Below are positions 1 to 64,000 of a stretch of 64,000 bases of DNA, piece by piece. The stretch is taken from NCBI RefSeq assembly GCF_044324875.1, contig NZ_CP172185.1. The stretch is one strand, 5' to 3'. The translations under genes were made by a program, and so were the position numbers. Under the pieces are notes generated by a model. It did not search any database, was not told where the DNA came from, and worked only from the letters and a program-made list of their open reading frames with translations. How positions within the stretch are numbered: position 1 is the stretch's first letter; each line of letters begins with the position of its first letter. Origin of the DNA: Escherichia coli (GTDB lineage: Bacteria > Pseudomonadota > Gammaproteobacteria > Enterobacterales > Enterobacteriaceae).

Positions 1-775
1 ACGAGTCTGTATCATTAGCGTGATGCAGTCTCTGCAAAGGATCTTGTTGATAAAATTGGCAGAAACGTTGCCACAATGAAGGGAAACGAGGAGCAAAAAG
101 TTCTGGGGCGCTAAAGAAATATTCAGAAAGTACGGCAAAACATTCAGCAGGATCACTGGCAGCATAAGCATCAATGCTCGCCGCATTCACGCCAACTAAT
201 TCGATTTCTTCCTGAATGTTGTTCATTGCAGCATGAAGATCGTGTTCCCAGCCAGCAACCTCACGCAACGGAATAAAGGGAACTCCGCTGGCGCGATCGC
301 CGTTACGGGTGTCCAGCTTATGAGCGACTTCATGAATAATCAGGTTAAAACCAGAAGCATCAAAAGAATCTTGTATATCCAACCAGTTCAAAACGATAGG
401 CCCTTGCTGCCAGCTCTGACCTGACTGAACAATACGTTGGTTATGCACCAGACCGATATCGTCTTCCCATTCATCATCGACCACAAATGGCGCAGGATAA
501 ATTAAGACTTCATGAAAACCATCCAGCCATTCCAGTCCTAACTCCAGAACGGGAAGGCAAAATAGAAGTGCTATCCGGCAGCTTCTTAATGAATCCAGTT
601 CAAAGCCCTGTAAAGGAACAAGCCGCTTTTGCTGTAAAAAACGTTCGGCAAGAGTGACTAATTTGCTTTGTTCCTGTTCCGTCAGACACGTTAAAAGGGG
701 GATCGATAGTGCTTCCTGCCAGGGAAGGGCAGTTTGATGTGCTGATTCTTGTACTTTCCAGGGCCACTTAATCAT
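1..775 (-). CDS. mtfA: MtfA (Mlc titration factor A), N-terminal part; 3' end runs off the window start
   Basis: Minus-strand translation from the ATG at 775..773 reads [58 protein letters not shown], recalled as the MtfA N-terminus. No stop before position 1, so it is absent from the ORF track. Confidence 0.8.
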
Positions 776-868
776 CGTTTTGCTCGCAAACTCGTCACTT
801 GAACAAAATTGCACGGACAGGGACTGTTAAAATGCCAAATTTCCTGGCATCATGGCAACCATCTGAAC

Positions 869-958
869 GGAGAGATGCCGGAGCGGCTGAACGGACCGGT
901 CTCGAAAACCGGAGTGGGGGCAACTCCACCGGGGGTTCAAATCCCCCTCTCTCCGCCA
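869..958 (+). tRNA. serU: tRNA-Ser (anticodon CGA), 90 nt, long variable arm
   Basis: GGAGAGATGCCGGAGCGGCTGAACGGACCGGTCTCGAAAACCGGAGTGGGGGCAACTCCACCGGGGGTTCAAATCCCCCTCTCTCCGCCA. Anticodon stem CCGGT/ACCGG with loop CTCGAAA gives anticodon CGA. The variable arm differs from the attR copy by two compensatory changes. Confidence 0.9.
898..958 (+). repeat. attL core: 61 bp 3' portion of tRNA-Ser, directly repeated at 47168..47228 with 2 mismatches
   Basis: GGTCTCGAAAACCGGAGT[G/A]GGGGCAACTC[C/T]ACCGGGGGTTCAAATCCCCCTCTCTCCGCCA occurs at both ends of the phage-gene block. Integrase gene lies immediately inside. Confidence 0.75.
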
Positions 959-1003
959 AAATTCAATCACTTATACATCATTAAGTCAGTGACAAAAATC
1001 ACA

Positions 1004-1040
1004 CTTGGAATTACTTGGAATATTTTCTTGGAATATTTTC
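1004..1040 (+). promoter_or_regulatory. Three tandem direct repeats CTTGGAAT(A/T)TT next to attL; putative integrase arm-type binding sites
   Basis: CTTGGAATTA, CTTGGAATATTTTC, CTTGGAATATTTTC in tandem, overlapping the int stop codon. An inverted copy (TTATTCCAAG) lies near attR at about 47113..47124. Confidence 0.4.
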
Positions 1041-2036
1041 AGGTAACGGGACATCAAGTGTTGGTGAAACTTTAACCTTCCGGTCATAGATTAGCACTTG
1101 CCCTTCGGTTTTGTGACCAGAGAAAAGTTGCTTATCCCGGCTGCTTCCTTCATAGTCTGAAATTCCTTTCGCCTTCAGATCATGAAAGGTGAAGTCGGTT
1201 AAAATACCTGAAACTTTGCCTGCGCGATTTCTTGCTTCTACCCACATTTCGTTAAAGCCTTTGTACATATATCGGTTGCCGTATTGATTGCTGATCACAT
1301 AGGCGGATTTTGGTAACTGTTTTGCTTTTTCGACCGCTGCCTGTAATCGTGGACTCCATGCTTTTATCTGTTTTTTCCCTGTTTTCCCTTGCTGGATAAA
1401 GATCCCGTCGTTTCCAATCTGCTCCCATTTCAGCGATAACACATCGGAAACCCTCGCTGCACACAGATAGGCAATTTCCATTGCGATAAAAACAGGAAGG
1501 GGTGCCACGCTTAATACTGCCTGGTATTCTTTGTCGGTTACATATCGTTCGCGGTTTTTGGCCTTGAATTTACTTACTCCTGCACATGGGTTAGCCTTCA
1601 CGTACCCTCGCTCATACCCCCAACTGTAAACACGGGACATACTGCTTTTTTCATGGTTGGCTTGCGTTTTACTCTGTTCCCCTCTTTTGTCCATGTATCG
1701 ACGGATGTGTTCTGGTTTTATGGAATCCGCTGGTACCTTACCGAATACGGCAAGCAACTTTTTTTGATGTTGCAGATAATCTTTTTGTGTTCTTGGACTA
1801 AGGTCACTGTAACAGGCGCTGGCGAGGAATTTTTCCCACAAGCGACCGAATGTCATTGCACGATCGCGATTATTTACAGTTTCCTCATACTTTTTCCATA
1901 AAGCAGCTAAACCATCCTTGATGGCGGTTAGTGTTACAGATTCTCTGGATGTTGGTTTCCATACATAACTATATTTATTTGGGTATACATTTGGAGGTAA
2001 TTTTTCGTGTTCAGGATTTTTCCTTCGTCTTCCCAT
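1011..2036 (-). CDS. int: Tyrosine integrase, lambda Int family
   Basis: 341 aa ORF. N-terminus MGRRRKNPEHEKLPPNVY resembles lambda Int MGRRRSHERRDLPPNLY. Adjacent to the tRNA attachment site. Confidence 0.9.
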   Translation of the reverse strand: MGRRRKNPEHEKLPPNVYPNKYSYVWKPTSRESVTLTAIKDGLAALWKKYEETVNNRDRAMTFGRLWEKFLASACYSDLSPRTQKDYLQHQKKLLAVFGKVPADSIKPEHIRRYMDKRGEQSKTQANHEKSSMSRVYSWGYERGYVKANPCAGVSKFKAKNRERYVTDKEYQAVLSVAPLPVFIAMEIAYLCAARVSDVLSLKWEQIGNDGIFIQQGKTGKKQIKAWSPRLQAAVEKAKQLPKSAYVISNQYGNRYMYKGFNEMWVEARNRAGKVSGILTDFTFHDLKAKGISDYEGSSRDKQLFSGHKTEGQVLIYDRKVKVSPTLDVPLPENIPRKYSK

Positions 2037-2239
2037 CAGATCGCACCAAAATTCGGCTCTACCTCGCGTGGTGGTAAAGTTTTATTGCAGGTAAATAGAT
2101 CCCGGCTGACAATCGGTTTGCCACTACGATTGGTATAGAACGGAAGCCCGTTTTCCATTAACCATTTTCGCTGGTGGCTTGCATATTTGCAGCCCGTTAA
2201 TATTAGCAATTCATCTTCGGTTAAAAATAAGCTGCTCAT
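2036..2239 (-). CDS. xis: Excisionase-like protein (Xis)
   Basis: 67 aa ORF whose stop overlaps the int start. Small basic protein with a DNA-binding-like motif. Position is canonical for xis. Confidence 0.65.
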   Translation of the reverse strand: MSSLFLTEDELLILTGCKYASHQRKWLMENGLPFYTNRSGKPIVSRDLFTCNKTLPPREVEPNFGAI

Positions 2240-2255
2240 AGCTATATCTCATAAC

Positions 2256-2283
2256 CGCCGCTAACTATATGCGGTTAGCGGCG
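2256..2283. other. 10 bp perfect inverted repeat (CGCCGCTAAC...GTTAGCGGCG) between exonuclease and xis
   Basis: Stem-loop in the 58 bp gap between the two genes; no U-run, so not a simple terminator. Confidence 0.3.
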
Positions 2284-2297
2284 ATTAGGGTTGAACA

Positions 2298-4751
2298 TTA
2301 AAAATCAGCCTGATTCGGGATCAGTTTTTGTATAGTGGCTGTTACGTATTTTGCCTGGTGAAGAGCGTCATCCAGAGCATTATGGCGCACGCCTTCGAAT
2401 GGAATTACGCTTCTGGCATTGAAGTCTGTGATTTTCCCCATCTCAACGATTGTGCGTACATCACGATCGTTGCTGTAATGCCACGGACAGGGGATGTCCA
2501 GACGTTCGTATGAGGTGCGCAAAATTGCGTTATCGAACGTTGCGCCATTACCCCACACCTGAACGAATTTTTCATCAGAGTGTTCATTGACGAATTGCCG
2601 AAAACGCAAAAGGGCATCTTTCATTTTTACCTGGTCAGTTAAAATGGCAGCTCTGGCTTCGCTGGACTGCTTCAGCCACCATTCGATGGTGCCACCATCA
2701 GGAACAGCCCCTGTATTCATTGCGTCAGTCAGGCTGATAACGATATAAAATACCGGCCCGATTTCCCCTGTTTCCGGGTCGAAGAAAACCGCACCAATAA
2801 CTACTATGGGTGCATTGGTGTTGGCTCCCATTGTTTCAAGGTCGACTGACAGGTGATTCCATACTCTGCTGGTGGATGTGATTTCACGATGACCGTTCAT
2901 CTTAATTAAGGAATTTTCTGTTTCGCCAGTTTTATTATCGCTGGCGTGGCCCTGAGCGCCGCCAGTGTTCTCCTTGTGCGGATGCTCAGTGCCTTCCGTT
3001 TCCTCCGGATTTTTTTCCTGAGATTCAGCCTGATTTTCTCCATTGAATGTTTCCTGGTATGTTGCGTCACCCATTACTGAGCCACAATCAGGGCAGTTGC
3101 CGCCGCTGGTCTGACCGCAGGCGGTGCAGACTTTTTCCGGTTCCTGTTGCGCTACTGGCTCAGGTTGTTTCGTTTCTGGCTCGTTTTGTAACGCATTTTG
3201 GCTGTTTTGTTCCGCTTTCTGGTCGTTCTGTTCCGTTTCTTGCTGGTTCTGGTTCACTGAATCGCGAGTCTGGACTCCCTTAACCCATTTCAGATCATTC
3301 GGGTCGCTAATCCCTTCAACGAACTCACCACGCGAGGCCGCCAGTAATTTGTCTGCATCGACAGGATTTTTGGGCGGAATGTTTTTCCTAGCTTCATGGA
3401 GTTCTGCCCGCAGTTTCTGATATTTCGCATCAACAGAATTCACCTGCGGCTGAGCATCCAGCGGCTGCGTGTCCGGATGATGTTCAGTTGTATCCGGTTC
3501 CACTGTTTCAGTCGTTGGCTGTTCATCTGCCATTGCGCCAGACGGTTGCGGTTTTTCTTCATCATCCTGTTTTCCTTCTTCTGTTACACGCTGCGGCATT
3601 GGGGCAGAGGAACGACCGCAGGCAATATCCACGATTTCCGGATCAGGGTTGGCATGATCGGTTTCGGTCAGCACTTTATTCAAGTATTCGGTGACGCGCT
3701 GGGGCATAGCCTCTATACCAACCGGTGCTTCTTTCACGGAGGCAACCACGATGGCGCGGGAATAATCCATCCCGCCTGGCATGTTCAGAAAAGCCTTAAG
3801 GAAGACGGAGAAACAGGGATCATTTTCTGCGATAATTTCGTTAACACGTCTGGTATGTGAAGGATGCATGTTGTAAATATCCACATCCATCGAACGAGCC
3901 AGTTTTCCTGTAGCAACATCGAATGCCATTGACGCATTATCATGCACAAAACCTTCGCCGCGATCGGTAAGAATACCGCCGCCAGCGTTAGCGCCGGATG
4001 GTGTGCGACTGATGCGAGAAACACGATTTCCTTTCATCCACTCTTTTGTAAGCAGACCACGATCAGTGTAGTCAGCGTCCAGGTATGCTTCGATGAAGGA
4101 GGTCATCAGTCCCAGGTCTGAATTTACGGGGGCGGGAAAAACTTTGTCAGTGTCCCGCACCAGTTTGTACAAATCCCGAATCTCCAGCGGTTCGAGTTGC
4201 GCTGCTTTATTTGAGATGGCCAGCGCGGTAACGGCGGGAAGTTTTTCTTCCTGTGCGTTATGTAATGAGCGCAGTTCATCCCGCGAAACGTGCGTTACTG
4301 GTTTTTCGCCGCCGTGTTGCGCCAGCCAGCGAACAGGCAGAATCTGACCTGAAACCGGCAGAAGCATATTCTCCTCAATCTCAGTCATGTCTTCGCCATT
4401 AACATTGGTGTTGTCAGTGCTGGCTGGTTTGTCCTGCGCGGATGGCGGAGGCGCGATAAATATCATTGTGATGCCATCTTCGCCGCCTTTTTCATACCGG
4501 TTACAGAATTCGGTATCAAACACGCCTTCCGGTGGAAGGTCATCAACAACGGGCAAATGGACGCGAACAGGTTTTTTAAAGTCGTCTTCATCATAATCGT
4601 TATCATCCATTGCGGTAATGCAGCGGGAGATGGCAACAGATAATTTTTTTGCTGTAGTCCAGTAAAAACCACCTTTAATCCCAAGGCGTTTTCTGACTTT
4701 GTCATTTTTAGCTTCGCAATATAGCGCAAAAGTTTCTTTATCAGTGCTCAT
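2298..4751 (-). CDS. Large exonuclease with C-terminal DnaQ-like (DEDD) 3'-5' exonuclease domain; the type often annotated exodeoxyribonuclease VIII in E. coli prophages
   Basis: 817 aa ORF. C-terminal region has DLETMG...H...D motifs typical of DEDDh exonucleases. Central acidic/Gln-rich low-complexity region and an internal CxxC...CxxC zinc ribbon ([16 protein letters not shown]). Confidence 0.75.
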
Positions 4752-4870
4752 TGATAAACCTCATTGCTGTTTTAAGGTTGTGCGAATCCCTGCCATTGCT
4801 GGCATATAAGAATCGACCCTTATGTATTTATTAAGCTGAATGTCGTATTGGGTCAGTTATTTATTACAGC

Positions 4871-5092
4871 TCACCATGCCACCGCCTTTACAGGTAAACC
4901 ATCACGACCGAGGAAGACTTTAATCATGCGGTCAGTAATGCATGTTTTTGTAGTGAAATCACGGATATAAAGTTTTTGCTTTTCGATATTGTTTGCCGAG
5001 GCGATATATGTCCGGCCTTCGTAAATAACGTAATCGCCGGGAGTGACGCACTGGCGTGGTATTTCATCGGTTCCGAAGTGATGAGCAATCAT
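4871..5092 (-). CDS. Hypothetical small early protein (73 aa)
   Basis: ORF in the leftward early operon between the Rha-like gene and the exonuclease; no recognisable motif. Confidence 0.45.
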
Positions 5093-5137
5093 AATAATCT
5101 CCTTAATAATTTGTGATATGAAGGAAATTCCAGAAAA

Positions 5138-5692
5138 CTATTTAATACTCAGCAACTGCTCGACGGTCATATTTTTAATTGCGCCCCGGTTTATGAGAGT
5201 CCATCCCTGCTTTTCCAGATAAAAACGGAAAGTATCCAGAGTACAGACCAGTGCGCCATCAGGAACTGTTTCGGTGAATTTGATGTAGCCGTGTTCGTCG
5301 AAGCGGATAACCAGGGTGCGGCCATCACCCGGGATTATTTTGTCAGCGGGTGTGGTGTTATTCCGGCGCAGTTCTTCCTCCATGCGGTCGAACTCGGCAA
5401 TGTAGGCTTCCTTGAATGCAGCGGCCTTTTTGCCCGTGAAGCCCATCACAAGGAAAACGAAGCCGTTTTTGGTGATTTGGTACATTGGGAGTTTGCGTCC
5501 TGTTGAGTCGGTGTATTCGCTCGCCTTAAAATTAAGGGCAGTGAACTCAGCGGAGCAGTCCAGTAATTTTATTTTTTGGATAACATTGTCGTGACGCTTG
5601 CCAAAGAATTCCGCGATCGCAACAGACGTAGTGACAGCGCGACCATTTTCAATGGTTACGTCAGGGTGAGAAAGGGTAAGGGTAGTAGCCAT
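5138..5692 (-). CDS. Phage regulatory protein, Rha-like (185 aa from internal start)
   Basis: Track ORF 5138..5989; the ATG at 5692 is preceded by GGAGG with 8 nt spacing. Sequence from MATTLTLSHPDV...AIAEFFGKRHDNVIQKIKLL resembles the Rha family. A terminator-like hairpin sits inside the upstream extension. Confidence 0.65.
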   Translation of the reverse strand: MATTLTLSHPDVTIENGRAVTTSVAIAEFFGKRHDNVIQKIKLLDCSAEFTALNFKASEYTDSTGRKLPMYQITKNGFVFLVMGFTGKKAAAFKEAYIAEFDRMEEELRRNNTTPADKIIPGDGRTLVIRFDEHGYIKFTETVPDGALVCTLDTFRFYLEKQGWTLINRGAIKNMTVEQLLSIK

Positions 5693-5860
5693 AATGGCAG
5701 CCTCCACGTTGAGTATTGATAACTCACCACCGAGGCTTTCCACGACCATAATGGTGGTGAGACGTACAGGGGTGGAAATACCGGTCAACGTAGAACCCGG
5801 CCAGCCTTGCGGCTGCCCTGCACGCCCCACCATAATCTGAATGTGGCTGTGCTTCACGCA

Positions 5861-5884
5861 TAAAAAAACCGCCTGAGCGCGGTT
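5861..5884 (-). terminator. Rho-independent terminator-like hairpin on the minus strand
   Basis: Minus-strand AACCGC-GCTCAG-GCGGTT followed by a T-run; lies between dicF and the Rha-like gene. Confidence 0.5.
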
Positions 5885-6167
5885 GTGCGCTACGTTTGAC
5901 TTCGGGTTTCCACGCCCGGCACCCGGTTTATGAGGTGCAGGTGCACTATAATTCCACCCGTACTGGTTTTCAATAGCTACATTCAACATTTTCTCTTACC
6001 TTTCATCACCGAAGTGAACTTTGTTGATGCGGTGCCAGGTGCCTCCAGGTGACGTTAACCAGTTAACAATTAACGCCGGATACAGAGAATCCACCCATAA
6101 CTCTGTTTTTGGTTTTAACTGTTCCACGTGCGATCAGCCGCATTCACCACATCACAAAATTCACTTT

Positions 6168-6225
6168 AAAAAGGGCGGCAGAGCAGTCACGGAGTAAAAC
6201 TGATACCGCAAAACGTCACCAGAAA
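6168..6225 (-). ncRNA. dicF: DicF sRNA homolog (ftsZ-targeting sRNA of Qin-type prophages)
   Basis: Minus strand reads TTTCTGGTGACGTTTTGCGGTATCAGTTTTACTCCGTGACTGCTCTGCCGCCCTTTTT, nearly identical to the recalled K-12 DicF (one difference) and ending in its own terminator. Lies downstream of a DicA-like repressor as in Qin. Confidence 0.7.
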
Positions 6226-6480
6226 ATTGATAACAGATGGCGTTGCAGCGGGGTTGTCACTCAGGCGCATGGTCAACCTGACAACCCGGTGTCCTCAAGG
6301 GGAAGGGAACCCCGCCATGCTTACCGCCGCGCCATTTCGCGGAGTGCCACAACCGGAAGCGGACGGTCGACGAAAATTTAACGACAGGCTATATATGAAC
6401 CAGCTACCTCGCCGTGCGCTTTCGTGTTGTGTGCCTGCTTTTAACCACGTCAGGCGAGGTGGTATCCTCTGAGGGGTCTG

Positions 6481-6837
6481 TTACCCGAGAGGAAATTGGT
6501 TATGAATACAATCAAGTTTTCTTGCCCAGAATGTGGTGGCGAAGTCTTCGACACATCCTTTAAGCCGCAGGGCTCTGACAGTTTCGCGGGAGCCATCTGC
6601 AAAAATTGTGGTCACCTTGTAACTGAAGATGAGTCCTCGCAATTCGATGAGGAAATCGTTGACAATATCTTCGGTGTAATCACCGGAGCCTTTCTGAAGT
6701 AAAGGCACATACCGCTTAGTTACCGCTCTGATAATTCTTACCTGCCCGGCAATGGCGCTGATGTCAATATAAAGCGCCATTGCTGCTTCTTTGCCGATCC
6801 CGGGATGCCTTCCATTCTGATGTTTGACTTCGCCCAC
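6481..6837 (-). CDS. Hypothetical protein (118 aa) in leftward operon orientation; overlaps the antisense zinc-ribbon ORF
   Basis: GTG start at 6837 preceded by AGGA at about 7 nt; first ORF after the 7066..7096 terminator. No recognisable domain. Mutually exclusive with 6502..6702. Confidence 0.3.
   Translation of the reverse strand: MGEVKHQNGRHPGIGKEAAMALYIDISAIAGQVRIIRAVTKRYVPLLQKGSGDYTEDIVNDFLIELRGLIFSYKVTTIFADGSRETVRALRLKGCVEDFATTFWARKLDCIHNQFPLG
6502..6702 (+). CDS. Small zinc-ribbon protein (66 aa), antisense to the early-left operon
   Basis: MNTIKFSCPECGGEVFDTSFKPQGSDSFAGAICKNCGHLVTEDESSQFDEEIVDNIFGVITGAFLK has two CxxC pairs about 25 aa apart and an acidic tail. ATG at 6502 preceded by GAGAGGAAATTGGTT. 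Confidence 0.4.
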   Translation: MNTIKFSCPECGGEVFDTSFKPQGSDSFAGAICKNCGHLVTEDESSQFDEEIVDNIFGVITGAFLK

Positions 6838-7065
6838 TGAGAAATCCTCTGTTTCCCCTTAACGCCGGGGTAGCGGAACAAAAACCTGCTGCATAGTTAA
6901 AGTTAAACCCTGCCGTCATGTTCATACGCCTCGGGCTGGCTACTTAACCCCTGACCACTGCCTGGTAACTCGAAGTATTGCCCTGCGTTCTGTGGGGCGG
7001 GGTGGGTTGGTGAAATTAGTTTATACAAAAATAAACTTAACAGTCAATCTGCAACTTAACTAAAC

Positions 7066-7096
7066 AGTAAAAAATAACACTCTCTTTGAGAGTGTT
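7066..7096 (-). terminator. Rho-independent terminator downstream of the parE-like gene
   Basis: 9 bp stem AACACTCTC/GAGAGTGTT with a 3 nt loop, followed on the minus strand by ATTTTTTAC. Confidence 0.6.
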
Positions 7097-7121
7097 TAAG
7101 GCTGTGTTGATGGGCAGAGGG

Positions 7122-7406
7122 TTATGTTACAGGGAACTGTCGGCGGGTATGGACTACGTTTACTATTTCAATACTTGAGGTTGTCACGCGGTACAGAATT
7201 ATATAATTGGGGTGAGCCACAATCTCACGTAAGCCTGGCACTCTGTCGCTTGGGGGGTATAAATACGGATGTTCGGATAATGGCAGCACACACCCCCTTA
7301 ATCGCTGCCATAAGCGTTCTGCCGCATCTATGTCGAAACGAGCAATGTAACTAGTTATATCATCCAGGTCGGTATCTGCGCTTTCAGGCCATAACACAGG
7401 TAACAT
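7122..7406 (-). CDS. parE: ParE/RelE-superfamily toxin (ParE2-like) of a three-gene TA cassette
   Basis: 94 aa. N-terminal LWPESADTDLDDITSYIARFDIDAAERLWQRL and C-terminal IVAHPNYIILYRV fit the ParE pattern. Start abuts the stop of the upstream antitoxin. Confidence 0.8.
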   Translation of the reverse strand: MLPVLWPESADTDLDDITSYIARFDIDAAERLWQRLRGCVLPLSEHPYLYPPSDRVPGLREIVAHPNYIILYRVTTSSIEIVNVVHTRRQFPVT

Positions 7407-7598
7407 TTACTGTTCACTCCGTTCCTTGCGTATTTTAGCAAAGCGTTCTGCCATTCTGCGCTCAACTTCGTCATGGGGAATTGCTGGGCGCGGATCTGCA
7501 AGGCTTGCAGCTACTTTGGCTCGCAGCCATTCGTTGTAACTGTTTTCTTGTTCAATAGTTTCAAACTCAGAAACCATTGGTGAAAGGGCCGTATTCAT
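7407..7598 (-). CDS. paaA: PaaA2-like antitoxin (63 aa)
   Basis: ATG at 7598 preceded by GGAGG. MNTALSPMVSEFETIEQENSYNEWLRAKVAASLADPRPAIPHDEVERRMAERFAKIRKERSEQ resembles the recalled PaaA2 antitoxin of O157 prophage three-component systems. Confidence 0.7.
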   Translation of the reverse strand: MNTALSPMVSEFETIEQENSYNEWLRAKVAASLADPRPAIPHDEVERRMAERFAKIRKERSEQ

Positions 7599-7627
7599 GG
7601 CACACCTCCGTCTGTGTATGGTGGTCA

Positions 7628-8026
7628 TTATGCCCGATGCCCTTTCCGGGCAGCGAGCCATCTTTCAATTGTGCGATCCATTAACTCTTTTTTGTCTTTC
7701 ATCTCCTGAAGCATTTGCTCTTGATCTTCCTCTGGAAATGCCTCAAATGTTTGAAGTAGCTCCTTTTGCCTAGGAGTTATTTTTATTATATCTTGTATTC
7801 TGTCATTTTTTTCTTCATTTAACGGTAAGAAGAACCAATACTGAGGATATCCTGTTGCTTCAGATAGTTTATCTAGATTAGCTGCTGTAGGGCTTGAGAT
7901 ACCACAAACCCATCTTTGAACGGATTGTTGAGTAATGCCAATTCTGCGCGCAAGTTCTGCCTGGCTCCAGCCTGTTACCAACAAAAGCTTCCTAATTCTA
8001 AGAGCACTAATTTCGAGTACACCCAT
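7628..8026 (-). CDS. paaR: PaaR-like HTH regulator (DicA paralog); start uncertain (track ORF extends to 8101 from TTG)
   Basis: XRE-type HTH (GWSQAELARRIGITQQSVQRWVCG). C-terminal LTPRQKELLQTFEAFPEEDQEQMLQEMKDKKELM is paralogous to the C-terminus of the adjacent repressor. Sits directly upstream of the antitoxin-toxin pair. Confidence 0.6.
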   Translation of the reverse strand: MGVLEISALRIRKLLLVTGWSQAELARRIGITQQSVQRWVCGISSPTAANLDKLSEATGYPQYWFFLPLNEEKNDRIQDIIKITPRQKELLQTFEAFPEEDQEQMLQEMKDKKELMDRTIERWLAARKGHRA

Positions 8027-8060
8027 CTGATATATCTTGTTTTTAAGAGTATGCTTCCCA

Positions 8061-8432
8061 TCAGGCGCGGCGACCTTGCTGCGCCAACCAACGTGCGACA
8101 AAATCTTCCATTGCTTCTTTTTTGTTTCTTAGTTCTTTTATGATCTCTTGCTGTTCATTATCAGGAAATGCACTAAATATTTGTAGCAATTCCAGCTGGT
8201 TAGGGGTTAATGCTATAGCTCTTGATGATGGAGACTCTGTTATGTCTTCTGGCTCAATATCAAGATAACCCCCTGGCATCCCATATGTTTGTTCAATACG
8301 TCTAGCTGCTTTTTCGCCAAACGTAGCCTTACCGCTCATTAACTGAGATAAGTAACTTTTCTCTTTGGGTGGCAAAGTTCTGTCTTTGAACCACTCTTTG
8401 AGGCGTAAACGCCGAATCTCTCTTGTTTCCAT
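8061..8432 (-). CDS. dicA: Prophage immunity repressor, DicA-like (HTH_XRE)
   Basis: 123 aa. HTH (SYLSQLMSGKATFGEKAARRIEQTYG) and C-terminal LTPNQLELLQIFSAFPDNEQQEIIKELRNK resemble recalled Qin DicA. Divergent from the cro-like gene. Confidence 0.75.
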   Translation of the reverse strand: METREIRRLRLKEWFKDRTLPPKEKSYLSQLMSGKATFGEKAARRIEQTYGMPGGYLDIEPEDITESPSSRAIALTPNQLELLQIFSAFPDNEQQEIIKELRNKKEAMEDFVARWLAQQGRRA

Positions 8433-8535
8433 ACATGCATTATCTTTAGTAATTGCGAAATAAGCAAATACTTGACTGGTTTATTTAGTTACGTATAAAC
8501 TTTTGCTTGCACTAAAGTATGTTGAGATCGAAATC
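8433..8535. promoter_or_regulatory. Divergent immunity promoter/operator region between the repressor and cro-like genes
   Basis: Sigma70-like rightward promoter TTGACT (8472..8477), 16 bp spacer, TATAAA (8494..8499). Flanked by partially palindromic TTTAGTAA / ACTAAAG motifs that may be operators. Confidence 0.5.
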
Positions 8536-8823
8536 ATGACTCTAAAGGAATTCATCAAATCATTAAAAACTGGAGAAGCAAAAAAATTTGCTGCCAACCT
8601 TGGTGTGTCTCCGTCCTTCTTGTCTCAAATGGCATCTGGCAGTTCACCAGTGTCTCCTGTTCGTGCGTTAATGATAGAAGCAGAAACTGCAGGGCATGTT
8701 ACAAGAAGAGAGTTGAGGCCGAATGACTGGGATCTTATATGGCCGGAATACACCGGAATTACGCCCCCTTCAAGTCATAAATATGAGCTTAACACCAAAA
8801 AAGTTGATGGGGTTGATTCATGA
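8536..8823 (+). CDS. Cro-like regulator, YdaS/DicC-type HTH
   Basis: Internal ATG at 8536 of track ORF 8503..8823. Motif KFAANLGVSPSFLSQMASGSSPVSPVRALMIEAETAGHV resembles Rac YdaS. First rightward gene. Confidence 0.7.
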   Translation: MTLKEFIKSLKTGEAKKFAANLGVSPSFLSQMASGSSPVSPVRALMIEAETAGHVTRRELRPNDWDLIWPEYTGITPPSSHKYELNTKKVDGVDS

Positions 8824-9245
8824 AAATCAAACATGAGCACATCCGCATGGCGATGAATGCCTGGGCGCATCCGGACGGCGAAAAAGTACCGGCTGCGAAA
8901 ATTACCAAAGCGTATTTCGAACTGGGTATGACGTTCCCGGAACTGTACGACGACAGCCACCCTGAAGCCCTGGCGCGTAATACCCAGAAAATTTTCCGCT
9001 GGGTAGAGAAAGACACCCCTGATGCAGTTGAAAAAATTCAGGCGTTGTTACCAGCGATCGAAAAGGCAATGCCACCTTTGCTGGTGGCCAGAATGCGCAG
9101 CCACAGTTCAGCTTATTTTCGGGAGCTGGTGGAGATGCGGGAACGACTGGTGAGAGACGCTGATGATTTTGTCGCGGTGGCAATAGCTGGCTTCAACCAG
9201 ATCAACCGTGGTGGCCCGGCCGGAAATGCTGTGGCTGTGCATTGA
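8820..9245 (+). CDS. YdaT-like protein (proposed CII-like regulator in Rac-type prophages)
   Basis: 141 aa starting MKIKHEHI, as recalled for Rac YdaT; overlaps the cro-like stop (translational coupling). Confidence 0.7.
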   Translation: MKIKHEHIRMAMNAWAHPDGEKVPAAKITKAYFELGMTFPELYDDSHPEALARNTQKIFRWVEKDTPDAVEKIQALLPAIEKAMPPLLVARMRSHSSAYFRELVEMRERLVRDADDFVAVAIAGFNQINRGGPAGNAVAVH

Positions 9246-9316
9246 TCGGCAATATTCATACCGGATCTCTTTCGGTAATACGTGATTAAAAAGATTCGGT
9301 ATCTGAAGAGGTTAGT

Positions 9317-10387
9317 ATGGCTAATGCCTGGCTCAGATTATGGCATGACATGCCAAATGACCCCAAGTGGCGAACCATTGCCCGGGTGTCAGGTCAGCCA
9401 ATTGCAACAGTGATGGCTGTGTATATCCACCTCCTGGTGAGCGCGTCACGAAATGTCACGCGAGGTCACATTGATGTCACGACCGAGGATTTGGCAAGTG
9501 CGCTCGATGTGACAGAAGAGATGATTGATTCAATTTTGCAGACGATGCAGGGGCGGGTACTTGATGGTGATTTAATCACTGGATGGGAAAAACGCCAGGT
9601 GCTGAAAGAGGACAACGGCAATATTTCGCAAACCGCAAAATCTCCTGCAGAGCGCAAGAGGGCGCAGCGAGAGAGGGAAAGAAAGCGGGAACAAAATGGC
9701 GATTGTCACGGCGCGTCACGAAATGTCACGCACATGTCACGACGAGTCACGACAGATAAAGATACAGATAAAGATACAGATCAAGAAGATCAAAACACTA
9801 TGGTCCATGGCGTGAAAAACGCCACGAACCAGGCTGGGGATGTTCAGACCGTCAATCCTGATCAGCCCGCAGGCACGACACCGGAAGCCGATTCAGCGTA
9901 TGCGCTGAAAGCCGATTCGGGCGCTGTGCAGCAGGCGATGACCGCAGGGTCGGAGCAATCACACCAACTGCAGCAGCCTGAAGCCGATTCCGCGATTCAG
10001 CGGGAAGCCGATCGGGTAGTCCCGGAAAACACCGGGCAGCCTGTGGGACGAGTGGATTATCCGGATGTGTTCGAACAGGTCTGGCGGGAATACCCGTTGC
10101 GTGCCGGGGCAAACCCGAAGAAATCCGCTTTCAGTGCCTGGAAGGCCAGATTACGCGAGGGGGTGCCACCGCAGGTCATGCTGGATGGTGTGAGGCGTTA
10201 CGCGAGGTACCTGGCGGCGACCGGGAAAGCGGGAACGGAATTTGTTCAGCGGGCGACAACGTTTTTTGGACCTGACCGGAATTTTGAAAACCCCTGGTTG
10301 CTCCCGACTGGCGGGACGAACAACCAGCGTTGTGTGAATCATATTTCCGAACCGGATACCGAAATTCCACCAGGTTTCAGGGGGTGA
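9317..10387 (+). CDS. Replication initiator / replisome organiser (O-like, with conserved phage C-terminal domain)
   Basis: 356 aa. N-terminal MANAWLRLWHDMPNDPKWRTIA and C-terminal FEQVWREYPLRAGANPKKSAFSAWKARL are typical of phage replication initiators. Iteron clusters lie inside the gene. Confidence 0.75.
   Translation: MANAWLRLWHDMPNDPKWRTIARVSGQPIATVMAVYIHLLVSASRNVTRGHIDVTTEDLASALDVTEEMIDSILQTMQGRVLDGDLITGWEKRQVLKEDNGNISQTAKSPAERKRAQRERERKREQNGDCHGASRNVTHMSRRVTTDKDTDKDTDQEDQNTMVHGVKNATNQAGDVQTVNPDQPAGTTPEADSAYALKADSGAVQQAMTAGSEQSHQLQQPEADSAIQREADRVVPENTGQPVGRVDYPDVFEQVWREYPLRAGANPKKSAFSAWKARLREGVPPQVMLDGVRRYARYLAATGKAGTEFVQRATTFFGPDRNFENPWLLPTGGTNNQRCVNHISEPDTEIPPGFRG
9440..9795. repeat. 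Putative replication origin: two iteron clusters plus an A/T-rich tandem repeat inside the O-like gene
   Basis: TCACGAAATGTCACGC-GAGGTCACATTGATGTCACGA at about 9444..9490 and GTCACGGCGCGTCACGAAATGTCACGCACATGTCACGACGAGTCACGA at about 9700..9750 (at least 8 GTCACG-type repeats); GATAAAGATACA x2 at about 9757..9790. Confidence 0.5.
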
Positions 10388-10393
10388 AGGATT

Positions 10394-11140
10394 ATGAAAA
10401 ATATAGCGGCAGGAGGTGTTCTTGAACGTATCCGCAAGCTGGCACCACAGCATGTAACCGCGCCGTACCGGACGGCAGAAGAGTGGCGTGAGTGGCAACT
10501 TGCGGAAGGCCAGAAACGTTGCGAGGAGATCAACCGTCAGAATCGTCAGTTACGGGTGGAAAAAATTCTGAATCGCTCCGGTATCCAGCCGTTGCACCGC
10601 AAATGTTCGTTTGCGAATTACTGGGTGCAGAACGACGGCCAGCGATATGCGCTGAGCCAGGCAAAATCCATCGCGGACGTACTGAGAACCGGATGCACAA
10701 ATTTCGTGTTCAGCGGTAAGCCGGGTACCGGAAAAAATCACCTGGCAGCCGCCATCGGTAATCATCTTCTGGCGAAAGGTCGCAGCGTGATTGTGGTCAC
10801 GGTGGCTGATGTGATGCTGGCGCTACACGGCATCTACGATAACAAAAACTCAGGCGAAAAATTTTTGCAGGGTTTGTGTGACGTTGACCTGCTGGTTCTG
10901 GATGAGATTGGCATGCAGCGTGATACGCGCAACGAACAGGTCACACTGAACCAGATCGTCGATCGCAGAACAGCCGCGATGCGCAGTGTCGGGATGCTGA
11001 CGAACCTGAATCATACCGCAATGAGCACCCTGCTTGGCGGGCGCGTGATGGACCGCATGACCATGAACGGTGGGCGCTGGGTGAATTTTAACTGGGAGAG
11101 CTGGCGTGCGAATGTCGGTCAGCCAGGAATTGAAAAGTAA
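10394..11140 (+). CDS. DnaC-like helicase loader (IstB/DnaC AAA+ ATPase)
   Basis: 248 aa with Walker A FSGKPGTGKNHLAAAIG and Walker B LLVLDEIG; directly follows the initiator gene. Confidence 0.85.
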   Translation: MKNIAAGGVLERIRKLAPQHVTAPYRTAEEWREWQLAEGQKRCEEINRQNRQLRVEKILNRSGIQPLHRKCSFANYWVQNDGQRYALSQAKSIADVLRTGCTNFVFSGKPGTGKNHLAAAIGNHLLAKGRSVIVVTVADVMLALHGIYDNKNSGEKFLQGLCDVDLLVLDEIGMQRDTRNEQVTLNQIVDRRTAAMRSVGMLTNLNHTAMSTLLGGRVMDRMTMNGGRWVNFNWESWRANVGQPGIEK

Positions 11141-11163
11141 TTTTATCGGGGAGAAAAAATTTA

Positions 11164-11934
11164 ATGGAAACCGTTTTAGACGCACTGAAAGCAATGGGAA
11201 AAGCCACGTCGGTAGAATTGGCTACGCGACTTGATATCAGTCGTGAAGAAGTTCTGAACGAGCTGTGGGAACTCAAAAGAAATGGCCTCGTTGATAAAAC
11301 TGGTCACATCTGGTTTCTGGCTGGCGAAGGTGAATCCCGGGTAACCGAAGAGCGACCAGTAAAATCTGAAGCACAGGATATGCTGACCGGGGAGGTTGAA
11401 CAAAAAGTTACCGCAGACATGATGATTGAGTTTATCAGTCAGGAGGGGGCTAAAACGTGTGAGGAACTGGCGGGTAAGTTCGGTGTCAGCACTCGCAAGG
11501 TTGCTTCCACACTGGCGGTAGTAACCGCAACGGGGCGGCTGGCACGCGTTAATCGGAACGGTAAATTTAGTTACTGCATGCCGGGCGATAATTTACCGGC
11601 AGAGCCGAAAGCTGCACCGGTAACGAAAACGGCTGGTAAGGCCTTTCCTCAGCCAGCAGGTGTTGCGTTACCAGTACAGGAAGCTGCAACACAGGAAGAA
11701 ATTACAACAGATACTGTGGCGGACATTGTGCAGTCGCTGCCATCGTTTACTGAAACGCGAGCGGATGACCTGGTTTTACCATCGCTGCATATGGCAAACC
11801 GCGAATTGCGTCGGGCGAAAAATCATGTTCAGAAGTGGGAGCGAGTCTGCGCCGCGCTGCGGGAGCTGAACAAGCACCGGGATATTGTTCGACAGATTAC
11901 TGATTCTTCCCGCCGTGTTGTATCGGAAAAGTGA
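11164..11934 (+). CDS. Hypothetical phage protein with N-terminal winged-helix-like region
   Basis: 256 aa; N-terminus ELATRLDISREEVLNELWELKRNGLVDKTG is wHTH-like; Ala/Pro-rich linker. Confidence 0.55.
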   Translation: METVLDALKAMGKATSVELATRLDISREEVLNELWELKRNGLVDKTGHIWFLAGEGESRVTEERPVKSEAQDMLTGEVEQKVTADMMIEFISQEGAKTCEELAGKFGVSTRKVASTLAVVTATGRLARVNRNGKFSYCMPGDNLPAEPKAAPVTKTAGKAFPQPAGVALPVQEAATQEEITTDTVADIVQSLPSFTETRADDLVLPSLHMANRELRRAKNHVQKWERVCAALRELNKHRDIVRQITDSSRRVVSEK

Positions 11935-12344
11935 TTGCCGGAGGCGCTTATGGCAAAAGTATTTACACAAGAAGAGCGGGAAAAATTAAAGGGCAGGTTG
12001 TCGAACTCGTGCGACAGAGCGGGCGCGAGACGTTACGACAACTGGAAGCGAAAACAGGTGCGACAAGATATCTGCTGAGCGTTCTTGCCAGAGAGCTGGT
12101 TGCCAGTGGTGATGTATACAATTCAGGCTACGGATTATTCCCGTCTGAGCAGGCGCGTAAAGACTGGCAAAACGCCCGCAAAAAACTATCAAGGGAAAAG
12201 GTGAAAAAACCGGTTGTGGTTGATCCTGACCTTATCTGGTCATTACCAGACGGAGAAATACGCCGCTACGACAGGCGCCTGAATATAATCTGTCGCGAGT
12301 GCCGGAAGAGCGAAGCTATGCAGCGTGTACTGGCATTTTATTAA
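11931..12344 (+). CDS. Hypothetical phage protein (137 aa), wHTH-like
   Basis: GTG start overlapping the upstream stop (GTGA). ETLRQLEAKTGATRYLLSVLARELVASGDV resembles a winged helix. Confidence 0.5.
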   Translation: MIAGGAYGKSIYTRRAGKIKGQVVELVRQSGRETLRQLEAKTGATRYLLSVLARELVASGDVYNSGYGLFPSEQARKDWQNARKKLSREKVKKPVVVDPDLIWSLPDGEIRRYDRRLNIICRECRKSEAMQRVLAFY

Positions 12345-12549
12345 GGAAATGTTAGGTATTTTAGACGTTACTAGATTAAAGAGCATTAGTTCAGATGTGA
12401 ATTGACATTTTCATGGCGCAGGGTAGAGCTAGTGTGGTTGTCCGCTTTGCGTCAAAACCAGATATTACCAGATTTAGACATATATTCCCGATAGCCCTGC
12501 TCTGATGCTACACTCTGTGCTATTTTCATGACCCCCAATAAAAATATTT

Positions 12550-13215
12550 ATGACTATTGCTGATTTCAAACGGCCTAAATTGGAGCTCCCGAACGGGGCA
12601 AACAAACTACTACTGCACTCTTGCTGTGCTCCATGTTCCGGTGAAGTGATGGAGGCGCTTCAGGCCTCGGGAATCGACTACACCATCTTTTTCTACAACC
12701 CGAACATTCATCCTCAGAAAGAGTATTTAATTCGTAAGGATGAAAATATTCGCTTTGCTGAACAACACGGCGTGCCGTTTATCGATGCTGATTACGACAC
12801 CGACAACTGGTTTGAACGTGCCAAAGGAATGGAATGGGAGCCTGAGAGGGGGATCCGTTGTACCATGTGTTTTGACATGCGTTTTGAGCGGACAGCGTTG
12901 TACGCTGCTGAAAATGGTTTCAGTGTGATCAGCAGTTCACTGGGCATTTCACGCTGGAAAAATATGCAGCAGGTTAACGAGTGTGGGCGGCGAGCTGTTG
13001 CGCATTATCCGGGTATGGTGTACTGGGATTATAACTGGCGCAAGCAGGGCGGCTCGTCCCGTATGATTGAAATCAGCAAGCGCGAAAAATTCTATCAGCA
13101 GGAATATTGTGGCTGTGTGTATTCTCTGCGCGATACCAATCTACACCGCAAATCTCAGGGACGCCCTCTTATAAAAATTGGCCAACTCCACTACGGAAAA
13201 GAAGAGAAGGAGTGA
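12550..13215 (+). CDS. queH: QueH-like protein (DUF208; putative cobalamin-independent epoxyqueuosine reductase)
   Basis: 221 aa with N-terminal [10 protein letters not shown] motif, FYNPNIHP...EY, and C-terminal EYCGCVYS cysteines, matching my recollection of DUF208/QueH. Preceded by about 200 bp non-coding with a TTGACA-like element. Confidence 0.6.
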
Positions 13216-13451
13216 TTTTATGGATCACCTTTCTGATTGATTTCATATTGGCGAGGTGACGGGAGTTAAGTAGAATTGCTGCGGGTGCTTGAGGCTATCT
13301 GCCTCGGGCATGAACACCAACGGCAGATAGAGAAAAGCCCCAGTTAACATTATGCGTCCTGCAAGACGCTTAACATTAATCTGAGGCAGAATCTATGTCT
13401 AGCAAATGTAGGTTAGCCTCTTACGTGCCGAAAGGCAAGGAGAAGCAGGCT

Positions 13452-13607
13452 ATGAAGCAGCAAAAGGCGATGTTAGTCGCCCTGATCGTCATCTGTATTA
13501 CCGTCATTGTGACGGCACTGGTAACGAGGAAAGACCTCTGCGAGGTACGAATCCGAACCGGCCAGACGGAGGTCGCTGTCTTCACAGCTTACGAACCTGA
13601 GGAGTAA
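13452..13607 (+). CDS. hok: Hok/Gef-family membrane toxin (type I toxin-antitoxin)
   Basis: MKQQKAMLVALIVICITVIVTALVTRKDLCEVRIRTGQTEVAVFTAYEPEE (51 aa) closely resembles HokD/RelF. Track ORF 13395..13607 carries an in-frame upstream extension. Upstream leader has inverted repeats. Confidence 0.8.
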   Translation: MKQQKAMLVALIVICITVIVTALVTRKDLCEVRIRTGQTEVAVFTAYEPEE

Positions 13608-13711
13608 GAGACCAGGCGAGGGAGAAATCCCTCGCCACCTCTGATGTGTCAGGCATTCTCAACGCACCCGCACTTAACCCGCTTCGGCTGTTCCTTAGTT
13701 TGTCCTGATTT

Positions 13712-14065
13712 TTATTTATTACTAATACATGATTTAATTCCTTGAATCCTCTTGTTTTTTCCATTGGTAGGATCTAACACACCTCGAAGAGAATAAAAAT
13801 CAATAGTGGTAGAGCCGTCTGCTGACTTATAAATGTCGGCATTATCTGCAACTGCTAATACACTGTAATATTTACCAATTTTTTGAGAAGTGATAGTATA
13901 CAAGAGAGGTACACGTTGCCACTCACTGAGAATGCATTCTTGTATTTCTTGTGGTGGAGAATTTGTTTTAAATGAAATGATAATATCCTGCTCTTCTCTA
14001 TAATTATAAGGGTTTACGCATCCAGAAATTGCGAAAGAAAACAGAAGAATAATGATCCTGTTCAT
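13712..14065 (-). CDS. Predicted lipoprotein (about 117 aa from internal Met), AT-rich
   Basis: Internal start MNRIIILLFSFAISGC gives a signal peptide plus lipobox. Gene is markedly AT-rich compared with neighbours. No known family. Confidence 0.55.
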   Translation of the reverse strand: MNRIIILLFSFAISGCVNPYNYREEQDIIISFKTNSPPQEIQECILSEWQRVPLLYTITSQKIGKYYSVLAVADNADIYKSADGSTTIDFYSLRGVLDPTNGKNKRIQGIKSCISNK

Positions 14066-14127
14066 TTTTTTGCCTCTTTTGAAAATATTACTCAATTATT
14101 TTAGTTGCGGTGTGTTATAAGCATTAA

Positions 14128-14427
14128 CTATAAAATATTAGATTCATAATTTTGTCCGCCGTGGTAAACGCCAGCGATAAAGACTTTATTGCCATCAACG
14201 GCAAAAGCAATAATCGTTCTGTGTCGGAAATGAGTTACCCGCATCCCCTGGCGAATATCATCGCGTTTATTGCCCCGATGCGGGAATGTAGAAAACCCAT
14301 CAAGATAATCAAGAAGCGCATTGGCATAATTGTCAGCAATGACGCTTCTTGCTTTCTCCGTTATATATCTGTGCAGGTTTATTATCTGCTGTTCGGCCTC
14401 GGGGGTAATGATGACTTCATATGTCAT
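14128..14427 (-). CDS. parE: ParE-family toxin (type II TA)
   Basis: 99 aa; MTYEVIITPEAEQQIINLHRYI...FRHRTIIAFAVDGNKVFIAGVYHGGQNYE fits ParE/RelE. Immediately downstream of the ParD-like gene. Confidence 0.8.
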   Translation of the reverse strand: MTYEVIITPEAEQQIINLHRYITEKARSVIADNYANALLDYLDGFSTFPHRGNKRDDIRQGMRVTHFRHRTIIAFAVDGNKVFIAGVYHGGQNYESNIL

Positions 14428-14432
14428 GCAGA

Positions 14433-14690
14433 TTACTTCCCGGATCGAATCGCGGCGCGAACCTGTGAAATGGAGCGTCCGTTGTTTGGATTTTCGCGGA
14501 TAGAATCAAGAGAGGGGGCGGCTGAATGCGTTAACCACGCTTCGATTGCTTTATCGCGCTCATTCAGTGCACGAAGCCCTTCACGAATGACCTCGCTTTC
14601 TGAAGCATAGGCACCGGAAGCCACACGGGCGCGCACCATGTCAGCCATCTCGTTAGTTAATGTAATGCTGAATTGTTGGGTTGTACGCAT
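14433..14690 (-). CDS. parD: ParD-family antitoxin (RHH)
   Basis: Internal ATG at 14690 with upstream GAGG. MRTTQQFSITLTNEMADMVRARVASGAYASESEVIREGLRAL is the typical ParD N-terminus. Confidence 0.75.
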   Translation of the reverse strand: MRTTQQFSITLTNEMADMVRARVASGAYASESEVIREGLRALNERDKAIEAWLTHSAAPSLDSIRENPNNGRSISQVRAAIRSGK

Positions 14691-14825
14691 GGTAAACCTC
14701 ACGGAGTAGGATAGAACACTATTCGATGATAGCACGCTGCCTGTTGACGACAACAGAAATCAGAGACAATATTGCCGCACGCCAGCCTGAACAACTGGCA
14801 CCTGCTGCGCCAGCAGAGAAAACAA

Positions 14826-15098
14826 ATGGCGCACAATACCAAAAATCACAATTCTGATGCCGTTCGTGCCAGCAGGCATGGGCGGCGTTCGCGCGTATTT
14901 AAAACCGACTGGTACCAACACCCTCCATGCACTGAAGAACAGGCCGAATGGCTGATTCAGTGTTACCGCAGACACGGATACGAGATTAAGAAAGCCCTCA
15001 GCCTCGATTATCGTCACTGGATAATCTCCGTCAGGCTTCCTTACTCAGAACGCCCACCGCGTCCGTCCCGCACATACCAGCAACGTATCTGGAGGTAA
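14826..15098 (+). CDS. Hypothetical phage protein (about 90 aa)
   Basis: Internal ATG of track ORF 14772..15098; basic N-terminus; stop overlaps the RBS of the next gene. Confidence 0.45.
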   Translation: MAHNTKNHNSDAVRASRHGRRSRVFKTDWYQHPPCTEEQAEWLIQCYRRHGYEIKKALSLDYRHWIISVRLPYSERPPRPSRTYQQRIWR

Positions 15099-15099
15099 C

Positions 15100-16158
15100 G
15101 TGCGGGTATTACTTCGACCTGTTCTGGTACCGGAACTCGGGCTGGTGGTCCTTAAGCCCGGTCGTGAATCCATGCCGGTATTTCACAATCCTCGAGTGCT
15201 GGTGGAGCCGGAACCGAAAAGTATGTGCGGCCTGCCATCCGGAGTCGTCCCTGCCGTTCGCCAGCCGCTGGCGGAGGATAAATCATTACTGCCATTTTTC
15301 AGCGATGATCGGGTGATTCGTGCTGTTGGCGGCGCTGGGGCACTGTCTGACTGGCTGTTGCGTCATGTCAAATCCTGCCAGTGGCCTCATGGTGACTATC
15401 ATCACAGTGAAATCGTCATACATCGTTACGGTACCGGCGCGATGGTGTTGTGCTGGCACTGCGACAACCAGCTGCGTGACCAGACATCCGAATCACTCGA
15501 GCAACTTGCTCATCAAAACCTGTCAGCATGGATGATTGACGTCATCGGTCACGCAATAAGCGGTACGCAGGAGCGTGAATTATCTCTGGCTGAATTATCC
15601 TGGTGGGCGGTCCGCAATCAGGTGGCGGACGCGCTTCCGGAGGCAGTATTACGTCGTTCTCTGGGGTTACGTGCGGAAAAAATCCGCTCCTTGTACCGCG
15701 AAAGCGACATCGTACCGGGAGAGCAGACCGTCACCAGCATACTGAAGCAGCGCACAAAAAATATTGCGCTACCGCCTCTCGTCCACCAGCAACAGAACCC
15801 ACCACAGGAAGAGACGGTGGTCAGCATTGCCGTTGATCCGGAGTCACCGGCTCAGTATCTCCAGCGCCAGAAACCACAACGGGAAGAGATGCCTGTATAC
15901 ACGCGCTGGGTAAAAACGCAGAAATGCATGACGTGCGGTAATCAGGCAGATGATCCGCATCACATCATTGGTCATGGACTGGGAGGGATGGGAACAAAGG
16001 CTGATGATTTGTTTGTTATTCCGCTGTGCCGTAAATGTCATAACGAACTGCACGCCGGGGTAAAAGATTTTGAAGAAAAACACGGCAGCCAGCTGTTGTT
16101 GCTGATTCGTTTTTTAATGCACGCGAGAAATTCAGGTGTCCTGAAGTGGAAAGCATAA
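15100..16158 (+). CDS. DUF968-like phage protein with C-terminal Cys/His (HNH-like) motif
   Basis: 352 aa; GTG start preceded by GGAGG. C-terminal CMTCGNQADDPHHIIGHGLGG...LCRKCHNELH. Position before rusA/Q. Confidence 0.6.
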   Translation: MRVLLRPVLVPELGLVVLKPGRESMPVFHNPRVLVEPEPKSMCGLPSGVVPAVRQPLAEDKSLLPFFSDDRVIRAVGGAGALSDWLLRHVKSCQWPHGDYHHSEIVIHRYGTGAMVLCWHCDNQLRDQTSESLEQLAHQNLSAWMIDVIGHAISGTQERELSLAELSWWAVRNQVADALPEAVLRRSLGLRAEKIRSLYRESDIVPGEQTVTSILKQRTKNIALPPLVHQQQNPPQEETVVSIAVDPESPAQYLQRQKPQREEMPVYTRWVKTQKCMTCGNQADDPHHIIGHGLGGMGTKADDLFVIPLCRKCHNELHAGVKDFEEKHGSQLLLLIRFLMHARNSGVLKWKA

Positions 16159-16524
16159 ATGACTGAAAGCATAGAATTTGTTTTGCCTTACCCGCCAACG
16201 GTGAACACCTACTGGCGACGTCGTGGCAGCACATATTTTGTATCAAAAGCCGGTGAGCGTTATCGCCGTGATGTGGCGCTCATTGTTCGCCAGCAGCGGC
16301 TGAAGTTAAACCTGTCCGGACGGCTGGCGATAAAGATTATTGCAGAGCCACCGGATAAACGTCGTCGTGACCTGGACAATATCCTGAAAGCACCACTGGA
16401 TGCGCTGACGCATGCCGGACTTCTCATAGACGACGAGCAGTTTGATGAAATCAATATTGTGCGCGGTCAGCGCGTTCCTGGGGGGCGGCTGGGCGTGAAG
16501 ATTTACAAAATTGAGAGTGAGTGA
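16159..16524 (+). CDS. rusA: Holliday junction resolvase RusA
   Basis: 121 aa; PPTVNTYWRRRGSTYFVSKAGERYRRDVA...DKRRRDLDNILKAPLDALTHAGLLIDDEQ matches the RusA family. Confidence 0.85.
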   Translation: MTESIEFVLPYPPTVNTYWRRRGSTYFVSKAGERYRRDVALIVRQQRLKLNLSGRLAIKIIAEPPDKRRRDLDNILKAPLDALTHAGLLIDDEQFDEINIVRGQRVPGGRLGVKIYKIESE

Positions 16525-17111
16525 TCGTAAATATGATATACCCGGAAATTACAGGCAAAAGCGGCGAGCATTTACGTCTAAAAACGCTGGAAGCCGTCTG
16601 GATCCAGGGGAAATTACGGATGTGGGGGCGTTGGTCGTATATCAGTGGAGGGACTAGCGGTAACATGTTTAACCAACTGCTTGTATCCAGCAAAATTACC
16701 AAAACTGCAATCAACGATGCGCTGCGCCGTATGAAAAAGTCAGGCATTACGAAACCAGAGCTCGAAGCTTATTTGCGCGAAATACTCAACAGTAAAAACA
16801 AAAGTAGTCTGGCGTTTTGCTCGGACGATGAAGGCCTGAAGATTGACGGTGTGATCGCCTCGGTGCTGATGAATAATGATTACCGTTCTCTATACGGTGT
16901 GATTGTTGGCCGGTATCGTCTGCGTAAGAGCAAGTTGCAAATGGCCAATGAGCTTCATATTAAACATCCTGACTGGGCGCTCATTACCTGTCGCCGCCGA
17001 GTTGACACATGGATAAGTTTGGCCGAATCGCTCCTGTACGTTCCACTATGTGATGCGTTTGGCACAAATAGCGACAGATTTAAATTGCAAAGTGAGCAAG
17101 AAAGTGCTTGA
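16521..17111 (+). CDS. Late-gene antiterminator Q-like protein
   Basis: 196 aa directly upstream of the tR'-like terminator and lysis genes. LEAVWIQGKLRMWGRW resembles the conserved N-terminal motif of phage 82/DLP12-type Q proteins. Family assignment is tentative. Confidence 0.6.
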   Translation: MIVNMIYPEITGKSGEHLRLKTLEAVWIQGKLRMWGRWSYISGGTSGNMFNQLLVSSKITKTAINDALRRMKKSGITKPELEAYLREILNSKNKSSLAFCSDDEGLKIDGVIASVLMNNDYRSLYGVIVGRYRLRKSKLQMANELHIKHPDWALITCRRRVDTWISLAESLLYVPLCDAFGTNSDRFKLQSEQESA

Positions 17112-17160
17112 ATTGTGATAAGCTCGGGACGAAAAGCGAACTGAGCAACATAATAGTAAG

Positions 17161-17186
17161 AACCCGCCATTGTGCGGGTTTTTTTG
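17161..17186 (+). terminator. Rho-independent terminator (tR'-like) about 50 nt after Q
   Basis: AACCCGC-CATTGTG-CGGGTT followed by TTTTTTT. Confidence 0.6.
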
Positions 17187-17510
17187 TCTGCACAACAGGT
17201 AAGAGCACTGAACCCGCAGACCTCGCGGAACTGGTGAAAGGTGCCGCGCAGTGCTCTTATCGTTGTGGTGAAGCTCAATGGCGAGCTAGCAGATAGGCGA
17301 CAGTGAAAATACTAGTCATGTATCTGACCGCCGCGCGTACTGCAATCGGCAGCGCACCGATGGAAGCCGGTTCGATTCCGGCCGCCACAACCCAAACTGA
17401 GCCGTAGCCACTGGCTGTCCTGAACTCCTCAGTGATAGTTACGCTGCGGCCTTCTTTTTCCCCTTCCTAATACAAGAACTACGCAATCCGTTACTGGCGG
17501 AGGCGTTGCT

Positions 17511-17726
17511 ATGAAATCCATGGATAAGATAACAACGGGTGTCGCCTATGGCACCTCGGCAGGCAGTGCCGGGTACTGGTTTTTACAGTGGCTTGATCAG
17601 GTTAGTCCGTCACAGTGGGCTGCTATTGGTGTGCTGGGGAGTCTGGCACTGGGCTTTCTGACTTATCTGACGAATCTGTATTTCAAAATTAAAGATGATC
17701 GGCGCAAAGTGGCGCGGGGAGAGTAG
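17511..17726 (+). CDS. S: Holin, phage 21 S21 pinholin type
   Basis: 71 aa; [71 protein letters not shown] is near-identical to recalled S21. GGAGG RBS. Confidence 0.9.
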
Positions 17727-17729
17727 GCG

Positions 17730-18041
17730 ATGAATAAAAAATACGAACTGGTTATTAAAGGGATAAGTAGTCACCCGGATAAGGTTGTGGTTACTGTGGC
17801 GCTGGAGAGCGACGGCTATCCGACGCTGTTTTCGCCGCATGTGGTGATTAAGCTTGATCGTGTTGACGGCGCAGCGCTGGAGCTTTATGAAGCAGAGGCG
17901 AAAAAACGAGCGAAGAAGATTTTTATGGATGCTGCTGCCGGGTTATGTGAAGCGTGGTCGTTGCCGGAAAAGCGCCTCCATTCAGAGGCGCGGTATACCA
18001 TAAAAATTAACGGTTCAGATAACTCAATTGCTGGTTTTTAA
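17730..18041 (+). CDS. Hypothetical protein (103 aa) inserted between holin and endolysin
   Basis: Starts 4 nt after the holin stop with GGAGAG upstream; no known motif. Confidence 0.5.
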   Translation: MNKKYELVIKGISSHPDKVVVTVALESDGYPTLFSPHVVIKLDRVDGAALELYEAEAKKRAKKIFMDAAAGLCEAWSLPEKRLHSEARYTIKINGSDNSIAGF

Positions 18042-18277
18042 CCTTTTGTCTCAGTTGGCTTTCCAATATCTTTCATTGGTAGCAGCATTTCGATATTGCT
18101 TTTGATATATGGATTATCTGCATGTTCTGTTAATTGATAAATGATAGCATTTTTTTCATTCTGGTCTAATACAGAAAACATAACTGCAATCATATATTTA
18201 AGAGCCTCAATTTCTCCTGTTGTTGAGTTGGGGGATGAACAGTCCGCTGTAACATTAATAAAAGTTTCTTTTTTCAT
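18038..18277 (-). CDS. Hypothetical AT-rich ORF (79 aa), opposite strand, inside the lysis cassette
   Basis: Convergent with 17730..18041; markedly AT-rich compared with flanks, suggesting a horizontally acquired insert. Confidence 0.4.
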   Translation of the reverse strand: MKKETFINVTADCSSPNSTTGEIEALKYMIAVMFSVLDQNEKNAIIYQLTEHADNPYIKSNIEMLLPMKDIGKPTETKG

Positions 18278-18401
18278 ATCAGATCCTTAGATGGGGTAGC
18301 TCAGCCAACCACCCGAGCCTTAACCGGAACGCCAGTGCCCACTACACTACTGGCGGGCTGAGGCTTTAACATATCCAGGGTTCAGAAAACGATAAATATC
18401 C

Positions 18402-18935
18402 ATGAGCACAAAAATCAGATACGGCCTGTCGGCTGCCGTTCTGGCGTTGATTGCTGCAGGTGCATCCGCTCCCGTCATTCTTGACCAGTTTCTGGACGAA
18501 AAAGAAGGTAATCACACTACGGCATACCGTGATGGCTCCGGTATATGGACCATCTGTCGGGGTGCCACGATGGTGGATGGAAAACCCGTTTTTCCCGGTA
18601 TGAAACTGTCGAAGGAAAAATGCGACCAGGTCAACGCCATCGAACGGGATAAGGCGCTGGCATGGGTGGAGCGCAATATTAAAGTTCCACTGACCGAAGC
18701 ACAGAAAGCGGGTATTGCGTCATTCTGTCCCTATAACATTGGCCCCGGTAAGTGTTTCCCGTCGACGTTTTATAAGCGGCTGAATGCCGGTGATCGTAAG
18801 GGCGCATGCGAGGCGATTCGCTGGTGGATAAAAGATGGTGGGCGCGATTGCCGCATACGTTCAAATAACTGCTATGGACAGGTTATTCGTCGTGACCAGG
18901 AAAGCGCATTAGCCTGTTGGGGAATAGATCAGTGA
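18402..18935 (+). CDS. R: SAR endolysin (lysozyme, R21-like)
   Basis: 177 aa. N-terminal hydrophobic signal-anchor-release segment [21 protein letters not shown] followed by a lysozyme domain ([20 protein letters not shown]). Confidence 0.9.
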
Positions 18936-19399
18936 GCAGAGTCGCCGCGATTATTTATGCTCTGGTTATCTGCACTATCGTCTGCCTGTCGTGGGCGGTC
19001 AATCATTACCGTGATAACGCCATAGCCTACAAAGAACAGCGTGATAAAAAAGTCAGTGAGCTGAAGCAGGCGATCGCCACCATCGCTGACATGCAGCAGC
19101 GTCAGCGTGATGTTGCTGCGCTCGATGCAAAGTACTCGAGAGAATTAGCCAATGCGAAAGCTGAAAATGAAACTCTGCGCGCTGATGTTGCCGCTGGTCG
19201 TAAGCGCCTGCGGGTCAATGTCAGTTGCTCCGAAGCCGTGCGTGAAGCCACCGGACCCACCAGCGTGGATAATGCAACCAGCCCCCGACTGGCAGACACC
19301 GCTGAACGGGATTATTTCACCCTCAGAGAACGGTTGATGACGATGCAGAAGCAACTGGAAGGGGCACAGGAGTATATCCGCACTCAGTGCATTAAGTAG
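18932..19399 (+). CDS. Rz: i-spanin Rz
   Basis: GTG start overlapping the endolysin stop. [40 protein letters not shown] resembles lambda Rz. Confidence 0.85.
19152..19337 (+). CDS. Rz1: o-spanin Rz1, embedded in Rz in another frame
   Basis: 61 aa lipoprotein [20 protein letters not shown] with Pro-rich [27 protein letters not shown], like lambda Rz1. Confidence 0.8.
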
Positions 19400-19441
19400 C
19401 CTTTTTATCGTGGTAAACATTTCGCAGGGTATGAGGTATTT

Positions 19442-19792
19442 ATGCCATCACGAATCCCACGCGCCTGCCGTAAGCGTGGATGTGCAGGTACAACCACAGA
19501 CAGTTCTGGTTACTGCGATAAACATCGTGGCGAAGGATGGGTACAGCATCAACGCGGACTGAGCCGCCACCAGCGTGGCTATGGCTCGAAATGGGATGCC
19601 ATACGTGCGCGCATACTGAAGCGTGATAATCATCTGTGTCAGAACTGCCTGTGCAATGGGAGAGCTGTTGAAGCCAGAACTGTGGACCACATCATTCCGA
19701 AAGCTCATGGTGGCACGGATGCAGACAGTAACCTGCAGAGTCTGTGCTGGCCCTGTCATAAAGCAAAAACAGCGCGCGAACGCATCAATTGA
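19442..19792 (+). CDS. HNH endonuclease (terminase-associated)
   Basis: 116 aa with Cys clusters and HIIPKAHGGTDADSNLQSLCWPCH motif; located just upstream of terS/terL as in HK97-like phages. Confidence 0.8.
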   Translation: MPSRIPRACRKRGCAGTTTDSSGYCDKHRGEGWVQHQRGLSRHQRGYGSKWDAIRARILKRDNHLCQNCLCNGRAVEARTVDHIIPKAHGGTDADSNLQSLCWPCHKAKTARERIN

Positions 19793-19939
19793 TAACAGCT
19801 CCCATCTGCAGGGGAGGGGCGGGTCAAATCTCTGCAACCCAGGCTGCTCAGTACCGCCGCCTTGCCTTTCCTCGCATCGCCGCAGGTTCGAAAACTTTTT
19901 TTTGGAAAGTTATTAAATGATTGATAGGTAAAACCGATT

Positions 19940-20422
19940 ATGTCAGGACCCCCGAAAACCCCGCCACGCCTGCATTTGATACGAGGCAACCCCTCAAAGC
20001 GCCCCGTTAAAGACCCAAAAAAAACCGCTAAAAAGGATGAAAAAGGTCTCCCTAAAATTCCGCAACATTTAGGGTCGCAGGGGAAGTACTGGTTCAGGCG
20101 AATGGCGGAAGAACTGAATGCGGAAGGGATCATTTCTCAGCTTGATGCGCGTGCACTCGAGTTACTGGTGGAAGCCTACACCGAATACCGGCATTACTGC
20201 GAAACACTCGATGTTGAGGGGTATACCTACCGCACGGAAACGCAGAACGGTGATGTGCTGATTAAGGCACACCCGGCTGCTGCGATGAAAGCGGATGCCT
20301 GGAAGCGGATCCGGGCGATGCTTGCAGAATTTGGTATGTCACCGGCAAGCCGGGCGAAAGTAAATACCGCCGGACCGGATGATGTTGATCCGCTGGCGGA
20401 GCTTTTAAAAGCGAGAGACTGA
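19940..20422 (+). CDS. terS: Terminase small subunit
   Basis: 160 aa, basic N-terminus; stop overlaps the terL start. Confidence 0.7.
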   Translation: MSGPPKTPPRLHLIRGNPSKRPVKDPKKTAKKDEKGLPKIPQHLGSQGKYWFRRMAEELNAEGIISQLDARALELLVEAYTEYRHYCETLDVEGYTYRTETQNGDVLIKAHPAAAMKADAWKRIRAMLAEFGMSPASRAKVNTAGPDDVDPLAELLKARD

Positions 20423-22179
20423 TGGCAAAAGTGGCTGACGGGATCCGCTACGCCGAACGTGTTGTTGCAGGAGAAATTGTTGCTGGCGAATTTGTCCGCC
20501 TAGCCTGCCAGCGTTTTCTTGATGATCTGAAGTACGGCGAAGAGCGGGGGATTTATTTCAGTGAACCCCGTGCGCAGCACATCCTGAATTTCTACAAATT
20601 TGTGCCCCATGTGAAAGGGGCGCTGGCAGGCCAGCCCATTGAGTTGATGGACTGGCATGTATTTATCCTCATTAATATTTTTGGTTTTGTCATTCCGCTG
20701 GTGAATGAAGAGACCGGGGAAGTTGTCATGCGCAGCGATGGCAGCGGACGCCCGGTGATGGTGCGCCGGTTCCGGACGGCGTACAACGAAGTCGCCCGTA
20801 AAAACGCAAAATCAACCCTGTCATCGGGTATCGGCCTGTATATGACGGGGGCAGATGGTGAAGGCGGTGCTGAGGTTTATTCAGCCGCAACCACGCGTGA
20901 TCAGGCCAGAATTGTGTTTGAAGACGCCAAAAATATGGTCAGAAAAGCCCGGTCGACACTCGGGCGGTTGTTTGATTTCAACAAGCTGGCGATTTACCAG
21001 GAGCAGAGCGCATCAAAATTTGAGCCGCTTTCCTCGGATGCAAACAATCTGGACGGTCTGAACATCCACTGCGCCATTATTGATGAGCTGCATGCACATA
21101 AAACCCGTGACGTGTGGGACGTTCTGGAAACGGCAACCGGTGCCCGTCTGCAGTCCCTTTTATTTGGTATCACCACGGCAGGGTTTAACAAGGAAGGGAT
21201 TTGTTACGAGCAGCGTGATTACGCCATCAAGGTATTGCGTGGCTATAACAGCGACGTGGAGGGCGCGGTAAAAGACGACTCCTACTTTGCGATTATTTAC
21301 ACCCTCGATGAGGGAGATGATCCGTTTGATGAAACGGTCTGGCAGAAAGCGAATCCCGGCCTGGGCATCTGTAAACGCTGGGATGATCTGCGTCGCCTGG
21401 CGAAAAAAGCGAAAGAACAGGTCTCTGCGCGGGTGAATTTTTTTACCAAACACATGAATGTGTGGGTCACTGCCGAATCAGCCTGGATGGACATGATTAA
21501 GTGGGAGAAGTGCGAATATATTGCTCCACGACATGAGCTGAAAACATATCCCATGTGGGTCGGCGTTGACCTTGCTCATAAGATTGATATCTGTGCAGCG
21601 GCAAAACTCTGGCGAACGGATAACGGGCATGTTCATGCCGATTTTAAATTCTGGCTTCCGGAAGGACGGCTGGAACGATGCTCGCGGCAGCAGGCAGAAC
21701 TTTACCGGAAGTGGGCGGAGATGGATAAGCTGATTCTGACGGATGGTGATGTTATCGATCATGGCCAGATAAAAAGTGACTTACTGGAATGGACTGGTGG
21801 TGAAAACCTCAGGGAACTGGGATTTGACCCGTGGAGCGCGATGCAGTTCAGCCTGGCACTGGCTGAAGAAGGGATACCGCTGGTGGAGGTTCCGCAGACG
21901 GTTCGCAATCTGTCAGAGGCCATGAAGGAAACGGAATCACTGGTCTATGCCGGGCGTTTCCATCACAGCAATCACCCGGTCATGAACTGGATGATGTCTA
22001 ACGTTACGGTGAAACCGGACAAAAACGACAATATCTTCCCGAATAAATGCACGCCGGAAGCCAAAATCGACGGCCCTGTTGCGCTTTTTACAGCCATGAG
22101 CCGCCTTCTGGTAAATGGCGGGGACGTGAATGACTTTCTGTCCACGCTTGATCCTGATGAGGACCTGTTAATTCTGTGA
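20422..22179 (+). CDS. terL: Terminase large subunit
   Basis: 585 aa with ATPase motifs and acidic nuclease residues, recognised as HK97-type TerL. Confidence 0.9.
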   Translation: MAKVADGIRYAERVVAGEIVAGEFVRLACQRFLDDLKYGEERGIYFSEPRAQHILNFYKFVPHVKGALAGQPIELMDWHVFILINIFGFVIPLVNEETGEVVMRSDGSGRPVMVRRFRTAYNEVARKNAKSTLSSGIGLYMTGADGEGGAEVYSAATTRDQARIVFEDAKNMVRKARSTLGRLFDFNKLAIYQEQSASKFEPLSSDANNLDGLNIHCAIIDELHAHKTRDVWDVLETATGARLQSLLFGITTAGFNKEGICYEQRDYAIKVLRGYNSDVEGAVKDDSYFAIIYTLDEGDDPFDETVWQKANPGLGICKRWDDLRRLAKKAKEQVSARVNFFTKHMNVWVTAESAWMDMIKWEKCEYIAPRHELKTYPMWVGVDLAHKIDICAAAKLWRTDNGHVHADFKFWLPEGRLERCSRQQAELYRKWAEMDKLILTDGDVIDHGQIKSDLLEWTGGENLRELGFDPWSAMQFSLALAEEGIPLVEVPQTVRNLSEAMKETESLVYAGRFHHSNHPVMNWMMSNVTVKPDKNDNIFPNKCTPEAKIDGPVALFTAMSRLLVNGGDVNDFLSTLDPDEDLLIL

Positions 22180-22337
22180 AACAGCTTATTACTGATATGA
22201 CCGGGCTGATCGGTTTCGGTCTGCTCACTGCTGGCGTTTATCTGTATGCAGGTCTGCCAGCGTCTCTGATCCTGTCCGGCTGTTTGTTACTGCTTTATGC
22301 ACTGGTGGTGTCCATGAGGAGAAAACATGCTTCTTGA
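22176..22337 (+). CDS. Possible small membrane protein (about 53 aa) between terL and portal
   Basis: GTG overlapping the terL stop. VKQLITDMTGLIGFGLLTAGVYLYAGLPASLILSGCLLLLYALVVSMRRKHAS has two hydrophobic segments. Below the track's 60 aa cutoff. Confidence 0.35.
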   Translation: MKQLITDMTGLIGFGLLTAGVYLYAGLPASLILSGCLLLLYALVVSMRRKHAS

Positions 22338-23553
22338 TGCTCTGTTTCGCAGTGAACCTCTGGAAAATCCCTCGGTTCCGGTAACCGGAGAGACAGCTGA
22401 GACGGATAATATTTTTGCCCGGGATGTGTATGTCAGTCCGGAAACATCCATGAAGCTGGCTGCTGTCTATGCCTGTATTTATGTTATTTCATCCAGTGTG
22501 GCTCAGATGCCCCTGCATGTGATGCGAAAAACGGATGACCAGGTTCATCCGGCACGCGATCACCCGTTGTTCTGGCTCGTTCATGATGAACCGAATGCCT
22601 GGCAGACCAGCTATAAGTGGCGGGAACTGAAGCAGCGTCATGTGCTGGGGTGGGGCAATGGTTATACGTGGGTAAAACGTAATCGTCGTGGCGAGGTTAC
22701 CAGTCTTGAATGCTGTATGCCATGGGAAACCACGTTACTTAACACCGGTGGGCGTCATACCTACGGGGTGTATAACGAAGAGGGCGCATTTGCGGTAAGT
22801 CCGGACGACATGATCCATATCAGGGCACTGGGAAACAATCAGAAAATGGGACTGAGTCCGATCATGCAGCATGCTGAAACCATTGGCATGGGGATGAGCG
22901 GCCAGCAGTATACCAGTGCCTTTTTTAATGGTAACGCGCGTCCTGCCGGTATTATTTCTGTGAAAAATGAACTGAACGAACAGAGCTGGAGCAGGCTTAA
23001 AAATATGTGGCAGCGGGCGGTGACAGGGCTTCGCAGTCAGGAAAATAAAACTATGCTCCTGCCCGCGCAACTGGATTACCGTGCTCTGACAGTTTCACCG
23101 GTGGATGCTCAGATCATTGATATGACCAAACTGAACAGGTCGATGATTGCCGGGATTTTTAATGTCCCGGCGCACATGATTAATGACCTGGAAAAAGCCA
23201 CGTTTTCGAATATTACACAGCAGGCGATTCAGTTTGTTCGCTACACGATGATGCCCTGGGTTGCGAACTGGGAGCAGGAGCTTAACCGCCGCCTGTTTAC
23301 CCGTACAGAACGGGCTGCCGGGTATTACGTTCGTTTCAACCTCACGGGGTTGCTCCGTGGGACCCCACAGGAGCGTGCGCAGTTCTATCACTTTGCCATT
23401 ACAGATGGCTGGATGAGCCGGAATGAAGCCAGGGCATTTGAGGACATGAACCCGGTTGACGGTCTGGATGAAATGCTGGTCAGCGTAAATGCAGCAAATC
23501 CGTTGAATAACTTTAAAGATACGAAAGGCAAAGAGGAAAAGGACGATGAATGA
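22327..23553 (+). CDS. Portal protein (HK97 family)
   Basis: 408 aa ORF after terL; recognised as HK97-type portal by sequence and position. Confidence 0.85.
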   Translation: MLLDALFRSEPLENPSVPVTGETAETDNIFARDVYVSPETSMKLAAVYACIYVISSSVAQMPLHVMRKTDDQVHPARDHPLFWLVHDEPNAWQTSYKWRELKQRHVLGWGNGYTWVKRNRRGEVTSLECCMPWETTLLNTGGRHTYGVYNEEGAFAVSPDDMIHIRALGNNQKMGLSPIMQHAETIGMGMSGQQYTSAFFNGNARPAGIISVKNELNEQSWSRLKNMWQRAVTGLRSQENKTMLLPAQLDYRALTVSPVDAQIIDMTKLNRSMIAGIFNVPAHMINDLEKATFSNITQQAIQFVRYTMMPWVANWEQELNRRLFTRTERAAGYYVRFNLTGLLRGTPQERAQFYHFAITDGWMSRNEARAFEDMNPVDGLDEMLVSVNAANPLNNFKDTKGKEEKDDE

Positions 23554-24148
23554 CCGTGAAATCCGTTGTTACAGCGGTGAGGTGCGTGCTGAGAAGCATG
23601 ACGATAACCCGGCGCACATTATCGGTTATGGATCGGTGTTTGACAGTCGTTCTGAGCTGATATTCGGTTCATTCCGCGAAATCATCCGGCCCGGCGCTTT
23701 TGACGATGTGCTTGGTGATGATGTACGCGCACTGTTTAACCACGATCCTAATTTTATTCTTGGGCGTAGTGCAGCAGGCACGCTGAATCTTTCAGTTGAT
23801 GAACGTGGATTGCGCTATGACATCCAGGCTCCGGAGACACAGACCATTCGTGACCTGGTGCTGACCCCGATGCAACGCGGAGATATTAACCAGTCATCTT
23901 TCGCTTTCCGTGTCGCCCGTGACGGCGAGGAGTGGTATCAGGATGAGGACGGGGTTGTTATTCGCGAGATAACCCGCTTTTCCCGCCTGTTTGATGTCAG
24001 CCCGGTGACATATGCGGCCTATCAGGAGGCAGAATCTGGCGTTCGCTCGATGAAAGCCTGGCAGGAAGCGCGGGCGAGTGGTGCGCTGAAGAAAGCTGTT
24101 AATGAACGAATGGCGCGTGAGCGCCTTTTGACCCTTCTTAATGCATAA
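23546..24148 (+). CDS. Prohead protease (HK97 family)
   Basis: 200 aa between portal and capsid genes; overlaps the portal stop. Confidence 0.8.
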   Translation: MNDREIRCYSGEVRAEKHDDNPAHIIGYGSVFDSRSELIFGSFREIIRPGAFDDVLGDDVRALFNHDPNFILGRSAAGTLNLSVDERGLRYDIQAPETQTIRDLVLTPMQRGDINQSSFAFRVARDGEEWYQDEDGVVIREITRFSRLFDVSPVTYAAYQEAESGVRSMKAWQEARASGALKKAVNERMARERLLTLLNA

Positions 24149-24162
24149 GGATACTACTGACG

Positions 24163-25380
24163 ATGAAACTTCATGAGATGAGGCAAAAACGAAACACCAT
24201 TGCAAAGGATATGCGTGCACTGCATGAAAAAATTGGTGATAACGCATGGACTGATGAGCAACGGGCAGAGTGGAACAGGGCGAAAGCTGAGCTGGATGCG
24301 CTGGATGAGCAAATCGCCCGTGAAGAAGAGTTGCGCCGTCAGGATCAGGCATATGTGGATGAGTCCGGGCCGGAAGAGCGCCAGAATAATGAGGCGGAGA
24401 ACGGGAAAAAGGCGGTGGAAGAGAAGCGTGCTGCGGCATTTAACCGTTTTCTGCGTGCCGGATTTGCAGAACTGAATGCTGAAGAGCGTAATCTGATGCG
24501 TGAACTGCGGGCTCAGGGTGTAACAACGGATTCTCAGGGCGGATATACGGTGCCCACGCAGATGCGTAACAAAATCATTGACGCCATGAAGGCTTATGGC
24601 GGGATTGCCGGTGTGGCACAACTTCTGACCACATCAACCGGGCAGGATATCACCTGGTCAACGTCTGACGGCACGACTGAAGAGGGCGAACTGCTGGCGG
24701 AAAATACAGCCGCAACGGAGCAGGATGTGACGTTCGGGACTGCTATTCTGGGGGCTAAAAAGCTGTCATCAAAAATAATTCGTGTGTCCAATGAGCTGCT
24801 CCAGGACAGTGGGGTGGATATTGAATCTTATCTGGCAAACCGTATTGCCCAGCGTATTGGTCGTGGAGAGGCAAAATATCTGGTTCAGGGGACCGGAACG
24901 GGATCACCGTTACAGCCAAAAGGGCTGGCAGCGTCGGTGACGGGAACCATCCAGACTGCAGCTTCTGCCGCTTTCACCTGGAAAGAAATGAATGCCCTGA
25001 AACATGCCATTGATCCGGCATATCGTGGTGGGCCGAAATACCGCTGGGCATTCAATGATGCCACATTGCAGACTATTGAACAGATGGAGGATGGACAGAA
25101 ACGCCCGTTATGGCTTCCGGATATTGCAGGCGGTACGCCAGCTACTGTGCTGGGGATCCCTTATGTTATTGATCAGGCTATTGACGGGATTGGTACCGGG
25201 AAAAAATTCATTTTCCTGGGGGATTTCAACCGCTTTATCATTCGCCGCGTTACTTATATGGAGCTGAAACGTCTGGTTGAGCGTTATGCTGAGTTTGATC
25301 AGGTAGCATTTCTTGCTTTCCATCGTTTTGACTGTGTGCTGGAAGATGTGGCAGCCATCAAGGCGCTCACTGGCAAATAA
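24163..25380 (+). CDS. Major capsid protein (HK97 fold) with N-terminal delta/scaffold domain
   Basis: 405 aa; coiled-coil-like charged N-terminal 100 aa followed by a capsid domain. Confidence 0.9.
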   Translation: MKLHEMRQKRNTIAKDMRALHEKIGDNAWTDEQRAEWNRAKAELDALDEQIAREEELRRQDQAYVDESGPEERQNNEAENGKKAVEEKRAAAFNRFLRAGFAELNAEERNLMRELRAQGVTTDSQGGYTVPTQMRNKIIDAMKAYGGIAGVAQLLTTSTGQDITWSTSDGTTEEGELLAENTAATEQDVTFGTAILGAKKLSSKIIRVSNELLQDSGVDIESYLANRIAQRIGRGEAKYLVQGTGTGSPLQPKGLAASVTGTIQTAASAAFTWKEMNALKHAIDPAYRGGPKYRWAFNDATLQTIEQMEDGQKRPLWLPDIAGGTPATVLGIPYVIDQAIDGIGTGKKFIFLGDFNRFIIRRVTYMELKRLVERYAEFDQVAFLAFHRFDCVLEDVAAIKALTGK

Positions 25381-25401
25381 CCACACGTTGTTCAGTTACA
25401 G

Positions 25402-25423
25402 ACCGCGCCGACGCGGTTTTTTT
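25402..25423 (+). terminator. Terminator-like hairpin after the major capsid gene
   Basis: ACCGCG-CCGA-CGCGGT followed by TTTTTTT. Confidence 0.5.
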
Positions 25424-25456
25424 ATGCCCGCACAGTGTTGCGGGCAGGAGTTTCTG

Positions 25457-25774
25457 ATGGCAGCAATAGTGGAAAAACTCAGGACGCAGTGCCGTATTGA
25501 TACAGATGATGCAACTGATGATGAGTTACTGATGCTGTATTTCCGGGCTGCCTGTCGTAAGGCAGAAAACTTTATCAACCGTAAGCTCTATGAGGAGACG
25601 GTGCCGGAGGATGATCCTGAAGGGGTGCTTATTGCTGATGATGTTTTGCTGGCGCTCATGTTGCTGGTCGGGCACTGGTACGAAAACCGGGAAAATTCCT
25701 CAGATGTCAGCAAGGCTCCCATACCGTTTGGTTTTTCCTCTCTTCTGGAGCCTTATCGTTTTATTCCTTTGTAG
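25457..25774 (+). CDS. Head-tail connector (gp6-like)
   Basis: Internal ATG at 25457 preceded by GCAGGAG; 106 aa product MAAIVEKLRTQCRIDTDDATDDELLMLY. Confidence 0.7.
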   Translation: MAAIVEKLRTQCRIDTDDATDDELLMLYFRAACRKAENFINRKLYEETVPEDDPEGVLIADDVLLALMLLVGHWYENRENSSDVSKAPIPFGFSSLLEPYRFIPL

Positions 25775-25782
25775 GAGGAGCC

Positions 25783-26121
25783 ATGCAGGCGGGAAGATTA
25801 CGCGATCGTGTGGTTATTCTGAATGCCACCACCGTTCGCTCTCCGTCAGGGCACCCGGTGGAGACGATGACGGAGGGAGCCACCGTATGGGCAGAGGTTA
25901 AAGGGATCAGTGGACGGGAACGTATATCGGGCGGTGCGGAAACCGCTCAGGCTACCGTGAGAGTCTGGATGAGATTCCGGCGCGATGTGACAGCAACTTC
26001 ATGTCTGAAAGTGCTGACTGGTGCATTCAAAGGAGCGATTCTGAGTATAGACGGTCCGCCGATACCGGATGCACGTGCCACCCGGATTGAAATACTCTGC
26101 TCTCAGAAGGGGAATGTGTGA
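25783..26121 (+). CDS. Head closure / head-tail adaptor protein
   Basis: 112 aa ORF in canonical HK97 module order. Confidence 0.65.
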   Translation: MQAGRLRDRVVILNATTVRSPSGHPVETMTEGATVWAEVKGISGRERISGGAETAQATVRVWMRFRRDVTATSCLKVLTGAFKGAILSIDGPPIPDARATRIEILCSQKGNV

Positions 26122-26567
26122 TGGATTTCAGTCTTGATTTTTCCGGCCTGGCAGATATTGCACGGGATCTGGAGACGCTCAGCAGGGCAGAAAACAATAA
26201 GGTACTGCGCGATGCCACCCGTGCCGGTGCTGAAATTATGCGGGATGCGGTTGTTGAACGTGCGCCGGAGCAAACCGGGAAACTGAAGAAAAATGTGGTT
26301 GTTCTCACTCAGCGTTCAAAGCGTCGGGGGGAAATTATCTCGGGTGTCCACATTCGCGGACGGAACCTGCGAACCGGAAACAGTGATAACAGCATGAAAG
26401 CCAGCGATCCCCGGAATGCGTTTTACTGGCGCTTTGTCGAACTGGGCACGGTAAATATGCCCGCACATCCGTTCATTCGTCCGGCGTTTGATACGACTGA
26501 GGAACTGGCGGCACGGGTTGCCATACAGAGAATGAATCAGGCTATTGATGAGGTATTAAGTAAATGA
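26118..26567 (+). CDS. HK97 gp10-like tail-neck protein
   Basis: 149 aa with overlapping start/stop codons in the morphogenesis operon. Confidence 0.65.
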   Translation: MMDFSLDFSGLADIARDLETLSRAENNKVLRDATRAGAEIMRDAVVERAPEQTGKLKKNVVVLTQRSKRRGEIISGVHIRGRNLRTGNSDNSMKASDPRNAFYWRFVELGTVNMPAHPFIRPAFDTTEELAARVAIQRMNQAIDEVLSK

Positions 26568-26908
26568 GGGAGGCCGCACTGTATTCCCGGCTCTCTGAGC
26601 TGGCCGGAGGACAGGTTTACCCTTATGTGGTCCCGCTGACGGAGGGAAAGCCTGCGGTATCTCCGCCGTGGCTGGTGTTTTCTGTGGTGTCTGATACCGC
26701 ATCTGATGTGCTTGATGGTCAGGCTGAATCCAGAATTACCGTGCAGATCGATGTCTGGGCAAGGATACCTGATGACGCAGATAATATCCGTGAGCAGGCG
26801 CTTGATGCGGTAAGGCAACTTGCACCCTCCGTTATTTCTAAAACGCAGGGTTATGATCCTGATTCCCGTCTGAGCAGAGCCACGCTTGAATTTCAGGTAA
26901 TAGCCTGA
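26564..26908 (+). CDS. Tail completion protein (gp11-like)
   Basis: 114 aa, position-based with family-like sequence. Confidence 0.6.
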   Translation: MREAALYSRLSELAGGQVYPYVVPLTEGKPAVSPPWLVFSVVSDTASDVLDGQAESRITVQIDVWARIPDDADNIREQALDAVRQLAPSVISKTQGYDPDSRLSRATLEFQVIA

Positions 26909-26929
26909 GGTCGTTAATGATTTTACCCA

Positions 26930-26950
26930 CCCGCCGCTGGCGGGTTTTTT
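26930..26950 (+). terminator. Strong hairpin plus T-run between tail-completion and major tail genes
   Basis: CCCGCC-GCT-GGCGGG followed by TTTTTT. Confidence 0.5.
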
Positions 26951-26967
26951 ATTTTCAGGAGACGAGT

Positions 26968-27672
26968 ATGCCCTCGAATTTTGAACGTTCGCAACTGACG
27001 AAAATTATGATTTCGTCCGTACCGGTAAGGAAAGAAACACTGGATTCTGCCAGTTTTCTTGAACTGAGCTGTACGATTAAAGAGGTTCAGTTTACCGCCG
27101 GGCAGAAACAGGACATTGACGTCACCACGCTGTGTTCTGTTGAGCAGGAGAATATCAACGGTCTTGGGGCTGCTTCAGAGATTTCCATGTCAGGAAATTT
27201 TTATGTCAATGCTGCCCAGAACGCGTTGCGCAGTGCCTATGACAATGACGCCACGTATGGCTTTAAAGTTATTTTTCCGTCAGGCAACGGATTTACCTTT
27301 ATGGCAGAGGTGCGTCAGCATACCTGGTCTGCAGGTACTAACGGCGTGGTGGCTGCCACATTTTCCCTTCGCCTGAAAGGTAAGCCTGTGCTGACCACAC
27401 AGTTGCTGAAAGTTAAGCTTGACTTAAAAAGTACGCTGAAAGTCTCTACCGGCAATAAACTGGAAATGGTGGTTGAGGCTGCCGGTGGTGTGCCGCCTTA
27501 TTCTTATGTCTGGAAGAAAGGTGGTTCTCCTGTTGCCGGACAGACGGCGGCAACGTTCAGTAAGGCATCCGCAGTATCCGGTGATGCCGGTGCGTATACC
27601 TGCGAGATTTCTGATTCAGCAAGCCCTGTTAACAAGGTGACCTCCACTTCCTGCACTGTTACCGTCAGTTAA
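26968..27672 (+). CDS. Major tail protein with C-terminal Ig-like domain
   Basis: Internal ATG at 26968 with GGAG RBS. C-terminal 90 aa (KVSTGNKLEMVVEAAGGVPPYSYVWKKGGSPVAG...YTCEISD) is Ig-like. Confidence 0.8.
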   Translation: MPSNFERSQLTKIMISSVPVRKETLDSASFLELSCTIKEVQFTAGQKQDIDVTTLCSVEQENINGLGAASEISMSGNFYVNAAQNALRSAYDNDATYGFKVIFPSGNGFTFMAEVRQHTWSAGTNGVVAATFSLRLKGKPVLTTQLLKVKLDLKSTLKVSTGNKLEMVVEAAGGVPPYSYVWKKGGSPVAGQTAATFSKASAVSGDAGAYTCEISDSASPVNKVTSTSCTVTVS

Positions 27673-28058
27673 TGAGGATAGATGTGATGACTAAAAATAT
27701 CCGTAATCTGGCACTGGCAACGATGTCGGGGTTTCGCCATAAAACTGTTGATGTGCCTGAATGGGAAGGGGCAACGGTTGTGTTACGGGAACCTTCTGCA
27801 GAAGCCTGGTTGCGCTGGCAGGAGATCGTTAAAGCAAAAGATGATGAGACACCGTTATCCGTTGCGGAGCGCGCCCGCCGAAATCTGAAAGCGGATGTTG
27901 AACTGTTCATCGATGTTCTGTGTGATACCGGACTGCAACCTGTATTTTCAGAGGATGATCGTGAACAGGTGATTGCCGTGTATGGCCCGGTGCATGCGCG
28001 GCTTCTTCGTCAGTCACTGGAACTGATCAGTGATGCCGGAGAGGTTAAAAAAAAGTAG
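27672..28058 (+). CDS. Tail assembly chaperone (lambda gpG analog)
   Basis: 128 aa ending at a slippery A AAA AAG site. Confidence 0.8.
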   Translation: MRIDVMTKNIRNLALATMSGFRHKTVDVPEWEGATVVLREPSAEAWLRWQEIVKAKDDETPLSVAERARRNLKADVELFIDVLCDTGLQPVFSEDDREQVIAVYGPVHARLLRQSLELISDAGEVKKK

Positions 28059-28360
28059 CGCTTCCGGGGATGCGTTTTCTGATGATGCTGGCGCTCAGGA
28101 TGGGGCGCACATTGTCAGAATTACGCCGGGAAATGTCCGCATCAGAAATCATGATGTGGGCAGAATTTGACAGGTTCAGCCCGCTGGGGGACGAACGGGC
28201 TGATATCCGGGCTGCCCAGATAGTTTCTGCGGTTTACGGTGCGCAGGGTGTCAAAGTACCACTGAATGACGCGCTTCTTCAGTGGGAACAAGAGCTGACA
28301 GAAGGCGCCTCAGATCCATTTGCCGGACTGGAAAACGCGCTTTTAACCGTGTCTCAGTGA
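27672..28360 (+). CDS. Tail assembly chaperone G-T fusion made by programmed -1 frameshift
   Basis: A -1 slip at A AAA AAG (28049..28055) reads through into the frame of ORF 28070..28360 (MRFLMMLALRMGR...), the conserved G/GT arrangement of long-tailed phages. Confidence 0.65.
28049..28055 (+). promoter_or_regulatory. -1 programmed ribosomal frameshift slippery heptamer A AAA AAG
   Basis: Heptamer is in the zero frame of the chaperone gene, 1 codon before its stop; the -1 frame is open into the next ORF. Confidence 0.7.
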
Positions 28361-28368
28361 GTCAACAT

Positions 28369-28390
28369 AACCGCTTCGGCGGTTTTTTTT
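28369..28390 (+). terminator. Hairpin with TTCG tetraloop plus T8, just upstream of the tape measure gene
   Basis: AACCGC-TTCG-GCGG followed by TTTTTTTT. Confidence 0.5.
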
Positions 28391-28400
28391 CGTCCGGAGA

Positions 28401-31400
28401 GTGAGTGTGGCGACATTACGTGAACTGATTATTAAAATCTCGGCAAATTCCCGGTCATTCCAGTCAGAGATCTCCCGGGCTTCGCGTATGGGGCAGGATT
28501 ACTACCGTACCATGCAGAACGGAGGCCGACAGTCCGCTGCTGTATCCCATGAAATGCGGCGTGCACTGGCAGAAGTGACGGATCAGATAAATACAGCTAA
28601 ATCTTCGGCACTGAACATGGCGGGGGCATTTGCCGGGGCTTTTGCTACCGGTCATCTTATTTCTCTCGCCGATGAGTGGAATTCAGTAAATGCCCGTCTG
28701 AAGCAGGCCTCACAGTCCAGTGATGATTTTCAGTCATCACAGCGTGAATTAATGGCGATCAGCCAGAGAACGGGGACGGCTTTTTCTGATAACGCCAGCC
28801 TTTTTGCCCGCTCTGCAGCTTCCATGCGGGAGTATGGTTACAGTTCTGAGGAGGTACTGAAAGTCACCGAGGCGATCTCCACGGGCCTGAAATTATCCGG
28901 TGCCAGTACAGCAGAAGCCAGTTCGGTGATCACGCAGTTCAGTCAGGCTCTGGCGCAGGGAGTGCTGCGCGGTGAAGAGTTTAACTCGGTGAATGAGAGT
29001 GGCGATCGTGTTATTCGTGCTCTGGCTGCGGGAATGGGAGTTGCCCGTAAGGATCTGAAGGCCATGGCGGATAACGGAAAGTTGACCGCCGATAAGGTTG
29101 TTCCTGCACTGATTAGTCAGCTTGGGGCATTACGTGATGAATATGCGGCAATGCCTGATACGGTTTCATCCTCTGCAACCAAAGTTGAAAACGCCTTTAT
29201 GGCCTGGGTTGGTGGTGCGAACGAGGCAAGCGGAGTGACGAAGACGCTCTCCGGTGTGCTGAATGGTATTGCAGGCAATATTGACACCGTGGCAACCGCT
29301 GCCGGTGCTCTGGTTGCCGTCGGGGTAGCCCGATATTTTGGCAATATGGCGTCGTCTGCTGGATCTGCAACTGCCGGATTAATTACTGCAGCCAGAAACG
29401 AAGTGGCTCTTGCTGAAGTGCAACTTCGGGGGACACAGATAGCAACCGCCAGGGCGCGTGCGGCGGTTTATCGTGCGCAACAGGCGGTTGTTGCTGCTCG
29501 CGGTACCGAAAGGCAGGCCGCAGCAGAAGCGAAGCTGACAGCTGCCCAGGCGTCACTTACCCGTAATATTGCGGCCAGAACAGCGGCACAGACAACGCTG
29601 AATAATGTTACGTCAGTGGGGAGTCGTTTATTAAGTGGCGCGCTGGGGCTGGTTGGTGGTGTGCCGGGGCTTGTCATGCTGGGGGCTGCGGCCTGGTACA
29701 CGATGTATCAGAATCAGGAGCAGGCCAGAGAATCTGCACGCCAGTATGCCGCAACAATCGACGAAATTCGCCAGAAAACGTCGGCAATGTCGCTTCCTGA
29801 AGCGTCAGATAATGAGGAAAAGACGCGACAGGCACTGAAGGAGCAAAACAGGTTAATTGACGAGCAGAAAAGTAAGATTAAATCCTTACAGGAAAAAATT
29901 GCTGGCTATCAGTATGTGCTGGCAAATCCGGGTTGGACAACCGATAACGGTTTTATGATTAACCACATGACGTCGGTAAAAACTGTCACAGAAGGGCTTG
30001 CAGAAGCAACAAATCAACTGGCAGTTGAACAGTCTCGCCTCACTCAAATGCAGGGCAAAGCGCAATCCATTCAGGATGTGCTTGCCGGGCTGGAGGAGCG
30101 ACGGGTGGCGTTGATCCGTCAACAGGCAGCGGAACAAAACAAAGCGTATCAGTCCCTGTTGATCATGAATGGGCAGCATACCGAGTTTAATCGCCTTCTC
30201 GGGCTCGGTAATGAATTACTTCAGCAGCGACAGGGGCTGGTGAATGTACCGTTACGGCTACCACAGGCAACCCTGGATGATAAACAGCAGACCGCACTGA
30301 ATAACAGCGAGCGCGAACTGGCTCTGTCCCGCCTGAAGGGGGAAGCCCGTGAGCGTGCCCGCCTGGGTTATGCTGCGGATGATCTCGGCTTTGTGGGAGA
30401 GGCGTATCAGACAGCAAGACTGAATTATATAAATAACTCACTGGATGCATGGCGAAATAACCAGGCAAATAAACCCAAAGCGCATAAAAAGACCGAAGCG
30501 GAAAAAACAGAAGATACTTATAAGCGACTGATTAAACAGCAAAAAGAGCAAATAGCACTGGCAGGGCAGAATACTGAACTGGCTAAGATGAAATATCAGG
30601 TCAGCAAGGGCGAATTATCAACCCTGTCAGAAGCGCAGAAAAAAACGCTTTTGCAGAATGCAGCACTCATCGACCAGAAAAAGATTCGTGAGCAGCTTGC
30701 TGCGTATGAGAGCAGTCTGGCGGACAGTAATGCCAGTGTCAGAGCATCAAATGAGGCTCAGTTACTGGGATATGGTGAAGGCTCACGGATGCGTGAACGA
30801 CTTCAGGAAATGTGGAGCATCCGGCAGGAGTTTGAGCAGAAAAATAACGAGCTACTGAGACAGTATCAGGCCGGAGAAATTGAAGAAGCCCTGTGGAAAC
30901 AGGAAAAATCTCTGAATGAAAAATATCTGGAAGAGCGTCTCAGCGATCAGCAGGATTATTATGCAAAGGCTGATGCTTTACGCAGTAACTGGAATGCCGG
31001 ACTCCAGGAGGGACTGACGAACTGGGCAGACAGTGCCACCGATTATGCTTCGCAGGCGGCAGATGCTGTCGTTTCCACTATGGACGGGCTGGTATCAAAT
31101 ATTTCCGATGCACTGGCCGGAAATGTTGTGGACTGGAGAAACTGGGGGAGTTCAATTCTCCAGGAAGTTTCAAAAATTCTGATGAACGCTGCCATCGTTA
31201 ACGGGCTGAAGTCACTTTCCAAAAGCATGTCCGGTGCCGGAGGATGGCTTGGTACAGTCGGCGACTGGCTTTCCGGTGCAGTGGCAAACGCAAAAGGTGG
31301 TGTTTATACATCGGCAAATCTGAGTGCTTACAGTAACACCATTGTGGATACCCCGACGTATTTTGCTTTTGCGAAAGGTGCCGGGCTGATGGGCGAGGCC

Positions 31401-31646
31401 GGGCCTGAAGCTATCATGCCACTGACTCGGGCAGCGGACGGCTCTCTTGGAGTCAGAGCCATTGGCAATGTGAATGGTGGCGGTGGATTTGTTTATTCTC
31501 CCGTGTATCACATCAGCATTCAGAATCAGGGGAGCAATGGCGAGATAGATGCGCGCTCAGCCAGGGGACTGGTGGATCTGATCGACAGCAGGGTTGTGTC
31601 AGTTATGCAGTCATCGCGTCGGGATGGAGGATTGTTGAGTGGGTGA
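28401..31646 (+). CDS. Tail tape measure protein
   Basis: 1081 aa, Ala/Gln-rich coiled-coil-like, canonical position. Confidence 0.9.
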   Translation: MSVATLRELIIKISANSRSFQSEISRASRMGQDYYRTMQNGGRQSAAVSHEMRRALAEVTDQINTAKSSALNMAGAFAGAFATGHLISLADEWNSVNARLKQASQSSDDFQSSQRELMAISQRTGTAFSDNASLFARSAASMREYGYSSEEVLKVTEAISTGLKLSGASTAEASSVITQFSQALAQGVLRGEEFNSVNESGDRVIRALAAGMGVARKDLKAMADNGKLTADKVVPALISQLGALRDEYAAMPDTVSSSATKVENAFMAWVGGANEASGVTKTLSGVLNGIAGNIDTVATAAGALVAVGVARYFGNMASSAGSATAGLITAARNEVALAEVQLRGTQIATARARAAVYRAQQAVVAARGTERQAAAEAKLTAAQASLTRNIAARTAAQTTLNNVTSVGSRLLSGALGLVGGVPGLVMLGAAAWYTMYQNQEQARESARQYAATIDEIRQKTSAMSLPEASDNEEKTRQALKEQNRLIDEQKSKIKSLQEKIAGYQYVLANPGWTTDNGFMINHMTSVKTVTEGLAEATNQLAVEQSRLTQMQGKAQSIQDVLAGLEERRVALIRQQAAEQNKAYQSLLIMNGQHTEFNRLLGLGNELLQQRQGLVNVPLRLPQATLDDKQQTALNNSERELALSRLKGEARERARLGYAADDLGFVGEAYQTARLNYINNSLDAWRNNQANKPKAHKKTEAEKTEDTYKRLIKQQKEQIALAGQNTELAKMKYQVSKGELSTLSEAQKKTLLQNAALIDQKKIREQLAAYESSLADSNASVRASNEAQLLGYGEGSRMRERLQEMWSIRQEFEQKNNELLRQYQAGEIEEALWKQEKSLNEKYLEERLSDQQDYYAKADALRSNWNAGLQEGLTNWADSATDYASQAADAVVSTMDGLVSNISDALAGNVVDWRNWGSSILQEVSKILMNAAIVNGLKSLSKSMSGAGGWLGTVGDWLSGAVANAKGGVYTSANLSAYSNTIVDTPTYFAFAKGAGLMGEAGPEAIMPLTRAADGSLGVRAIGNVNGGGGFVYSPVYHISIQNQGSNGEIDARSARGLVDLIDSRVVSVMQSSRRDGGLLSG

Positions 31647-31980
31647 ACTTAAAATTTTTAGGTGGCTCCCCAGGGAGGGGATGGAGACGACACGAAAGCC
31701 ATCTGTTATTACGGTAAAGTTCGGTGACGGATATGAACAGCGAAGGGCGGGTGGTCTGAATGCAGATCTGAAAACGTTTAAACCGGTATTTCGTGTCACA
31801 GATGAATATTCCCGCGCAGCACTGGACAGTTTTTTATCCCGTCATGCCGGGGTTCGTGCTTTTTTATGGCGACCACCAAAATACAACAGAACTGTCCGGG
31901 TTGTCTGCAGGGAGTGGAGTATTTCGGATAATGCCATGTATACCGATTTTAGCTGTACCTTTGAAGAGGTTACTCACTGA
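31639..31980 (+). CDS. M: Minor tail protein M
   Basis: 113 aa; RFGDGYEQRRAGGLNADLKTF...FLWRPP resembles lambda gpM. Confidence 0.85.
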   Translation: MGELKIFRWLPREGMETTRKPSVITVKFGDGYEQRRAGGLNADLKTFKPVFRVTDEYSRAALDSFLSRHAGVRAFLWRPPKYNRTVRVVCREWSISDNAMYTDFSCTFEEVTH

Positions 31981-32678
31981 TGCAGGATCTACAGCCGCAA
32001 ACACTTAATGAGTGTACAAAATCGCAGCAATCCGCACTGGTCGTGCTCTGGGAAATCGATCTGACAGAGGTCGGTGGAGAACGTTATTTTTTCTGTAATG
32101 AGCAGAACGAAAAAGGTGAGGCGGTCACCTGGCAGGAGCGGCAGTATCAGCCGTATCCCATTCAGGGGAGCGGATTTGAGATGAACGGCAAAGGAGCCAG
32201 TGCCAGACCAACACTGAAAGTCTCTAATCTGCACGGTATGGTCACCGGTATGGTGGAAGATATGCAGAGTCTGGTCGGCGGAACGGTGGTCAGGCGTAAG
32301 GTTTACGCCCGTTTTCTGGATGCGGTGAACTTCGTCAACGGAAACAGCGACGCCGATCCGGAGCAGGAGGTGATCAGCCGCTGGCGCATCGAGCAGTGCA
32401 GCGAACTGAGCGCGGTGAGTGCCTCCTTTGTACTGGCCACGCCGACGGAAACGGACGGCGCTGTTTTTCCGGGACGTATCATGCTGGCCAACACCTGCAC
32501 CTGGACCTATCGCGGCGATGAGTGCGGTTATAGCGGTCCGGCGGTCGCGGATGAATATGATCAGCCGACGTCCGATATCACGAAGGATAAATGCAGCAAA
32601 TGCCTGAGCGGCTGTAAGTTTCGCAATAACGTCGGCAACTTTGGCGGTTTTCTTTCCATTCACAAACTTTCGCAGTAA
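31980..32678 (+). CDS. L: Minor tail protein L
   Basis: 232 aa; resembles lambda gpL, with C-terminal Cys cluster CSKCLSGC. Confidence 0.85.
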   Translation: MQDLQPQTLNECTKSQQSALVVLWEIDLTEVGGERYFFCNEQNEKGEAVTWQERQYQPYPIQGSGFEMNGKGASARPTLKVSNLHGMVTGMVEDMQSLVGGTVVRRKVYARFLDAVNFVNGNSDADPEQEVISRWRIEQCSELSAVSASFVLATPTETDGAVFPGRIMLANTCTWTYRGDECGYSGPAVADEYDQPTSDITKDKCSKCLSGCKFRNNVGNFGGFLSIHKLSQ

Positions 32679-32682
32679 TTCC

Positions 32683-33426
32683 ATGACAGAGACAGAATCA
32701 GCGATTCTGGCGCACGCCCGGCGATGTGCGCCAGCGGAGTCGTGCGGCTTCGTGGTGAGAACGCCGGAGGGGGAAAGATATTTTCCCTGCGTGAATATCT
32801 CCGGTGAGCCGGAGGATTATTTCCGGATGGCTCCGGAGGACTGGCTGCGGGCAGAAATGCAGGGTGAGATTGTGGCGCTGGTCCACAGCCACCCCGGTGG
32901 TCTGCCCTGGCTGAGTGAGGCCGACCGGCGGCTGCAGGTGCAGAGTGATTTGCCGTGGTGGCTGGTTTGCCGGGGGACGATTCATAAGTTCCGCTGTGTG
33001 CCGCATCTCACCGGGCGGCGTTTTGAGCACGGGGTGACGGACTGTTACACGCTGTTCCGCGATGCCTATCATCTTGCAGGTATCGATTTGCCGGATTTTT
33101 ACCGACATGATGACTGGTGGAAATCAGGTCAGAATCTCTATCTTGACAATATGGAGGCGACTGGTTTTTACCGTGTCGCACTGACAGAGGCGCAGCCCGG
33201 CGACGTGCTGCTGTGCTGTTTTGGTTCATCGGTGCCGAATCATGCCGCCATTTACTGCGGCGACGGCGGGCTGCTGCACCATATTCCTGAACAACTGAGC
33301 AAACGAGAGAGGTATACCGACAAATGGCAGCGACGCACACACTCCCTCTGGCGTCACCGGGCATGGCACGCATCTGCCTTTACGGGGATTTGCAACGATT
33401 TGGCCGCCGCATCGACCTTCGTGTGA
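32683..33426 (+). CDS. K: Tail assembly protein K (NlpC/P60 plus MPN-like)
   Basis: Internal ATG at 32683 of track ORF 32641..33426; lambda gpK-like sequence (HSHPGG...). Confidence 0.8.
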   Translation: MTETESAILAHARRCAPAESCGFVVRTPEGERYFPCVNISGEPEDYFRMAPEDWLRAEMQGEIVALVHSHPGGLPWLSEADRRLQVQSDLPWWLVCRGTIHKFRCVPHLTGRRFEHGVTDCYTLFRDAYHLAGIDLPDFYRHDDWWKSGQNLYLDNMEATGFYRVALTEAQPGDVLLCCFGSSVPNHAAIYCGDGGLLHHIPEQLSKRERYTDKWQRRTHSLWRHRAWHASAFTGICNDLAAASTFV

Positions 33427-33971
33427 AAACGGGAGCCGAAGCCATCCGGGCGCTGGCCACGCAGCTCCCTGCGTTTCGTCAGAAACTGAGCGACGGCTGG
33501 TATCAGGTGCGTATTGCCGGGCGTGATACAGGCGAAAACGAATTATCAGCCCGTCTTAATGAACCGCTGGCAAATGGTGCCGTGATCCACATCGTGCCGC
33601 GTCTGGCGGGAGCCAAACGTGGTGGTGTGTTTCAGGCAGTGCTGGGCGCGGCGCTGATTGCGGTGGCATGGTGGAACCCTGCAGGCTGGCTGGGGGCTGC
33701 GGCTTTATCGGGCATGTATGCGGCAGGGGCCAGTATGGTGCTCGGTGGTGTGGCGCAGATGCTGGCACCGAAAGCCAGAATGCCCGGAGTATCAGCCACG
33801 GATAACGGCAAACAGAACACCTATTTCTCCTCACTGGATAACATGGTTGCCCAGGGGAATGCTCTGCCCGTTCTGTACGGTGAAATGCGCGTGGGGTCAC
33901 GGGTAATTTCGCAGGAGATCAGCACAGCGGATGAGGGGGATGGCGTCCGGGTTGTGGTGATTGGTCGCTGA
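33324..33971 (+). CDS. I: Tail assembly protein I
   Basis: 215 aa starting MAATHTLPLASPGMARICLYGDLQRFGRR; lambda gpI-like. Confidence 0.8.
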   Translation: MAATHTLPLASPGMARICLYGDLQRFGRRIDLRVKTGAEAIRALATQLPAFRQKLSDGWYQVRIAGRDTGENELSARLNEPLANGAVIHIVPRLAGAKRGGVFQAVLGAALIAVAWWNPAGWLGAAALSGMYAAGASMVLGGVAQMLAPKARMPGVSATDNGKQNTYFSSLDNMVAQGNALPVLYGEMRVGSRVISQEISTADEGDGVRVVVIGR

Positions 33972-34031
33972 TGAAAAACGTTTTATGTGAAACCGCCTCC
34001 GGGCGGTTTTGTCGTTTATGGAGCGTGAGGA

Positions 34032-35474
34032 ATGGGTAAAGGCAGCAGTAAGGGGCATACCCCGCGCGAAGCGAAGGACAACCTGAAGTCCACGCAGTTG
34101 CTGAGTGTGATCGATGTCATCAGCGAAGGGCCGATACAAGGACCGGTGGATGGATTAAAAAGCGTGCTGCTGAACGGTACGCCGGTGCTGGACAGTGAGG
34201 GGAATACCAATATATCCGGCGTCACGGTGGTATTCCGGGCCGGTGAGCAGGAGCAGACGCCGCCGGAGGGATTTGAATCCTCCGGCTCCGAGACGGTGCT
34301 GGGTACGGAAGTGAAGTACGACACGCCGATTACCCGGACCATCACGTCGGCAAACATCGACCGTCTGCGCCTGACCTTCGGTGTGCAGGCACTGGTGGAA
34401 ACCACCTCAAAGGGGGACCGGAATCCGTCGGAAGTCCGCCTGCTGGTTCAGATACAGCGTAACGGTCGCTGGTTAACGGAAAAAGACATCACCATTAAGG
34501 GCAAAACCACCTCGCAGTATCTGGCCTCGGTGGTGGTGGGTAACCTGCCGCCGCGCCCGTTCAGTATCCGGATGCGCAGGATGACGCCGGACAGCACCAC
34601 AGACCAGCTGCAGAACAAAACGCTCTGGTCGTCATACACCGAAATCATCGATGTGAAACAGTGCTACCCGAACACGGCACTGGTCGGTGTGCAGGTGGAT
34701 TCGGAGCAGTTCGGCAGCCAGCAGGTGAGCCGTAATTATCATCTTCGCGGGCGCATTCTGCAGGTGCCGTCGAACTATAACCCGCAGACGCGGCAATACA
34801 GCGGTATCTGGGACGGAACGTTTAAACCGGCATACAGCAACAACCCGGCCTGGTGTCTGTGGGATATGCTGACCCATCCGCGCTACGGCATGGGGAAACG
34901 TGTTGGCGCAGCGGATGTGGATAAATGGGCGCTGTATGTCATCGGCCAGTACTGCGACCAGTCAGTGCCGGACGGCTCTGGTGGCACGGAGCCGCGCATC
35001 ACCTGTAATGCCTGGCTGACCACACAGCGTAAGGCGTGGGATGTGCTCAGTGATTTCTGCTCGGCGATGCGCTGTATGCCGGTATGGAACGGGCAGACGC
35101 TGACGTTCGTGCAGGACCGACCGTCGGATAAGGTGTGGACCTATAACCGCAGTAATGTGGTGATGCCGGATGATGGCGCGCCGTTCCGCTACAGCTTCAG
35201 CGCCCTGAAGGACCGCCATAATGCCGTTGAGGTGAACTGGAGTGACCCGGATAACGGCCAGGAGACGGCGACAGAGCTTGTGGAGGACACGCAGGCCATT
35301 GCCCGTTACGGTCGTAACGTCACGAAGATGGATGCCTTTGGCTGTACCAGCCGGGGGCAGGCACACCGCGCCGGGCTGTGGCTGATTAAAACAGAACTGC
35401 TGGAGACGCAGACCGTGGATTTCAGCGTGGGTGCTGAAGGGCTTCGCCATGTACCGGTGCAAAATGGCATCTGA
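34032..35474 (+). pseudogene. J: Host specificity protein J, N-terminal fragment (interrupted by IS21-family insertion at about 35458)
   Basis: MGKGSSKGHTPREAKDNLKSTQLLSVIDVISEGPIQGPVDGLKSVLLNGTPVLD matches lambda J. The reading frame runs into the IS and stops at 35474. Confidence 0.85.
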
Positions 35475-35659
35475 ATCGATCGCAGTTTGGCATTCGAATC
35501 GATCATGATTTGGCATCCATCTCCGATCACAGTTTGGCATCACAATCGATCACGATTTGGCATGCTTCCGATCATTGATTGGCATCCTGCCAGTCACTCC
35601 GGGAATTAACTCTTTTCACCACAGTCTCCATTGCCGTGTTTAAACCAGTGGAGACGTCA

Positions 35660-37225
35660 ATGTCCAGAAAGAGAAAATCCAGGAGCACTATGGAAACCTG
35701 TTTTAAGATCCTTCAGCTCAAGTTCGACAAGAAGCTGACTAACCGTTGTATCGGACTGACGTTACACATCAGCGCCTCAACCGTTTTTGAGGTTCTTGCC
35801 CGCTTCAAAGCCTCTTCTCTGTCATGGCCATTACCTGCTGATATATCCCATGACACGCTGGAGAAACTCATTTTTCCGCCCAAAGACACCTTTGCATCAG
35901 AGCTTGTAATGCCTGACATGTTGTACTTCGATACGGAAATGAGAAAACCAGGTGTGACGCGGCAACTGTTGTGGATGGAATACAAGGCACAGGCGGGTAA
36001 CAAAGCGATGGGATACTCGCACTTCTGCCGTTGCTACCGGGAGTGGAAAAAAACGCGACGTCTCTCCATGCGCCAGGAGCATCGTGCCGGCGAAAAGCTT
36101 TTTATCGACTTCTGTGGTCCTACGGTTCCTGTTATTAATCCGGACACCGGTGAGATACGCCGCGTGGCAATCTTCGTGGCCGTAATGGGGGCGTCCAACT
36201 ATACCTACGTTGAAGCGTGCGAAGGTCAGGACATGATGTCATGGTTAAATGCCCACAGCCGTTGCCTGACCTTCCTGGGCGGCGTACCGAAGCTGCTCAT
36301 CCCCGATAACCTCAGAAGCGCAGTGAAAAAGGCCGATCGATATGAGCCTGTCATCAACGACAGTTATCAGGCACTGGCTGAGCACTATGGCACGGTTATC
36401 ATCCCGGCCCGACCACGCAAACCTAAAGATAAACCAAAAGCAGAAAACGGCGTCCTCATCGTTGAACGATGGCTTCTTGCCCGCATCCGTAATGAAACCT
36501 TCCACACGCTCAGGGCGCTGAATGCGCGCCTTAGGGAGTTACTGACAGACATGAATAACCGGCCAATGAAGGGGTACGGCAATCAAACCCGTGCAGAACG
36601 CTTCCGCATACTGGATGCGCCAGCACTCTCTCCGCTGCCTCTGGCACCTTATGAATACACGGAATACAAAGCTGTGAAGGTTGGCCCTGACTACCACGTT
36701 GAATATGCCCGTCACTGGTACTCCGTTCCACACGAACTGGTCGGTCAGCGTCTGTCACTGAAGGCGGGGCAGTCGGTGGTACAGCTCTGGCACAAGGGGC
36801 AGTGTGTGGCGCAACATCCGCGCAGCACACATGAATATAAACACACAACCAATCCGCTTCACATGCCAGAGCGCCACCGGCAGCACGGGACATGGACACC
36901 GGAACGCCTGATCGAGCAGGGAAAACGTACGGGCCCGTCCACAGGCCGGGTGGTTGAATCCATGCTGAAGGCAAAACCCCATCCGGAACTGGCTTATCGT
37001 GCAGTTCTGGGGCTGCTGGCACTTCAGAAAAAATACGGCCCGGAACGGCTGGAAAAGGCCTGTTACGTTGCCCTGCACTATAACGCCCCTGACAGACGCT
37101 TTATCGACAATCTGCTGCGTCACCATCGGGAGAACCTGGAGCTTCCATTATCCCGCCAGGGCGAACAACATCCGGCATATGCTTCAGAGCATGAAAACCT
37201 GCGTGGTCCGGGCTACTACCACTGA
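35660..37225 (+). CDS. istA: IS21-family transposase IstA
   Basis: Internal ATG at 35660 with GGAG RBS; about 521 aa with N-terminal HTH and DDE-type core. Confidence 0.85.
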   Translation: MSRKRKSRSTMETCFKILQLKFDKKLTNRCIGLTLHISASTVFEVLARFKASSLSWPLPADISHDTLEKLIFPPKDTFASELVMPDMLYFDTEMRKPGVTRQLLWMEYKAQAGNKAMGYSHFCRCYREWKKTRRLSMRQEHRAGEKLFIDFCGPTVPVINPDTGEIRRVAIFVAVMGASNYTYVEACEGQDMMSWLNAHSRCLTFLGGVPKLLIPDNLRSAVKKADRYEPVINDSYQALAEHYGTVIIPARPRKPKDKPKAENGVLIVERWLLARIRNETFHTLRALNARLRELLTDMNNRPMKGYGNQTRAERFRILDAPALSPLPLAPYEYTEYKAVKVGPDYHVEYARHWYSVPHELVGQRLSLKAGQSVVQLWHKGQCVAQHPRSTHEYKHTTNPLHMPERHRQHGTWTPERLIEQGKRTGPSTGRVVESMLKAKPHPELAYRAVLGLLALQKKYGPERLEKACYVALHYNAPDRRFIDNLLRHHRENLELPLSRQGEQHPAYASEHENLRGPGYYH

Positions 37226-37241
37226 CAGAAGGAACAACAGT

Positions 37242-37997
37242 ATGAGTGATAACCTGTTAAACAAACTGACCCAACTGAAACTCCCGGCGATGGCCGGGAG
37301 CCTGATACGGCAGCGGGAAACGCCTCAGACCTACGACGAACTGTCGTTCGAGGAAAGGCTGACGCTGCTGGTTGATGACGAGCTTCTGAGCAGGGAAAAC
37401 AGCCGTGTGGCACGGTTGAGAAAAAATGCCGGCCTGAAATACCAGGCAACACCGGAAGGGCTGCGCTATCCGGCCTCAAGAGGTCTGCGGGCTGAACAGA
37501 TGAGAGAACTGCTGAACGGCCACTACATAACCCACAGGAAAAACCTGCTGATAACCGGTCCGACAGGATGTGGCAAGAGCTGGATAGCCAATGCGCTGGG
37601 CGAACAGGCATGTCGACAGAAACACAGCGTCCGGTACTGTAGAACCGGGCGATTACTGGAACAACTGGCTCAGGGACGTGTTGATGGCAGCTGGCTGAAA
37701 TATCTGAAACAGTTGCAAAAAATACAGGTTCTAATCCTGGACGATCTGGGGCTGGAACAGTTAAGTAACGCCCAGTGTAATGACCTTCTGGAGCTCATAG
37801 AGGATCGTTACGGACAAAGCAGCACGATAGTGGTAAGCCAGTTCCCGGTAGATAAATGGCATGGTCTGATGGAGAACCCAACAACAGCAGATGCCATCCT
37901 GGACAGACTGGTACATAACTCACACCGAGTGGTCCTTCAGGGAGAGTCACTGAGGAAAAATCCCCCGGTAGTGGAAAGCAGCGAAAAAACGCGTTAA
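37242..37997 (+). CDS. istB: IS21-family ATP-binding helper IstB
   Basis: MSDNLLNKLTQLKLPAMAGSL...LITGPTGCGKSWIANALG (Walker A)...LILDDLG (Walker B). Confidence 0.85.
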   Translation: MSDNLLNKLTQLKLPAMAGSLIRQRETPQTYDELSFEERLTLLVDDELLSRENSRVARLRKNAGLKYQATPEGLRYPASRGLRAEQMRELLNGHYITHRKNLLITGPTGCGKSWIANALGEQACRQKHSVRYCRTGRLLEQLAQGRVDGSWLKYLKQLQKIQVLILDDLGLEQLSNAQCNDLLELIEDRYGQSSTIVVSQFPVDKWHGLMENPTTADAILDRLVHNSHRVVLQGESLRKNPPVVESSEKTR

Positions 37998-38096
37998 AAA
38001 GCGGTAGAAAAAGTTAAGTTCCCGGTTGATCGAATGGATGCGAATCGCTGATCGGACTTCGATGCCAATCCGTGATCGAATAGAGCGGAATACGCA

Positions 38097-40219
38097 TACC
38101 GGGCGATGTCATTGAAATCTGTGATGATGACTATGCCGGTATCAGCACCGGTGGTCGTGTGCTGGCGGTGAACAGCCAGACCCGGACGCTGACGCTCGAC
38201 CGTGAAATCACGCTGCCATCCTCCGGTACCACGCTGATAAGCCTGGTTGACGGAAGTGGCAATCCGGTCAGCGTGGAGGTTCAGTCCGTCACCGACGGCG
38301 TGAAGGTAAAAGTGAGCCGGGTTCCTGACGGCGTTGCCGAGTACAGCGTGTGGGGGCTGAAGCTGCCGACGCTGCGCCAGCGCCTGTTCCGCTGCGTGAG
38401 TATCCGTGAGAACGACGACGGCACGTATGCCATCACTGCCGTGCAGCATGTACCGGAAAAAGAGGGCATCGTGGATAACGGGGCACACTTTGACGGTGAC
38501 CAGAGCGGCACGGTGAATGGTGTCACGCCGCCAGCAGTGCAGCACCTGACTGTCGAAGTCACCGCAGACAGCGGGGAGTATCAGGTACTGGCCCGCTGGG
38601 ACACGCCGAAGGTGGTGAAAGGCGTGAGTTTCATGCTTCGCCTGACCGTGGCAGCGGATGACGGCAGTGAGCGGCTGGTCAGCACGGCCCGGACGACGGA
38701 AACCACATACCGCTTCAGGCAGCTGGCGCCGGGGAACTACAGGCTGACAGTCCGGGCAGTAAATGCCCGGGGGCAGCAGGGAGACCCGGCGTCGGTATCG
38801 TTCCGGATTGCCGCACCGGCAGCGCCGTCGCGGATTGAGCTGACGCCGGGCTATTTTCAGATAACCGCCACGCCGCATCTTGCCGTTTATGATCCGACGG
38901 TGCAGTTTGAGTTCTGGTTCTCGGAAAAGCGGATTACCGATATCAGGCAGGTTGAAACCACAGCCCGTTATCTTGGTACCGGAAGTCAGTGGCTTGTCTC
39001 CGGCCAGAATATTAAACCTGGCCATGATTATTACTTTTATATCCGCAGTGTTAACACTGTCGGTAAATCGGCATTCGTGGAGGCAGTCGGTCGGGCGAGT
39101 AATGATCCTGCCGGTTACCTTAATTTTTTCAGGGGGGCGATAAATAAAACGCATCTGGGACGGGAGATCAATGAACGCATTGATGCCTCTGCACGGCGCA
39201 CTGAAGTTGAGCAACTGGAGAATGCGATTAACCGCGAAATGACGCAGCTGGAGAATGCGATTAACCGCGAAATGACGCAGCTGGAGAAAGATGTGAGGCA
39301 GCGTGCGGAGCGTGATATCGCAGAGGTGACGAAAAAAATCACGGCGTCTGAAAACAGCATAACGGAACTGGTGGCGAAAAAGAGCGGTGAACAGTCGCTG
39401 GCCATTGCGAAAGTCGACAGGAAAGTTGACAGCGTGAGCAGTGAAATCCGGCAGACAGTAAGCAGGAGCACGGAGGAGAACAGCCGACAGATAGCGCAGG
39501 TCAGGCAGTATGTTGATGATAAAAGTGCGCAAATAAGTACTGTTGTGGCGAAAAAGAGCGGTGAACAGTCAATGGCCATTGCGGAAGTTGACAGAAAAGT
39601 TGACAGGATGGGCAGCGAAATCCGGCAGACAGTAAGCAGGAGCACGGAGGAGAACAGCCGACAGATAGCGCAGATCAGACAGTATGTTGATGATAAGGGA
39701 AGTCAGATCAAACAGAGCACGGATAAAAAACTGGGATCCTGGAATGCCAGCATTGAGCAGATACAGAAAGTTCAGGAGGACACGCGCCGGAACCTGAACA
39801 GCATGTGGGCTGTGAAGCTGCAGCAGACACGGGATGGACGTCTCTATATTGCAGGTATTGGTGCCGGAATCGAAAATACGTCTGACGGAATTCAGAGTCA
39901 GATCCTGATGCAGGCAGATCGTATTGCGATGATTAACCCGGAAAATGGCAATACAACACCTTTGTTTGTGGCTCAGGGTGATCAGCTGTTCATGAATGAT
40001 GTTTTCATGAAAAAACTGACCGTGGATTTTGCCAGAGTGACGGGAGATATCCGGTCAGATAATTTTCATTCCGGTAGTCCGGGGTGGCGTTTATCAAGAA
40101 ACGGCAGCCTTGAAATTAACTCAGGAAGGCCCGGCGCAGGCCGCCTGTTTTTCAATGGCGAGCGAATCGACGTATATGACGATAACAATGTGTTAAGAGT
40201 ACGACTGGGGAGACTGTAA
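38097..40219 (+). pseudogene. J: Host specificity protein J, C-terminal fragment (distal tip diverges from lambda and carries tandem duplications)
   Basis: Continues the lambda-J-like sequence [43 protein letters not shown]. Track ORF 38159..40219. Confidence 0.85.
39214..39718 (+). repeat. Tandem duplications inside the J distal region: 2 x 33 bp and 2 x about 174 bp
   Basis: CTGGAGAATGCGATTAACCGCGAAATGACGCAG twice ([11 protein letters not shown] x2). A larger unit starting GTGGCGAAAAAGAGCGGTGAACAGTC repeats at about 39371 and 39545 with about 90 percent identity. Confidence 0.7.
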
Positions 40220-40479
40220 TGTTCGGAGTCCGGGTATGGCGCAAAGGGCGCCTTGTGACACATGAAATAAACCCAACAGGGGTGCTGGATGTGATCACTG
40301 AAGGGACGGGGCAGCGTTCTTATACTCCTTTGCAGGGCTGGCGTCTGGAAGTCTGTTCACCGGCCATTCTGATTAACGGTCAGGGAAGTCATACCAGTGC
40401 CAGTGTATCCGGCTGGACAGTGCACTATGCCAACACAAGCTGGCTAAGACCCGTGCTGGTCATGATAAGGGGGATCTGA
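40219..40479 (+). CDS. Hypothetical protein (86 aa), translationally coupled to J
   Basis: Start overlaps the J stop (TAATG); no known motif. Confidence 0.5.
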   Translation: MFGVRVWRKGRLVTHEINPTGVLDVITEGTGQRSYTPLQGWRLEVCSPAILINGQGSHTSASVSGWTVHYANTSWLRPVLVMIRGI

Positions 40480-41141
40480 TGTTTGCACTTAAATTAACTG
40501 ATGAGCGGGGGAGAGAATGGATATCACCTGTTGCGCCGCCACTGAACCTTGTGCGCCGTTTTCATTTCACACTGAGTGCGCGTGATGCGGTGATGCAGTT
40601 TATCGACACCGGGGTGCCGACGAATTATCGTTGCGTGATTTTTATTAAACAGATAAGCGGTAATCAGTCCTTCCATGGTGAAATGGTTCAGCTTAACGGT
40701 ACCTGGCAGTATGACATTTTCAGCGCTGGTACAGGGCAGGAGCCGGGCATGGAACAGGACAGCACATATGTTGTTTATGTTTTTGCCAACATGGTGAATG
40801 TATGGCCGCAATGGGGAATACAGTTGTGCGACAGTCATGGCAGGGTGGTCTGGAACACGGAAATGCTGCCACTGGAAGTAAAAATGACGCGAATATGGGA
40901 AAAGGATGTACCGATCAGTGTGGGACATGATGTGGCCGTAATGCCGGGGTGTACCCAGTGGACGACAGTTCAGGAAGGGGAGAGTTATTACTGGTATACC
41001 GCCAGTTTTAATGCCAGAAACTCACAGTTATGGCGTCAGTCAACTTTTGCTGAAGATAACGTAGCGGCGCCCAATGATAATTCAGGTGTTGTTAATAACC
41101 TCTGTTATTACATAAATGCAGAAATTTATGATGCGTACTGA
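40479..41141 (+). CDS. Hypothetical protein (220 aa) downstream of J
   Basis: Start overlaps the previous stop (TGATG); Trp/Tyr-rich; no family recognised. Confidence 0.5.
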   Translation: MFALKLTDERGREWISPVAPPLNLVRRFHFTLSARDAVMQFIDTGVPTNYRCVIFIKQISGNQSFHGEMVQLNGTWQYDIFSAGTGQEPGMEQDSTYVVYVFANMVNVWPQWGIQLCDSHGRVVWNTEMLPLEVKMTRIWEKDVPISVGHDVAVMPGCTQWTTVQEGESYYWYTASFNARNSQLWRQSTFAEDNVAAPNDNSGVVNNLCYYINAEIYDAY

Positions 41142-41162
41142 TAGTTATGTTGAGGGCATGTA

Positions 41163-41408
41163 ATGAAAATAATCGTCTGCACTTTTTTGCTGTTTCTTGT
41201 ATCAGGTTGCGCGGGGTACCGTTCCGTTACGGAGAGAGTCCGGTGCACCGGTGTGCTGAGTCCCGGGGTTTTACAGCGAGCTTATACGGTAGATCTTACA
41301 GGGAAAATAGAAACGAAAAGCGGCACTGTGTATAAAGTATCAGCTCCGAGATTTTATGGTCAGTGGGTGAGTGAAGATATGTTTACGAAAGTTTCGTGCG
41401 TGAAGTAA
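41163..41408 (+). CDS. Small predicted lipoprotein (81 aa); possible Cor-like superinfection-exclusion protein
   Basis: MKIIVCTFLLFLVSGC lipobox; located between J and the side tail fibre, where cor-type genes sit in some lambdoid phages. Function is inferred from position only. Confidence 0.5.
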   Translation: MKIIVCTFLLFLVSGCAGYRSVTERVRCTGVLSPGVLQRAYTVDLTGKIETKSGTVYKVSAPRFYGQWVSEDMFTKVSCVK

Positions 41409-41483
41409 TCATAAAAACACCCGATTGTAAATGAATGACGACGCCCGCAATTTTGCGGGATTATTTTTATTTGTGGAGCGAGT

Positions 41484-42812
41484 ATGGCGGCTGTAAAAAT
41501 TTCAGGCGTGCTCAGGGACGGAACCGGAAAACCGGTACCGGGATGCATTATTGAGCTGAAAGCGAAGAGAACCAGCGAGACAGTCATCGCCACGACAGTG
41601 GCTTATGGCATGCCGGAAGAGACGGGGAGTTACAGTATGGATGTGGAGCCAGGAATATACAGGGTGACACTCAATACAGAAGGTTACCGTCCTTCGTATG
41701 TGGGAGATATCGTGGTCAGGGAGGATTCTTCACCGGGAACACTGAATAAATTTCTGATGGAGATGGAAGATGCTCCTTATTATCCGAAGGCGTTGTCAGA
41801 GCTGGAGGCTGTGGTGCAGTCCATACTGCACAGAGCAGAGTCCGCGGCATCTGAGGCGGAGGAAGCCCGGAAGCGAGCAGCATCTGCCCGGGGACCACGA
41901 GGAGAGAAAGGGGATACCGGCGCTCGTGGTGAAAGAGGCATTACCGGGCCACAGGGGCCAAAAGGTGAAACAGGAGCACGTGGCCCGGCAGGACCACAGG
42001 GACCAAAAGGTGAAACAGGTGAACGCGGTCCGGCAGGTCCACAGGGACCAAAGGGCGATACAGGTGAACGCGGCCCGGCAGGTCCACAGGGACCAAAAGG
42101 TGAAACAGGTGCACGTGGTCCGGAAGGTCCACAGGGAGCAAAAGGTGAAACAGGTGAACGCGGCCCGGCAGGTCCACAGGGAGCAAAGGGCGAAACAGGT
42201 GCACGTGGTCCGGAAGGCCCTCAGGGTCTGAAGGGAGAAAAGGGTGAGCGAGGAGAAAAAGGCCCTAAGGGGGATAAAGGAGATCCGGGAGGTCCACAGG
42301 GACCAAAAGGTGAAACAGGTGAACGTGGCCCGGCAGGTCCACAGGGACCAAAAGGTGAAACAGGTGAACGTGGCCCGGCAGGTCCACAGGGACCAAAGGG
42401 CGATACAGGTGAACGCGGTCCGGCAGGTCCACAGGGGCCAAGAGGGTATACAGGTGAACGCGGGCCGACAGGTCTACAGGGGCCAAGAGGGTATACAGGT
42501 GAACGCGGGCCGGCAGGTCCACAGGGGCCAAGAGGAGAAGCGGGGCGGCCAGCGAGCGTCGGAAGTGTTTATTCCGTGGGGTCTTATGTTCTGGGGATCA
42601 TAGAACGAAATCATGAGATAACAAATACCCGTCAAATACCCGGGTATCGTATCAGACAGGCCGTTATTGTGTCGTCGTCATCGGATAAACTTACAGATAT
42701 CCGCTTTTTATTTGGCAATCCTATGCTTGGTACATGGATGTTATGCACAACTAACATGGCGGTGAATAATATCAGTGGGACGATTTGGGGCCTGTTTCAG
42801 AGAATACTGTGA
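41484..42812 (+). CDS. stf: Side tail fibre protein with collagen-like Gly-X-Y repeats
   Basis: N-terminal tail-fibre domain ([63 protein letters not shown]) followed by about 70 G-X-Y triplets. Confidence 0.85.
41884..42546 (+). repeat. Collagen-like triplet repeat array (tandem about 45 bp units) within the tail fibre gene
   Basis: Repeated GGTCCACAGGGACCAAAAGGTGAAACAGGTGAACGCGGCCCGGCA-type units encoding [15 protein letters not shown]; explains the many antisense ORFs in the track here. Confidence 0.8.
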
Positions 42813-42827
42813 CAGGGGGAGAAATGA

Positions 42828-42950
42828 ATGAAGGTCGATAAAATCACGTCACCAGTGTGGGCTGACAGGGGTCATACGACCATAAACTGTATAGTGAAGT
42901 TTTCAGACGCGGAAACAGAATGTGTATTTACAGCAAGTGCGGATGATCCG
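42828..42950 (+). pseudogene. tfa: Tail fibre assembly protein, N-terminal 41 codons (interrupted by IS66-family insertion)
   Basis: ATG at 42828 with GGGGGAG RBS; MKVDKITSPVWADRGHTTINCIVKFSDAETECVFTASADDP then a stop inside the IS end. Confidence 0.6.
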
Positions 42951-43032
42951 TAACCGGCTCATTTAAACCGTCTGGTCTGTTTCCTCCGGCTCTACAAAAA
43001 TAATGTCCATCATTTTTAATGGACACTATCGT

Positions 43033-43680
43033 ATGAAACACCGGACCTGGATCACTGAAGCTTTACGTCTTCACTTTGAAGAACATTTACCCCGGGTTGT
43101 GGCCGGGCGTCGCCTGGGTGTACCAAAATCAACAGTTTGTAGTATGTTCGTGCGCTTTCGGAGAGCTGGCCTTTCGTGGCCTTTGCCCGCAGGCATGTCG
43201 GAGCAGGAACTTGATGCCTGCCTTTACGGACAATTTTCCACGGTACCAGTCGTACGTCCTGAAAGCACCGTTATATCCGAAGCCCCCGTGGTAAAAAAAC
43301 GTCCCCGGCGGCCCAACTTCCCTTATGAGTTTAAAATCGCCTTAGTGGAGCAGTCACTGCAGCCCGGAGCCTGTGTGGCGCAGATCGCCCGGGAAAACGG
43401 AATCAACGATAACCTGCTCTTCAACTGGCGCCATCAATACCGGAAAGGTGGCCTGCTGCCTTCCGGAAAAAATATGCCGGCACTGCTTCCCGTGACGTTA
43501 ACGCCGGAGCCGGATAATAAAATCCCGGCCCCCGCACAGGAACCAGAGCAGATAAATACACCGTCCGACAGTCTGTGTTGTGAGCTGGTTCTGCCGGCCG
43601 GAACTCTCAGGCTTAAAGGTAAACTGACGCCGGCGTTATTACAGACACTTATCCGCGAAATAAAAGGGAGCAGCCACTGA
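43033..43680 (+). CDS. tnpA: IS66-family accessory protein TnpA (orf1)
   Basis: Internal Met of track ORF 43003..43680; HTH-like N-terminus. Confidence 0.7.
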   Translation: MKHRTWITEALRLHFEEHLPRVVAGRRLGVPKSTVCSMFVRFRRAGLSWPLPAGMSEQELDACLYGQFSTVPVVRPESTVISEAPVVKKRPRRPNFPYEFKIALVEQSLQPGACVAQIARENGINDNLLFNWRHQYRKGGLLPSGKNMPALLPVTLTPEPDNKIPAPAQEPEQINTPSDSLCCELVLPAGTLRLKGKLTPALLQTLIREIKGSSH

Positions 43681-44027
43681 TGATATCTCTCCCTGCAGGT
43701 TCGCGTATCTGGCTGGTTGCAGGTATCACCGATATGCGAAATGGCTTTAACGGCCTGGCATCAAAAGTTCAGAACGTCCTGAAGGATGACCCGTTCTCCG
43801 GACACCTGTTCATCTTCCGCGGACGCCGGGGTGACCAGATAAAAGTGTTGTGGGCTGACAGTGACGGACTGTGCCTCTTCACCAAACGCCTGGAGCGGGG
43901 CCGCTTCGTCTGGCCAGTCACCCGTGACGGCAAGGTGCACCTTACTCCGGCTCAGTTATCCATGCTTCTTGAAGGTATCAACTGGAAGCACCCGAAACGA
44001 ACGGAACGCGCTGGAATCCGCATATAA
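43680..44027 (+). CDS. tnpB: IS66-family TnpB (orf2)
   Basis: 115 aa; MISLPAGSRIWLVAGITDMRNGFNGLASKVQNVLKDDPFSGHLFIFRGRRGDQIKVLWAD is the typical IS66 Orf2. Confidence 0.85.
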   Translation: MISLPAGSRIWLVAGITDMRNGFNGLASKVQNVLKDDPFSGHLFIFRGRRGDQIKVLWADSDGLCLFTKRLERGRFVWPVTRDGKVHLTPAQLSMLLEGINWKHPKRTERAGIRI

Positions 44028-44046
44028 CCCGTTGTAAAGTGAGGAT

Positions 44047-45618
44047 ATGGACACCTCACTTGCTCATGAGAACGCCCGCCTGCGGGCACTGTTGCAGACG
44101 CAACAGGACACCATCCGCCAGATGGCTGAATACAACCGCCTGCTCTCACAGCGGGTGGCGGCTTATGCTTCCGAAATCAACCGGCTGAAGGCGCTGGTTG
44201 CGAAACTGCAACGTATGCAGTTCGGTAAAAGCTCAGAAAAACTTCGTGCAAAAACCGAACGGCAGATACAGGAAGCACAGGAGCGAATCAGCGCACTTCA
44301 GGAAGAAATGGCGGAAACGCTGGGTGAGCAATATGACCCGGTACTGCCATCCGCCCTGCGCCAGTCTTCAGCCCGTAAACCGTTACCGGCCTCACTTCCC
44401 CGTGAAACCCGGGTTATCCGGCCGGAAGAGGAATGCTGTCCTGCCTGTGGTGGTGAACTCAGTTCTCTGGGATGTGATGTGTCAGAGCAACTGGAGCTTA
44501 TCAGCAGCGCCTTTAAGGTTATCGAAACACAACGTCCGAAACAGGCCTGTTGCCGGTGCGACCATATCGTGCAGGCACCAGTACCTTCAAAACCCATTGC
44601 ACGCAGTTATGCCGGAGCGGGGCTTCTGGCCCATGTTGTCACCGGGAAATATGCAGACCATCTGCCGTTATACCGCCAGTCAGAAATATACCGTCGTCAG
44701 GGAGTGGAGCTGAGCCGTGCCACACTGGGGCGCTGGACAGGTGCTGTTGCTGAACTGCTGGAGCCGCTGTATGACGTCCTGCGCCAGTATGTGCTGATGC
44801 CCGGTAAAGTCCATGCTGATGATATCCCCGTCCCGGTCCAGGAGCCGGGCAGCGGTAAAACCCGGACAGCCCGGCTGTGGGTCTACGTCCGTGATGACCG
44901 TAACGCCGGTTCACAGATGCCCCCGGCGGTCTGGTTCGCGTACAGTCCGGACCGGAAAGGTATCCATCCACAAAATCACCTGGCCGGTTACAGCGGTGTG
45001 CTTCAGGCCGATGCTTACGGTGGTTACCGGGCGTTATACGAATCCGGCAGAATAACGGAAGCCGCGTGTATGGCTCATGCCCGGAGAAAAATCCACGATG
45101 TGCATGCAAGAGCGCCCACCTACATCACCACGGAAGCCCTGCAGCGTATCGGTGAACTGTATGCCATCGAGGCAGAGGTCCGGGGCTGTTCAGCAGAACA
45201 GCGTCTGGCGGCAAGAAAAGCCAGAGCCGCGCCACTGATGCAGTCACTGTATGACTGGATACAGCAACAGATGAAAACACTGTCGCGTCACTCAGATACG
45301 GCAAAAGCGTTCGCATACCTGCTGAAACAGTGGGATGCACTGAACGTGTACTGCAGTAATGGCTGGGTGGAAATCGACAACAACATCGCAGAGAACGCCT
45401 TACGGGGAGTGGCCGTAGGCCGGAAAAACTGGATGTTCGCGGGTTCCGACAGCGGTGGTGAACATGCGGCGGTGTTGTACTCGCTGATCGGCACATGCCG
45501 TCTGAACAATGTGGAGCCAGAAAAGTGGCTGCGTTACGTCATTGAACATATCCAGGACTGGCCGGCAAACCGGGTACGCGATCTGTTGCCCTGGAAAGTT
45601 GATCTGAGCTCTCAGTAA
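44047..45618 (+). CDS. tnpC: IS66-family transposase TnpC (orf3)
   Basis: 523 aa with N-terminal coiled coil, Cys cluster CPACGG...CCRCDH, and DDE-type core. Confidence 0.85.
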
Positions 45619-45648
45619 ATATCAATACGGTTCTGACGAGTCGCTTAC

Positions 45649-46110
45649 GATGATCCTGAGTCTTACGGTCGTGAAATATTTGAAGCCTGCATAAGAGGTG
45701 ATGCAGGGCCGGTAGGTGAGTACCGGGCAAATGATGATATGGCTGTGGAAGAAGCACGCAGGATGAAAAACGCGGAGATAAATGCCTGGCGTGATGCGAT
45801 GGAGGCGTCAGGGTATGTTTTTGAGCACAGAGGACGGAAATGGGATTATGGAAAGGAAACCATGACACGTCTTGGAATGTCGGCATCAGCGGCCAGAGGC
45901 GGTGTGTTGCCGGAAGGATTTTTCTGGACGGACGCAGAGAATAATGATGTACCGATGACGGCAGATGAACTGATATCCCTGAGTGATGCTGCTGGTAAAG
46001 CGATGTTCAGGAAAGGCCTTGAAATACATATAAGGCAAAGGGAGATGAAAAAGGCAATAGCAGAACTGAGTGACAGTGAAACCATTCTGGCGTACAGGGT
46101 TGGATGGTGA
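45649..46110 (+). pseudogene. tfa: Tail fibre assembly protein, C-terminal fragment
   Basis: In frame with the N-terminal fragment once the IS and one TSD copy are removed (..ADDPESYGREIFEACIRGDAGPVGEY..); track ORF 45739..46110. Confidence 0.6.
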
Positions 46111-46127
46111 AACTGATAAAAAAACCC

Positions 46128-46160
46128 CTCTGAAAATTCTGTCAGAGGGGGGCAAGGATC
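46128..46160. terminator. 9 bp perfect hairpin CCCCTCTGA/TCAGAGGGG with flanking A-run (T-run on minus strand)
   Basis: Located just after tfa; geometry favours minus-strand termination. Confidence 0.4.
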
Positions 46161-46336
46161 TATATTTATTATGCGGTAATGCTTTCACTCCGGTAATTAA
46201 TTTCAGTGATTAACTGCTTTCGATCAATAAAGGAATTGCAAAAAGGTGATCTTGTTCACGACATTGTGGATGATAATATGCCTGATGTCTGAATCCGGAA
46301 ACAGTGATCTGGCGGGTTTCATGTGAAGTTGACGGA

Positions 46337-46368
46337 TAAAAAATCCGCACGACCAGACAGACGTGCGG
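46337..46368 (-). terminator. Rho-independent terminator downstream of the ykgJ-like gene
   Basis: CCGCACG-loop-CGTGCGG hairpin, followed on the minus strand by a T-run. Confidence 0.5.
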
Positions 46369-46475
46369 TTTACGAAATTCGTAACAAGAGGCTTTTCTAG
46401 GGATCACGTGGTGCGTGCCACGTGAAATTTTTGTAGCGCAAAATGTGTAATGTGTAAATACAAGGAAGGAAAAAG

Positions 46476-46805
46476 TTAAATCGGTGGAAGTCCATACCGG
46501 GAACGTGCACGGTTACATGCTTCGTTTTCAATACCATTTTCACCAGACATGGCAAATTCCCGGCACGTTGATGAACGGTTTTCGTAGATGGTACAGCTCG
46601 CTTCTTTACCTGGTGTTCCTGCAAGGGCAATACATCTGGGGTTTTTCTGGTTTGTACCGATCATGCATCGGTGCAAAGGCGATACTTGTTCAGTAAGTCT
46701 GGCTGGAATGGTGCCGCCAGCATCGTCGGCTTCGGCCCAGTAAAAAGAGACGCGGAAAAATGCACAACAGGCACCACACGTTATGCATGGATTTGGATTG
46801 CTCAT
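46476..46805 (-). CDS. YkgJ-family (UPF0153) Cys-rich putative metal-binding protein; cargo gene at the prophage right end
   Basis: [31 protein letters not shown]...[16 protein letters not shown] closely resembles recalled E. coli YkgJ (CxxCGxCC motif). Confidence 0.75.
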
Positions 46806-47167
46806 AATTCACCACAGCTATAAATTATAAAGAAAACCGCAGCATGTCGTATGCAAGAACGTGCTGCAGCTGGCTGGTTAACTTTCGATAGTGCGAGTAT
46901 TGAATGATTTCCAGCCGTTACCGATTTTATATAACTGCAGTGGAATTATTCAACACAGGCAAAACGGAATAAGCTGAGAAAAAAGCGTACTTTCCCAATC
47001 TGGGGCAAATCACGTCTGAATGACACCTGACAACAGATGGTGGCCTCAAGAAGGCTTGGAATATTCTTCTTTAATGTTATGTAAATTATTGATTTTTCGT
47101 GTACGATTTTAAGACATTTATTCCAAGAAAAATTTTTAACTCTTTGATTTTTCGACTCTGTATCATC

Positions 47168-47228
47168 GGTCTCGAAAACCGGAGTAGGGGCAACTCTACC
47201 GGGGGTTCAAATCCCCCTCTCTCCGCCA
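47168..47228 (+). repeat. attR: partial 3' copy of tRNA-Ser with the host-type variable arm
   Basis: GGTCTCGAAAACCGGAGTAGGGGCAACTCTACCGGGGGTTCAAATCCCCCTCTCTCCGCCA; lacks the tRNA 5' half. Confidence 0.75.
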
Positions 47229-47775
47229 CTTTATCAATGACTTATCTCCCGACTTCCCGCCTTGCTTTTCCTAAACAGAACAATCGTAGAATATTCTTGA
47301 AGGGTTAGATCGTCACTGTTTTCTGTTCGATACTGTGACATTCAGCACTTGATTCGCTATGGATCTGACAGGAAGGTTTCGAGCGAAAATCTGCAATTAT
47401 TCAGTCGTTTTCTTATCGGTCACCATTATTCTTTTAGACATTGATCCTACAAAGCTGCCGCAAAGTTGGTGGTGGGAACTGAAGTTGCGTAGAGAAGTGG
47501 TCAATAATTGAGCAAAAAAAGGAACGCGGCCGTCAGATTAAAGCCGCGGGACAAAGTCCATAATTTCCAAGAGTTGTTGAATTTCCCAGCTTTTTTGAAA
47601 GCCTTCGTATCATACTAACAAGTAAAAAAGGTTTAAATACCAAAATTAACCTATATTTCTGGTTAGCTTTACCATGACAGATGACTTGCTCCTGGAGACA
47701 TTGGCGCAGCCAGTCTGTATTGGTGAGTTGTGTATTTATTGTTCGCCGTTTTCTCAGTTTTTTCTACAGACATAA

Positions 47776-47815
47776 TAAAAAAGACACGTCTCAAGCATGA
47801 GCGTGTCTGAGTTTG
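47776..47815 (-). terminator. Rho-independent terminator downstream of zinT
   Basis: AGACACG...CGTGTCT hairpin, followed on the minus strand by TTTTTTATT. Confidence 0.5.
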
Positions 47816-47895
47816 TCTTATTTATTTGTCTTGGTAAATTATTGTCGTTACTACCAGGCACTGTTCTGTTAAATAATTGAATCAGCGAAAAAAAA

Positions 47896-48546
47896 TCAAT
47901 GAGACATCATTTCCTCGACCACTTCTTCGCTACTCAACTGATAGGGATAATACGTTGGCCAGTTTTCCATTTCATTTAATAAAGATTGCTGTGAATCATT
48001 ACCCATAAAAATGTGAAAATGAGATGATTTTCGTGGTGCAATTATATGATCGCTAAATTGAATATATTTAGGGGCTTTGCTTTCAGGATCTTTACATTCG
48101 AATAAATAACGAACGCCTTTCTTACCTGATTTATAGGTGAGTATTTTGTATCCATCGTAATCATATTTACAGGATGTTGTTTCATTATTTCTATGGAATT
48201 CAACAATGCCGTCCTCAATGCCAATCATCTCGATATCTGTCACATAACCTTTGCGATAATAATCTTTAATTTCAGCAAATGTTTTGGTTTTATCTGCATC
48301 CGCTTTCTTCTGAAAGACGGGGTCAAGTTTGCCACTTTGCAGTAAAGGATAAACGGATTGCCATACTCCATCCCAGTCACTTAGCGTTCGGTTTTGTACA
48401 TTGGCATCATCAAAAACACCATTAGCAGCTTTTTGTTCGACCTCTGTTAAGGGTTTGCCGTGTGAGTGATGACCATGCGAAAAGGCAGGAGCGCTAACAA
48501 TAAAGACACCTAAAGCAACAGCCAGTTTATGAAGACGAATCGCCAA
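47896..48546 (-). CDS. zinT: Zinc/cadmium-binding periplasmic protein ZinT (YodA)
   Basis: 216 aa with signal peptide and His-rich [12 protein letters not shown]; recognised as ZinT. Confidence 0.9.
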
Positions 48547-48802
48547 AACAGTTTCCTCCAGAGTTAATGTATATAATGTGTAATGTTATATTGTAACATA
48601 TAACAAAATGCAACAACTCTTAGGAAACGAGTGCAAAGTTACCTCAGGTATATTTTCCTATCTTATTGAAATGACATAAATTATGTCGATGATTTGAGGT
48701 TGATGACAAACGAAACATAACCTGATGTGATCTGCGTAGGCCGGATAGGGCGCTCGCGCCGCATCCGGCAGGGATAACGCGTACTTTGTCGGTAATATGA
48801 AG

Positions 48803-49438
48803 TTATAGAGATAATTTGTTGTGAACCTGCTTGCGTAACCGGTTGAAAAGGGAAAGCAACTTCTTATACCGTAAGGCTAAAAGCAGTACCGCCAGCCCAG
48901 CGTAGATGAGTGGCTGCGGTGAAATAATCTTCACTGACCACAGATAATGTATTGGGGCCAGGATCGCGACAAGATAGACGAAATTATGCAACTGTTGCCA
49001 GTGCTTGCCGAGTTTTCGCTGCATCGCCTGGGTTGAAGTAAACGCTAAAGCAAGCAAAATAACCCAGCTGATAATTCCTAACGTTAAATAAGGCCGGGTA
49101 ATTAACTCCTTACCTAATAACGCCAGATTATTCACGCCCAGCTCCAGTAATGCGTAACTGGTTAAATGCAGTGTCGCCCAGGCAAAGCACCATAAGCCTA
49201 ACAGGCGGCGAGTGCGTATCAATAACGGCTGTTTTGCGTAGCGTGCCAGAGGTGTGATTAACAAGGTCGCCAGCAAAAATTTCAGTGCAGTGCGACCAGT
49301 AAAATGCTGAATATCTTTCACTGGATCGGCACCCAGTCCACCGTGATTGATCGCCCAGACCAGCCAGAGAAACGGCAACAATCCGGCAAGATGCAGGCAA
49401 ACTTTCATCCATGTCACCTGTTTTGCTGTCAGACGCAT
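48803..49438 (-). CDS. msrQ: Methionine sulfoxide reductase haem-binding subunit MsrQ (YedZ)
   Basis: 211 aa polytopic membrane protein immediately downstream of msrP. Confidence 0.9.
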
Positions 49439-50449
<1,011 letters not shown>

Positions 50450-50551
50450 TCACACTTTTTTGTCGTTAGCCAGCAAGAGCCGTTTACTGTTAATCTGTCA
50501 GGGAGTGTCCTCCCTAACAGTAGCAGAGATCTGCTTTTACATATTTATGCA

Positions 50552-50965
50552 TTAACTGCCACGATAGGTTGAATACCCATATTGGCTAAGTAATAAAGGC
50601 ACATGATAATGCTCGTTCACTTTATTAATATGAAATTCAACGGGGATCTCAGGGAAGAAACTTTCAAGATTTTGTTTCTTGAAATAGTCCCCGGTTTTAA
50701 ATACGACACGGTAATCGCCCGTAGTTGCAGTTTGCTCGGGCCACAGTGCCTTAATTCGTCCATCCTTATCTGTTTTGGCGGTATTAAGTTGTAACCAGCC
50801 GTTGTCCGCTTTCTTTTCAAGAGTGACTGTCACGTCGGCAGCGGGTTTTCCTGTTTGCTGGTTCAAAATGTGCACGCTAAGAATGTTTTGTTGTGCAGCA
50901 TAGACCAAAGAAGGTAATGAAAATGCAGCCGTTACTACGGAGAGTACTAAATAACGCTTTAACAT
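50552..50965 (-). CDS. hiuH: 5-hydroxyisourate hydrolase (transthyretin-like) HiuH
   Basis: 137 aa with signal peptide and C-terminal YRGS motif. Confidence 0.85.
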
Positions 50966-51097
50966 GTTTATATCCTTGTCATGTGAATGAGTTTTGAGGA
51001 TAGCGAAAAAGCGTCCAGGGTAACCTTACAGCAGCATTACAATTTTGTAATGAACCAGGCTGTTTCTATAACATATGATTTATGGCATATTATTTTC

Positions 51098-51769
51098 ATG
51101 AAGATTTTACTTATTGAAGATAATCAAAGGACCCAGGAGTGGGTAACGCAGGGGCTTTCCGAAGCGGGTTATGTCATTGATGCCGTTTCTGATGGCAGAG
51201 ATGGGCTTTATCTTGCGCTGAAGGATGATTATGCATTGATCATTCTGGATATTATGCTTCCGGGTATGGATGGCTGGCAGATCTTACAAACGTTAAGAAC
51301 AGCAAAGCAAACCCCTGTTATTTGCCTTACTGCAAGGGATTCTGTCGATGACAGAGTCAGAGGGCTGGACAGTGGAGCAAATGATTATCTGGTAAAACCT
51401 TTTTCATTTTCTGAGTTGCTGGCAAGGGTTCGGGCACAATTAAGGCAACATCATGCTTTGAATTCAACATTAGAAATCAGTGGCTTAAGAATGGACTCTG
51501 TTAGTCAAAGTGTGAGCAGGGACAATATCAGTATTACACTGACGCGCAAGGAGTTTCAGTTACTTTGGCTACTGGCCTCCAGAGCTGGCGAAATTATACC
51601 CAGAACGGTTATTGCGAGTGAAATTTGGGGAATCAACTTTGATAGTGATACCAATACGGTGGACGTCGCCATTCGCAGGCTCCGCGCAAAAGTTGATGAT
51701 CCTTTTCCTGAAAAGCTAATCGCCACAATCCGGGGGATGGGCTATTCATTCGTAGCGGTAAAAAAATAA
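51098..51769 (+). CDS. hprR: Two-component response regulator HprR (YedW), OmpR family
   Basis: Internal ATG at 51098 (MKILLIEDNQRTQEW) of track ORF 50987..51769; receiver plus winged-helix domains. Confidence 0.85.
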   Translation: MKILLIEDNQRTQEWVTQGLSEAGYVIDAVSDGRDGLYLALKDDYALIILDIMLPGMDGWQILQTLRTAKQTPVICLTARDSVDDRVRGLDSGANDYLVKPFSFSELLARVRAQLRQHHALNSTLEISGLRMDSVSQSVSRDNISITLTRKEFQLLWLLASRAGEIIPRTVIASEIWGINFDSDTNTVDVAIRRLRAKVDDPFPEKLIATIRGMGYSFVAVKK

Positions 51770-53127
51770 TGAAAAGATTATCTATAACCGTCCGTTTAAC
51801 CTTGCTTTTTATATTGGTGCTGTCTGTTGCTGGCGCTGGAATTGTCTGGACTCTCTATAATGGCCTGGCAAGTGAGTTGAAATGGCGCGATGATACAACA
51901 CTCATTAACCGGACAGCGCAGATCAAGCAGTTGTTAATTGATGGGGTAAATCCAGATACGTTACCTGTGTACTTTAACCGGATGATGGATGTTAGTCAGG
52001 ATATCTTGATCATTCATGGTGATAGCATCAACAAAATTGTTAACCGGACGAATGTCAGTGATGACATGTTAAATAACATACCTGCTACTGAGACAATCAG
52101 CGCAGCTGGCATTTACAGAAGCATTATTAATGATACAGAGATAGATGCTTTACGAATTAATATTGATGAAGTTTCGCCATCATTAACGGTTACTGTGGCT
52201 AAATTGGCTTCAGCCAGACATAACATGCTTGAACAGTATAAAATTAATAGCATTATAATTTGCATTGTCGCCATTATACTTTGTTCAGTATTAAGTCCGC
52301 TGTTAATCAGAACGGGGTTACGAGAGATCAAAAAGTTGAGTGGTGTAACGGAAGCGCTGAATTATAACGATAACCGGGAGCCTGTTGAGGTTAGCGCATT
52401 ACCGAGAGAACTAAAACCTCTTGGGCAGGCGTTGAATAAAATGCACCAAGCCTTAGTCAAAGATTTTGAACGCCTAAGTCAATTTGCTGACGATCTCGCT
52501 CATGAACTTAGAACGCCAATTAATGCATTACTGGGTCAGAATCAGGTTACGCTCAGTCAAACCAGAAGTATCGCTGAATATCAAAAAACAATTGCCGGAA
52601 ACATTGAAGAGCTGGAAAATATTTCGCGGTTAACAGAGAACATACTGTTTCTTGCCAGGGCAGATAAAAATAATGTTTTGGTGAAACTGGACTCGCTTTC
52701 TCTCAATAAGGAAGTCGAAAATTTGTTGGACTATCTTGAATACCTTTCAGACGAGAAAGAGATTTGCTTTAAGGTCGAGTGCAATCAGCAAATCTTTGCG
52801 GATAAAATTTTACTACAACGAATGTTATCGAATCTTATTGTTAACGCTATTCGATATTCGCCAGAAAAATCGCGCATTCTTATAACCAGTTTTCTTGATA
52901 CCAACGGCTCTCTTAATATTGATATCGCCAGCCCTGGTACGAAAATTAATGAGCATGAAAAACTCTTCCGTAGATTTTGGCGCGGAGATAATTCGCGTCA
53001 TTCCGTAGGTCAGGGACTTGGTCTTTCTTTAGTCAAAGCGATTGCCGAATTGCATGGGGGAAGTGCTACGTATCACTATCTCAATAAGCTTAATGTGTTC
53101 CGGATTACGTTACCGCAAAGAAATTAA
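51769..53127 (+). CDS. hprS: Sensor histidine kinase HprS (YedV)
   Basis: 452 aa with two TM segments, H-box (LAHELRTPINAL) and ATPase motifs. Confidence 0.9.
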   Translation: MKRLSITVRLTLLFILVLSVAGAGIVWTLYNGLASELKWRDDTTLINRTAQIKQLLIDGVNPDTLPVYFNRMMDVSQDILIIHGDSINKIVNRTNVSDDMLNNIPATETISAAGIYRSIINDTEIDALRINIDEVSPSLTVTVAKLASARHNMLEQYKINSIIICIVAIILCSVLSPLLIRTGLREIKKLSGVTEALNYNDNREPVEVSALPRELKPLGQALNKMHQALVKDFERLSQFADDLAHELRTPINALLGQNQVTLSQTRSIAEYQKTIAGNIEELENISRLTENILFLARADKNNVLVKLDSLSLNKEVENLLDYLEYLSDEKEICFKVECNQQIFADKILLQRMLSNLIVNAIRYSPEKSRILITSFLDTNGSLNIDIASPGTKINEHEKLFRRFWRGDNSRHSVGQGLGLSLVKAIAELHGGSATYHYLNKLNVFRITLPQRN

Positions 53128-53233
53128 CATAGGGCTTCAGTACGCCATAAATTAACCGTGAAAAACGCAGCCACGTCGTGAGTATTAACGTGGCTGCGAT
53201 TGATTATGCGCTTACATTACAATGTAACAGGGA

Positions 53234-54085
53234 TTAACTCGAGTAAGCGGCCAGCATTTCCTGCGCCGCCAGTTTACCCAACGCATTCGCTGCGAAAGGA
53301 CTGTCGCCGGTGAGAACTTTACGGTCCTTATGTACTCGCCCGGTGATGTCGTCATTAATAATGTTCATGCCCATTTTCTTCAGCTCTTCGCCGAAGTACC
53401 AGGTGAGATGACCCGGCATATAGCCTATCTCTGGCGTTTGTTTGTCTGCGGCGTCTGGGAATGCGCAAATGGAATAACCATTCAGTGGGTTATCGCCGTG
53501 GCGAAGTGCCAGAAAAGCCGCCGGACCGTGGCAAAGGGATATAACAAAACGGTCATTTTTGATTGCCCACTGTAAAGCGGCAGCCACGTCCTGGCTTTCT
53601 GGTAAACCAATAAGTGCGCCATGACCACCAGGAACAAAGATTGCTGCATATTCGCTGTCAGCGTTGAGGCTGGCGACAACATCCGCGAGTTTATTCGGAT
53701 TGCGGAACAACGATTTATGCTGCTCAAAGAATGGCATTACTTTTTCATCTTTGTGTGGCATAGCCCAGTATTCAAACTTGGTCATCAGACCGGAAATGGT
53801 CGCCACTTCGAATTCGAAACCTGCAGCATGGAGATGATACAACGGCAGCAACGTTTCAATCGGATGGTTACCGGTCGAAAACAGTTTGCCGTTATCGGTC
53901 GGCAAATAACGTTCGTCCGCGGCGATCACCAGAATTTTATGTTTACCACGATAAGGTTTTGGGTAGTCCACGCCATCAAGATCAGAGACAGGACTAGTAT
54001 ATTGGCTAAGCGAATATTCTGAAGGGAAGAATGCATTATCTTCAGCAATATCGACCTGCGGATTTTTACTTGTTTGAACAGTCAT
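53234..54085 (-). CDS. hchA: Hsp31 chaperone / glyoxalase III HchA
   Basis: 283 aa; MTVQTSKNPQVDIAEDNAFFPSEYSLSQYTSPVSDLDGVDYPKPYRGKHKILVIAADERYL recognised as HchA. Confidence 0.9.
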   Translation of the reverse strand: MTVQTSKNPQVDIAEDNAFFPSEYSLSQYTSPVSDLDGVDYPKPYRGKHKILVIAADERYLPTDNGKLFSTGNHPIETLLPLYHLHAAGFEFEVATISGLMTKFEYWAMPHKDEKVMPFFEQHKSLFRNPNKLADVVASLNADSEYAAIFVPGGHGALIGLPESQDVAAALQWAIKNDRFVISLCHGPAAFLALRHGDNPLNGYSICAFPDAADKQTPEIGYMPGHLTWYFGEELKKMGMNIINDDITGRVHKDRKVLTGDSPFAANALGKLAAQEMLAAYSS

Positions 54086-54676
54086 AGTGTATTCCTTATT
54101 GTTGCTTAGTTAGGGTAGTCACTATATTTGCGACTGAGCTGGTCGCTATTTTTAACCAGGCTGGAAAATTGAGTCAATATATCGAAAGCGGTAGTCGGCG
54201 GGTGTAAGTATGTAATGATGATGCTGCACTGGTGTTGAATATTATTCACGCCAAATTTTCCTTATTGAGCAACGTCGTCGCAAGTGGCCTCAATGATTTT
54301 AGACCATTATCAGAGGTCCGGGGCGGCAGGGAGAGATTTAGTGCTGTGGAATATTGTGGTGCTGATGAATATTTATATCCCGGATTGGTAGAGAAAAAGC
54401 TTTTTCCATGCACTTTTTTTGCAAATATTTCTGTATGGGAGGCGGTTTTGTTGCAGATTAATTCATAAAGAAATGCATTTGGGTGTTGGCTGGAAGAGTC
54501 GCGGGTAGATGTTATTGTGCCAGCAGGGGCAGGGTAAGGTACTGTATCGATATGCTTTGGCAATTGCATGTGCCGCAGAGGGAGATGAAATGCCAATAAA
54601 AAAGCCTGAGTTCGATGAGGGACGAACTCAGGCTAGTGTTAACTTTTACAGTAACACGCCGCGGCGCGTTGGCTGA

Positions 54677-55870
54677 TTAGAACTGGTAGACTAAGCCCAC
54701 AGCAACGATATCATCGGTAGCGATGCCGTTTGCTTTGTAGAAGTCGTCGTCGTTGTCCAGCAGGTTGATTTTGTAATCAACGTAGGTGGACATGTTTTTG
54801 TTGAAGTAGTAAGTCGCACCAATATCAACGTATTTAACCAGATCTTTATTGGTGTAACGTGGGTCGCCGTTGCCGTCATGAGCCCAACCACCTAAATCCT
54901 TACCTTTAGATTGCAGGTAAGCGATGGACGGGCGTAGGCCGAAGTCGAACTGATACTGAGCAACAACTTCAAAGTTTTGGGTTTTGTTCGCAATACCACC
55001 TCTGTCAATGTCGTTATTGTCTTTTCCGCTGCCATATGCAGTCATATTACGTGTTTCTGCATACATTGCCGCTAAATAGACATTATTCGCATCATATTTA
55101 GCACCGACTGTCCATGCTTCAGCTGTTTCACCACCAGCATATTTATTCGAGCGTTGCTCACCTAAACCAGTAGCACGTTGGTTATCAGTACGGTCAGAGT
55201 TTGAATATGCAGCCCCGAGGCTTAACCCGAAGTCAAAGTCATAGGAAGTGGACATACCGAAACCGTCACCATTTTCTTTAGACAGTTTACGATTATTACC
55301 ATTACCAGAACCTTCTTGATCCCAAAGCCCACCCGATCCTTCATTATTACCCTGATATTGCAGAGCAAAGTTCAGGCCATCGACCTGACCAAAGAAGCCA
55401 TTGTTACGGTAGGTTGCAACACCATTAGCACGACCGTTCAGGAAGTTGTCGGCACCAGCATAGGTATCGCCACCAAATTCTGGCAGCATATCGGTCCATG
55501 CTTCGATGTCATATACGACACCGTAGTTACGACCATAGTCGAAAGTACCATTCTGACCAAAGCCTAAACCTGCAAATGCCAGACGCGTTGCGGTATTACC
55601 TTTGTCGCTTTCAGGACCGTTTGCGCCAATGTTAAATTCCCACTGACCATAACCAGTGAATTGGTCAGCGATCTGAGTTTCACCTTTGAAACCGATACGG
55701 GCATATGACATGTCGCCATCGCTGCCAGCATCATCAGAGAAGTAGTGCAGGCCCGCTACTTTTCCGTACAAATCCAGTTTATTACCATCTTTATTATAGA
55801 CTTCAGCCGCATTTGCTGCGCCAGCAACTAATAACGCCGGGACCAGCATTGCCAGAACTTTTCTTTTCAT
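54677..55870 (-). CDS. yedS: OmpC-family outer membrane porin YedS, apparently intact
   Basis: Internal start [37 protein letters not shown] (signal peptide) of track ORF 54677..55900; C-terminal porin motif ending F. Confidence 0.8.
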
Positions 55871-56498
55871 TATGTATTCCCTTGTGATTATAATCTTCAT
55901 GAATATATCAATAAGTGCCGTTATCCAAAAAAAAGCACATTTGGATACTATTCTATGAAGTTCATTTTATTTTAAAGATTACATGTAACAAATATATTTA
56001 AAAGATTTCAAAATGTTTCTAATCTATTTAATATAATTCAGAATTATGAATTCTAAATATAAATATTCATGAAAATTATAAATGTATATCAATATGTTAT
56101 GAGTTGAGCGGAAACATAGGGGGTATCAATGATTGTTGCGCCAAACGGCTGGTGTGATCACGCGCACATTAATGAAGGCATAAAAAAAGCCGGCATCATG
56201 CCGGCCCAAAAAAAATAAACAAGACGATAAAAGGCTAATAACGGAAGCATCATGACACAGAATAATAAAAAGGTATAATTGTAATCAGTGCTAATATATT
56301 GATTGAATGAATTAATAAAGCCGATATCAAAGATAAATAAAATCGCTCAAAACGATTTTTCCTGTATTCACTGCCGTTGCGCAAAAATTATCTATTTGTT
56401 CAAAAAATGATTGAGTCTTGACTGGCTCATCCAATGTGGAAAAATGTGACTTTTATCACATAATAGTACTAAGTCTGAATTTTCCGGGTTATCTCAAA

Positions 56499-56801
56499 AT
56501 GGAATACGGTTCGACAAAGATGGAAGAGAGACTCTCTCGCAGCCCTGGCGGCAAATTGGCTTTGTGGGCTTTCTATACATGGTGTGGCTATTTCGTCTGG
56601 GCAATGGCGCGTTACATCTGGGTGATGAGCCGGATCCCTGATGCCCCGGTGTCGGGATTTGAAAGCGATTTAGGCTCTACCGCGGGAAAGTGGTTAGGGG
56701 CACTGGTTGGCTTTTTATTTATGGCTCTGGTCGGGGCATTGTTAGGCAGCATTGCCTGGTACACCCGACCTCGTCCCGCACGTAGCAGACGCTATGAATA
56801 A
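56499..56801 (+). CDS. yedR: Inner membrane protein YedR
   Basis: Internal ATG (MEYGSTKMEERL...) of track ORF 56418..56801; two hydrophobic segments. Start is uncertain. Confidence 0.6.
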   Translation: MEYGSTKMEERLSRSPGGKLALWAFYTWCGYFVWAMARYIWVMSRIPDAPVSGFESDLGSTAGKWLGALVGFLFMALVGALLGSIAWYTRPRPARSRRYE

Positions 56802-56840
56802 AAACTGCTAAGGTTGCGATTCTTTGGCAACGGAGCGCGT

Positions 56841-57535
56841 ATGGACTTACAACACTGGCAGGCACAGTTCGAAAACTGGTTGAAAAACCATCATCAGCAC
56901 CAGGACGCGGCCCATGACGTATGTCATTTTCGCCGCGTCTGGGCTACGGCACAGAAGCTGGCGGCAGATGACGATGTCGATTGCTGGTGATTTTAACCGC
57001 CTGTTATTTTCACGATATTGTGAGCCTGGCGAAAAATCATCCGCAACGGCAGCGTTCTTCAATCCTGGCGGCAGAAGAGACGCGTCGCCTGCTCCGTGAA
57101 GAGTTCGTGCAATTTCCGGCGGAGAAAATTGAGGCCGTTTGTCATGCCATTGCCGCGCACAGTTTCAGCGCGCAAATCGCCCCCTTAACAACGGAAGCTA
57201 AAATCGTCCAGGATGCGGATCGGCTGGAAGCCCTGGGGGCGATTGGCCTGGCGCGCGTGTTTGCCGTTTCAGGGGCATTGGGCGTGGCGCTGTTTGATGG
57301 TGAAGATCCGTTCGCACAGCATCGCCCGCTTGATGATAAACGCTACGCGCTGGATCATTTCCAGACTAAGTTGCTGAAGCTACCGCAAACCATGCAAACC
57401 GCAAGAGGCAAGCAGCTGGCGCAGCACAACGCGCAATTTTTAGTCGAGTTTATGGCGAAGCTCAGTGCCGAACTGGCGGGGGAGAATGAAGGTGTCGATC
57501 ACAAGGTGATAGATGCGTTTTCACCCGCGGGCTGA
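56841..57535 (+). pseudogene. yedJ: HD-domain phosphohydrolase YedJ with apparent frameshift near 56980
   Basis: ATG at 56841 encodes the HD motif ([47 protein letters not shown]) then hits TGA at 56988. The rest of the HD domain continues in the +2 frame (track ORF 56981..57535). Frames overlap by 1 nt, consistent with a single-base deletion or sequencing error. Confidence 0.65.
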
Positions 57536-57601
57536 GCGCGTGGCCCTAAATGGCTGTAATTATGTTAACCTGTCGGCCATCTCAGATGGCCGGTTAAATC
57601 T

Positions 57602-59020
57602 ATGCAGGAAAATATATCAGTAACCGATTCATACAGCACCGGGAATGCCGCACAGGCAATGCTGGAGAAACTGCTGCAAATTTATGATGTTAAAACGCTG
57701 GTGGCGCAGCTTAATGGTGTGGGTGAGAATCACTGGAGCGCGGCAATTTTAAAACGTGCACTGGCGAATGACTCGGCATGGCACCGTTTAAGTGAGAAAG
57801 AGTTCGCCCATCTGCAAACGTTGTTACCCAAACCACCGGCACATCATCCGCATTATGCGTTTCGCTTTATCGATCTATTCGCCGGAATTGGCGGCATTCG
57901 TCGCGGTTTTGAATCGATTGGCGGACAGTGCGTCTTTACCAGCGAATGGAACAAACATGCGGTTCGCACTTATAAAGCCAACCATTATTGCGATCCGGCG
58001 ACGCATCATTTTAATGAAGATATCCGCGACATCACCCTCAGCCATAAAGAAGGCGTGAGTGATGAGGCGGCGGCGGAACATATTCGTCAACACATTCCTG
58101 AACACGATGTATTACTGGCGGGTTTTCCTTGTCAGCCATTTTCGCTGGCTGGCGTATCGAAAAAGAACTCGCTCGGGCGGGCGCACGGTTTTGCCTGCGA
58201 TACCCAGGGCACGCTGTTCTTTGATGTGGTGCGCATTATCGACGCGCGTCGTCCGGCGATGTTTGTGCTCGAAAACGTCAAAAACCTGAAAAGTCACGAT
58301 AAAGGAAAAACGTTCCGCATCATCATGCAGACGCTGGAGGAACTGGGCTATGACGTGGCTGATGCAGAAGATAACGGGCCGGACGATCCGAAAATCATCG
58401 ATGGTAAACATTTCCTGCCGCAGCACCGTGAACGCATCGTGCTGGTGGGGTTTCGTCGCGATCTGAATCTGAAAGCCGATTTTACTCTGCGTGATATCAG
58501 CAAATGTTTCCCTGCACAGCGAGTGACGCTGGCGCAGCTGCTGGACCCGATGGTCGAGGCGAAATATATCCTGACGCCGGTGCTGTGGAAGTACCTCTAT
58601 CGTTATGCGAAAAAACATCAGGCACGCGGTAACGGCTTCGGTTATGGAATGGTTTATCCGAACAATCCGCAAAGCGTCACGCGTACGCTGTCTGCTCGTT
58701 ATTACAAAGATGGCGCGGAAATTTTAATCGATCGCGGTTGGGATATGGCCACGGGTGAGAAAGACTTTGACGATCCGCTGAATCAGCAACATCGTCCACG
58801 TCGGTTAACGCCTCGGGAATGCGCGCGCTTAATGGGTTTTGAAGCGCCGGGAGAAGCGAAATTCCGCATTCCGGTTTCGGACACTCAGGCCTATCGCCAG
58901 TTCGGTAACTCGGTGGTCGTACCGGTCTTTGCCGCGGTGGCAAAACTGCTTGAGCCAAAAATCAAACAGGCGGTGGCGTTGCGTCAGCAAGAGGCACAAC
59001 ATGGCCGACGTTCACGATAA
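57602..59020 (+). CDS. dcm: DNA-cytosine methyltransferase Dcm
   Basis: 472 aa with C5-MTase motifs FAGIGG and [11 protein letters not shown]. Confidence 0.9.
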
Positions 59021-59471
59021 GGCCACTCGCAGCAAAAATATGCGCGCGATTGCCACGCGTGATACGGCGATTGAGAAGCGCCTCGCCAGTCTGTTAACCG
59101 GGCTGGGCCTGGCGTTTCGCGTTCAGGACGCCAGTCTGCCCGGACGCCCGGATTTTGTCGTTGATGAATATCGCTGCGTGATATTTACCCACGGCTGCTT
59201 CTGGCACCATCATCACTGCTATTTGTTTAAAGTGCCTGCGACTCGAACCGAGTTCTGGCTGGAGAAGATAGGTAAAAATGTTGAACGCGATCGCCGCGAT
59301 ATCAGTCGCTTGCAGGAACTCGGCTGGCGCGTATTGATTGTCTGGGAGTGTGCGTTACGTGGGCGCGAGAAGCTGACGGATGAAGCGCTTAGCGAGCGTC
59401 TGGAAGAGTGGATCTGCGGCGAAGGTGCCAGCGCGCAGATCGACACGCAGGGGATTCATTTACTCGCTTGA
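59001..59471 (+). CDS. vsr: Very-short-patch repair endonuclease Vsr
   Basis: ATG at 59001 overlapping the dcm 3' end; [32 protein letters not shown]...[12 protein letters not shown]. Confidence 0.9.
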
Positions 59472-60380
59472 TGCGTCCTGAATAACGGGCGCAACTACGG
59501 GTTTTGCCGGGAAGAGATATTTTCCCAACGTGACCAGTAACACCGCGAAGACAATCACGCCGAGCGCCAGCCATTCAATCTTCGACAGCGTCTCTCCGCC
59601 CAGTCCCGTACCCAGCAAGACCGCGACCACCGGGTTAACGTAGGCGTAGCTGGTGGCGAGAGCCGGACTGACGTTGCGGATTAAATACATATAAGCGTTA
59701 ATGGCGATAATTGAACCAAACAGCGCCAGATAGCCGACCGCAAGGAAGCCTGAAAGGGAAGGGAGCGCCGTCAGTTTTTCACCCGCAATCATCGACGCGA
59801 TCATTAACACCACGCCTGCTGCCAGCATCTCAATCGCACCCGCCATCATCCCTACAGGTAAGGTAATGCGCGAGCCATAAACCGAGCCAAACGCCCAGCT
59901 AATCGAGCCGATTAAAATCAGAATCGCGCCCCACGGATTGCCGCTTAAATTTCCACCGCTATAGAGCATGATGATTCCGGCAAGCCCAATGGCGATACCC
60001 ACCCATTCCAGTTTGCGCGTTTTAATGCCAAACAGGCGGCTGAAGCACAGGGTAAAGAGGGGCACGGTTGCAACCACTACGGCGGCGATGCCGGAAGGAA
60101 CATTTTGATGTTCGGCAACCGTCACCATGCCATTACCGACAGCCAGCAATAACAGGCCAATCAGCGCGGCATTGAGCAGCGGACGTAGCGGGGGGAGTTT
60201 GTGTCCGCGCAGTAGCAAAAATGCCAGCAATAAAATACCGGCTGCCAGGAATCGAACGCCCGCCATCATTAACGGCGGCCAGCTTTCCACGCCAATCCGA
60301 ATGACAAAATAGGTTGAGCCCCAAATGATATACAACGCAAACAACGCGCCAAAAAGCGGTAACAACTGGCGGAAACGCAT
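59460..60380 (-). CDS. yedA: EamA/DMT-family transporter YedA
   Basis: 306 aa polytopic membrane protein with the duplicated EamA pattern. Confidence 0.85.
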   Translation of the reverse strand: MRFRQLLPLFGALFALYIIWGSTYFVIRIGVESWPPLMMAGVRFLAAGILLLAFLLLRGHKLPPLRPLLNAALIGLLLLAVGNGMVTVAEHQNVPSGIAAVVVATVPLFTLCFSRLFGIKTRKLEWVGIAIGLAGIIMLYSGGNLSGNPWGAILILIGSISWAFGSVYGSRITLPVGMMAGAIEMLAAGVVLMIASMIAGEKLTALPSLSGFLAVGYLALFGSIIAINAYMYLIRNVSPALATSYAYVNPVVAVLLGTGLGGETLSKIEWLALGVIVFAVLLVTLGKYLFPAKPVVAPVIQDASSE

Positions 60381-60552
60381 AATCCCTCACGGTGGAAATA
60401 AAAAGGTGGTTCATAGTAAACGTGAAAATCATTCTGCTGGCGAGAGATATAATTGCACTTGATTGTTAAAAAAATGTTGACCTGTGAAGCAAGTATCAGA
60501 GCTACCGTTTTTGCTTCATACTTACACCCTTCAACAATAAAAATGAGAGGGA

Positions 60553-61470
60553 ATGCTTTTGGCCGGGAGTAGTTTACTGACGTTGCTCGATGATATCGCC
60601 ACACTGCTGGACGATATCTCCGTGATGGGCAAACTGGCGGCGAAGAAAACCGCCGGTGTATTAGGGGATGACTTATCGCTCAATGCGCAACAAGTTTCAG
60701 GCGTGCGGGCCAACCGGGAACTTCCCGTGGTCTGGGGCGTGGCGAAAGGATCGCTGATCAATAAAGTGATTCTGGTGCCGCTGGCGCTGATCATCAGTGC
60801 GTTTATCCCGTGGGCGATTACGCCACTGTTGATGATTGGCGGCGCGTTTCTCTGCTTTGAAGGGGTAGAGAAAGTGCTGCATATGCTGGAGGCGCGTAAA
60901 CATAAAGAAGATCCGGCGCAGAGTCAGCAGCGTCTGGAGAAGCTGGCGGCGCAGGATCCGCTGAAGTTTGAAAAAGACAAAATAAAAGGGGCGATTCGTA
61001 CCGATTTTATATTGTCTGCGGAAATCGTCGCCATCACGCTGGGGATTGTGGCAGAAGCGCCGTTGCTTAATCAGGTGCTGGTGCTTTCAGGCATCGCGCT
61101 GGTAGTGACCGTGGGCGTCTATGGTCTGGTAGGGGTTATCGTTAAGATTGATGACCTGGGGTATTGGCTGGCGGAAAAATCCAGCGCGCTGATGCAGGCA
61201 TTAGGTAAAGGGTTATTGATCATTGCGCCCTGGTTGATGAAGGCGTTATCGATTGTCGGCACGCTGGCGATGTTCCTCGTCGGCGGCGGGATTGTGGTAC
61301 ATGGTATTGCGCCGCTGCATCACGCCATTGAACATTTCGCCGGGCAGCAAAGTGCAGTGGTGGCGATGATATTACCGACTGTTTTAAATCTGATTCTTGG
61401 TTTTATCATCGGCGGCATCGTGGTGCTGGGAGTGAAAGCCGTAGCGAAAATGCGCGGTCAGGCACATTAA
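60553..61470 (+). CDS. yedI: DUF808 inner membrane protein YedI
   Basis: 305 aa membrane protein; start is an alternative codon per track. Confidence 0.8.
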
Positions 61471-61548
61471 TACTCGCACTGGCTATTATGCAAAATTCGC
61501 CATCTTAAACTAAGGTGAACAAGTTTCACTCGAAAAAAGGAGGCGAGT

Positions 61549-61731
61549 ATGAGCTTTATGGTTAGTGAGGAAGTTACGGTTAAAGAGGGCGGCCCGCGGA
61601 TGATTGTCACCGGATACTCCAGCGGTATGGTTGAGTGTCGTTGGTATGACGGTTACGGGGTCAAGCGGGAAGCTTTTCATGAAACCGAGCTTGTTCCAGG
61701 GGAGGGGAGTCGTCCTGCGGAAGAAGTTTGA
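61549..61731 (+). CDS. yodC: Small protein YodC
   Basis: 60 aa; GGAGG RBS upstream; MSFMVSEEVTVKEGGPRMIVTGYSSGMVECRWYDGYGVKREAFHETELV. Confidence 0.7.
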   Translation: MSFMVSEEVTVKEGGPRMIVTGYSSGMVECRWYDGYGVKREAFHETELVPGEGSRPAEEV

Positions 61732-61901
61732 AAGGGTATCATTAACACCAGGCCGGATCACATCCGGCCTGGTGTGCCAATGCCTGCAATGAATGATAGT
61801 CGCGTCTTATCATGCCACCATTATAAAATTATCGCTGTTTTGCGGTACGTTATCGCCGGGTTATGCCAGAATCATAAAAAAGCAGGTTGGGAGTCGTCAG
61901 G

Positions 61902-64000
<2,099 letters not shown>

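What the first reader, a model, noticed from the sequence alone, without database searches (positions are those of the whole stretch)
13216..13607. Hok-family type I toxin locus with structured leader
A 51 aa Hok/Gef-type toxin ORF is preceded by a leader with several inverted repeats (for example CTATCTGCC...GGCAGATAG and GCGTCCTGCAAGACGC), resembling hok mRNA fold-back elements. An antisense Sok-like RNA is expected on the minus strand but was not mapped. Hok/Sok loci are reported to exclude some phages.
Basis: partly seen in the sequence, partly recalled or inferred. Interest (0 to 1): 0.5.

Follow-up and report, generated by a model that had tools for sequence, protein, structure and literature searches.

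The report
Prophage hokD-type hok/mok/sok toxin–antitoxin locus
This is an ordinary, already-annotated kind of E. coli prophage "hok/sok" killer-gene cassette, in which a small membrane toxin is kept silent by mRNA folding and an antisense RNA; it appears complete except that a neighbouring gene insertion has cut off its own transcription terminator.

Summary
Window 13248-13688 holds a complete hokD/hokW-type hok/mok/sok type I toxin-antitoxin cassette. It sits in the nin region of a lambdoid prophage of E. coli.

- **Toxin:** the 51-aa ORF (13452-13607) matches Pfam Hok/Gef at E=1.7e-23. It is identical to RefSeq WP_000813267.1, annotated "HokD".
- **Leader:** it matches Rfam RF01794 at 114.9 bits.
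- **Folding:** the full-length mRNA folds into the textbook closed form, with 5' tac pairing to 3' fbi and the mok Shine-Dalgarno pairing to ucb (z = -7.2).
- **Antisense RNA:** I mapped Sok to the minus strand at 13403->13327. It has a -35/-10 promoter, a 16-nt single-stranded 5' tail and a terminator hairpin. The mapping is by homology to the annotated K-12 sokC.

- The repeats it named are the 5' hairpin and the tip of the Sok-terminator hairpin. They are not the fold-back element.
- The real fold-back element (fbi) lies at 13657-13669, outside its coordinates.

One anomaly: the canonical hok terminator is cut in its loop at 13688 by a 1.1-kb convergent lipoprotein-ParE-ParD module.

The nearest tested relative is hokW-sokW of phage Sp5 (92.8% DNA identity). 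It also lacks that terminator and is functional.

Verdict: already known, low interest.

The parts
13248..13276 (+). hok promoter: -35 TTGGCG (13248-13253), 17-nt spacer, -10 TAGAAT (13271-13276)
   Evidence: It is the only sigma-70-like site found in 13100-13800 (9/12 matches). The -10 and its flank AGTTAAGTAGAAT are conserved across cassettes, whereas the -35 region falls into a few classes.
13283..13294 (+). Inferred hok mRNA 5' end (G13283) and tac (translational activator) element GGGUGCUUGAGG
   Evidence: Rfam model position 1 aligns here, 7 nt after the -10. In the full-length fold it pairs with fbi 13657-13669, in a 63-nt nascent fold with ucb, and in longer nascent or truncated RNAs with 13301-13311 as the metastable hairpin. 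The transcription start is inferred, not measured.
13295..13330 (+).
   Evidence: It is 98.4% paired across 103 unique cassettes, with compensatory changes at 13297-13328 (A-T 81, G-C 19) and 13303-13322 (C-G 92, T-A 8).
13335..13343 (+). ucb (upstream complementary box / anti-SD), AAGCCCCAG
   Evidence: It pairs with the mok SD region 13381-13387 in the full-length MFE fold (98% paired in homologues). It pairs with tac in the open form (98-99% paired).
13344..13379 (+).
   Evidence: The 16 nt are an insertion relative to the Rfam consensus and are absent from K-12 hokC and PPompW-type cassettes. Stems are 96-97% paired in homologues.
13383..13386 (+). mok Shine-Dalgarno GAGG
   Evidence: It lies 8 nt upstream of the mok ATG. 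It pairs with ucb in the closed form or with dcb 13416-13420 in the open form (98% paired in homologues).
13395..13607 (+). mok reading frame (70 aa), in frame with hok and containing it
   Evidence: ORF list. The same architecture is annotated as mokC in K-12 and as mokW in VT2-Sakai.
13388..13403 (+). Predicted Sok 5'-tail target (sokT), spanning the mok start codon
   Evidence: It is complementary to the 16-nt single-stranded 5' tail of the predicted Sok RNA. 13388-13409 is the most variable 22-nt segment of the cassette (mean pairwise identity 0.627).
13416..13420 (+). dcb (downstream complementary box) GCCUC
   Evidence: Rfam consensus structure. The constrained open fold costs only +1.5 kcal/mol in the truncated mRNA. 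Pairing is 98% in homologues.
13327..13403 (-). Predicted Sok antisense RNA (about 77 nt): 16-nt 5' tail, long hairpin 13387->13338, then UUUUCUCUAU
   Evidence: The ends were transferred by alignment from the annotated K-12 sokC ncRNA. Fold -30.2 kcal/mol, z=-5.21. Expression was not tested.
13410..13438 (-). Sok promoter: -35 TTGCCT (13438-13433), 17-nt spacer, -10 TAACCT (13415-13410)
   Evidence: Read from the sequence. Spacing to the sokC-equivalent start G13403 is 6 nt. The hexamers are kept as TTGCCT/TAACCT or TTGACC/TAATCT in 103 cassettes. It is below the threshold of the simple promoter scan (7/12). It abuts dcb, as in R1 (PMC9841398).
13437..13442 (+). hok Shine-Dalgarno AAGGAG
   Evidence: It lies 9 nt upstream of the hok ATG and is conserved in all aligned cassettes, including the 5'-truncated K-12 hokD.
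13452..13607 (+). hok toxin gene, 51 aa
   Evidence: Pfam PF01848 E=1.7e-23. Identical to WP_000813267.1, annotated 'type I toxin-antitoxin system toxin HokD'. 49/51 identical to K-12 HokD.
13590..13595 (+). Tyr47-Glu48 codons TAC GAA, a TadA A-to-I editing motif (would recode Tyr47 to Cys)
   Evidence: Read from the sequence. ACGAA follows the T at this site in at least 90 of 103 cassettes, from the haplotypes listed. The interpretation comes from bioRxiv 10.1101/2025.08.07.668861. Editing was not tested here.
13615..13636 (+). 3' UTR hairpin GGCGAGGGA-GAAA-UCCCUCGCC; predicted protective 3' stem-loop of the processed (truncated) mRNA
   Evidence: Repeat I5 and folds. 94% paired, with compensatory changes at several pairs. 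The role is inferred by analogy with R1 (PMC9841398).
13657..13669 (+). fbi (fold-back inhibitory element) UCUCAA-C-GCACCC
   Evidence: It pairs with tac 13283-13294 (12 bp, 1-nt bulge) in the MFE and centroid folds. 94-96% paired in homologues. Forcing the open form costs +9.4 kcal/mol when fbi is present, against +1.5 without it.
13676..13688 (+). Remnant of the canonical hok terminator: 5' arm AACCCGC, loop TTCG, then GC; the 3' arm and T-run are missing
   Evidence: L001, Evi, Tritos, PPompW and K-12 hokD read AACCCGCTTCGGCGGGTTTT(T)G.... Window homology stops at 13688. No terminator-like site was found on either strand in 13100-15200.
13689..14775 (-). Inserted convergent module replacing 36 bp of the L001-type sequence: lipoprotein-like ORF 13712-14095, ParE/RelE toxin 14128-14427, ParD antitoxin 14433-14753 (longest ORF)
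   Evidence: BLAST breakpoints. ParD TIGR02606 E=2.9e-14. Homologous modules are annotated RelE/ParE and ParD in E. coli genomes. The lipoprotein-like ORF matches phrog_914, function unknown, and has no Pfam hit.

Best explanation
Window 13248-13688 is a structurally complete hok/mok/sok type I toxin-antitoxin cassette of the hokD/hokW type. It is carried between the replication genes and the Q antiterminator of a lambdoid prophage in E. coli. What the sequence and folding show: a sigma-70-like promoter would give an mRNA starting at about 13283. Its 5' end (tac) base-pairs with the 3' UTR element fbi. This closed form holds the mok Shine-Dalgarno in a helix with ucb, so neither mok nor the coupled hok is translated. 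By analogy with plasmid R1 (inferred): slow 3' trimming back to the 13615-13636 hairpin removes fbi. The leader can then switch to the nearly iso-energetic open form (tac/ucb plus SD/dcb). That form is translatable and also exposes the target of Sok. Sok is a roughly 77-nt unstable antisense RNA made from the minus strand (13403->13327). Its 5' tail pairs across the mok start, blocks mok and hok translation, and marks the duplex for RNase III. If Sok synthesis stops, through prophage induction, transcription shut-off or loss of the element, the stable mRNA pool is translated. The 51-aa Hok then inserts into the inner membrane and depolarises or lyses the cell. Full toxicity may also need TadA editing of Tyr47 to Cys (inferred). 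Most likely biological role, by analogy with hokW-sokW: it accelerates lysis and phage release on induction and acts as an addiction module for the prophage. The missing terminator probably changes the mRNA 3' ends but does not abolish function.
For: Toxin family: Pfam PF01848 E=1.7e-23. The protein is identical to one annotated HokD in RefSeq. Leader: Rfam RF01794 at 114.9 bits. Closed fold: tac/fbi and SD/ucb pairings appear in both the MFE and centroid structures, z=-7.17. Alternative pairings of tac appear in shorter transcripts. The open form costs +1.5 kcal/mol without fbi and +9.4 with it. All helices are 94-99% paired in 103 unique homologous cassettes, with compensatory changes in the 5' and 3' hairpins. 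Sok: the ends map by alignment to the annotated K-12 sokC. The hairpin plus U-tract has z=-5.21. The promoter hexamers are conserved. Context: lambdoid early-region genes lie on both sides. The same QueH-hok arrangement at 96-97% identity is annotated hokD; 677 of 5426 complete E. coli genomes cover at least 80% of the query. Function of relatives: hokW-sokW (92.8% DNA identity) is a working type I TA that is triggered by prophage induction and doubles phage release (PMC8621323). K-12 HokD peptide served as a toxic positive control in bioRxiv 10.1101/2025.08.07.668861. The mechanism is described in PMC9841398.
Against: No expression or toxicity data exist for this locus. The Sok promoter matches the consensus at only 7/12 positions and was not picked up by the simple scan. 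The canonical hok terminator is truncated, and no terminator-like site follows for about 1.5 kb, so mRNA 3'-end formation and stability are uncertain. The unconstrained MFE of the truncated mRNA is the metastable/closed form, not the open one. NCBIfam Hok models score below their curated cut-offs (48.6 against 73). Native chromosomal hokA, hokB and hokC loci were reported unable to mediate post-segregational killing (summarised in bioRxiv 10.1101/2025.08.07.668861).
Confidence: 0.85

Rival explanations
1. The cassette looks intact but is functionally silent, a decaying chromosomal or prophage relic. Loss of the terminator would give unstable, heterogeneous, read-through hok transcripts, so no stable toxin mRNA pool accumulates and Sok loss has no consequence.
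For: The terminator is truncated at 13688 and no terminator-like site lies downstream. The window-type junction occurs once among 103 unique cassettes. In K-12, hokC is disrupted in its 3' UTR by IS186 and hokD has lost its whole 5' regulatory region. Native chromosomal hok loci failed PSK tests (bioRxiv 10.1101/2025.08.07.668861, introduction).
Against: Every other element is intact: both promoters, tac, ucb, SD, dcb, the mok and hok ORFs, the 3' hairpin and fbi. fbi itself is retained. Sp5 hokW-sokW also lacks the canonical terminator, yet both of its RNAs are detected and it is active (PMC8621323). Three other E. coli genomes carry hok joined to the same convergent ParDE module without the terminator.
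Confidence: 0.15
2. The cassette is functional, but its main role is defence of the lysogen against other phages by abortive infection. An infecting lytic phage shuts off host transcription, Sok decays and Hok kills the cell early. On this view it does not mainly help its own prophage.
For: R1 hok/sok on a high-copy plasmid reduced T4 plating efficiency by 42% and plaque size by about 85% (as quoted in PMC8621323 and PMC10305079). The locus lies in a prophage accessory-gene (moron) region next to a Ren-like exclusion protein and a ParDE module.
Against: Hok and its neighbours have no hit in PADLOC. hok genes are reported as not enriched near defence systems (section title in bioRxiv 10.1101/2025.08.07.668861). 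The nearest tested homologue promotes release of its own phage (PMC8621323). The roles are not mutually exclusive.
Confidence: 0.25
3. A chance small ORF with chance inverted repeats, with no gene present.
For: None beyond the small size of the ORF.
Against: Pfam E=1.7e-23, Rfam E=2e-25, fold z=-7.2, and conservation in thousands of genomes and 110 phage records.
Confidence: 0.01

Closest known systems
hokW-sokW (mokW) of Stx2 prophage Sp5 / phage VT2-Sakai, E. coli O157:H7
   Same: 92.8% DNA identity over window 13263-13679. It has the same promoter -10, tac, ucb, 16-nt palindrome, SD, dcb, in-frame 70-aa mok, 51-aa hok, 3' hairpin and fbi. It is prophage-borne and also lacks the canonical CCCGC...GCGGG terminator. 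It was shown experimentally to be a type I TA, with a sokW region of 71 nt complementary to the hokW 5' UTR (PMC8621323).
   Different: The Hok proteins differ at 6 of 51 residues, mostly at the C-terminus. The Sok 5'-tail target differs at many positions (AGAATCTATGTCTAGCAAATGT against TCAATCCATGCTGAACACATGT), so cross-neutralisation is doubtful. hokW lies near the end of the phage genome, not in the nin region. The downstream junction and neighbouring genes differ.
hokD (relF, b1562) of cryptic prophage Qin, E. coli K-12
   Same: 49/51 identical toxin. The DNA is near-identical from the hok SD through the 3' hairpin and fbi. Both sit in a lambdoid prophage upstream of a DUF968 (ydfU)-type gene and a Q antiterminator. 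PGAP names the window's exact protein HokD.
   Different: K-12 hokD has lost everything upstream of the hok SD (promoter, tac, ucb, mok start, sok), replaced by relBE, but keeps the terminator. The window has the complete 5' regulatory region, with QueH upstream, but has lost the terminator.
hokC/mokC/sokC (gef) of E. coli K-12
   Same: The leader can be aligned from the -10 to hok. mok is in frame. The annotated sokC ncRNA aligns to window 13403->13327. Rfam RF01794 hits both at similar scores (114.9 and 118.3 bits).
   Different: HokC is 50 aa and differs from the window Hok at about 7 residues. hokC lacks the 16-nt palindrome, so sokC is 59 nt against about 77. Its 3' UTR is interrupted by IS186 and fbi is removed.
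hok/mok/sok (parB) of plasmid R1, the paradigm
   Same: The same named elements and the same predicted conformational logic: closed full-length form through tac/fbi, open truncated form through tac/ucb and SD/dcb, and a Sok promoter abutting dcb (PMC9841398).
   Different: It is plasmid-borne and the toxin is much more distant (HokW, the window's near relative, is 44% identical to R1 Hok; PMC8621323). R1 was not aligned here. R1 stabilises a plasmid by post-segregational killing, a role not shown for prophage copies.

Membership tests
[quoted passage not shown] | Small Hok/Gef membrane toxin (Pfam PF01848) | tested here: met
   E=1.7e-23, model 1-42/42. Conserved C15, T17, L29, C30, E31 and E40 match the invariant logo positions reported in bioRxiv 10.1101/2025.08.07.668861 (offset -1). 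NCBIfam Hok subfamily model NF007279 scored 48.6 bits, below its cut-off of 73.
[quoted passage not shown] | Upstream overlapping mok reading frame with its own SD, to which hok translation is coupled | tested here: met
   The 70-aa in-frame ORF 13395-13607 is preceded by GAGG 13383-13386. This matches the annotated mokC and mokW. Translational coupling itself was not testable.
[quoted passage not shown] | Long-range 5'-3' pairing (tac/fbi) that locks the full-length mRNA | tested here: met
   12-bp tac/fbi helix in the MFE and centroid folds. 94-96% paired across 102 homologues. No compensatory test was possible, because tac was fixed by the search pattern.
[quoted passage not shown] | Alternative leader pairings: SD/ucb (closed) against tac/ucb plus SD/dcb (open), plus a metastable 5' hairpin | tested here: met
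   The closed form is the MFE. The metastable hairpin and tac/ucb appear in nascent-length folds. The open form is +1.5 kcal/mol in the truncated RNA and +9.4 in the full-length RNA. Pairings are 98% conserved. The open form is not the MFE of the truncated RNA.
[quoted passage not shown] | cis-encoded antisense Sok RNA with its own promoter, overlapping the mok translation start | tested here: met
   In silico only. Promoter at 13438-13410, start G13403 and end 13327 by alignment to the annotated sokC. Terminator hairpin plus U-tract, z=-5.2. Hexamers conserved.
[quoted passage not shown] | Toxicity of Hok and its neutralisation by Sok | not testable with these tools
   Indirect only. hokW-sokW, at 92.8% DNA identity, is functional (PMC8621323). 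K-12 HokD (49/51 identical) served as a toxic positive control (bioRxiv 10.1101/2025.08.07.668861).
[quoted passage not shown] | Own intrinsic terminator after fbi (typical of the cassette, not strictly defining) | tested here: not met
   The canonical hairpin is cut at 13688. No terminator-like site was found in 13100-15200. It is present in at least 59 of 103 cassettes.
Rfam RF01794 ('sok') | Bit score at or above the gathering threshold (59) | tested here: met
   114.9 bits over the full model 1-157 at 13283-13457. The model matches the hok sense strand. In K-12 it hits the strand opposite to the annotated sokC.
HokD orthologue group (K-12 b1562 / RelF) | Near-identical toxin at the equivalent prophage position (upstream of DUF968/ydfU and Q) | tested here: met
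   49/51 identical. The exact protein WP_000813267.1 is named HokD by PGAP. DUF968, RusA and Q lie downstream. The K-12 neighbours relBE and rem are absent.

The most novel reading that the evidence does not exclude
Because the convergent lipoprotein-parE-parD module replaced hok's terminator, hok transcripts may read into the module as antisense RNA. Module transcripts may likewise read into the hok 3' UTR and coding region. That would couple a type I and a type II toxin-antitoxin system through mutual antisense transcription or transcriptional interference. The arrangement recurs, with a different junction, in other E. coli prophages.
Probability: 0.08. Interest if true: 0.4.

Novelty: already known. 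Interest (0 to 1): 0.12.

Why it matters
It matters little beyond correct annotation. Hok/sok cassettes occur in most E. coli genomes and are enriched in prophages, and this toxin allele is already in RefSeq as HokD.

The locus does have some modest uses:
- **Reference for K-12 hokD:** it shows what that truncated locus looked like before relBE replaced its 5' regulatory half.
- **Natural terminator test:** it is a terminator-less variant that could test how much the hok mRNA 3' end matters.
- **Sok specificity:** it carries a Sok-target haplotype not seen in the other 102 cassettes, which bears on Sok specificity between co-resident cassettes.
- **Annotation warning:** the Rfam 'sok' family reports the sense strand.

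Tried and rejected
- **Promoter scan for Sok:** the simple sigma-70 scan found only the hok promoter and no minus-strand promoter. Sok's promoter had to be placed by eye, by conservation and by homology.
- **Alternative Sok -10:** I considered TACATT (13410-13405). I rejected it because its last T is not conserved among cassettes (G, T or A in the aligned cassettes) and no usable -35 lies 16-18 nt upstream. TAACCT/TAATCT keeps TA...T.
- **Truncated mRNA fold:** unconstrained folding did not give the open conformation. Only constrained folding showed it is near-iso-energetic.
- **Replacement terminator:** I searched 13600-15200 on both strands and found none. A weak TCAGG/CCTGA pairing before the T-run at 13709-13713 was noted by eye but is not supported by the folds.
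- **Family libraries:** PADLOC gave no hit for Hok, the lipoprotein, ParE, ParD, QueH or the Ren-like protein. NCBIfam Hok models were sub-threshold. Pfam gave nothing for the lipoprotein-like ORF.
- **tac/fbi covariation:** this could not be assessed, because my collection pattern fixed the tac sequence.
- **Permissive Rfam search:** on 13100-13900 it added only chance-level hits.

Full report
**1. Observation.** The + strand carries a 51-codon ORF (ATG 13452, TAA 13605-13607) encoding MKQQKAMLVALIVICITVIVTALVTRKDLCEVRIRTGQTEVAVFTAYEPEE. CTATCTGCC/GGCAGATAG lie at 13295-13303 and 13322-13330. GCGTCCTGCAAGACGC lies at 13354-13369. None of this is chance:
- Pfam HOK_GEF (PF01848) matches at E=1.7e-23 over the whole model.
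- Rfam RF01794 matches 13283-13457 at 114.9 bits, against a gathering score of 59.
- The predicted mRNA folds 7.2 standard deviations better than dinucleotide shuffles.

**2. Origin and context.** The flanking chromosome (yedJ-dcm region) is 99.9% identical to E. coli genomes. The locus lies inside a lambdoid prophage. Upstream are a repressor, a cro-like gene, a cII-like gene, O-like and DnaC-like replication genes, a Ren-like gene and QueH. Downstream are DUF968, RusA and Q. The same QueH-hok arrangement, at 96-97% identity, is annotated "hokD: type I toxin-antitoxin system toxin HokD" in the best-matching complete genomes. Of 5426 complete E. coli genomes, 677 cover at least 80% of the query and 4727 hold some related copy. 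The window's Hok is identical to WP_000813267.1. Related cassettes occur in 110 phage records, including Stx2 phages.

**3. Anatomy of the sense RNA.** The only sigma-70-like site is TTGGCG-17-TAGAAT (13248-13276). It places the start at about G13283, where the Rfam model also begins. Folding 13283-13675 gives the textbook closed full-length hok mRNA as both MFE and centroid:
- the 5' element tac (13283-13294) pairs with fbi (13657-13669) as 12 bp with one bulge;
- the mok Shine-Dalgarno region (13381-13387) pairs with ucb (13337-13343).

Shorter transcripts show the other pairings of tac described for R1 (PMC9841398). Longer nascent and 3'-truncated RNAs form the metastable hairpin of tac with 13301-13311. 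Forcing the open form (tac/ucb plus SD/dcb, which is the Rfam consensus structure) costs +1.5 kcal/mol when the RNA ends at 13645. It costs +9.4 kcal/mol when fbi is present. So fbi biases the leader towards the closed state by about 8 kcal/mol. mok (13395-13607, 70 aa) is in frame with hok, as in mokC and mokW. The strong hairpin at 13615-13636 is the likely 3' end-protecting stem of the processed mRNA (inference from PMC9841398).

**4. Mapping Sok.** The Rfam 'sok' hit is on the hok strand. I checked K-12: RF01794 hits the hokC/mokC strand (L012 502-654, minus strand), while the annotated sokC ncRNA is on the other strand (553-611, plus strand). The model therefore describes the sense leader and does not by itself locate Sok. 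Aligning K-12 hokC with the window transfers the sokC ends to G13403 (5') and 13327 (3') on the minus strand. Upstream lie TTGCCT (13438-13433), a 17-nt spacer and TAACCT (13415-13410). That leaves 6 nt between the -10 and the start. The promoter abuts dcb, as reported for R1 (PMC9841398). The 77-nt RNA folds into a 16-nt free 5' tail, a long hairpin and UUUUCUCUAU (-30.2 kcal/mol, z=-5.2). The 5' tail is complementary to 13388-13403, across the mok AUG. It is absent from the Rfam consensus, from K-12 hokC and from PPompW-type cassettes.

**5. Comparison across relatives.** I collected loci from IMG/VR with the exact pattern GCGGGTGCTTGAGGCT. With the loci fetched from E. coli genomes and phages, this gave 103 unique 580-nt extracts.
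- **Cassette boundaries.** Column entropy is low from about 13265 to about 13672-13690 and rises sharply outside.
- **Helix conservation.** Every helix is 94-99% paired. Compensatory changes occur in the 5' hairpin (13297-13328 A-T 81, G-C 19; 13303-13322 C-G 92, T-A 8) and in the 3' hairpin. tac was fixed by the search pattern, so tac/fbi covariation could not be tested.
- **Sok promoter.** It is kept as TTGCCT/TAACCT or TTGACC/TAATCT.
- **Most variable stretch.** Inside the cassette this is the Sok-tail target, 13388-13409. Its mean pairwise identity is 0.627, against 0.74-0.94 elsewhere, with 25 haplotypes. The window's haplotype is seen only once.

**6. The one anomaly.** In L001, phages Evi and Tritos, PPompW and K-12 hokD, fbi is followed by AACCCGC-TTCG-GCGGGTTTT(T)G..., an intrinsic terminator. 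In the window, homology stops at 13688, inside that hairpin. It resumes at 14776. The intervening 1087 bp replace 36 bp and carry three minus-strand genes: a lipoprotein-like ORF, parE and parD. No terminator-like site was found on either strand in 13100-15200. This junction is unique among the 103 cassettes, and at least 59 of them keep the canonical terminator. Three E. coli genomes join hok to a 88-90% identical module at a different point, right after GCACC. The window looks like a recombinant that crossed at the shared T(T/C)GGC. The terminator is not indispensable. Sp5 hokW-sokW also lacks it, yet both of its RNAs are detected and it is active (PMC8621323).

**7. Mechanism and role.**
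- **Shown here:** all sequence elements are present, and the predicted folds behave as the R1 model requires.
- **Inferred:** 3' processing, Sok-directed RNase III cleavage, membrane toxicity, and the trigger.

The closest tested system, hokW-sokW (92.8% DNA identity), loses sokW on RecA-dependent prophage induction. It then makes HokW about 1 h before endolysin R and doubles phage release (PMC8621323). I therefore favour a prophage-serving role, meaning lysis assistance and addiction. Exclusion of other phages is a secondary, non-exclusive possibility. The T4 exclusion data are for R1 on a high-copy plasmid. PADLOC has no model that matches Hok or its neighbours. Tyr47-Glu48 is TAC GAA (13590-13595), the TadA editing motif that would recode Tyr to Cys and allow a disulfide with Cys30 (bioRxiv 10.1101/2025.08.07.668861). 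This was not tested here.

**8. Membership and novelty.** The locus meets every testable defining feature of the hok/sok family and of the HokD orthologue group. It fails only the typical, non-defining own-terminator feature. K-12 hokD is the mirror image. It keeps the terminator but has lost the promoter, tac, ucb, mok start and sok to relBE. The finding is already known. The protein is in RefSeq under the HokD name. The cassette is common in E. coli prophages. hok enrichment in prophages has been described (bioRxiv 10.1101/2025.08.07.668861). Interest is low, at 0.12.

**9. Dead ends.**
- The simple promoter scan missed Sok.
- An alternative -10 (TACATT) was rejected on conservation.
- Unconstrained folding of the truncated RNA did not give the open form.
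- NCBIfam Hok models were sub-threshold.
- Pfam and PADLOC gave nothing for the lipoprotein-like ORF.

Noticed in passing
window 13283-13457 (+); L012 502-654 (-) against sokC 553-611 (+): Rfam RF01794, named 'sok antitoxin', models the sense hok mRNA leader from tac to the hok AUG. It hits the strand opposite to the annotated K-12 sokC ncRNA, so automated annotation with it would place 'sok' on the wrong strand and about 100 nt too long.
   Followed up: yes
window 13388-13409: The Sok 5'-tail target (mok start region) is the most variable stretch inside an otherwise conserved cassette. Mean pairwise identity is 0.627 against 0.74-0.94 elsewhere, with 25 haplotypes in 103 cassettes. The window's haplotype AGAATCTATGTCTAGCAAATGT was seen only here. 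This could reflect selection for non-cross-reacting Sok/hok pairs among co-resident cassettes.
   Followed up: partly
window 13676-13688 and 13689-14775: The canonical hok terminator is cut within its loop by a 1087-bp convergent module (lipoprotein-like ORF, ParE, ParD). The junction is unique among 103 cassettes. The best E. coli complete-genome match to 13600-15100 is only 90% identical. The spot just 3' of fbi is a recurrent recombination point, with many different downstream sequences.
   Followed up: partly
window 13354-13369; L001, L008, L010: The loop of the 16-nt palindrome GCGTC-CTGCAA-GACGC is TTGCAG in 10 cassettes. That is the exact reverse complement of the window's loop, as expected from hairpin inversion by template switching rather than two independent substitutions. 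Another 20 cassettes have CGGCAA.
   Followed up: partly
window 13590-13595 and 13547-13552: Tyr47-Glu48 is TAC GAA, the TadA A-to-I editing motif, and ACGAA follows the T at this site in at least 90 of 103 cassettes from the listed haplotypes. A second UACGAA lies at 13547-13552, where editing would be silent (GTA Val32); it is present in 79 cassettes.
   Followed up: partly
L010 (E. coli STEC1585), aligned to window 13289-13290: One cassette has tac CCGAGG instead of UUGAGG. This turns two G-U pairs of the metastable hairpin into G-C pairs but creates two mismatches with fbi. It is a natural variant that should shift the folding balance.
   Followed up: no
window 12550-13215 (+): An epoxyqueuosine reductase QueH gene (named from RefSeq annotation of L001 and L002; phrog_3217) sits in the prophage early region immediately upstream of hok. 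It is an auxiliary tRNA-modification gene carried by the phage.
   Followed up: no
window 5750-6224 (-), 56182-56271 (-), 869-958 (+): Rfam finds C4 antisense RNA (5750-5837), isrK (5862-5938) and DicF (6173-6224) clustered on the minus strand of the prophage, and rseX at 56182-56271 in the chromosomal flank. A tRNA-Ser(cga) lies at 869-958 and may be the prophage attachment site.
   Followed up: no
L012 (K-12 hokC) and L013 (K-12 hokD): The alignment shows directly how the K-12 copies are damaged. IS186 interrupts the hokC 3' UTR hairpin and removes fbi. hokD homology starts only at the hok SD, with relBE upstream.
   Followed up: yes

Follow-up and report, generated by a model that had tools for sequence, protein, structure and literature searches.

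The window analyzed here, a 64,000-nucleotide stretch of Escherichia coli DNA, contains a defective lambdoid prophage at mtfA/tRNA-Ser, the J gene of which is split by an IS21 element. The nin region of this prophage carries a mosaic accessory cluster (Table 1) in which a hok/sok locus lies to the left of a lipoprotein gene, with parE and parD to the right. According to the ORF list, the genes around the cluster are on the plus strand from the replication genes to Q, and the minus-strand genes of that stretch are those for the lipoprotein, ParE, and ParD. The original prediction had described a minus-strand-heavy insert within a rightward operon, with hok as a part of it. This description applies to the lipoprotein gene, parE, and parD, but not to hok, which is a separate plus-strand module; the leftward block comprises three genes, not four. 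The cluster combines a rightward type I toxin-antitoxin (TA) locus, hok/sok, with a leftward three-gene unit, parD-parE-lipoprotein.

Table 1. Features of the accessory cluster and related loci (positions are those of the window)
Feature	Position	Strand	Evidence or remark
PaaR2-PaaA2-ParE2 three-gene TA cassette	7122..8101	-	PDB matches, NF050103, HTH gene; outside 13608-14760
hok/mok/sok type I TA locus	13283..13688	+	Rfam, NF007279, PHROG 251
mok ORF, 70 aa	13395..13607	+	ORF list; contains the hok frame
hok CDS	13452..13607	+	Inside the mok ORF
AT-rich exchangeable cassette (moron) with the lipoprotein gene	13669..14160	-	Near-identical hok and parDE flanks as bounds
Lipoprotein gene, 117 aa	13712..14065	-	ORF, translation, PHROG 914, family alignments
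parE-lipoprotein spacer, 62 bp, 26% GC	14066..14127	-	Sequence, promoter/terminator scan
parE, RelE/ParE-family toxin, 99 aa	14128..14427	-	PF05016, PHROG 5232, RefSeq annotation of homologues
parD, antitoxin, 85 aa	14433..14690	-	TIGR02606, PHROG 6494
Promoter-like site TTGTCG-16-TG-TATCAT upstream of parD	14726..14753	-	Consensus scan
Cor-like exclusion lipoprotein, separate, 81 aa	41163..41408	+	Lipobox scan, PHROG 1119, NF047972

As originally proposed, there are three TA systems in the prophage (hok/sok, ParDE, and PaaR2-PaaA2-ParE2), each identified by homology. The sok model of Rfam (RF01794) matched positions 13283-13457 with 114.9 bits against a gathering score of 59, and Hok matched NF007279 (1e-12) and PHROG 251 (2e-32). 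The Hok peptide with its overlapping mok frame is accompanied by the sok antisense RNA and the hok mRNA leader structure, both covered by RF01794. Homology to phage hok loci spans 13300-13688 (query positions 1-389) and stops at 13688. ParE matched ParE_toxin (PF05016, 1e-9, residues 5 to 94 of 99) and PHROG 5232, annotated "toxin" (7e-40); ParD matched TIGR02606 (53.8 bits versus a cutoff of 46.2) and PHROG 6494 (1.7e-56). The parD frame of the ORF list reaches a TTG at 14753, and RefSeq homologues take the ATG start that gives the 85-aa protein. With parD directly upstream of parE (5-nt gap), a ParE-fold toxin and a ParD of the RHH/CC2985 type are encoded in one operon, a predicted type II TA pair by homology. 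In the third system, ParE2 and PaaA2 matched PDB entries 5CW7_B (2.6e-58) and 3ZBE_A (2.2e-34), respectively; the cassette also matched the RelB-family model NF050103, and a DicA-like HTH gene lies upstream at 7628..8101. All three are textbook items and offer nothing new. PADLOC-DB returned 0 families for the lipoprotein, ParE, ParD, Hok, and QueH.

That the lipoprotein ORF is AT-rich, as first noted, was corroborated by a comparison of GC contents: 33.3% for its CDS (GC3, 25%) versus 50.0% for the whole window and about 50% in the flanks. The neighbors have 42.7% (parE), 52.3% (parD), and 51.6% (hok), and the spacer between the lipoprotein gene and parE has 25.8%. Only 1.0% of all windows of 354 nt are equally AT-rich, and the lipoprotein gene region is the sole trough of ≤36% GC in the prophage; GC content across 13689-14142 is 31.7%. 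Alignment with the allele of E. coli GXU located the exchange to the same segment, divergence beginning near 13669 and stopping near 14160 between flanks that are >99% identical. In genomes with parDE alone, the match runs rightwards from 14143.

The translated protein has a predicted signal peptide (MNRIIILLFSFAISG, followed by C16) that ends in the lipobox AISG-C16 and conforms to the pattern [LVI][ASTVI][GAS]C at the signal-peptide end, which we used to define a lipobox. The residue at +2 is Val; across the members' sequences read, it is one of V, A, T, S, M, and Q. Asp, the E. coli inner-membrane retention signal, does not occur there, so that Lol sorting to the outer membrane is predicted. 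From its sequence, the mature protein of ~100 residues is probably exported and lipid-anchored in the outer membrane, facing the periplasm. C16, C44, D77, and C113 are invariant in an alignment of 32 sequences, R23, W49, and R106 also count among the invariant residues, and the conserved Cys44-Cys113 pair probably forms a disulfide. The AF2 model (pLDDT 81.7, with 63 residues at 90 or above) has a predicted beta-alpha-beta4-alpha fold of a generic kind. A good Shine-Dalgarno sequence, AGAGG, is situated 8 to 9 nt upstream of the ATG. Lack of conservation had been named at the outset as part of what would refute the proposal; the ORF proved to be conserved, with full-length homologues down to 21% identity that keep the lipobox and cysteines and a dN/dS of 0.095 (dS, 0.76) relative to the GXU allele, between hok and parD flanks that are >99% identical. 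The lipoprotein gene is under purifying selection.

The protein had been considered to have no known family. This is correct for Pfam, NCBIfam, and PADLOC, in which neither the window lipoprotein nor 32 family members had a usable match; for the window lipoprotein there was also no Pfam match at E ≤10, Lambda_Bor included. It is not correct for phage protein families: the protein has a full-length match (E, 3e-25) to PHROG 914, a family listed as "function unknown," and relatives were found among representative proteins (clusters at 50% identity), 43 of which match at E ≤0.001, most being lipoproteins of 111 to 136 aa. Some members also gave weak matches to the LPAM_1 Pfam model. The homology and structure predictions suggested for this protein thus yielded the PHROG 914 relatives and the AF2 core but no match to a characterized protein; a sequence profile search of the PDB returned noise only (best E about 1, an ABC solute-binding protein), and a literature search on the accession and PHROG 914 found no papers.

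Roughly a thousand E. coli assemblies contain family members, and the exact window protein occurs in about 487 contigs from E. coli isolates. Members are also encoded by the cultured phages HK140 (gp19), mEpX2, and Serratia OS31 (p54, "phage-related lipoprotein"). These share the lipobox, the cysteines, and the length, are ~25 to 30% identical to the window protein, and are tightly set between gpK and gpI. The window's own subfamily, recognizable by a YSLRG motif, moves between sites, and its E. coli members are joined to parDE. Two family alignments were made, A1 and a wider one, A2, and the loci were scanned with A1.

The genomic neighborhoods fall into two patterns. In E. coli, the order ParD-ParE-lipoprotein was found at each of the 10 locations read that encode the exact protein and at six IMG/VR loci, with hok on the far side of the lipoprotein gene wherever the contig continues, in prophages that differ in Q and the nin genes. 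The parE-lipoprotein spacer is 62 to 65 bp in the E. coli loci read and contains no terminator. Many E. coli genomes, as well as phage ArgO145, have the same parDE pair but no lipoprotein gene next to it. The unit that stays fixed is parD-parE-lipoprotein, with hok as a separate module. Outside E. coli, 18 of 19 IMG/VR loci are in lambda-like tail clusters, the remaining one (L026) having no identifiable neighbors, and 13 further loci are likewise in tail clusters. The gene occupies slots between H and M, M and L, K and I, or TAC and TMP or downstream of J, always on the strand of the tail genes, and in all tail-module loci it occurs without parDE. Members between K and I, from phages of Escherichia, Klebsiella, Serratia, Bordetella, and Pseudomonas-like hosts, lie 29 to 45 nt from gpK and gpI; this leaves no room for a promoter, and these members therefore belong to the late operon. 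A single locus type (L043/L044) lacks a recognizable phage context. In 33 of 34 loci, the gene is poorer in GC than the flanking DNA, the mean difference being 8 points.

Morons, according to the criteria of Juhala et al. (2000) as cited in PMC3594210, have an odd base composition, their own promoter and terminator, and a position between genes that are adjacent in relatives. The base composition of the window gene deviates from that of its flanks as given above, and insertion is evident from the five slots in otherwise collinear tail clusters and from parDE occurring also without the gene. As regards a transcription unit of its own, one relative (L034) has a promoter-like site with 10 of 12 consensus matches and a TG, plus an intrinsic terminator, by consensus scan; for the window copy, the nearest promoter-like site precedes parD. 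Insertion into tail clusters, in some cases as a complete promoter-gene-terminator unit, makes the lipoprotein gene a classic moron, AT-rich and horizontally acquired. Overall, the region is an accessory cluster of an ordinary kind with one testable moron family.

The site ahead of parD has 9 of 12 consensus matches plus an extended -10 and is a candidate promoter for a parD-parE-lipoprotein transcript. Scanning of the 62-bp spacer for promoters and terminators detected no terminator and no promoter site at threshold. With no terminator before the gene and no convincing promoter of its own, transcription in the lysogen would most likely start from the autoregulated parD promoter, a co-transcription reading that comes solely from consensus scans.

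For the function of the lipoprotein, superinfection exclusion is our best guess, put forward tentatively and by analogy. The protein would modify the envelope of the lysogen (lysogenic conversion), and the altered envelope would block adsorption or DNA entry of incoming siphophages. The logic would be that of Cor, Llp, Rtp45, and HK97 gp15, executed by an unrelated protein with a target not tied to the receptor-binding domain of J. That the lipoprotein alters the cell envelope is probable; that it does so to keep other phages out is perhaps the case. The near-exclusive residence of the family in lambda-like tail-tip clusters lends indirect support to the exclusion or defense role suggested at first. 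Its descriptive part, a real gene of moron character with TA neighbors, is firm. The complete account, from mosaic cluster and moron through lysogen expression via the parD promoter to an envelope conversion that blocks siphophages, has in our estimate a chance just short of even.

Mantel tests on 17 tail-embedded loci, a small sample, compared lipoprotein distances with those of gpL, gpM, gpK, and the two ends of J. The correlation was 0.36 with the J C terminus, 0.37 to 0.43 with gpL, gpM, and gpK, and 0.37 to 0.45 when the N-terminal part of J is counted with these three. Such similar values for all the proteins compared (0.36 to 0.45) reflect shared phylogeny only, with no specific link, and near-identical lipoproteins pair with J C termini that differ by 50 to 80%. 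A receptor-matched blocker of the strict Cor/Llp type was consequently rejected, there being no co-variation with the J C terminus in this small set of 17 loci. An inhibitor of the NlpC/P60 domain of gpK in the effector-immunity style, suggested by the adjacency to K and I, likewise found no specific gpK co-variation (r = 0.40).

A narrower version of exclusion, which we regard as unlikely, is that PHROG 914 lipoproteins form a new, receptor-independent class of exclusion proteins specific for lambda-like tails. Acting on the periplasmic side of the outer membrane, they would intercept a conserved tail-tip component or step and not block a particular receptor, a candidate step being a passage across the periplasm that depends on gpI, gpK, or the tape measure; inhibition of gpK NlpC/P60 is considered only within this version. 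It would explain the gpK-gpI linkage, the missing co-variation with the end of J, and the coexistence with Cor-type genes.

Alternatively, and with a smaller but appreciable probability than exclusion in general, the lipoprotein could be a conversion factor of the Bor/Lom type that serves host fitness through serum resistance, adhesion, stress, or permeability, with no effect on phages. Its moron anatomy and plausible lysogen expression are compatible with this, as are the wide spread of the exact protein among E. coli isolates and the retention of the gene in a prophage that is already defective. The Cor-like gene alongside calls for a non-redundant role, the 17 loci show no co-variation of the lipoprotein with the receptor-binding end of J, and lambda already offers, in Bor, a moron lipoprotein whose role is directed at the host (as cited in PMC3594210). 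Against it, there is no Pfam or NCBIfam similarity to Bor or to virulence lipoprotein families, just one locus type is devoid of a recognizable phage context, and the tight, deep-rooted placement of the gene between gpK and gpI across phages points, through late co-expression with tail genes, to a phage-centered function.

Such late co-expression is the basis of another reading, which we consider improbable, namely, that the family assists the lytic cycle of lambda-like tails and that the window copy is a relic with little current function. The protein, made late and exported, would save progeny virions from loss to debris or to the dying cell by masking a receptor or envelope component, a role proposed for T5 Llp, or else would neutralize a tail-tip component in the periplasm. 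The late-operon position of the K-I members is in its favor, and in lytic phages, Llp and Rtp45 have been described as keeping virions from adsorbing non-productively to lysis debris and to cells already infected (PMC12685063). However, the window's subfamily is found at several other sites and may have its own promoter and terminator, the E. coli copies are tied to a TA operon that runs counter to the lytic transcript, and strong purifying selection persists, all of which fits lysogen expression better than a relic.

A third component of ParDE, e.g., a modulator or effector of the TA pair, would be in keeping with the invariant parD-parE-lipoprotein order and short terminator-free spacer of the E. 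coli loci read, but we rejected this very improbable option because the modules occur independently, parDE without the lipoprotein and the lipoprotein without parDE; in addition, ParD and ParE are cytoplasmic and the lipoprotein is predicted to be exported, and the two differ in GC content and divergence. A chance ORF, to which the missing Pfam and NCBIfam matches and the fact that stop-free frames, if few, arise by chance in AT-rich DNA might point, is virtually impossible and is refuted by the dN/dS and the distant homologues with lipobox and cysteines, besides the confident AF2 core and the Shine-Dalgarno sequence.

The lipoprotein is of more use than the TA systems: it represents a compact phage-borne family, PHROG 914, with members in cultured and easily manipulated phages (HK140 and mEpX2), and its tail-tip cluster position offers a clear and cheap hypothesis. 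If it were an exclusion protein, it would add a new factor to those that set phage host range in E. coli, with a bearing on phage therapy and the spread of Stx phages, and if it were both unrelated to Cor/Llp and receptor independent, it would represent a new mechanism in phage-phage competition. If it served host fitness instead, its gene would join bor among the conversion genes; for both prospects the evidence is contextual.

The window lipoprotein is similar to none of Cor, Llp, Rtp45, and Bor in sequence or fold, and the resemblances to known systems are those of position and design. Cor of phi80, N15, and HK022 is also a small phage lipoprotein with a lipobox and no Asp at +2, encoded in or beside lambdoid tail genes, and is thought to work at the periplasmic side of the outer membrane, as we propose here. 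It differs in length (~78-aa precursor versus 117 aa) and predicted fold, and the Cor models NF047972 and PHROG 1119 did not match the 117-aa protein at E ≤0.1. The window has a separate Cor-like gene, downstream of J and a lom-like gene, with a PHROG 1119 match of 8e-7 and an NF047972 score of 28.4 bits, under the cutoff of 31. Such Cor-like lipoproteins co-occur with the family in the window and in two other loci (L024 and L031), indicating that the family is not the Cor substitute. The Llp of T5 and Rtp45 of Rtp, solved exclusion lipoproteins that bind FhuA and LptDE, respectively, from the periplasm (PMC12685063), provide a possible likeness in that an outer-membrane-anchored periplasmic lipoprotein alters the receptor and thereby keeps the phage RBP from binding, although the window lipoprotein is unlike their solved structures in both sequence and fold. 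Lpp021 and Lpp010 of mEp phages are exclusion lipoproteins too (PMC11893012); the tested exclusion protein Lpp021 of mEp021 (72 aa) was not found as a homologue by tblastn and is an analogue only. Lambda Bor (PF06291, serum resistance) is, similarly, a lambdoid moron encoding an outer-membrane lipoprotein of ~100 aa expressed in the lysogen, but it sits beside the lysis genes and not in tail clusters or, as in E. coli, by parDE. A precedent by position is Pseudomonas phage AH14a, which has a tail-cluster lipoprotein just ahead of gpI that its authors propose to be Cor-like (PMC4936722). HK97 gp15 and Cor are the precedents for a tail-module moron and a lipoprotein that exclude phages (PMC3594210). 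HK97 gp15, the first moron described, is a superinfection-exclusion protein of the tail operon; as a YebO-like inner-membrane protein, it is not a lipoprotein, and no homology was detected. It is nevertheless a lambdoid tail-operon moron with a GC content unlike that of its neighbors, expressed from the prophage and excluding in a receptor-independent manner (PMC3594210), and one relative of the window lipoprotein (L005) occupies the very same slot between TAC and TMP.

The genomic address of the lipoprotein family proved to be the most informative result of the analysis. Outside E. coli, all but one of the relatives with readable neighbors lie in a lambda-like tail cluster and on the tail-gene strand; locus L026, with no identifiable neighbors, and three very short contigs with no context were left out of this count. 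In one such locus (L031), an integrase gene directly follows the family gene. Members recovered by tblastn in coliphage mEpX2, two Klebsiella phages, and Bordetella PHB09 are sequence matches only and stand outside the address count. The exception, the distant member P0022 (5001..5360 in L043/L044), is an orphan chromosomal gene with pepN and an acyltransferase gene on either side; this copy adjoins a DDE transposase gene and represents the sole nonphage context among the loci seen.

Positions of non-E. coli family members relative to phage tail genes
Position	Loci
Between M and L	Rahnella, L006, L034, L040, L042
Between H and M	L037
Directly before gpM, at contig start	L010
Between TAC and TMP	Serratia L005
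0.7-3.5 kb downstream of J	14 IMG/VR loci
Between K and I, tight (more distant subfamily)	P0020, P0023, P0093, coliphage HK140 gp19, Serratia OS31 p54
Directly before gpI, other genes between it and gpK	P0052

In E. coli, the exact lipoprotein is present on ~487 contigs. The arrangement ParD-ParE-lipoprotein was found in 10 of the 10 E. coli places read and in 6 IMG/VR loci, with hok on the far side of the E. coli unit wherever the contig extends, and the prophages around the unit differ in their Q and nin genes. Among 5,426 complete RefSeq genomes, the gene occurs in only 6, in each case as the other allele, that of E. coli GXU-23-25-310.

Every ORF named in the original prediction is present in the window, and the lipoprotein gene is real. 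Its start is preceded by AGAGG, and the encoded N terminus, MNRIIILLFSFAISG followed by cysteine, is a signal peptide with lipobox. Conservation is evident from the PHROG 914 relatives and from a dN/dS of 0.095 (dS 0.76) against the GXU-23-25-310 allele (84.5% DNA and 87% protein identity). The gene is also, as claimed, far more AT-rich than its neighbors, with 33.3% GC (GC3 25%) and 25.8% in the spacer to parE versus 42.7% in parE, 52.3% in parD, 51.6% in hok, and 50.0% in the window; only 1% of 354-nt windows are equally AT-rich, and no other GC trough of ≤36% was found inside the prophage. The description of a minus-strand-heavy insert holds for the lipoprotein gene, parE, and parD, all leftward among rightward neighbors from the replication genes to Q, but not for hok, which is itself rightward.

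Gene GC is below that of the flanks in 33 of 34 loci, and the L034 copy comes with both a TG-bearing promoter-like site (10/12) and a canonical intrinsic terminator. These features fit the definition of a moron, a term coined for precisely such promoter-gene-terminator anatomy (PMC3594210). In the window, a consensus scan detected no promoter site at threshold in the 62-bp spacer upstream of the gene and no terminator between parE and the gene, and a promoter-like site (TTGTCG-16-TG-TATCAT) precedes parD. parD, parE, and the lipoprotein gene would be cotranscribed from the autoregulated toxin-antitoxin promoter, with which their invariant order in E. coli is consistent, giving steady expression in the lysogen from the strand opposite lytic transcription.

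Between the window and GXU-23-25-310, the hok and parD flanks are >99% identical and enclose a divergent block (~13669 to 14160; L001 6371..6862 in the counterpart). This block corresponds to the interval separating the hok and parDE modules: matches of the former to phages stop at 13688, and those of the latter start at 14143. The lipoprotein gene is thereby placed on a cassette of ~0.45 to 0.5 kb. As judged from sequence divergence, the cassette exists as two old alleles inside recently shared flanks, suggesting either replacement by recombination or long coexistence of both.

The window is E. coli chromosome: its first 1,000 nt match the mtfA-tRNA-Ser region found in many strains with 99.7% identity, and a lambdoid prophage begins there. 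It runs from integrase through the PaaR2-PaaA2-ParE2 cassette, repressor and cro-like genes, replication, nin region, Q, lysis, and head to lambda-like tail genes in the order H-M-L-K-I-J. The prophage is defective: J, the central tail fiber gene, is interrupted by an IS21-family element, so that a functional tail tip cannot be made. Together with the IS66-family element, this points to a decaying prophage still retaining toxin-antitoxin and moron genes. The predicted three toxin-antitoxin systems were all recognized by homology, namely, hok/sok (Rfam sok, 114.9 bits, plus Hok family models), ParDE (PF05016, 1e-9; TIGR02606 above its cut-off), and PaaA2-ParE2, nearly identical to PDB 3ZBE and 5CW7 and preceded by a gene for an HTH regulator. 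All three were already known, and finding them in lambdoid or Stx-type prophages is nothing unusual. Immediately before hok, the nin region of this lambdoid prophage also encodes a full-length homologue of the tRNA modification enzyme QueH, an epoxyqueuosine reductase (PF02677, 1e-65; PHROG 3217, "unknown function"). Several further E. coli prophages likewise have this gene beside their hok-lipoprotein-parDE unit.

Coordinates of features in the window
Feature	Position	Remarks
tRNA-Ser(cga) gene	869-958	Prophage start
Integrase	1011..2036	Prophage
PaaR2-PaaA2-ParE2 cassette	7122..8101	
QueH homologue	12550..13215	
Lipoprotein CDS	13712..14065 (-)	117 aa
J fragments	34032..35474 and 38159..40219	
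IS21-family element	35579..37997	
istA	35579..37225	IS21-family element
istB	36999..37997	IS21-family element
lom-like and Cor-like genes	40479..41408	
Cor-like lipoprotein	41163..41408	81 aa; NF047972 28.4 bits (cut-off 31); PHROG 1119 8e-7
Side tail fiber gene	41484..42812	
IS66-family element (tnpA, tnpB, transposase)	43003..45618	Complete; directly after side tail fiber gene

The lipoprotein had been assigned to no known family, and Pfam, NCBIfam, and PADLOC indeed gave no match; PHROG 914 (unknown function), however, matches it full-length (3e-25), so that the family is catalogued, albeit without a characterized member. A word-indexed search for relatives returned 12 clusters. When 1.84 billion representatives were searched in full by HMM, 43 proteins reached E ≤ 0.001; lipoproteins of 111 to 136 aa form the majority, and the others are fragments or weak partial matches in far longer proteins. 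Alignment of 32 sequences shows no variation at C16 (lipid attachment), C44, D77, and C113 and almost none at R23, W49, V69, R106, and I110. None of the family sequences read has Asp at +2, which by the E. coli sorting rule predicts an outer membrane location. The AF2 model (pLDDT 81.7, core >90) has the element order beta-alpha-beta4-alpha, with C44 and C113 placed in helices 1 and 2, respectively, making an interhelix disulfide plausible. Phage tails are assembled in the cytoplasm, and an exported signal-peptide lipoprotein is therefore unlikely to be a virion component.

Envelope proteins encoded among or beside siphophage tail genes have recurrently proved to be superinfection exclusion factors, as for Cor and HK97 gp15 (PMC3594210), Llp and Rtp45 (PMC12685063), and Lpp021 and Lpp010 of mEp phages (PMC11893012), and exclusion was proposed by its authors for a tail-cluster lipoprotein just before gpI in Pseudomonas phage AH14a (PMC4936722), at most a candidate member of the window's family. 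By analogy with these precedents, exclusion would be the likeliest function, tentatively and at somewhat less than even confidence. According to the same authors, the Pseudomonas satellite phage AH14b, although devoid of structural genes, retains a gpI homologue, and behind it a 140-aa homologue of the tail-cluster lipoprotein of its helper AH14a (PMC4936722), which hints at a functional tie between gpI and that AH14 lipoprotein.

Three observations limit the exclusion reading. The lipoprotein has no homologue among the tested exclusion proteins. Its divergence tracks the J C terminus (r = 0.36) no more closely than it tracks gpL, gpM, or gpK (0.37 to 0.43; 17 loci), near-identical lipoproteins being paired with J C termini that differ by 50 to 80%. 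Finally, a separate Cor-like lipoprotein co-occurs with it, both in the window and in L031 and L024, where the family member lies near the prophage end. The window's Cor-like gene, which follows a lom-like membrane protein gene (PHROG 425), is a second lipoprotein moron of the prophage, unrelated to the 117-aa one; the proteins of 75 to 77 aa in L031 (7590..7823) and L024 (8027..8254), encoded shortly after J and before a fiber gene, look Cor-like by size and position alone. If an exclusion factor, the lipoprotein is thus not of the receptor-matched Cor/Llp type, and the narrower version, a receptor-independent protein directed at a conserved tail-tip step, is improbable. A Bor-like role in host fitness is rather unlikely, and a late helper of the lytic cycle, surviving in the window as a relic, distinctly so. 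Action inside the ParDE system is effectively excluded, and a spurious ORF more firmly still.

The observation is confirmed, and the original interpretation holds in part. Accessory modules form an ordinary mosaic in this cluster, apart from the lipoprotein, whose family keeps to lambda-like tail clusters with unusual consistency. With Cor, Bor, and Llp the lipoprotein shares the character of a moron-encoded envelope lipoprotein, but it falls outside each of those families.

Follow-up and report, generated by a model that had tools for sequence, protein, structure and literature searches.

A tRNA-shaped RNA element with a grafted arm, a candidate RNA module in the late-operon leader of a lambda-like Escherichia coli prophage

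Between the Q-type late antiterminator gene and the holin gene of a lambda-like prophage lies a segment of about 130 nucleotides that has the shape of a tRNA with an additional arm. The prophage is part of a stretch of 64,000 nucleotides of Escherichia coli DNA (contig NZ_CP172185.1), referred to here as the window. From the conservation of its helices among phages, we put at about even the chances that the segment is a functional, structure-conserved RNA module of the late-operon leader. The lambdoid late-operon and N leaders are among the most studied regulatory regions, yet the element is recognised neither by ARAGORN nor by Rfam 15, from which it is absent, and is unannotated in RefSeq genomes. 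Its parts and surroundings are listed in Table 1.

Table 1. Features of the leader and of its neighbourhood, in positions of the window.
Feature	Position	Strand	Basis or remark
Q-type late antiterminator gene	16521..17111	+	Pfam DUF1133 E 1.6e-90, Phage_antitermQ E 1.8e-8
Candidate late promoter PR'	17059..17086	+	TTGGCA-16-TAAATT, 9/12 matches; consensus match only
Intrinsic terminator tR'	17162..17186	+	AACCCGC-CATTGT-GCGGGTT, then T7; read from sequence
Hairpin P0	17191..17267	+	core 17198-17210 pairs with 17249-17261, 13 bp
tRNA-shaped RNA element, ~130 nt	17262..17391	+	covariance model, BLAST homologues, covariation
5' strand of 9-bp acceptor-like stem	17262..17270	+	pairs with 17383-17391
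D-arm GCUC-AAUGGC-GAGC with elbow GG	17273..17286	+	nearly invariant, 99.2% of cells paired
Extra arm P3, 55 nt	17289..17343	+	grafted between D-arm and hairpin P4
Self-complementary hexamer ACUAGU, apical loop of P3	17311..17316	+	candidate kissing-loop dimerisation site
Hairpin P4 AUCGG-CAGCGCA-CCGAU	17345..17361	+	anticodon-arm size; non-decoding loop (A33, C37)
T-arm GCCGG-UUCGAUU-CCGGC, canonical T-loop	17366..17382	+	3/5 pairs with double changes, 99.7% of cells paired
Downstream hairpin, 8 + 12 bp, then CUUCUUUUU	17401..17459	+	fold -27.9 kcal/mol, z = -5.4
Phage-21-type holin S gene, first after the leader (context)	17511..17726	+	Pfam Phage_holin_2_1 E 2.3e-35

A RusA gene lies directly 5' of the antiterminator gene. 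The placement of the candidate PR' is compatible with a short PR'-tR' transcript, and the tR' hairpin is the aligned part in several weak Rfam matches to leaders and small RNAs. The hairpin downstream of the element, possibly a second terminator and/or an RNase III site, is kept in lambda, HK75, HK629, CUS-3 and PhiR5_2. We regard the element as non-coding because single-base indels fall in its loops; these 1-nt indels and the stem-type covariation rule out a protein-coding reading of the open reading frame at 17303-17407 (34 aa).

The arms of the unit had been picked out by the first-pass annotation of this DNA, and all of them are in place. The T-arm, which together with the 3' acceptor strand was placed at about 17366 to 17390, is made up of GCCGG (17366-17370), TTCGATT (17371-17377) and CCGGC (17378-17382). 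It is followed by the 3' acceptor strand CGCCACA (17383-17389), which can be extended to CGCCACAAC, ending at 17391. The matching 5' acceptor strand TGTGGTG (17264-17270), or GTTGTGGTG if started at 17262, the D-arm-like GCTC-AATGGC-GAGC and the hairpin ATCGG-CAGCGCA-CCGAT are likewise present. Even the excess distance of about 60 nt between the two halves is real; it is not a sign of decay, as had been considered, but corresponds to the 55-nt extra arm P3.

How far does the resemblance to a tRNA go? Like a canonical tRNA (RF00005), the element has an acceptor stem, a 4-bp D-stem with GG in its loop, a 5-bp T-stem with a GUUCGAnUC loop, and a 5-bp hairpin with a 7-nt loop that is followed by a 4-nt variable region. 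The components of the tRNA elbow are found together: GG in the D-loop, UUCRA in the T-loop and a T-stem stacked on the acceptor. It departs from a canonical tRNA in several ways: its acceptor-like stem counts 9 bp, position 8 is A where a tRNA has U, the anticodon-like loop lacks U33 and a purine at 37, and a 55-nt arm stands between the D-arm and the anticodon-like arm; a decoding anticodon loop at the standard distance from the D-arm is missing. Copies in N leaders carry ACCA directly after the 9-bp stem. The window copy encodes no CCA there (C-CAA follows the 9-bp stem), and an 8-bp reading gives C-CCA.

In keeping with the first-pass annotation, which found the spacing too wide for a normal tRNA, no tRNA scanner calls the element, and ARAGORN finds only a tRNA-Ser at 869-958. 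No match to RF00005 was obtained in 17050-17560 even at E<=10. An Rfam scan of the element site gave no match at gathering scores, and at E<=10 only chance matches driven by the terminator and a partial match to tmRNA (RF00023, 20.2 bits versus a threshold of 47) that covers only the T-arm and the 3' acceptor strand; ARAGORN found no tmRNA. Like the tRNA-like domain of tmRNA, the element joins an acceptor stem to a T-arm and has other structure in place of the rest. Unlike tmRNA, it is without reading frame, pseudoknots and G3-U70, has a true D-stem and measures only 130 nt. The literature searched yielded no description of the element, and in two papers "tRNA-like" refers to attP or to insertion-site remnants.

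Missing model hits combined with missing conservation had been named at the outset as evidence against a tRNA or structured RNA; a match in ARAGORN or Rfam is absent, and conservation in phages is present. Across unrelated phage backbones the segment is 73-99% identical. Covariance model R1, whose training set contained the window's own copy, matches that copy at 17255-17399 with 174 bits, including a flank of 7-8 nt on each side. Folding energies lie below those of shuffled sequences (z = -4.1 for 17262-17394 and -3.6 for 17186-17400). Of the base-pair cells, 96.9% are paired; shuffles reach 85%, and slid partners 29-47%. Both sides have changed in 18 pairs, and none of 500 shuffles attains the observed values. 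An enlarged set of 73 copies retains 95% paired cells and adds compensatory changes in P4. These fold z-scores, the conservation and the covariation support the other possibility raised by the first-pass annotation, a structured late-leader RNA.

Compensatory changes occur in all helices, the extra arm included (61-73 distinct copies). The acceptor-like stem shows changes on both sides in five of its nine pairs, with 97.4% of cells paired, and its pair 8 is U-G in 25 of 61 copies. P4 contributes two independent compensatory doubles, AUCAG/CUGAU and AUAGG/CCUAU. The tRNA elbow is near-unchanged: the D-loop GG and the T-loop GUUCGAnUC (GTTCGA.TC in the DNA) do not vary in alignment A2, and the 73-copy set contains a single exception. 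The P4 loop reads CAGCGCA in 55 of 73 copies and ends in CGCA in all, and the internal loop of P3 reads GCGCGYA in 69 of 73, an invariance partly built in by our first search pattern, a bias that the BLAST set and a second scan of viral contigs eased only in part. A GCGC:GCGC tertiary contact involving these two loops is a further proposal. We assign the RNA to the plus strand because its many G-U pairs would be A-C mismatches on the opposite strand.

P3 itself is composed of a stem GCAG/CUGC, an internal loop with AUA opposite GCGCGUA, a second stem GGCG.CAG/CUG..CGCC and a 20-nt apical loop; double changes affect 3 of 4 and 5 of 7 pairs of the two stems. The apical loop displays a hexamer whose self-complementarity is intact in all 73 distinct copies, through seven versions (ACTAGT 37, TCTAGA 14, TCGCGA 13, GCTAGC 4, ACCGGT 2, TCCGGA 1, and TCTGGA 2, the last with G-U). 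A search for an intramolecular partner within 400 nt came up without a second copy in 60 of 61 cases. A self-complementary loop sequence kept through covariation, as expected of a kissing-loop dimerisation site, is thus what the element presents, and the hexamer probably is a dimerisation contact. The HIV-1 DIS is such a site, with a 6-nt self-complementary apical-loop sequence that varies between lineages. The hexamer resembles it in varying by lineage while staying self-complementary; unlike the DIS, it sits in a much larger loop (~18-20 nt), its sequences are A/U-rich, and the dimer is a prediction from sequence. An A/U-rich contact of 6 bp would make a weak kiss.

Could the element nonetheless be a tRNA in decay? 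The first-pass annotation considered a decayed or interrupted tRNA, that is, a pseudogene downstream of Q in neutral drift, and pointed out that some lambdoid phages carry tRNA genes at this position. The latter is correct: real tRNA genes fill the same slot in the relatives phage L and Sf6 (PMC8022706). With the extra arm removed in silico, moreover, ARAGORN at a relaxed threshold draws a cloverleaf resembling tRNA-Arg(gcg), and the failure of both ARAGORN and Rfam to call a tRNA would suit a pseudogene. Yet every helix, the inserted arm among them, carries compensatory changes, the parts foreign to a tRNA are near-invariant, the palindromic loop is maintained, and an intact ancestor without the extra arm was not found. 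An extra arm that is conserved and covaries, pairing in 95-97% of cells and residence in several unrelated settings, in at least 120 viral contigs, are not the behaviour of a pseudogene, and we therefore consider this explanation close to refuted. The supposed tRNA ancestry is right. The element occupies a slot that holds real tRNA genes in other phages, or lies beside such genes. A reading in which the extra arm is spliced out like an intron was rejected: the core would still be without U33 and purine 37, it is drawn only by relaxed ARAGORN, and no splicing system is linked to it.

Upstream of the unit, the first-pass annotation noted a 10-bp inverted repeat at about 17200 to 17258. We find TAAGAGCACTG (17200-17210) paired with CAGTGCTCTTA (17249-17259) over 11 perfect bp, or 13 bp if G17198-C17261 and G17199-U17260 are counted. 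The repeat is no separate curiosity; its recurrence in aligned phages marks it as a conserved hairpin, P0, near-identical in lambda, kept in skateviruses, PdC23 and others, and preceding the tRNA-shaped unit in most settings. Its folding energy is below that of shuffles (17186-17272, z = -4.2). Cells are paired in 89.5% of cases versus 35-64% in slid controls, with only modest covariation, and one pair is U-G in 19 of 23 copies. The loop (17211-17248) is hypervariable among phages, and a second P0 subfamily has a wholly different yet complementary sequence, AUCGCUUUG/CAAAGCGAU. In the predicted fold of the nascent RNA, P0 is extended by CACAAC (17191-17196) pairing with GUUGUG (17262-17267), with A17197 bulged. 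This extension uses the 5' acceptor strand of the tRNA-shaped unit and brings the stem to 19 bp in total.

A strand claimed by two partners invites the idea of a conformational switch, in which the 5' acceptor strand would alternate between the P0 extension and its true 3' strand, and the body would be a sensor controlling processing or expression. The same arrangement of three strands is found in three subfamilies unrelated in sequence (CACAAC/GUUGUG/CACAAC; CACAAU/AUUGUG/CACAAU; and CCAAAG/CUUUGG/CCAAAG in N leaders, that of lambda included), the nascent and full-length folds differ exactly at this strand, and the invariant junction nucleotides look like a pocket for a ligand or partner. We still judge a switch improbable: its competitor strand lies upstream, whereas that of known riboswitches lies downstream; the freed strand pairs with no terminator or mask of a ribosome-binding site; covariation of the extension amounts to one or two events; and in skateviruses no regulated gene follows the copy on its own strand.

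Copies of the unit 17262-17391 were counted in at least 120 viral contigs and, among 5426 complete E. coli genomes, in 163. A signature scan of about 100,000 species representatives returned only four, three Enterobacteriaceae and one Cellvibrionaceae metagenome bin. The settings of the unit are the late leaders of lambdoid phages, the interval from nutL to the N ribosome-binding site in N-gene leaders, and the tRNA neighbourhoods of Salmonella skateviruses, with one copy per phage and at variable positions. Skatevirus and Akira copies run against the flanking genes; tRNA-Ile or tRNA-Met lies downstream of them and promoter-like sites lie upstream, an arrangement which suggests that the element behaves as an RNA gene. 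A partner protein gene consistently linked across the settings was not found.

Lambdoid copies and those of skateviruses and Akira are 92-95% identical. Does the conservation then merely record recent horizontal spread of a DNA-level element, be it a recombination boundary, a site that folds like attC, or a sequence that a homing endonuclease targets or carries along? A single HNH endonuclease family is indeed found no more than 3 kb away at 23 of 129 loci, in differing arrangements; differing cassettes occur within identical flanks, which in CUS-3 are annotated as "boundary sequences"; and P0 has an attC-like layout of short outer box, bulged base, inner box and variable centre. Recombinational spread, however, accounts for mobility and not for the substitution pattern: a cloverleaf with a tRNA elbow kept by compensatory changes is meaningless for double-stranded DNA, and the G-U pairs are strand-specific. 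No integrase family, of integron type or other, is found among the conserved neighbours of the element, and an integron attC-like site was rejected, GCACAAC / GTTGTGG missing the consensus RYYYAAC ... GTTRRRY at 1 and 2 positions. We hold a DNA-level explanation to be very improbable.

The late leader of lambda keeps P0 and, after tR', the closing stem GUUGUG/CACAAC around an interior of other sequence. Other cassettes within the same closing stem are those of HK629/CUS-3 and an STnc100-like one in P7. Neither model R1, run on lambda and CUS-3, nor Rfam, run on CUS-3 and the lambda late leader, gave a match, and homology of the lambda and CUS-3 interiors to the tRNA-like unit was rejected on that account. 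The leader is thus modular, with a hairpin and a closing stem that stay the same around exchangeable RNA cassettes. Because P0 and the closing stem persist in lambda and others without a tRNA-like interior, the cis function of the leader does not depend on the tRNA shape.

A comparable exchange is seen in N leaders. There the acceptor stem is extended by GCUUUGG/CCAAAGC, and this extension is the base of the large lambda N-leader hairpin, GCUUUGGGGUGUG.../...CACACCACCAAAGC, which is presumably an RNase III site; in N-gene phages the inside of that hairpin is taken by the element, between identical flanks. Pairing of the acceptor strand of N-leader copies with CACATC at the start of pL was judged coincidental, because the start region of pL is conserved and other copies do not compensate. 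Long helices thus adjoin the unit in every setting, either the 19-bp P0 or the extended acceptor stem. A helix of about 20 bp homologous to lambda, as in RNase III processing hairpins of the lambda late-leader and N-leader type, is therefore present, and cleavage here is predicted from its sequence. For the lambda late leader, in vivo processing sites of RNase III have been reported (Daniels et al. 1988, Virology 167:568, as cited in PMC7547250).

These observations lead us to the following scheme. Q-driven readthrough of tR' would transcribe the module within the leader, and RNase III would cut both flanking hairpins, each of about 20 bp. In the nascent RNA, P0 would first hold the 5' acceptor strand, and its cutting or displacement would let the acceptor stem close. 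The tRNA-like half may then be matured as a tRNA is, by RNase P, 3' trimming and CCA addition, leaving a shielded RNA. We infer, in other words, that RNase III and RNase P excise a stable, "tRNA-scaffolded" small RNA from leader transcripts, with the grafted arm and the invariant hairpin as its working part. Two copies of it could pair through the self-complementary loop hexamer, and excision would also detach the leader from the lysis mRNA. Recognition by RNase P and the CCA enzyme is not guaranteed, since the acceptor/T stack of 9 + 5 bp and A8 are non-standard; P0 abutting the acceptor stem in the full-length fold, with no single-stranded leader between them, could likewise hinder RNase P.

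Is a product needed at all? The element might be a purely cis-acting processing signal, its tRNA shape and hairpins recruiting RNase P and RNase III and the excised piece having no role; lysis mRNA would thus be freed from the PR'-tR' leader in late leaders, and NUTL split from the N ribosome-binding site in N leaders. In the lambda N leader, RNase III cleavage of the hairpin relieves N autorepression, and it is the interior of this hairpin that the element replaces between identical flanks. The interchangeable interior of the slot among phages and the reported RNase III sites of the lambda late leader agree with such a signal. It leaves unexplained, however, why the extra arm, its internal loop, the invariant P4 loop and the palindromic hexamer are conserved; skatevirus tRNA islands harbour free-standing copies with no mRNA downstream on the same strand, and a single copy per phage at variable positions speaks for a product rather than a site. 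We regard a mere cis signal as rather unlikely.

What might the released RNA of the excision scheme do? Our leading guess is that it mimics a tRNA towards a host tRNA-binding factor. More broadly, and as a tentative proposal to which we give well under even chances, enterobacterial phages may carry a hitherto unrecognised class of natural "tRNA-scaffolded" RNAs that the tRNA and RNase III machinery of the host excises from leader transcripts or tRNA clusters and stabilises. These RNAs would form dimers through a lineage-specific palindromic kissing loop and act in trans as tRNA mimics, perhaps diverting or soaking up a host factor that binds tRNA, a tRNA-targeting defence nuclease for instance. 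Even lambda and P7 have the closing-stem slot, which on this proposal would be a general site of exchange for RNA cassettes, and the modularity of the leader could account for the swapping of prophage small RNAs among phages. A processed stable RNA would give many prophages a new RNA gene, would be a natural example of stabilisation by a tRNA scaffold, and would join the few candidates for dimeric small RNAs in bacteria. It would also offer a concrete role for the RNase III sites mapped in 1988 in the late leader of lambda.

Several known RNAs invite comparison. The "tRNA scaffold" engineered by Ponchon and Dardel in 2007 reportedly carries a foreign RNA arm on a tRNA body and is processed and stabilised by E. 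coli; there the insert replaces the anticodon arm, whereas in the element the anticodon-like arm is kept and the insert stands beside it. Small stable RNAs of unknown function, rnaC and rnaD, are encoded in the tRNA cluster of phage T4. With their 120-140 nt among phage tRNA genes they recall the skatevirus and Akira copies, but neither is known from operon leaders. A Y RNA-like identity (YrlA) was rejected: RF02553 gives no match, and the element ends in an acceptor-like stem and not in a Ro-binding stem.

The STnc100/PasD RNAs are Hfq-bound small RNAs adjoining Q genes (bioRxiv 10.64898/2026.05.13.724894). They share with the element the slot between Q and the lysis genes of lambdoid prophages as well as a scaffold, in which a closing stem ..UGGUG/CACCA.. 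is followed by AA(U) and a first hairpin, and the last hairpin abuts the 3' strand. Unlike the element, STnc100 has no T-loop or D-loop and is described as an Hfq-binding small RNA ending in a terminator; RF02076 (STnc100/PasD) has no match in the window at E<=10, and Pas RNAs were dismissed as the identity of the element, being a different RNA. In P7, the STnc100-like cassette follows a P0-like hairpin and scores 43 bits with RF02076.

The window contains a lambdoid prophage, and the order of its Q gene, a promoter-like site, tR' and the holin gene places the element in the late-operon leader, directly past tR'. The gene and terminator coordinates thus confirm the location just downstream of the Q terminator that the first-pass annotation had proposed; all the motifs it named are present at the positions assigned to them.

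Coordinates of the element's parts and of neighbouring and compared features. Positions are those of the window unless a locus handle (L-number, a phage or viral sequence compared) is given.
Feature	Coordinates	Remarks
Q-type antiterminator ORF	16521-17111	Pfam DUF1133 and Phage_antitermQ
Promoter-like site	17059-17086	between Q and holin genes
Intrinsic terminator tR'	17162-17186	seven T's; between Q and holin genes
Acceptor-like stem	17262-17270 with 17383-17391	9 bp; double changes at 5 pairs
D-arm	17273-17286	nearly invariant
Extra arm P3	17289-17343	two stems; covariation in both
Hairpin P4	17345-17361	compensatory doubles, n = 2
T-arm	17366-17382	double changes at 3 pairs
Downstream hairpin	17401-17459 (17401-17450 also given)	8 + 12 bp, z = -5.4, then CUUCUUUUU
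Phage-21-type holin gene	17511-17726	lysozyme gene next
tRNA-Ser(cga)	869-958	Rfam gathering score
C4 antisense RNA	5750-5837	Rfam gathering score
isrK	5862-5938	Rfam gathering score
DicF	6173-6224	Rfam gathering score
sok	13283-13457	Rfam gathering score
rseX	56182-56271	Rfam gathering score
Lambda late leader region	L131 (NC_001416) 990-1160	
Third interior type	L002 (CUS-3) 1586-1802; L132 (HK629) 688-806	
P7 RNA-unit array	L138 (AF503408) 140-900	three P0-like hairpins punctuating four cassettes after tRNA-Asn and tRNA-Thr

Is the element a decayed tRNA, as had been suggested? ARAGORN called no tRNA at the element and no Rfam family reached its gathering score there; at E<=10 the sole relevant match was tmRNA (20 bits, threshold 47), which spans the T-arm and 3' acceptor strand only. 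The region folds much more stably than shuffled sequence (z = -4.1, -3.6 and -4.2). In an alignment of 61 distinct copies, the proposed structure has 96.9% of its pair cells paired, against 85% for column shuffles, statistics that overstate independence because the copies share kinship, and 29-47% for slid partners; 18 pairs show double-sided changes. The earlier reading of a tRNA-derived, structured RNA therefore stands, whereas decay is contradicted by this covariation, which essentially excludes a pseudogene.

The first alignment was gathered with a pattern fixing P4 and the P3 internal loop, an asymmetric one with AUA opposite GCGCGUA. The apparent invariance of P4 in that set is due to this pattern, which a second scan corrected only in part; it revealed two independent compensatory doubles in P4, AUCAG/CUGAU and AUAGG/CCUAU. 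G-U pairs and single-base loop indels point to an RNA made from the + strand and disfavour a coding region. The D-loop GG and the T-loop GUUCGAnUC hardly change across copies, so the RNA is expected to form a tRNA elbow. With neither U33 nor a purine at position 37, the P4 loop (CAGCGCA) is not a decoding anticodon loop. When P3 is removed in silico, a tRNA-Arg(gcg)-like cloverleaf is predicted at a relaxed ARAGORN threshold only, which supports tRNA ancestry and nothing beyond that.

Conservation in related phages was borne out. BLAST against phage genomes found a 143-nt core at 92-99% identity in the lambdoid and podovirus phages HK75, vB_EcoP-611R6 and PhiR5_2, and in the unrelated Salmonella phages Skate, seszw and Akira; the Skate and Akira copies lie on the strand opposite to their neighbours and precede a genuine tRNA-Ile or tRNA-Met by some 100 nt. 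Pantoea phage PdC23 and Salmonella phage gmqsjt-1 have homologues that are about 80% identical, and one of 73% lies immediately upstream of the N gene in the P22-like phage BIS08P22. A signature-pattern scan located the element in at least 120 IMG/VR contigs, as did a second scan that took the D-arm as its anchor, with 15 additional variants among them. Of 5426 complete E. coli genomes, 163 carry the element proper and 604 the leader around it, while among about 100,000 species-representative genomes the signature was found in 4 only (three Enterobacteriaceae and one Cellvibrionaceae metagenome bin). RefSeq annotates nothing beneath it except an occasional "hypothetical protein". The element is an RNA family rather than a remnant, an as yet undescribed member among phage tRNA-like and leader RNAs.

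The inverted repeat noticed 5' of the unit is likewise real and forms a hairpin, P0, with a 13-bp core. It precedes most copies outside N leaders, as CACAACAGGTAAGAGCAYTG, 35-85 hypervariable bases and CAGTGCTCTTWYCGTTGTG, and accompanies the lambdoid late-leader copies, Skate, Akira, PdC23 and others. Pairing of an upstream CACAAC with GUUGUG, the first six acceptor-strand bases, extends P0 to a 19-bp stem with one bulged A, which is the predicted minimum-energy fold of the nascent RNA; in the predicted full-length fold the acceptor stem wins over this extension and P0 abuts it. The P0 helix has 89.5% of its cells paired, with only modest covariation within the main subfamily. A second subfamily carries a wholly different yet complementary pair, AUCGCUUUG/CAAAGCGAU, whose extension fits its own acceptor strand (CACAAU with AUUGUG). 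N-leader copies, which have ACCA directly after the 9-bp stem, repeat the three-strand logic one step outward: the CUUUGG of a small upstream hairpin, CCAAAG-loop-CUUUGG, can alternatively pair with a trailer CCAAAG, lengthening the acceptor stem to 16-17 bp. Recurrence of this layout suggests a conformational switch, although no output element is identifiable. Pieces resembling a T-arm, such as AGCGGTTCGATTCCGCT in L061 and GCAGAGTTCGATTCTCTGC in L028, occur at times in the hypervariable loop of P0 (L061, L028, L007) and look like scraps from other tRNA-like cassettes.

The hexamer in the P3 apical loop is self-complementary in all 73 distinct copies of a wider set despite sequence change: ACTAGT in 37, TCTAGA in 14, TCGCGA in 13, GCTAGC in 4, ACCGGT in 2, TCCGGA in 1 and, with one G-U, TCTGGA in 2. 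The loop bases beside it show no complementarity, and no second copy of the hexamer was found within 400 nt. Covariation with retained self-complementarity is the pattern predicted by a loop-loop (kissing) homodimer; a dimeric DNA-binding protein reading the hexamer would instead be expected to preserve the sequence itself. Homodimerisation through this loop is likely, judging from the sequences.

Like the window, the lambda late leader has tR', P0 and the closing stem GUUGUG...CACAAC, but its interior is another one of 75 nt, to which our home-made covariance model (rough E-values, window sequence in its training set) gave no match in lambda. The same stem encloses several unlike interiors in different phages. 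CUS-3 and HK629 retain GTTGTGGTGAA...CGCCACAAC around interiors of about 205 and 100 nt, and their first (CGCA/UGCG versus CACA/UGUG) and last hairpins covary between the two phages; an Rfam search of the CUS-3 interior gave no match. The lambda interior is 83% identical to an unannotated stretch in the tRNA clusters of rV5-like myoviruses (L137, phage Murica, 701-785), closed there by another stem, and 98% identical to a P7 stretch (L138 701-765) within the loop of a P0-like hairpin; this interior seems to be another structured RNA family without annotation. In P7, tRNA-Asn and tRNA-Thr are followed by P0 with a cassette, P0' with a cassette of HK629/CUS-3 type, a tRNA-Ser-like gene (46.6 bits with the Rfam tRNA-Sec model), a third P0-like hairpin with a lambda-type cassette, and lastly a cassette matching Rfam STnc100 (43 bits, threshold 47). 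The STnc100 consensus shares the scaffold: closing stem ..UGGUG/CACCA.., AAU, first hairpin, and a last hairpin that abuts the 3' strand. STnc100 and PasD have been described as prophage sRNAs that bind Hfq and adjoin Q genes (bioRxiv 10.64898/2026.05.13.724894). Varied interiors within one closing stem and scaffold indicate that the leader has a constant frame into which different RNA cassettes can be exchanged, a modular slot shared with lambda and P7; among these cassettes the tRNA-like unit has spread most widely.

The large hairpin of the lambda N leader is an RNase III site, cleavage of which relieves N autorepression. In L076, a phage that has the N gene and nutL of lambda itself, the tRNA-like unit lies between GCTTTGGGGTGTGGTG and CACCACACCACCAAAGC, almost exactly the two base strands of that hairpin. 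In 1988 Daniels and colleagues reportedly described sites at which RNase III processes the lambda late leader in vivo; P0 and the downstream hairpin, which is kept in lambda, HK75, HK629, CUS-3 and PhiR5_2, are obvious candidates for 20-bp sites of this kind, and the latter may alternatively serve as another terminator of the late leader. These N-leader and late-leader positions suit a purely cis-acting cleavage signal, but such a signal leaves the extra arm, the palindrome and the free-standing skatevirus genes unaccounted for.

Beyond a conserved structured RNA, we infer the following steps. The module would be transcribed along with the leader or, in skateviruses, from its own promoter, promoter-like sites being found upstream. 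RNase III would cut the flanking long helices, and tRNA maturation enzymes would complete and protect the tRNA-like half. The small RNA so produced would dimerise via the loop hexamer. Its working surface would comprise the grafted arm P3 with the invariant internal loop of that arm, plus the P4 loop; the GCGC of each loop could form a tertiary contact. Because phages put the element where real tRNAs go, tRNA mimicry towards a host factor is our leading guess for its action.

Could the element act as DNA instead, as a recombination boundary, attC-like site or homing-endonuclease target? Such a role could account for its rapid spread and for nearby HNH genes, but neither the strand specificity of the G-U pairs nor the retained cloverleaf follows from it. 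At 23 of 129 loci, genes of one HNH (AP2-type) endonuclease family are found no more than 3 kb from the element, and their placement varies: directly upstream at L023, L032, L035 and others, downstream at L006, L008, L004 and L123. HK629 (L132 48-560) has an HNH gene between the annotated pR' and terminator. These genes may be a sign of homing-endonuclease traffic at a conserved site.

In the subfamily of L014, L023, L027 and L037 (acceptor strand ATTGTGATG), an intrinsic terminator, GGCTACCTTCGGGTGGCCTTTTTT, lies directly 3' of the element and another 5', an order that matches the layout of a discrete small-RNA gene. The isrK and isrJ models match the PR'-tR' short transcript region of the window (17106-17187) weakly, at 13-20 bits and mainly through the terminator; this fits the recognised class of short late-promoter RNAs that end at a terminator. 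The prophage may have its attachment site at the tRNA-Ser close to the start of the window, and a DUF1327 gene (17730-18041) is inserted between the holin and lysozyme genes of the lysis cassette.

What the first reader, a model, noticed from the sequence alone, without database searches (positions are those of the whole stretch)
17730..18277. Two unknown ORFs inserted between holin and endolysin, one AT-rich on the opposite strand
In the phage-21-type cassette I recall, S and R are adjacent. Here a 103 aa ORF is translationally linked to the holin, and a convergent 79 aa AT-rich ORF follows, flanked by an inverted repeat at about 18299..18366. Lysis-cassette inserts are plausible places for lysis-timing modulators or abortive-infection genes.
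Basis: partly seen in the sequence, partly recalled or inferred. Interest (0 to 1): 0.55.

Follow-up and report, generated by a model that had tools for sequence, protein, structure and literature searches.

The report
YdfR gene plus antisense prophage moron
Between the holin and endolysin genes of this E. coli prophage lie a common accessory gene (YdfR family) and a rarer backward-facing AT-rich gene that appears to have its own promoter and a conserved folded RNA leader that I could not find described, so it looks like a self-contained passenger gene, not part of the lysis machinery.

Summary
A 103-aa ORF (17730-18041, +) starts 3 nt after the S21-type holin. A convergent 79-aa ORF (18038-18277, -; 32% GC against about 50%) precedes the SAR endolysin.

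The 103-aa ORF is not unknown. It is YdfR/DUF1327, as in K-12 prophage Qin. Its DNA matches 58% of complete E. coli genomes and many Stx phages. K-12 YdfR was reported in 2026 to bind RNase E and co-purify RNA.

The 79-aa ORF is a real but uncharacterised gene (phrog_21218, dN/dS about 0.27). It occurs in about 2% of E. coli genomes and in phage Perceval. Relatives at 41-51% identity occur in Salmonella, Klebsiella and Serratia prophages. They are always antisense to the late operon, but in those three genera they lie outside the holin-endolysin gap.

New here: every copy is preceded by a TAnnnT -10 box exactly 6 nt upstream of a conserved leader. It has no Rfam match. The same leader precedes unrelated antisense ORFs in other coliphages.

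Best reading: an independently transcribed moron in a cargo-swapping slot. Its protein function is unknown, and nothing ties it to lysis timing or abortive infection.

The parts
17511..17726 (+). Class II (S21-type) holin, 71 aa
   Evidence: phrog_9876 E 1e-33 and phrog_20 E 2.5e-31. RefSeq annotates the same gene in related genomes as 'class II holin family protein' or essD.
17730..18041 (+). YdfR-family (DUF1327) late gene, 103 aa. It starts 3 nt after the holin stop codon.
18038..18277 (-). 79-aa AT-rich antisense gene ('ORF79'), convergent with ydfR, with overlapping stop codons
   Evidence: phrog_21218 over its full length, E 5.7e-47. No Pfam, NCBIfam or PADLOC hit. dN/dS 0.26-0.27 between alleles with dS about 0.4. 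Relatives at 41-51% identity in Salmonella, Klebsiella and Serratia. GC 0.32. pI 5.0 and no TM-like window.
18278..18361 (-). Conserved structured 5' leader of ORF79.
- P1: UCAGCC (18361-18356) pairs with GGCUGA (18306-18301).
- P2: hairpin at 18355-18330.
- P3: GGGUGG (18314-18309) pairs with CUACCC (18299-18294). The P1 3' strand lies in the P3 loop, which makes a pseudoknot.
- Shine-Dalgarno AAGGA at about 18288-18284.
   Evidence: Covariance model R1 finds exactly one copy in the window (18275-18380, minus strand, 94 bits). It also finds one upstream of every relative tested. Pair counts: 94-96% of cells paired, compensatory changes in 4-5 of 8 P2 pairs and 6 of 6 P3 pairs. Shuffle control for P3: 0 of 5000 shuffles reach the observed value. 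No Rfam match.
18368..18396 (-). Candidate sigma-70 promoter of ORF79: -10 TATGTT (18373-18368) and -35 TTTATC (18396-18391), spacer 17 nt. The -35 box lies 6-11 nt from the endolysin ATG, on the other strand.
   Evidence: A TAnnnT hexamer lies exactly 6 nt upstream of UCAGCC in all nine lineages compared: TATGTT, TATTGT, TATGCT, TATCCT, TAAGGT. The tool's own stricter consensus scan did not flag this site. No expression data exist.
17968..17991 (-). Candidate intrinsic terminator of the ORF79 transcript, inside the 3' part of ydfR. It is an 8-bp GC-rich hairpin followed by UUUU.
   Evidence: The centroid fold of the minus strand keeps only this hairpin. In the Perceval and mEp460 alleles the stem holds a G.U pair, which is a valid pair only on the minus strand (read from alignment A3). 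It has only 4 U and was not flagged by the scan, so it is weak.
18402..18935 (+). Phage lysozyme (endolysin), 177 aa. I read it as a SAR endolysin from its N-terminal Gly/Ala-rich hydrophobic stretch.
   Evidence: phrog_7 E 3e-63. 94-97% identical to rrrQ and the mEp460 lysozyme. The SAR assignment comes from reading the sequence and was not tested.
18917..19399 (+). Rz spanin with embedded Rz1 (19152-19337)
   Evidence: phrog_13 E 7e-75 and phrog_3198 E 7e-29.

Best explanation
The interval holds two genes of different standing.

(1) ydfR (17730-18041).
- It is a widespread accessory late gene of coliphage S21-type lysis cassettes. It is read from the late operon and is probably translationally coupled to the holin gene.
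- Its product is a soluble protein with a three-strand, one-helix domain.
- By analogy with K-12 YdfR, I infer that it binds RNA and/or RNase E during late development. I do not think it acts on the envelope.

(2) ORF79 (18038-18277, minus strand).
- It is a self-contained antisense moron with these parts in order: a sigma-70-type promoter whose -10 box lies 6 nt upstream of the transcript start, a leader of about 85 nt, a Shine-Dalgarno sequence, a 79-aa acidic helical cytoplasmic protein, and a hairpin terminator inside ydfR.
- The 5' end of the leader is buried in a three-helix pseudoknot.
- Because it faces against the late operon and has its own promoter, I infer that it is expressed independently of lysis, most likely from the prophage.
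- I infer that the 5'-end-sequestering leader sets mRNA stability or translation.
- The gene occupies a slot that holds unrelated small antisense ORFs behind the same promoter and leader in other coliphages. It is therefore one allele of a swappable cargo position.
- My best guess for the protein is a lysogen-expressed accessory factor acting on the host or on competing phages. That is a guess, not a result.

Shown: gene reality, family membership, distribution, the conserved leader structure and the fixed -10 box.
Inferred: transcription start, timing of expression, role of the leader and protein function.
For: ydfR:
- Pfam DUF1327 E 2e-27.
- It holds the same position in Qin, mEp460, BP-4795 and Stx phages.
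- Its DNA matches 3153 of 5426 E. coli genomes.
- K-12 YdfR binds the RNase E N-terminal half in two-hybrid and co-purification assays, co-purifies RNA, and is not toxic when overproduced (PMC13232886).

ORF79 is a real gene:
- phrog_21218.
- dN/dS 0.27.
- Full-length relatives in four genera.

ORF79 as a moron:
- GC 0.32 against 0.50 in the flanks.
- It is absent from Qin, where ydfR overlaps rrrQ, and from DLP12.
- mEp460-type cassettes keep only its last 50 bp or so.
- It is present in 101 of 5426 genomes and in the isolated phage Perceval.
- It is always antisense to the late operon, but its position varies between genera.

Promoter and leader:
- A TAnnnT box lies exactly 6 nt upstream of UCAGCC in nine lineages.
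- The covariance model finds one copy per locus and nowhere else in the 64 kb window.
- P2 and P3 show compensatory changes, and the G.U pairs are valid only on the ORF79 sense strand.

Cargo slot:
- The same leader precedes phrog_1853 (104 aa), phrog_2572 (86-88 aa), a 91-aa ORF and a 233-aa ORF in other phages.
Against: - There are no expression data, so the transcript start, the promoter and the terminator are all inferred.
- The window's -35 box is poor (3 of 6), and the tool's consensus promoter scan did not list the site.
- I fitted the P3 alignment by hand. The shuffle control allows for the freedom in register but not for shared ancestry.
- P1 is nearly invariant, so it has conservation but almost no covariation.
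- In the ydfR-R slot, leader conservation could partly reflect recent recombination with the R module.
- ORF79 has no homology or fold match that points to any function.
- Truncated alleles of 48-54 aa are common, so the gene is often dispensable.
- The YdfR link to RNase E comes from the K-12 protein, which is only 44% identical, and overproducing it changed few transcripts.
Confidence: 0.55

Rival explanations
1. ORF79 and/or YdfR is a lysis-timing modulator, for example an antiholin-like or endolysin-regulating factor.
For: - Both genes lie inside the S-R interval here.
- YdfR looks translationally coupled to the holin gene and is conserved at that position in thousands of cassettes.
- ORF79 relatives in all four genera lie within about 2 kb of lysis genes.
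- PMC13232886 cites a genetic screen that linked ydfR to envelope integrity.
Against: - Neither protein has a membrane segment. The highest 19-residue hydropathy is about 1.1.
- ORF79 is transcribed against the late operon, so it is not co-expressed with S and R.
- Its relatives lie upstream of the holin in Salmonella and downstream of the spanins in Klebsiella and Serratia. The S-R gap is therefore not a defining position.
- DLP12-type cassettes lack both genes.
- YdfR overproduction gave no growth defect.
Confidence: 0.12
2. The RNA matters more than the protein. Transcription from the ORF79 promoter runs antisense into ydfR and the holin gene, or collides with late transcription. This would damp leaky expression of lysis genes in the lysogen.
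For: - The arrangement is convergent with overlapping stop codons.
- The only candidate terminator lies inside ydfR, so the two transcripts would overlap by at least 50-70 nt.
- The promoter and leader are more conserved than the cargo ORF.
- The cargo ORFs behind the leader are interchangeable.
Against: - ORF79 is under purifying selection, and its protein sequence is conserved across four genera.
- In Klebsiella and Serratia the convergent partner is an unrelated small late ORF, not ydfR or the holin gene.
- A Shine-Dalgarno sequence and start codon follow the leader in every lineage.
Confidence: 0.13
3. YdfR and ORF79 form a functional pair. For example, ORF79 could antagonise YdfR, or its RNase E-resistant leader could be tied to YdfR's interaction with RNase E.
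For: - In E. coli ORF79 always abuts ydfR tail to tail.
- In two different Salmonella prophages its relative abuts a 97-aa ORF with weak YdfR-like similarity: BLASTP E 1e-4, hhalign E 0.011, phrog_2735 E 0.06.
- K-12 YdfR binds RNase E.
- A leader whose 5' end is base-paired is the kind of feature that blocks 5'-end-dependent RNase E attack. This last point is my own background knowledge.
Against: - ydfR DNA matches 3153 genomes, but only 101 carry ORF79.
- The partners in Klebsiella and Serratia show no YdfR similarity.
- The Salmonella similarity is below any safe threshold.
- YdfR is not toxic, so there is no toxin-antitoxin logic.
Confidence: 0.1
4. ORF79 is a chance open frame in AT-rich spacer DNA and is not a gene.
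For: - It is short.
- It has no domain hits.
- The structure model has low confidence, pLDDT 66.
- Truncated versions are frequent.
Against: - dN/dS is 0.27, against 0.64-1.4 in three of the other frames.
- Intact relatives of 73-79 aa at 41-51% identity occur in four genera, with aligned conserved motifs.
- A conserved Shine-Dalgarno sequence and leader lie upstream.
- PGAP annotates it in RefSeq genomes.
Confidence: 0.03

Closest known systems
YdfR of E. coli K-12 prophage Qin (P76160, Pfam DUF1327)
   Same: - Same Pfam family, and both are 103 aa.
- Same position, directly after an S21-type holin gene (essQ) and before the lysozyme gene.
   Different: - Only 44% identical over the N-terminal 78 residues, with a different C-terminal tail.
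- In Qin, ydfR overlaps rrrQ by 4 nt with nothing in between. Here 360 bp holding ORF79 and its leader intervene.
Lambdoid 'morons' such as lambda bor. These are independently transcribed extra genes in the late region, as defined by Hendrix and colleagues. I am recalling this from my own knowledge; it was not retrieved here.
   Same: - An extra gene between genes that abut in relatives.
- Deviant base composition.
- Its own promoter and terminator (inferred).
- Opposite orientation to the late operon. The bor and iss genes lie downstream of Rz in the same orientation in Perceval, AR_0085 and DLP12.
   Different: - It lies inside the lysis cassette, not after it.
- It encodes a soluble protein, not a lipoprotein.
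- It carries a conserved pseudoknotted leader that is shared with unrelated cargo genes.
Alternative antisense ORFs in the same ydfR-R slot: Stx2-converting phage 86 gp06 (phrog_1853), the 86-88-aa ORF of PhiR12_2 and 2H10 (phrog_2572, annotated 'DUF1823'), and a 91-aa ORF in an IMG/VR contig (L037)
   Same: - Same slot and same orientation.
- Same -10 box and P2 hairpin. For Stx2-86 and L037, also the same P1 pairing.
   Different: - There is no detectable protein similarity to ORF79. The hhalign result was E 0.03 with probability 1.6%, and BLASTP found nothing.
- In several of these phages the YdfR-family gene carries a long C-terminal extension, giving 169-268 aa.
5'-terminal stem-loops that stabilise mRNAs against 5'-end-dependent RNase E decay, such as the ompA 5' UTR. 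This is from my own knowledge and was not tested.
   Same: A helix would begin within a few nucleotides of the inferred transcript start.
   Different: - Here the 5' strand pairs with the loop of a downstream hairpin, forming a pseudoknot.
- The element is specific to prophage cargo genes.
- Its function is untested.
Prophage-encoded Pas sRNAs next to the holin-lysozyme operon (bioRxiv 10.64898/2026.05.13.724894)
   Same: They are non-coding RNA features embedded next to coliphage lysis genes.
   Different: - The Pas genes lie between the sialate esterase gene and the holin gene, upstream of S.
- The present element lies between ydfR and R on the other strand, and it is a leader of a coding gene.

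Membership tests
YdfR / DUF1327 (PF07041) | Significant match to the Pfam profile over most of its length | tested here: met
   E 2.2e-27, residues 1-94 against model positions 1-89 of 93. Also phrog_2735 E 3e-32 over the full length.
YdfR / DUF1327 (PF07041) | Position between a class II holin gene and a lysozyme gene in lambdoid prophages | tested here: met
   The order is the same in Qin, mEp460, BP-4795, Perceval and Stx2-86.
YdfR / DUF1327 (PF07041) | Binding to the RNase E N-terminal half and co-purification of RNA, as reported for the K-12 protein | not testable with these tools
   Reported in PMC13232886. The allele here is only 44% identical.
phrog_21218 (uncharacterised phage protein family) | Full-length profile match | tested here: met
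   E 5.7e-47, residues 1-79 against 1-79 of 79. The Salmonella and Klebsiella relatives also match, at E 2e-22 and 2e-15.
Moron (independent transcription unit added to a phage operon) | The flanking genes are adjacent in related phages | tested here: met
   In Qin, ydfR overlaps rrrQ. mEp460 and BP-4795 have gaps of only about 50 bp. mEp460 retains a remnant of the ORF79 3' end.
Moron (independent transcription unit added to a phage operon) | Base composition unlike the surrounding genes | tested here: met
   GC 0.30-0.34 against about 0.50.
Moron (independent transcription unit added to a phage operon) | Own promoter and own terminator | tested here: inconclusive
   A conserved TAnnnT box lies at a fixed 6-nt distance from the leader in nine lineages. 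A hairpin followed by UUUU lies downstream of the stop codon. The -35 box is poor, the consensus scan was negative, and there are no transcript data.
Antiholin / holin-associated lysis regulator | A membrane-spanning segment, or similarity to the cognate holin | tested here: not met
   The highest 19-residue Kyte-Doolittle mean is 1.07 for ORF79 and 1.08 for YdfR. No lysis-category PHROG match for either.
Known anti-phage defence or abortive-infection systems (PADLOC-DB 2.0) | Match to any defence-protein profile | tested here: not met
   No families matched at E up to 1 for either ORF.
Toxin-antitoxin pair | Co-directional two-gene operon with a growth-inhibiting partner | tested here: not met
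   The two genes are convergent, not co-transcribed. Overproducing K-12 YdfR gave no growth defect.
Any Rfam 15 RNA family, including tRNA and tmRNA, for the leader | Covariance-model match | tested here: not met
   No match at E up to 5 in 18278-18400 on either strand. ARAGORN finds no tRNA there.

The most novel reading that the evidence does not exclude
The promoter-proximal three-helix pseudoknot may be an undescribed class of cis-regulatory RNA that belongs to swappable antisense cargo genes in the late regions of enterobacterial lambdoid prophages. It would either sense a cellular or phage signal, or make these mRNAs resistant to 5'-end-dependent RNase E decay. The second possibility could connect it to the neighbouring RNase E-binding YdfR. 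Under this reading, the fast-diverging small helical cargo proteins would be conflict genes such as exclusion or anti-defence factors.
Probability: 0.2. Interest if true: 0.7.

Novelty: new variant of a known kind. Interest (0 to 1): 0.45.

Why it matters
As flagged, the finding is mostly ordinary. One ORF belongs to a very common family that has a Pfam entry, and the other is an annotated hypothetical protein.

Three points make it worth a note:
[quoted passage not shown] Its fixed place between holin and endolysin has not been explained.
- **The ydfR-R junction is a cargo-exchange slot.** Different small antisense genes there share one promoter and leader.
- **The leader is a compact, covariation-supported pseudoknot with no Rfam match.** It is conserved in Escherichia, Salmonella, Klebsiella and Serratia prophages. 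Klebsiella relatives of ORF79 alone are recorded on more than 1000 contigs per variant.

If the leader controls expression in the lysogen, it would be a simple handle for finding and studying a whole set of uncharacterised prophage passenger genes.

Tried and rejected
- **Homology searches for ORF79.** Pfam, NCBIfam and PADLOC gave nothing. The PDB sequence search gave only a weak match to RecA fusion constructs, inflated by their repeats, and to YvfG at E 1.2. I treat both as chance.
- **Exhaustive profile search of 1.84 billion representatives.** It added only three true relatives plus repetitive false positives.
- **Fold searches with the ORF79 model.** The model has pLDDT 66. Searches against PDB and BFVD gave no hit with E below 2.
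- **Common ancestry of the different antisense cargo ORFs.** By eye they share a helix followed by an 'LLP/LDQ' motif and a second helix. The tests do not support this (hhalign E 0.03 with probability 1.6%, E 0.4, and no BLASTP alignment), so I dropped the idea.
- **The Klebsiella 150-aa convergent partner as a YdfR relative.** Rejected.
- **The Salmonella 97-aa partner as a YdfR relative.** My first hhalign result (E 2e-22) was circular, because that sequence was part of the profile. Redone without it, the result is E 0.011, which is only a hint.
- **A tRNA-like origin of the leader.** The P2 17-mer matches a phage tRNA gene exactly. I rejected the idea for three reasons: a 17-mer is expected to hit by chance in a collection of that size, ARAGORN and Rfam find no tRNA, and the covariance model scores that tRNA at only 17 bits.
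- **A LexA box.** The Klebsiella hairpin reads CTGT-N8-ACAG, but the E. coli, Salmonella and Serratia versions do not.
- **P2 as an intrinsic terminator of a short antisense RNA across the R start.** A U-tract follows the hairpin only in some lineages.
- **P2 as a DNA palindrome or operator.** This is disfavoured by the variable loop length and by G.U pairs that are valid on one strand only.
- **Single-sequence folding of the leader.** Not significant.
- **Literature searches.** Searches for the protein accessions and for lysis-cassette morons found nothing specific.
Full report
**What is there.** The window is E. coli DNA. Its first 2.5 kb carry mtfA, tRNA-Ser and an integrase gene, and match E. 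coli genomes at 99.7%. The finding therefore lies in a lambdoid prophage. Around it, the ORF list and profile searches give this order:
- a DUF968 gene, a RusA gene and a Q-like gene (16521-17111)
- a promoter-like site (17059-17086) and a strong hairpin with a U-tract at 17161-17190
- an S21-type class II holin gene (17511-17726)
- the 103-aa ORF (17730-18041)
- the 79-aa ORF on the other strand (18038-18277)
- a lysozyme gene with a SAR-like N-terminus (18402-18935)
- Rz and Rz1
- an HNH gene, then terminase genes

The 103-aa ORF starts 3 nt after the holin stop codon, with a GGAG inside the holin 3' end. The two stop codons at 18038-18041 overlap. The 79-aa ORF has 32% GC, against about 50% on both sides. 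The inverted repeat has arms at 18300-18311 and 18351-18362.

**The 103-aa ORF is YdfR.** It matches Pfam DUF1327 at E 2e-27 and is 44% identical to YdfR of K-12 prophage Qin. In Qin the order is essQ, ydfR, rrrQ, and ydfR overlaps rrrQ by 4 nt.
- Distribution: its DNA matches 3153 of 5426 complete E. coli genomes, with up to 8 places per genome. Its protein matches 95 phage records, all coliphages and most of them Stx-converting.
- Not essential to the cassette type: in DLP12, essD and rrrD abut.
- Experimental lead: a 2026 paper reports that K-12 YdfR binds the catalytic half of RNase E in two-hybrid and co-purification assays, brings down DNase-resistant nucleic acid, is not toxic when overproduced, and changes few transcripts (PMC13232886).

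So this ORF is a known, very common accessory late gene. Its role in phage development is still untested.

**The 79-aa ORF is a real, uncharacterised gene.**
- Family: it matches phrog_21218 over its full length at E 6e-47. It matches nothing in Pfam, NCBIfam, PADLOC or the PDB.
- Occurrence in E. coli: the exact protein is recorded on 815 E. coli contigs as 'hypothetical protein'. The DNA is complete in 101 of 5426 genomes and in one isolated temperate phage, Perceval.
- Selection: between alleles with dS about 0.4, dN/dS is 0.26-0.27. Three of the other reading frames give 0.64-1.4. One opposite-strand frame also gives 0.27, which I take to be an effect of codon-position overlap.
- Wider relatives: an exhaustive profile search and a second word-indexed search add relatives of 73-75 aa at 41-51% identity in Salmonella enterica, Klebsiella and Serratia marcescens. 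In Klebsiella, two variants are each recorded on more than 1000 contigs.
- Protein properties: it is acidic (pI 5.0), has no membrane-like window, and is predicted to form three helices at modest confidence. It has no fold match.
- Decay: truncated alleles of 48-54 aa are common.

**It is an insertion-type passenger, not a fixed lysis gene.** Aligning the cassettes shows that mEp460, and several hundred E. coli genomes like it, keep only the last 50 bp or so of ORF79 directly after ydfR, joined to the sequence just upstream of R. These are deletion derivatives. In every E. coli locus examined, ORF79 lies between ydfR and R. Its relatives lie elsewhere:
- Salmonella: upstream of the holin gene, convergent with a 97-aa ORF that is at best a distant YdfR relative.
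- Klebsiella: downstream of the spanin genes and before the HNH and terminase genes, convergent with an unrelated 150-aa ORF.
- Serratia: downstream of the lysis genes and before Nu1.

The constant features are the orientation against the late operon and a location between Q and the terminase genes.

**The slot is a cargo-exchange point.** Other coliphages have different contents between the conserved YdfR N-domain and R:
- almost nothing in BP-4795
- a 268-aa YdfR-family protein plus an antisense 104-aa ORF (phrog_1853) in Stx2-86
- YdfR-family proteins of 169-183 aa plus an antisense ORF of 86-88 aa (phrog_2572) in PhiR12_2 and 2H10
- a 233-aa antisense ORF in Stx1_499
- a 91-aa ORF in an IMG/VR contig

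I found no significant protein similarity among these cargo ORFs.

**A conserved promoter and leader.** I printed the upstream regions of all these antisense ORFs side by side. They share an element regardless of cargo or genus.

*Promoter.* A TAnnnT hexamer lies exactly 6 nt upstream of the motif UCAGCC in all nine lineages compared. The hexamers are TATGTT, TATTGT, TATGCT, TATCCT and TAAGGT. Hexamers resembling a -35 box lie 16-18 nt further up, and the best is TTGTCA in Salmonella.

*Structure.* UCAGCC is followed by an 8-bp hairpin (P2). In the ORF79 family and in L037, a second hairpin (P3) follows, and its loop carries GGCUGA, the complement of UCAGCC.

*Search with a covariance model.* A model built from eight leaders finds exactly one copy in the 64 kb window (18275-18380, minus strand, 94 bits). 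It also finds one copy upstream of every relative, including loci fetched after the model was built: Serratia at 50 bits and S. Eastbourne at 87 bits.

*Pair counts.*
- On the model-derived alignment, 94% of cells are paired and 5 of 8 P2 pairs show compensatory double changes. These arise in the Klebsiella, Serratia and S. Eastbourne lineages.
- On my manual alignment of nine lineages, 96% of cells are paired. All six P3 pairs and four P2 pairs show double changes. P1 is almost invariant.
- I chose the P3 registers by hand, so I ran a control that gives shuffled flanks the same freedom of register. None of 5000 shuffles reaches the observed total, which is 43.5 against a shuffled mean of 34.7 with sd 1.6. 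The control ignores shared ancestry, but the P3 sequences differ outright between lineages.
- The G.U pairs in P2 and P1 are standard pairs only on the ORF79 sense strand. This points to an RNA structure in that transcript and not to a DNA palindrome.

*Database check.* Rfam 15 has no match in this region.

*Terminator.* On the same strand, 50 nt past the ORF79 stop codon and inside ydfR, there is an 8-bp GC-rich hairpin followed by UUUU. It is a candidate terminator.

**Interpretation.**
- Shown: two real genes, their family membership and distribution, the deletion remnant, the variable slot, the conserved leader with covariation, and the fixed -10 box.
- Inferred: the transcript starts at about 18361, so its 5' end is locked in P1. 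ORF79 is expressed on its own, probably in the lysogen. The leader controls stability or translation.
- Guessed: the protein is a lysogen-expressed accessory factor.

The lysis-timing and abortive-infection ideas have no positive support. Against them stand the orientation, the solubility of the protein, the variable position in other genera, and the absence of defence-profile hits. A YdfR-ORF79 partnership, possibly through RNase E, is an attractive but weak possibility. Most ydfR genes lack ORF79, and the partners in Klebsiella and Serratia are unrelated.

**Verdict.** As flagged, the finding is largely ordinary. One ORF belongs to a known and very common family, and the other is an annotated hypothetical. 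The added value is the leader RNA and the cargo-slot architecture, which I could not find in Rfam or in the searched literature. Both need transcript mapping and mutational tests.

Noticed in passing
window 17335-17393 (+): A tRNA-like 3' fragment (GGTTCGATTCC T-arm) lies between the Q region and the holin gene. It gives a sub-threshold match to the Rfam tRNA/tmRNA clan (E 1.5e-5, 20 bits against a gathering score of 47). ARAGORN calls no tRNA. It is probably a remnant of the tRNA genes that many lambdoid and Stx phages carry upstream of S.
   Followed up: partly
window 17059-17190 (+): A promoter-like site (TTGGCA-16-TAAATT) lies at the end of the Q-like gene. About 75 nt downstream is a strong hairpin followed by a run of T (AACCCGCCATTGTGCGGGTTTTTTTT). 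This looks like a pR'/tR'-type late promoter with a short terminated leader RNA, which would be the Q antitermination target.
   Followed up: no
L002 (mEp460) 2536-2591; also several hundred E. coli genomes (query positions 4-55): Cassettes that seem to lack ORF79 keep about 50 bp of its 3' end after ydfR, fused to the sequence just upstream of R. A GATAAAT direct repeat lies at the right-hand junction in Perceval-type cassettes. These look like deletion scars.
   Followed up: partly
L028, L029, L030, L032 (Stx2-86, Stx1_499, PhiR12_2, 2H10): YdfR-family proteins share an N-terminal domain of about 85 aa but carry very different C-terminal extensions, giving total lengths of 103 to 268 aa. The mosaic breakpoint lies just after the conserved domain.
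   Followed up: partly
window 18391-18404: The endolysin ATG (18402) has no recognisable Shine-Dalgarno sequence. The inferred -35 box of the ORF79 promoter lies 6-11 nt upstream of it on the other strand. In Qin, the endolysin gene instead overlaps the ydfR stop codon (ATGA). How R is translated once it is uncoupled from ydfR is unclear.
   Followed up: no
L006 804-1396; L034/L035 5229-5522: In one Salmonella prophage, a HicA/HicB toxin-antitoxin pair lies between the antiterminator gene and the pair formed by the 97-aa ORF and the ORF79 relative. In two Salmonella phage types with different antiterminator families, that pair lies upstream of the holin gene.
   Followed up: partly
L009 3930-3945 (Klebsiella leader hairpin): The Klebsiella version of the P2 hairpin reads CTGTGGTGGGACACAG, which fits the LexA-box outline CTGT-N8-ACAG. 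The versions in the other genera do not fit. This may be coincidence, or SOS control specific to that lineage.
   Followed up: no
L042 3331-3347 and L043: The 17-nt core of P2 (CAGTGGTAGGACACTGG) matches the D-arm and anticodon-stem region of a tRNA gene in an unrelated IMG/VR phage contig exactly. I judged this to be chance, given the size of the collection.
   Followed up: yes
P0007, P0057-P0061, P0068 (E. coli): Truncated or frameshifted ORF79 alleles of 48-54 aa occur on many contigs (one on 185). The gene is often decaying in resident prophages.
   Followed up: no
window 19442-22179: An HNH endonuclease gene lies directly after Rz and before the small and large terminase genes. This is the HNH-terminase arrangement I associate with HK97-like cos packaging modules (from my own knowledge, not tested). 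The prophage lies next to mtfA and tRNA-Ser (869-958), with its integrase gene at 1011-2036.
   Followed up: no
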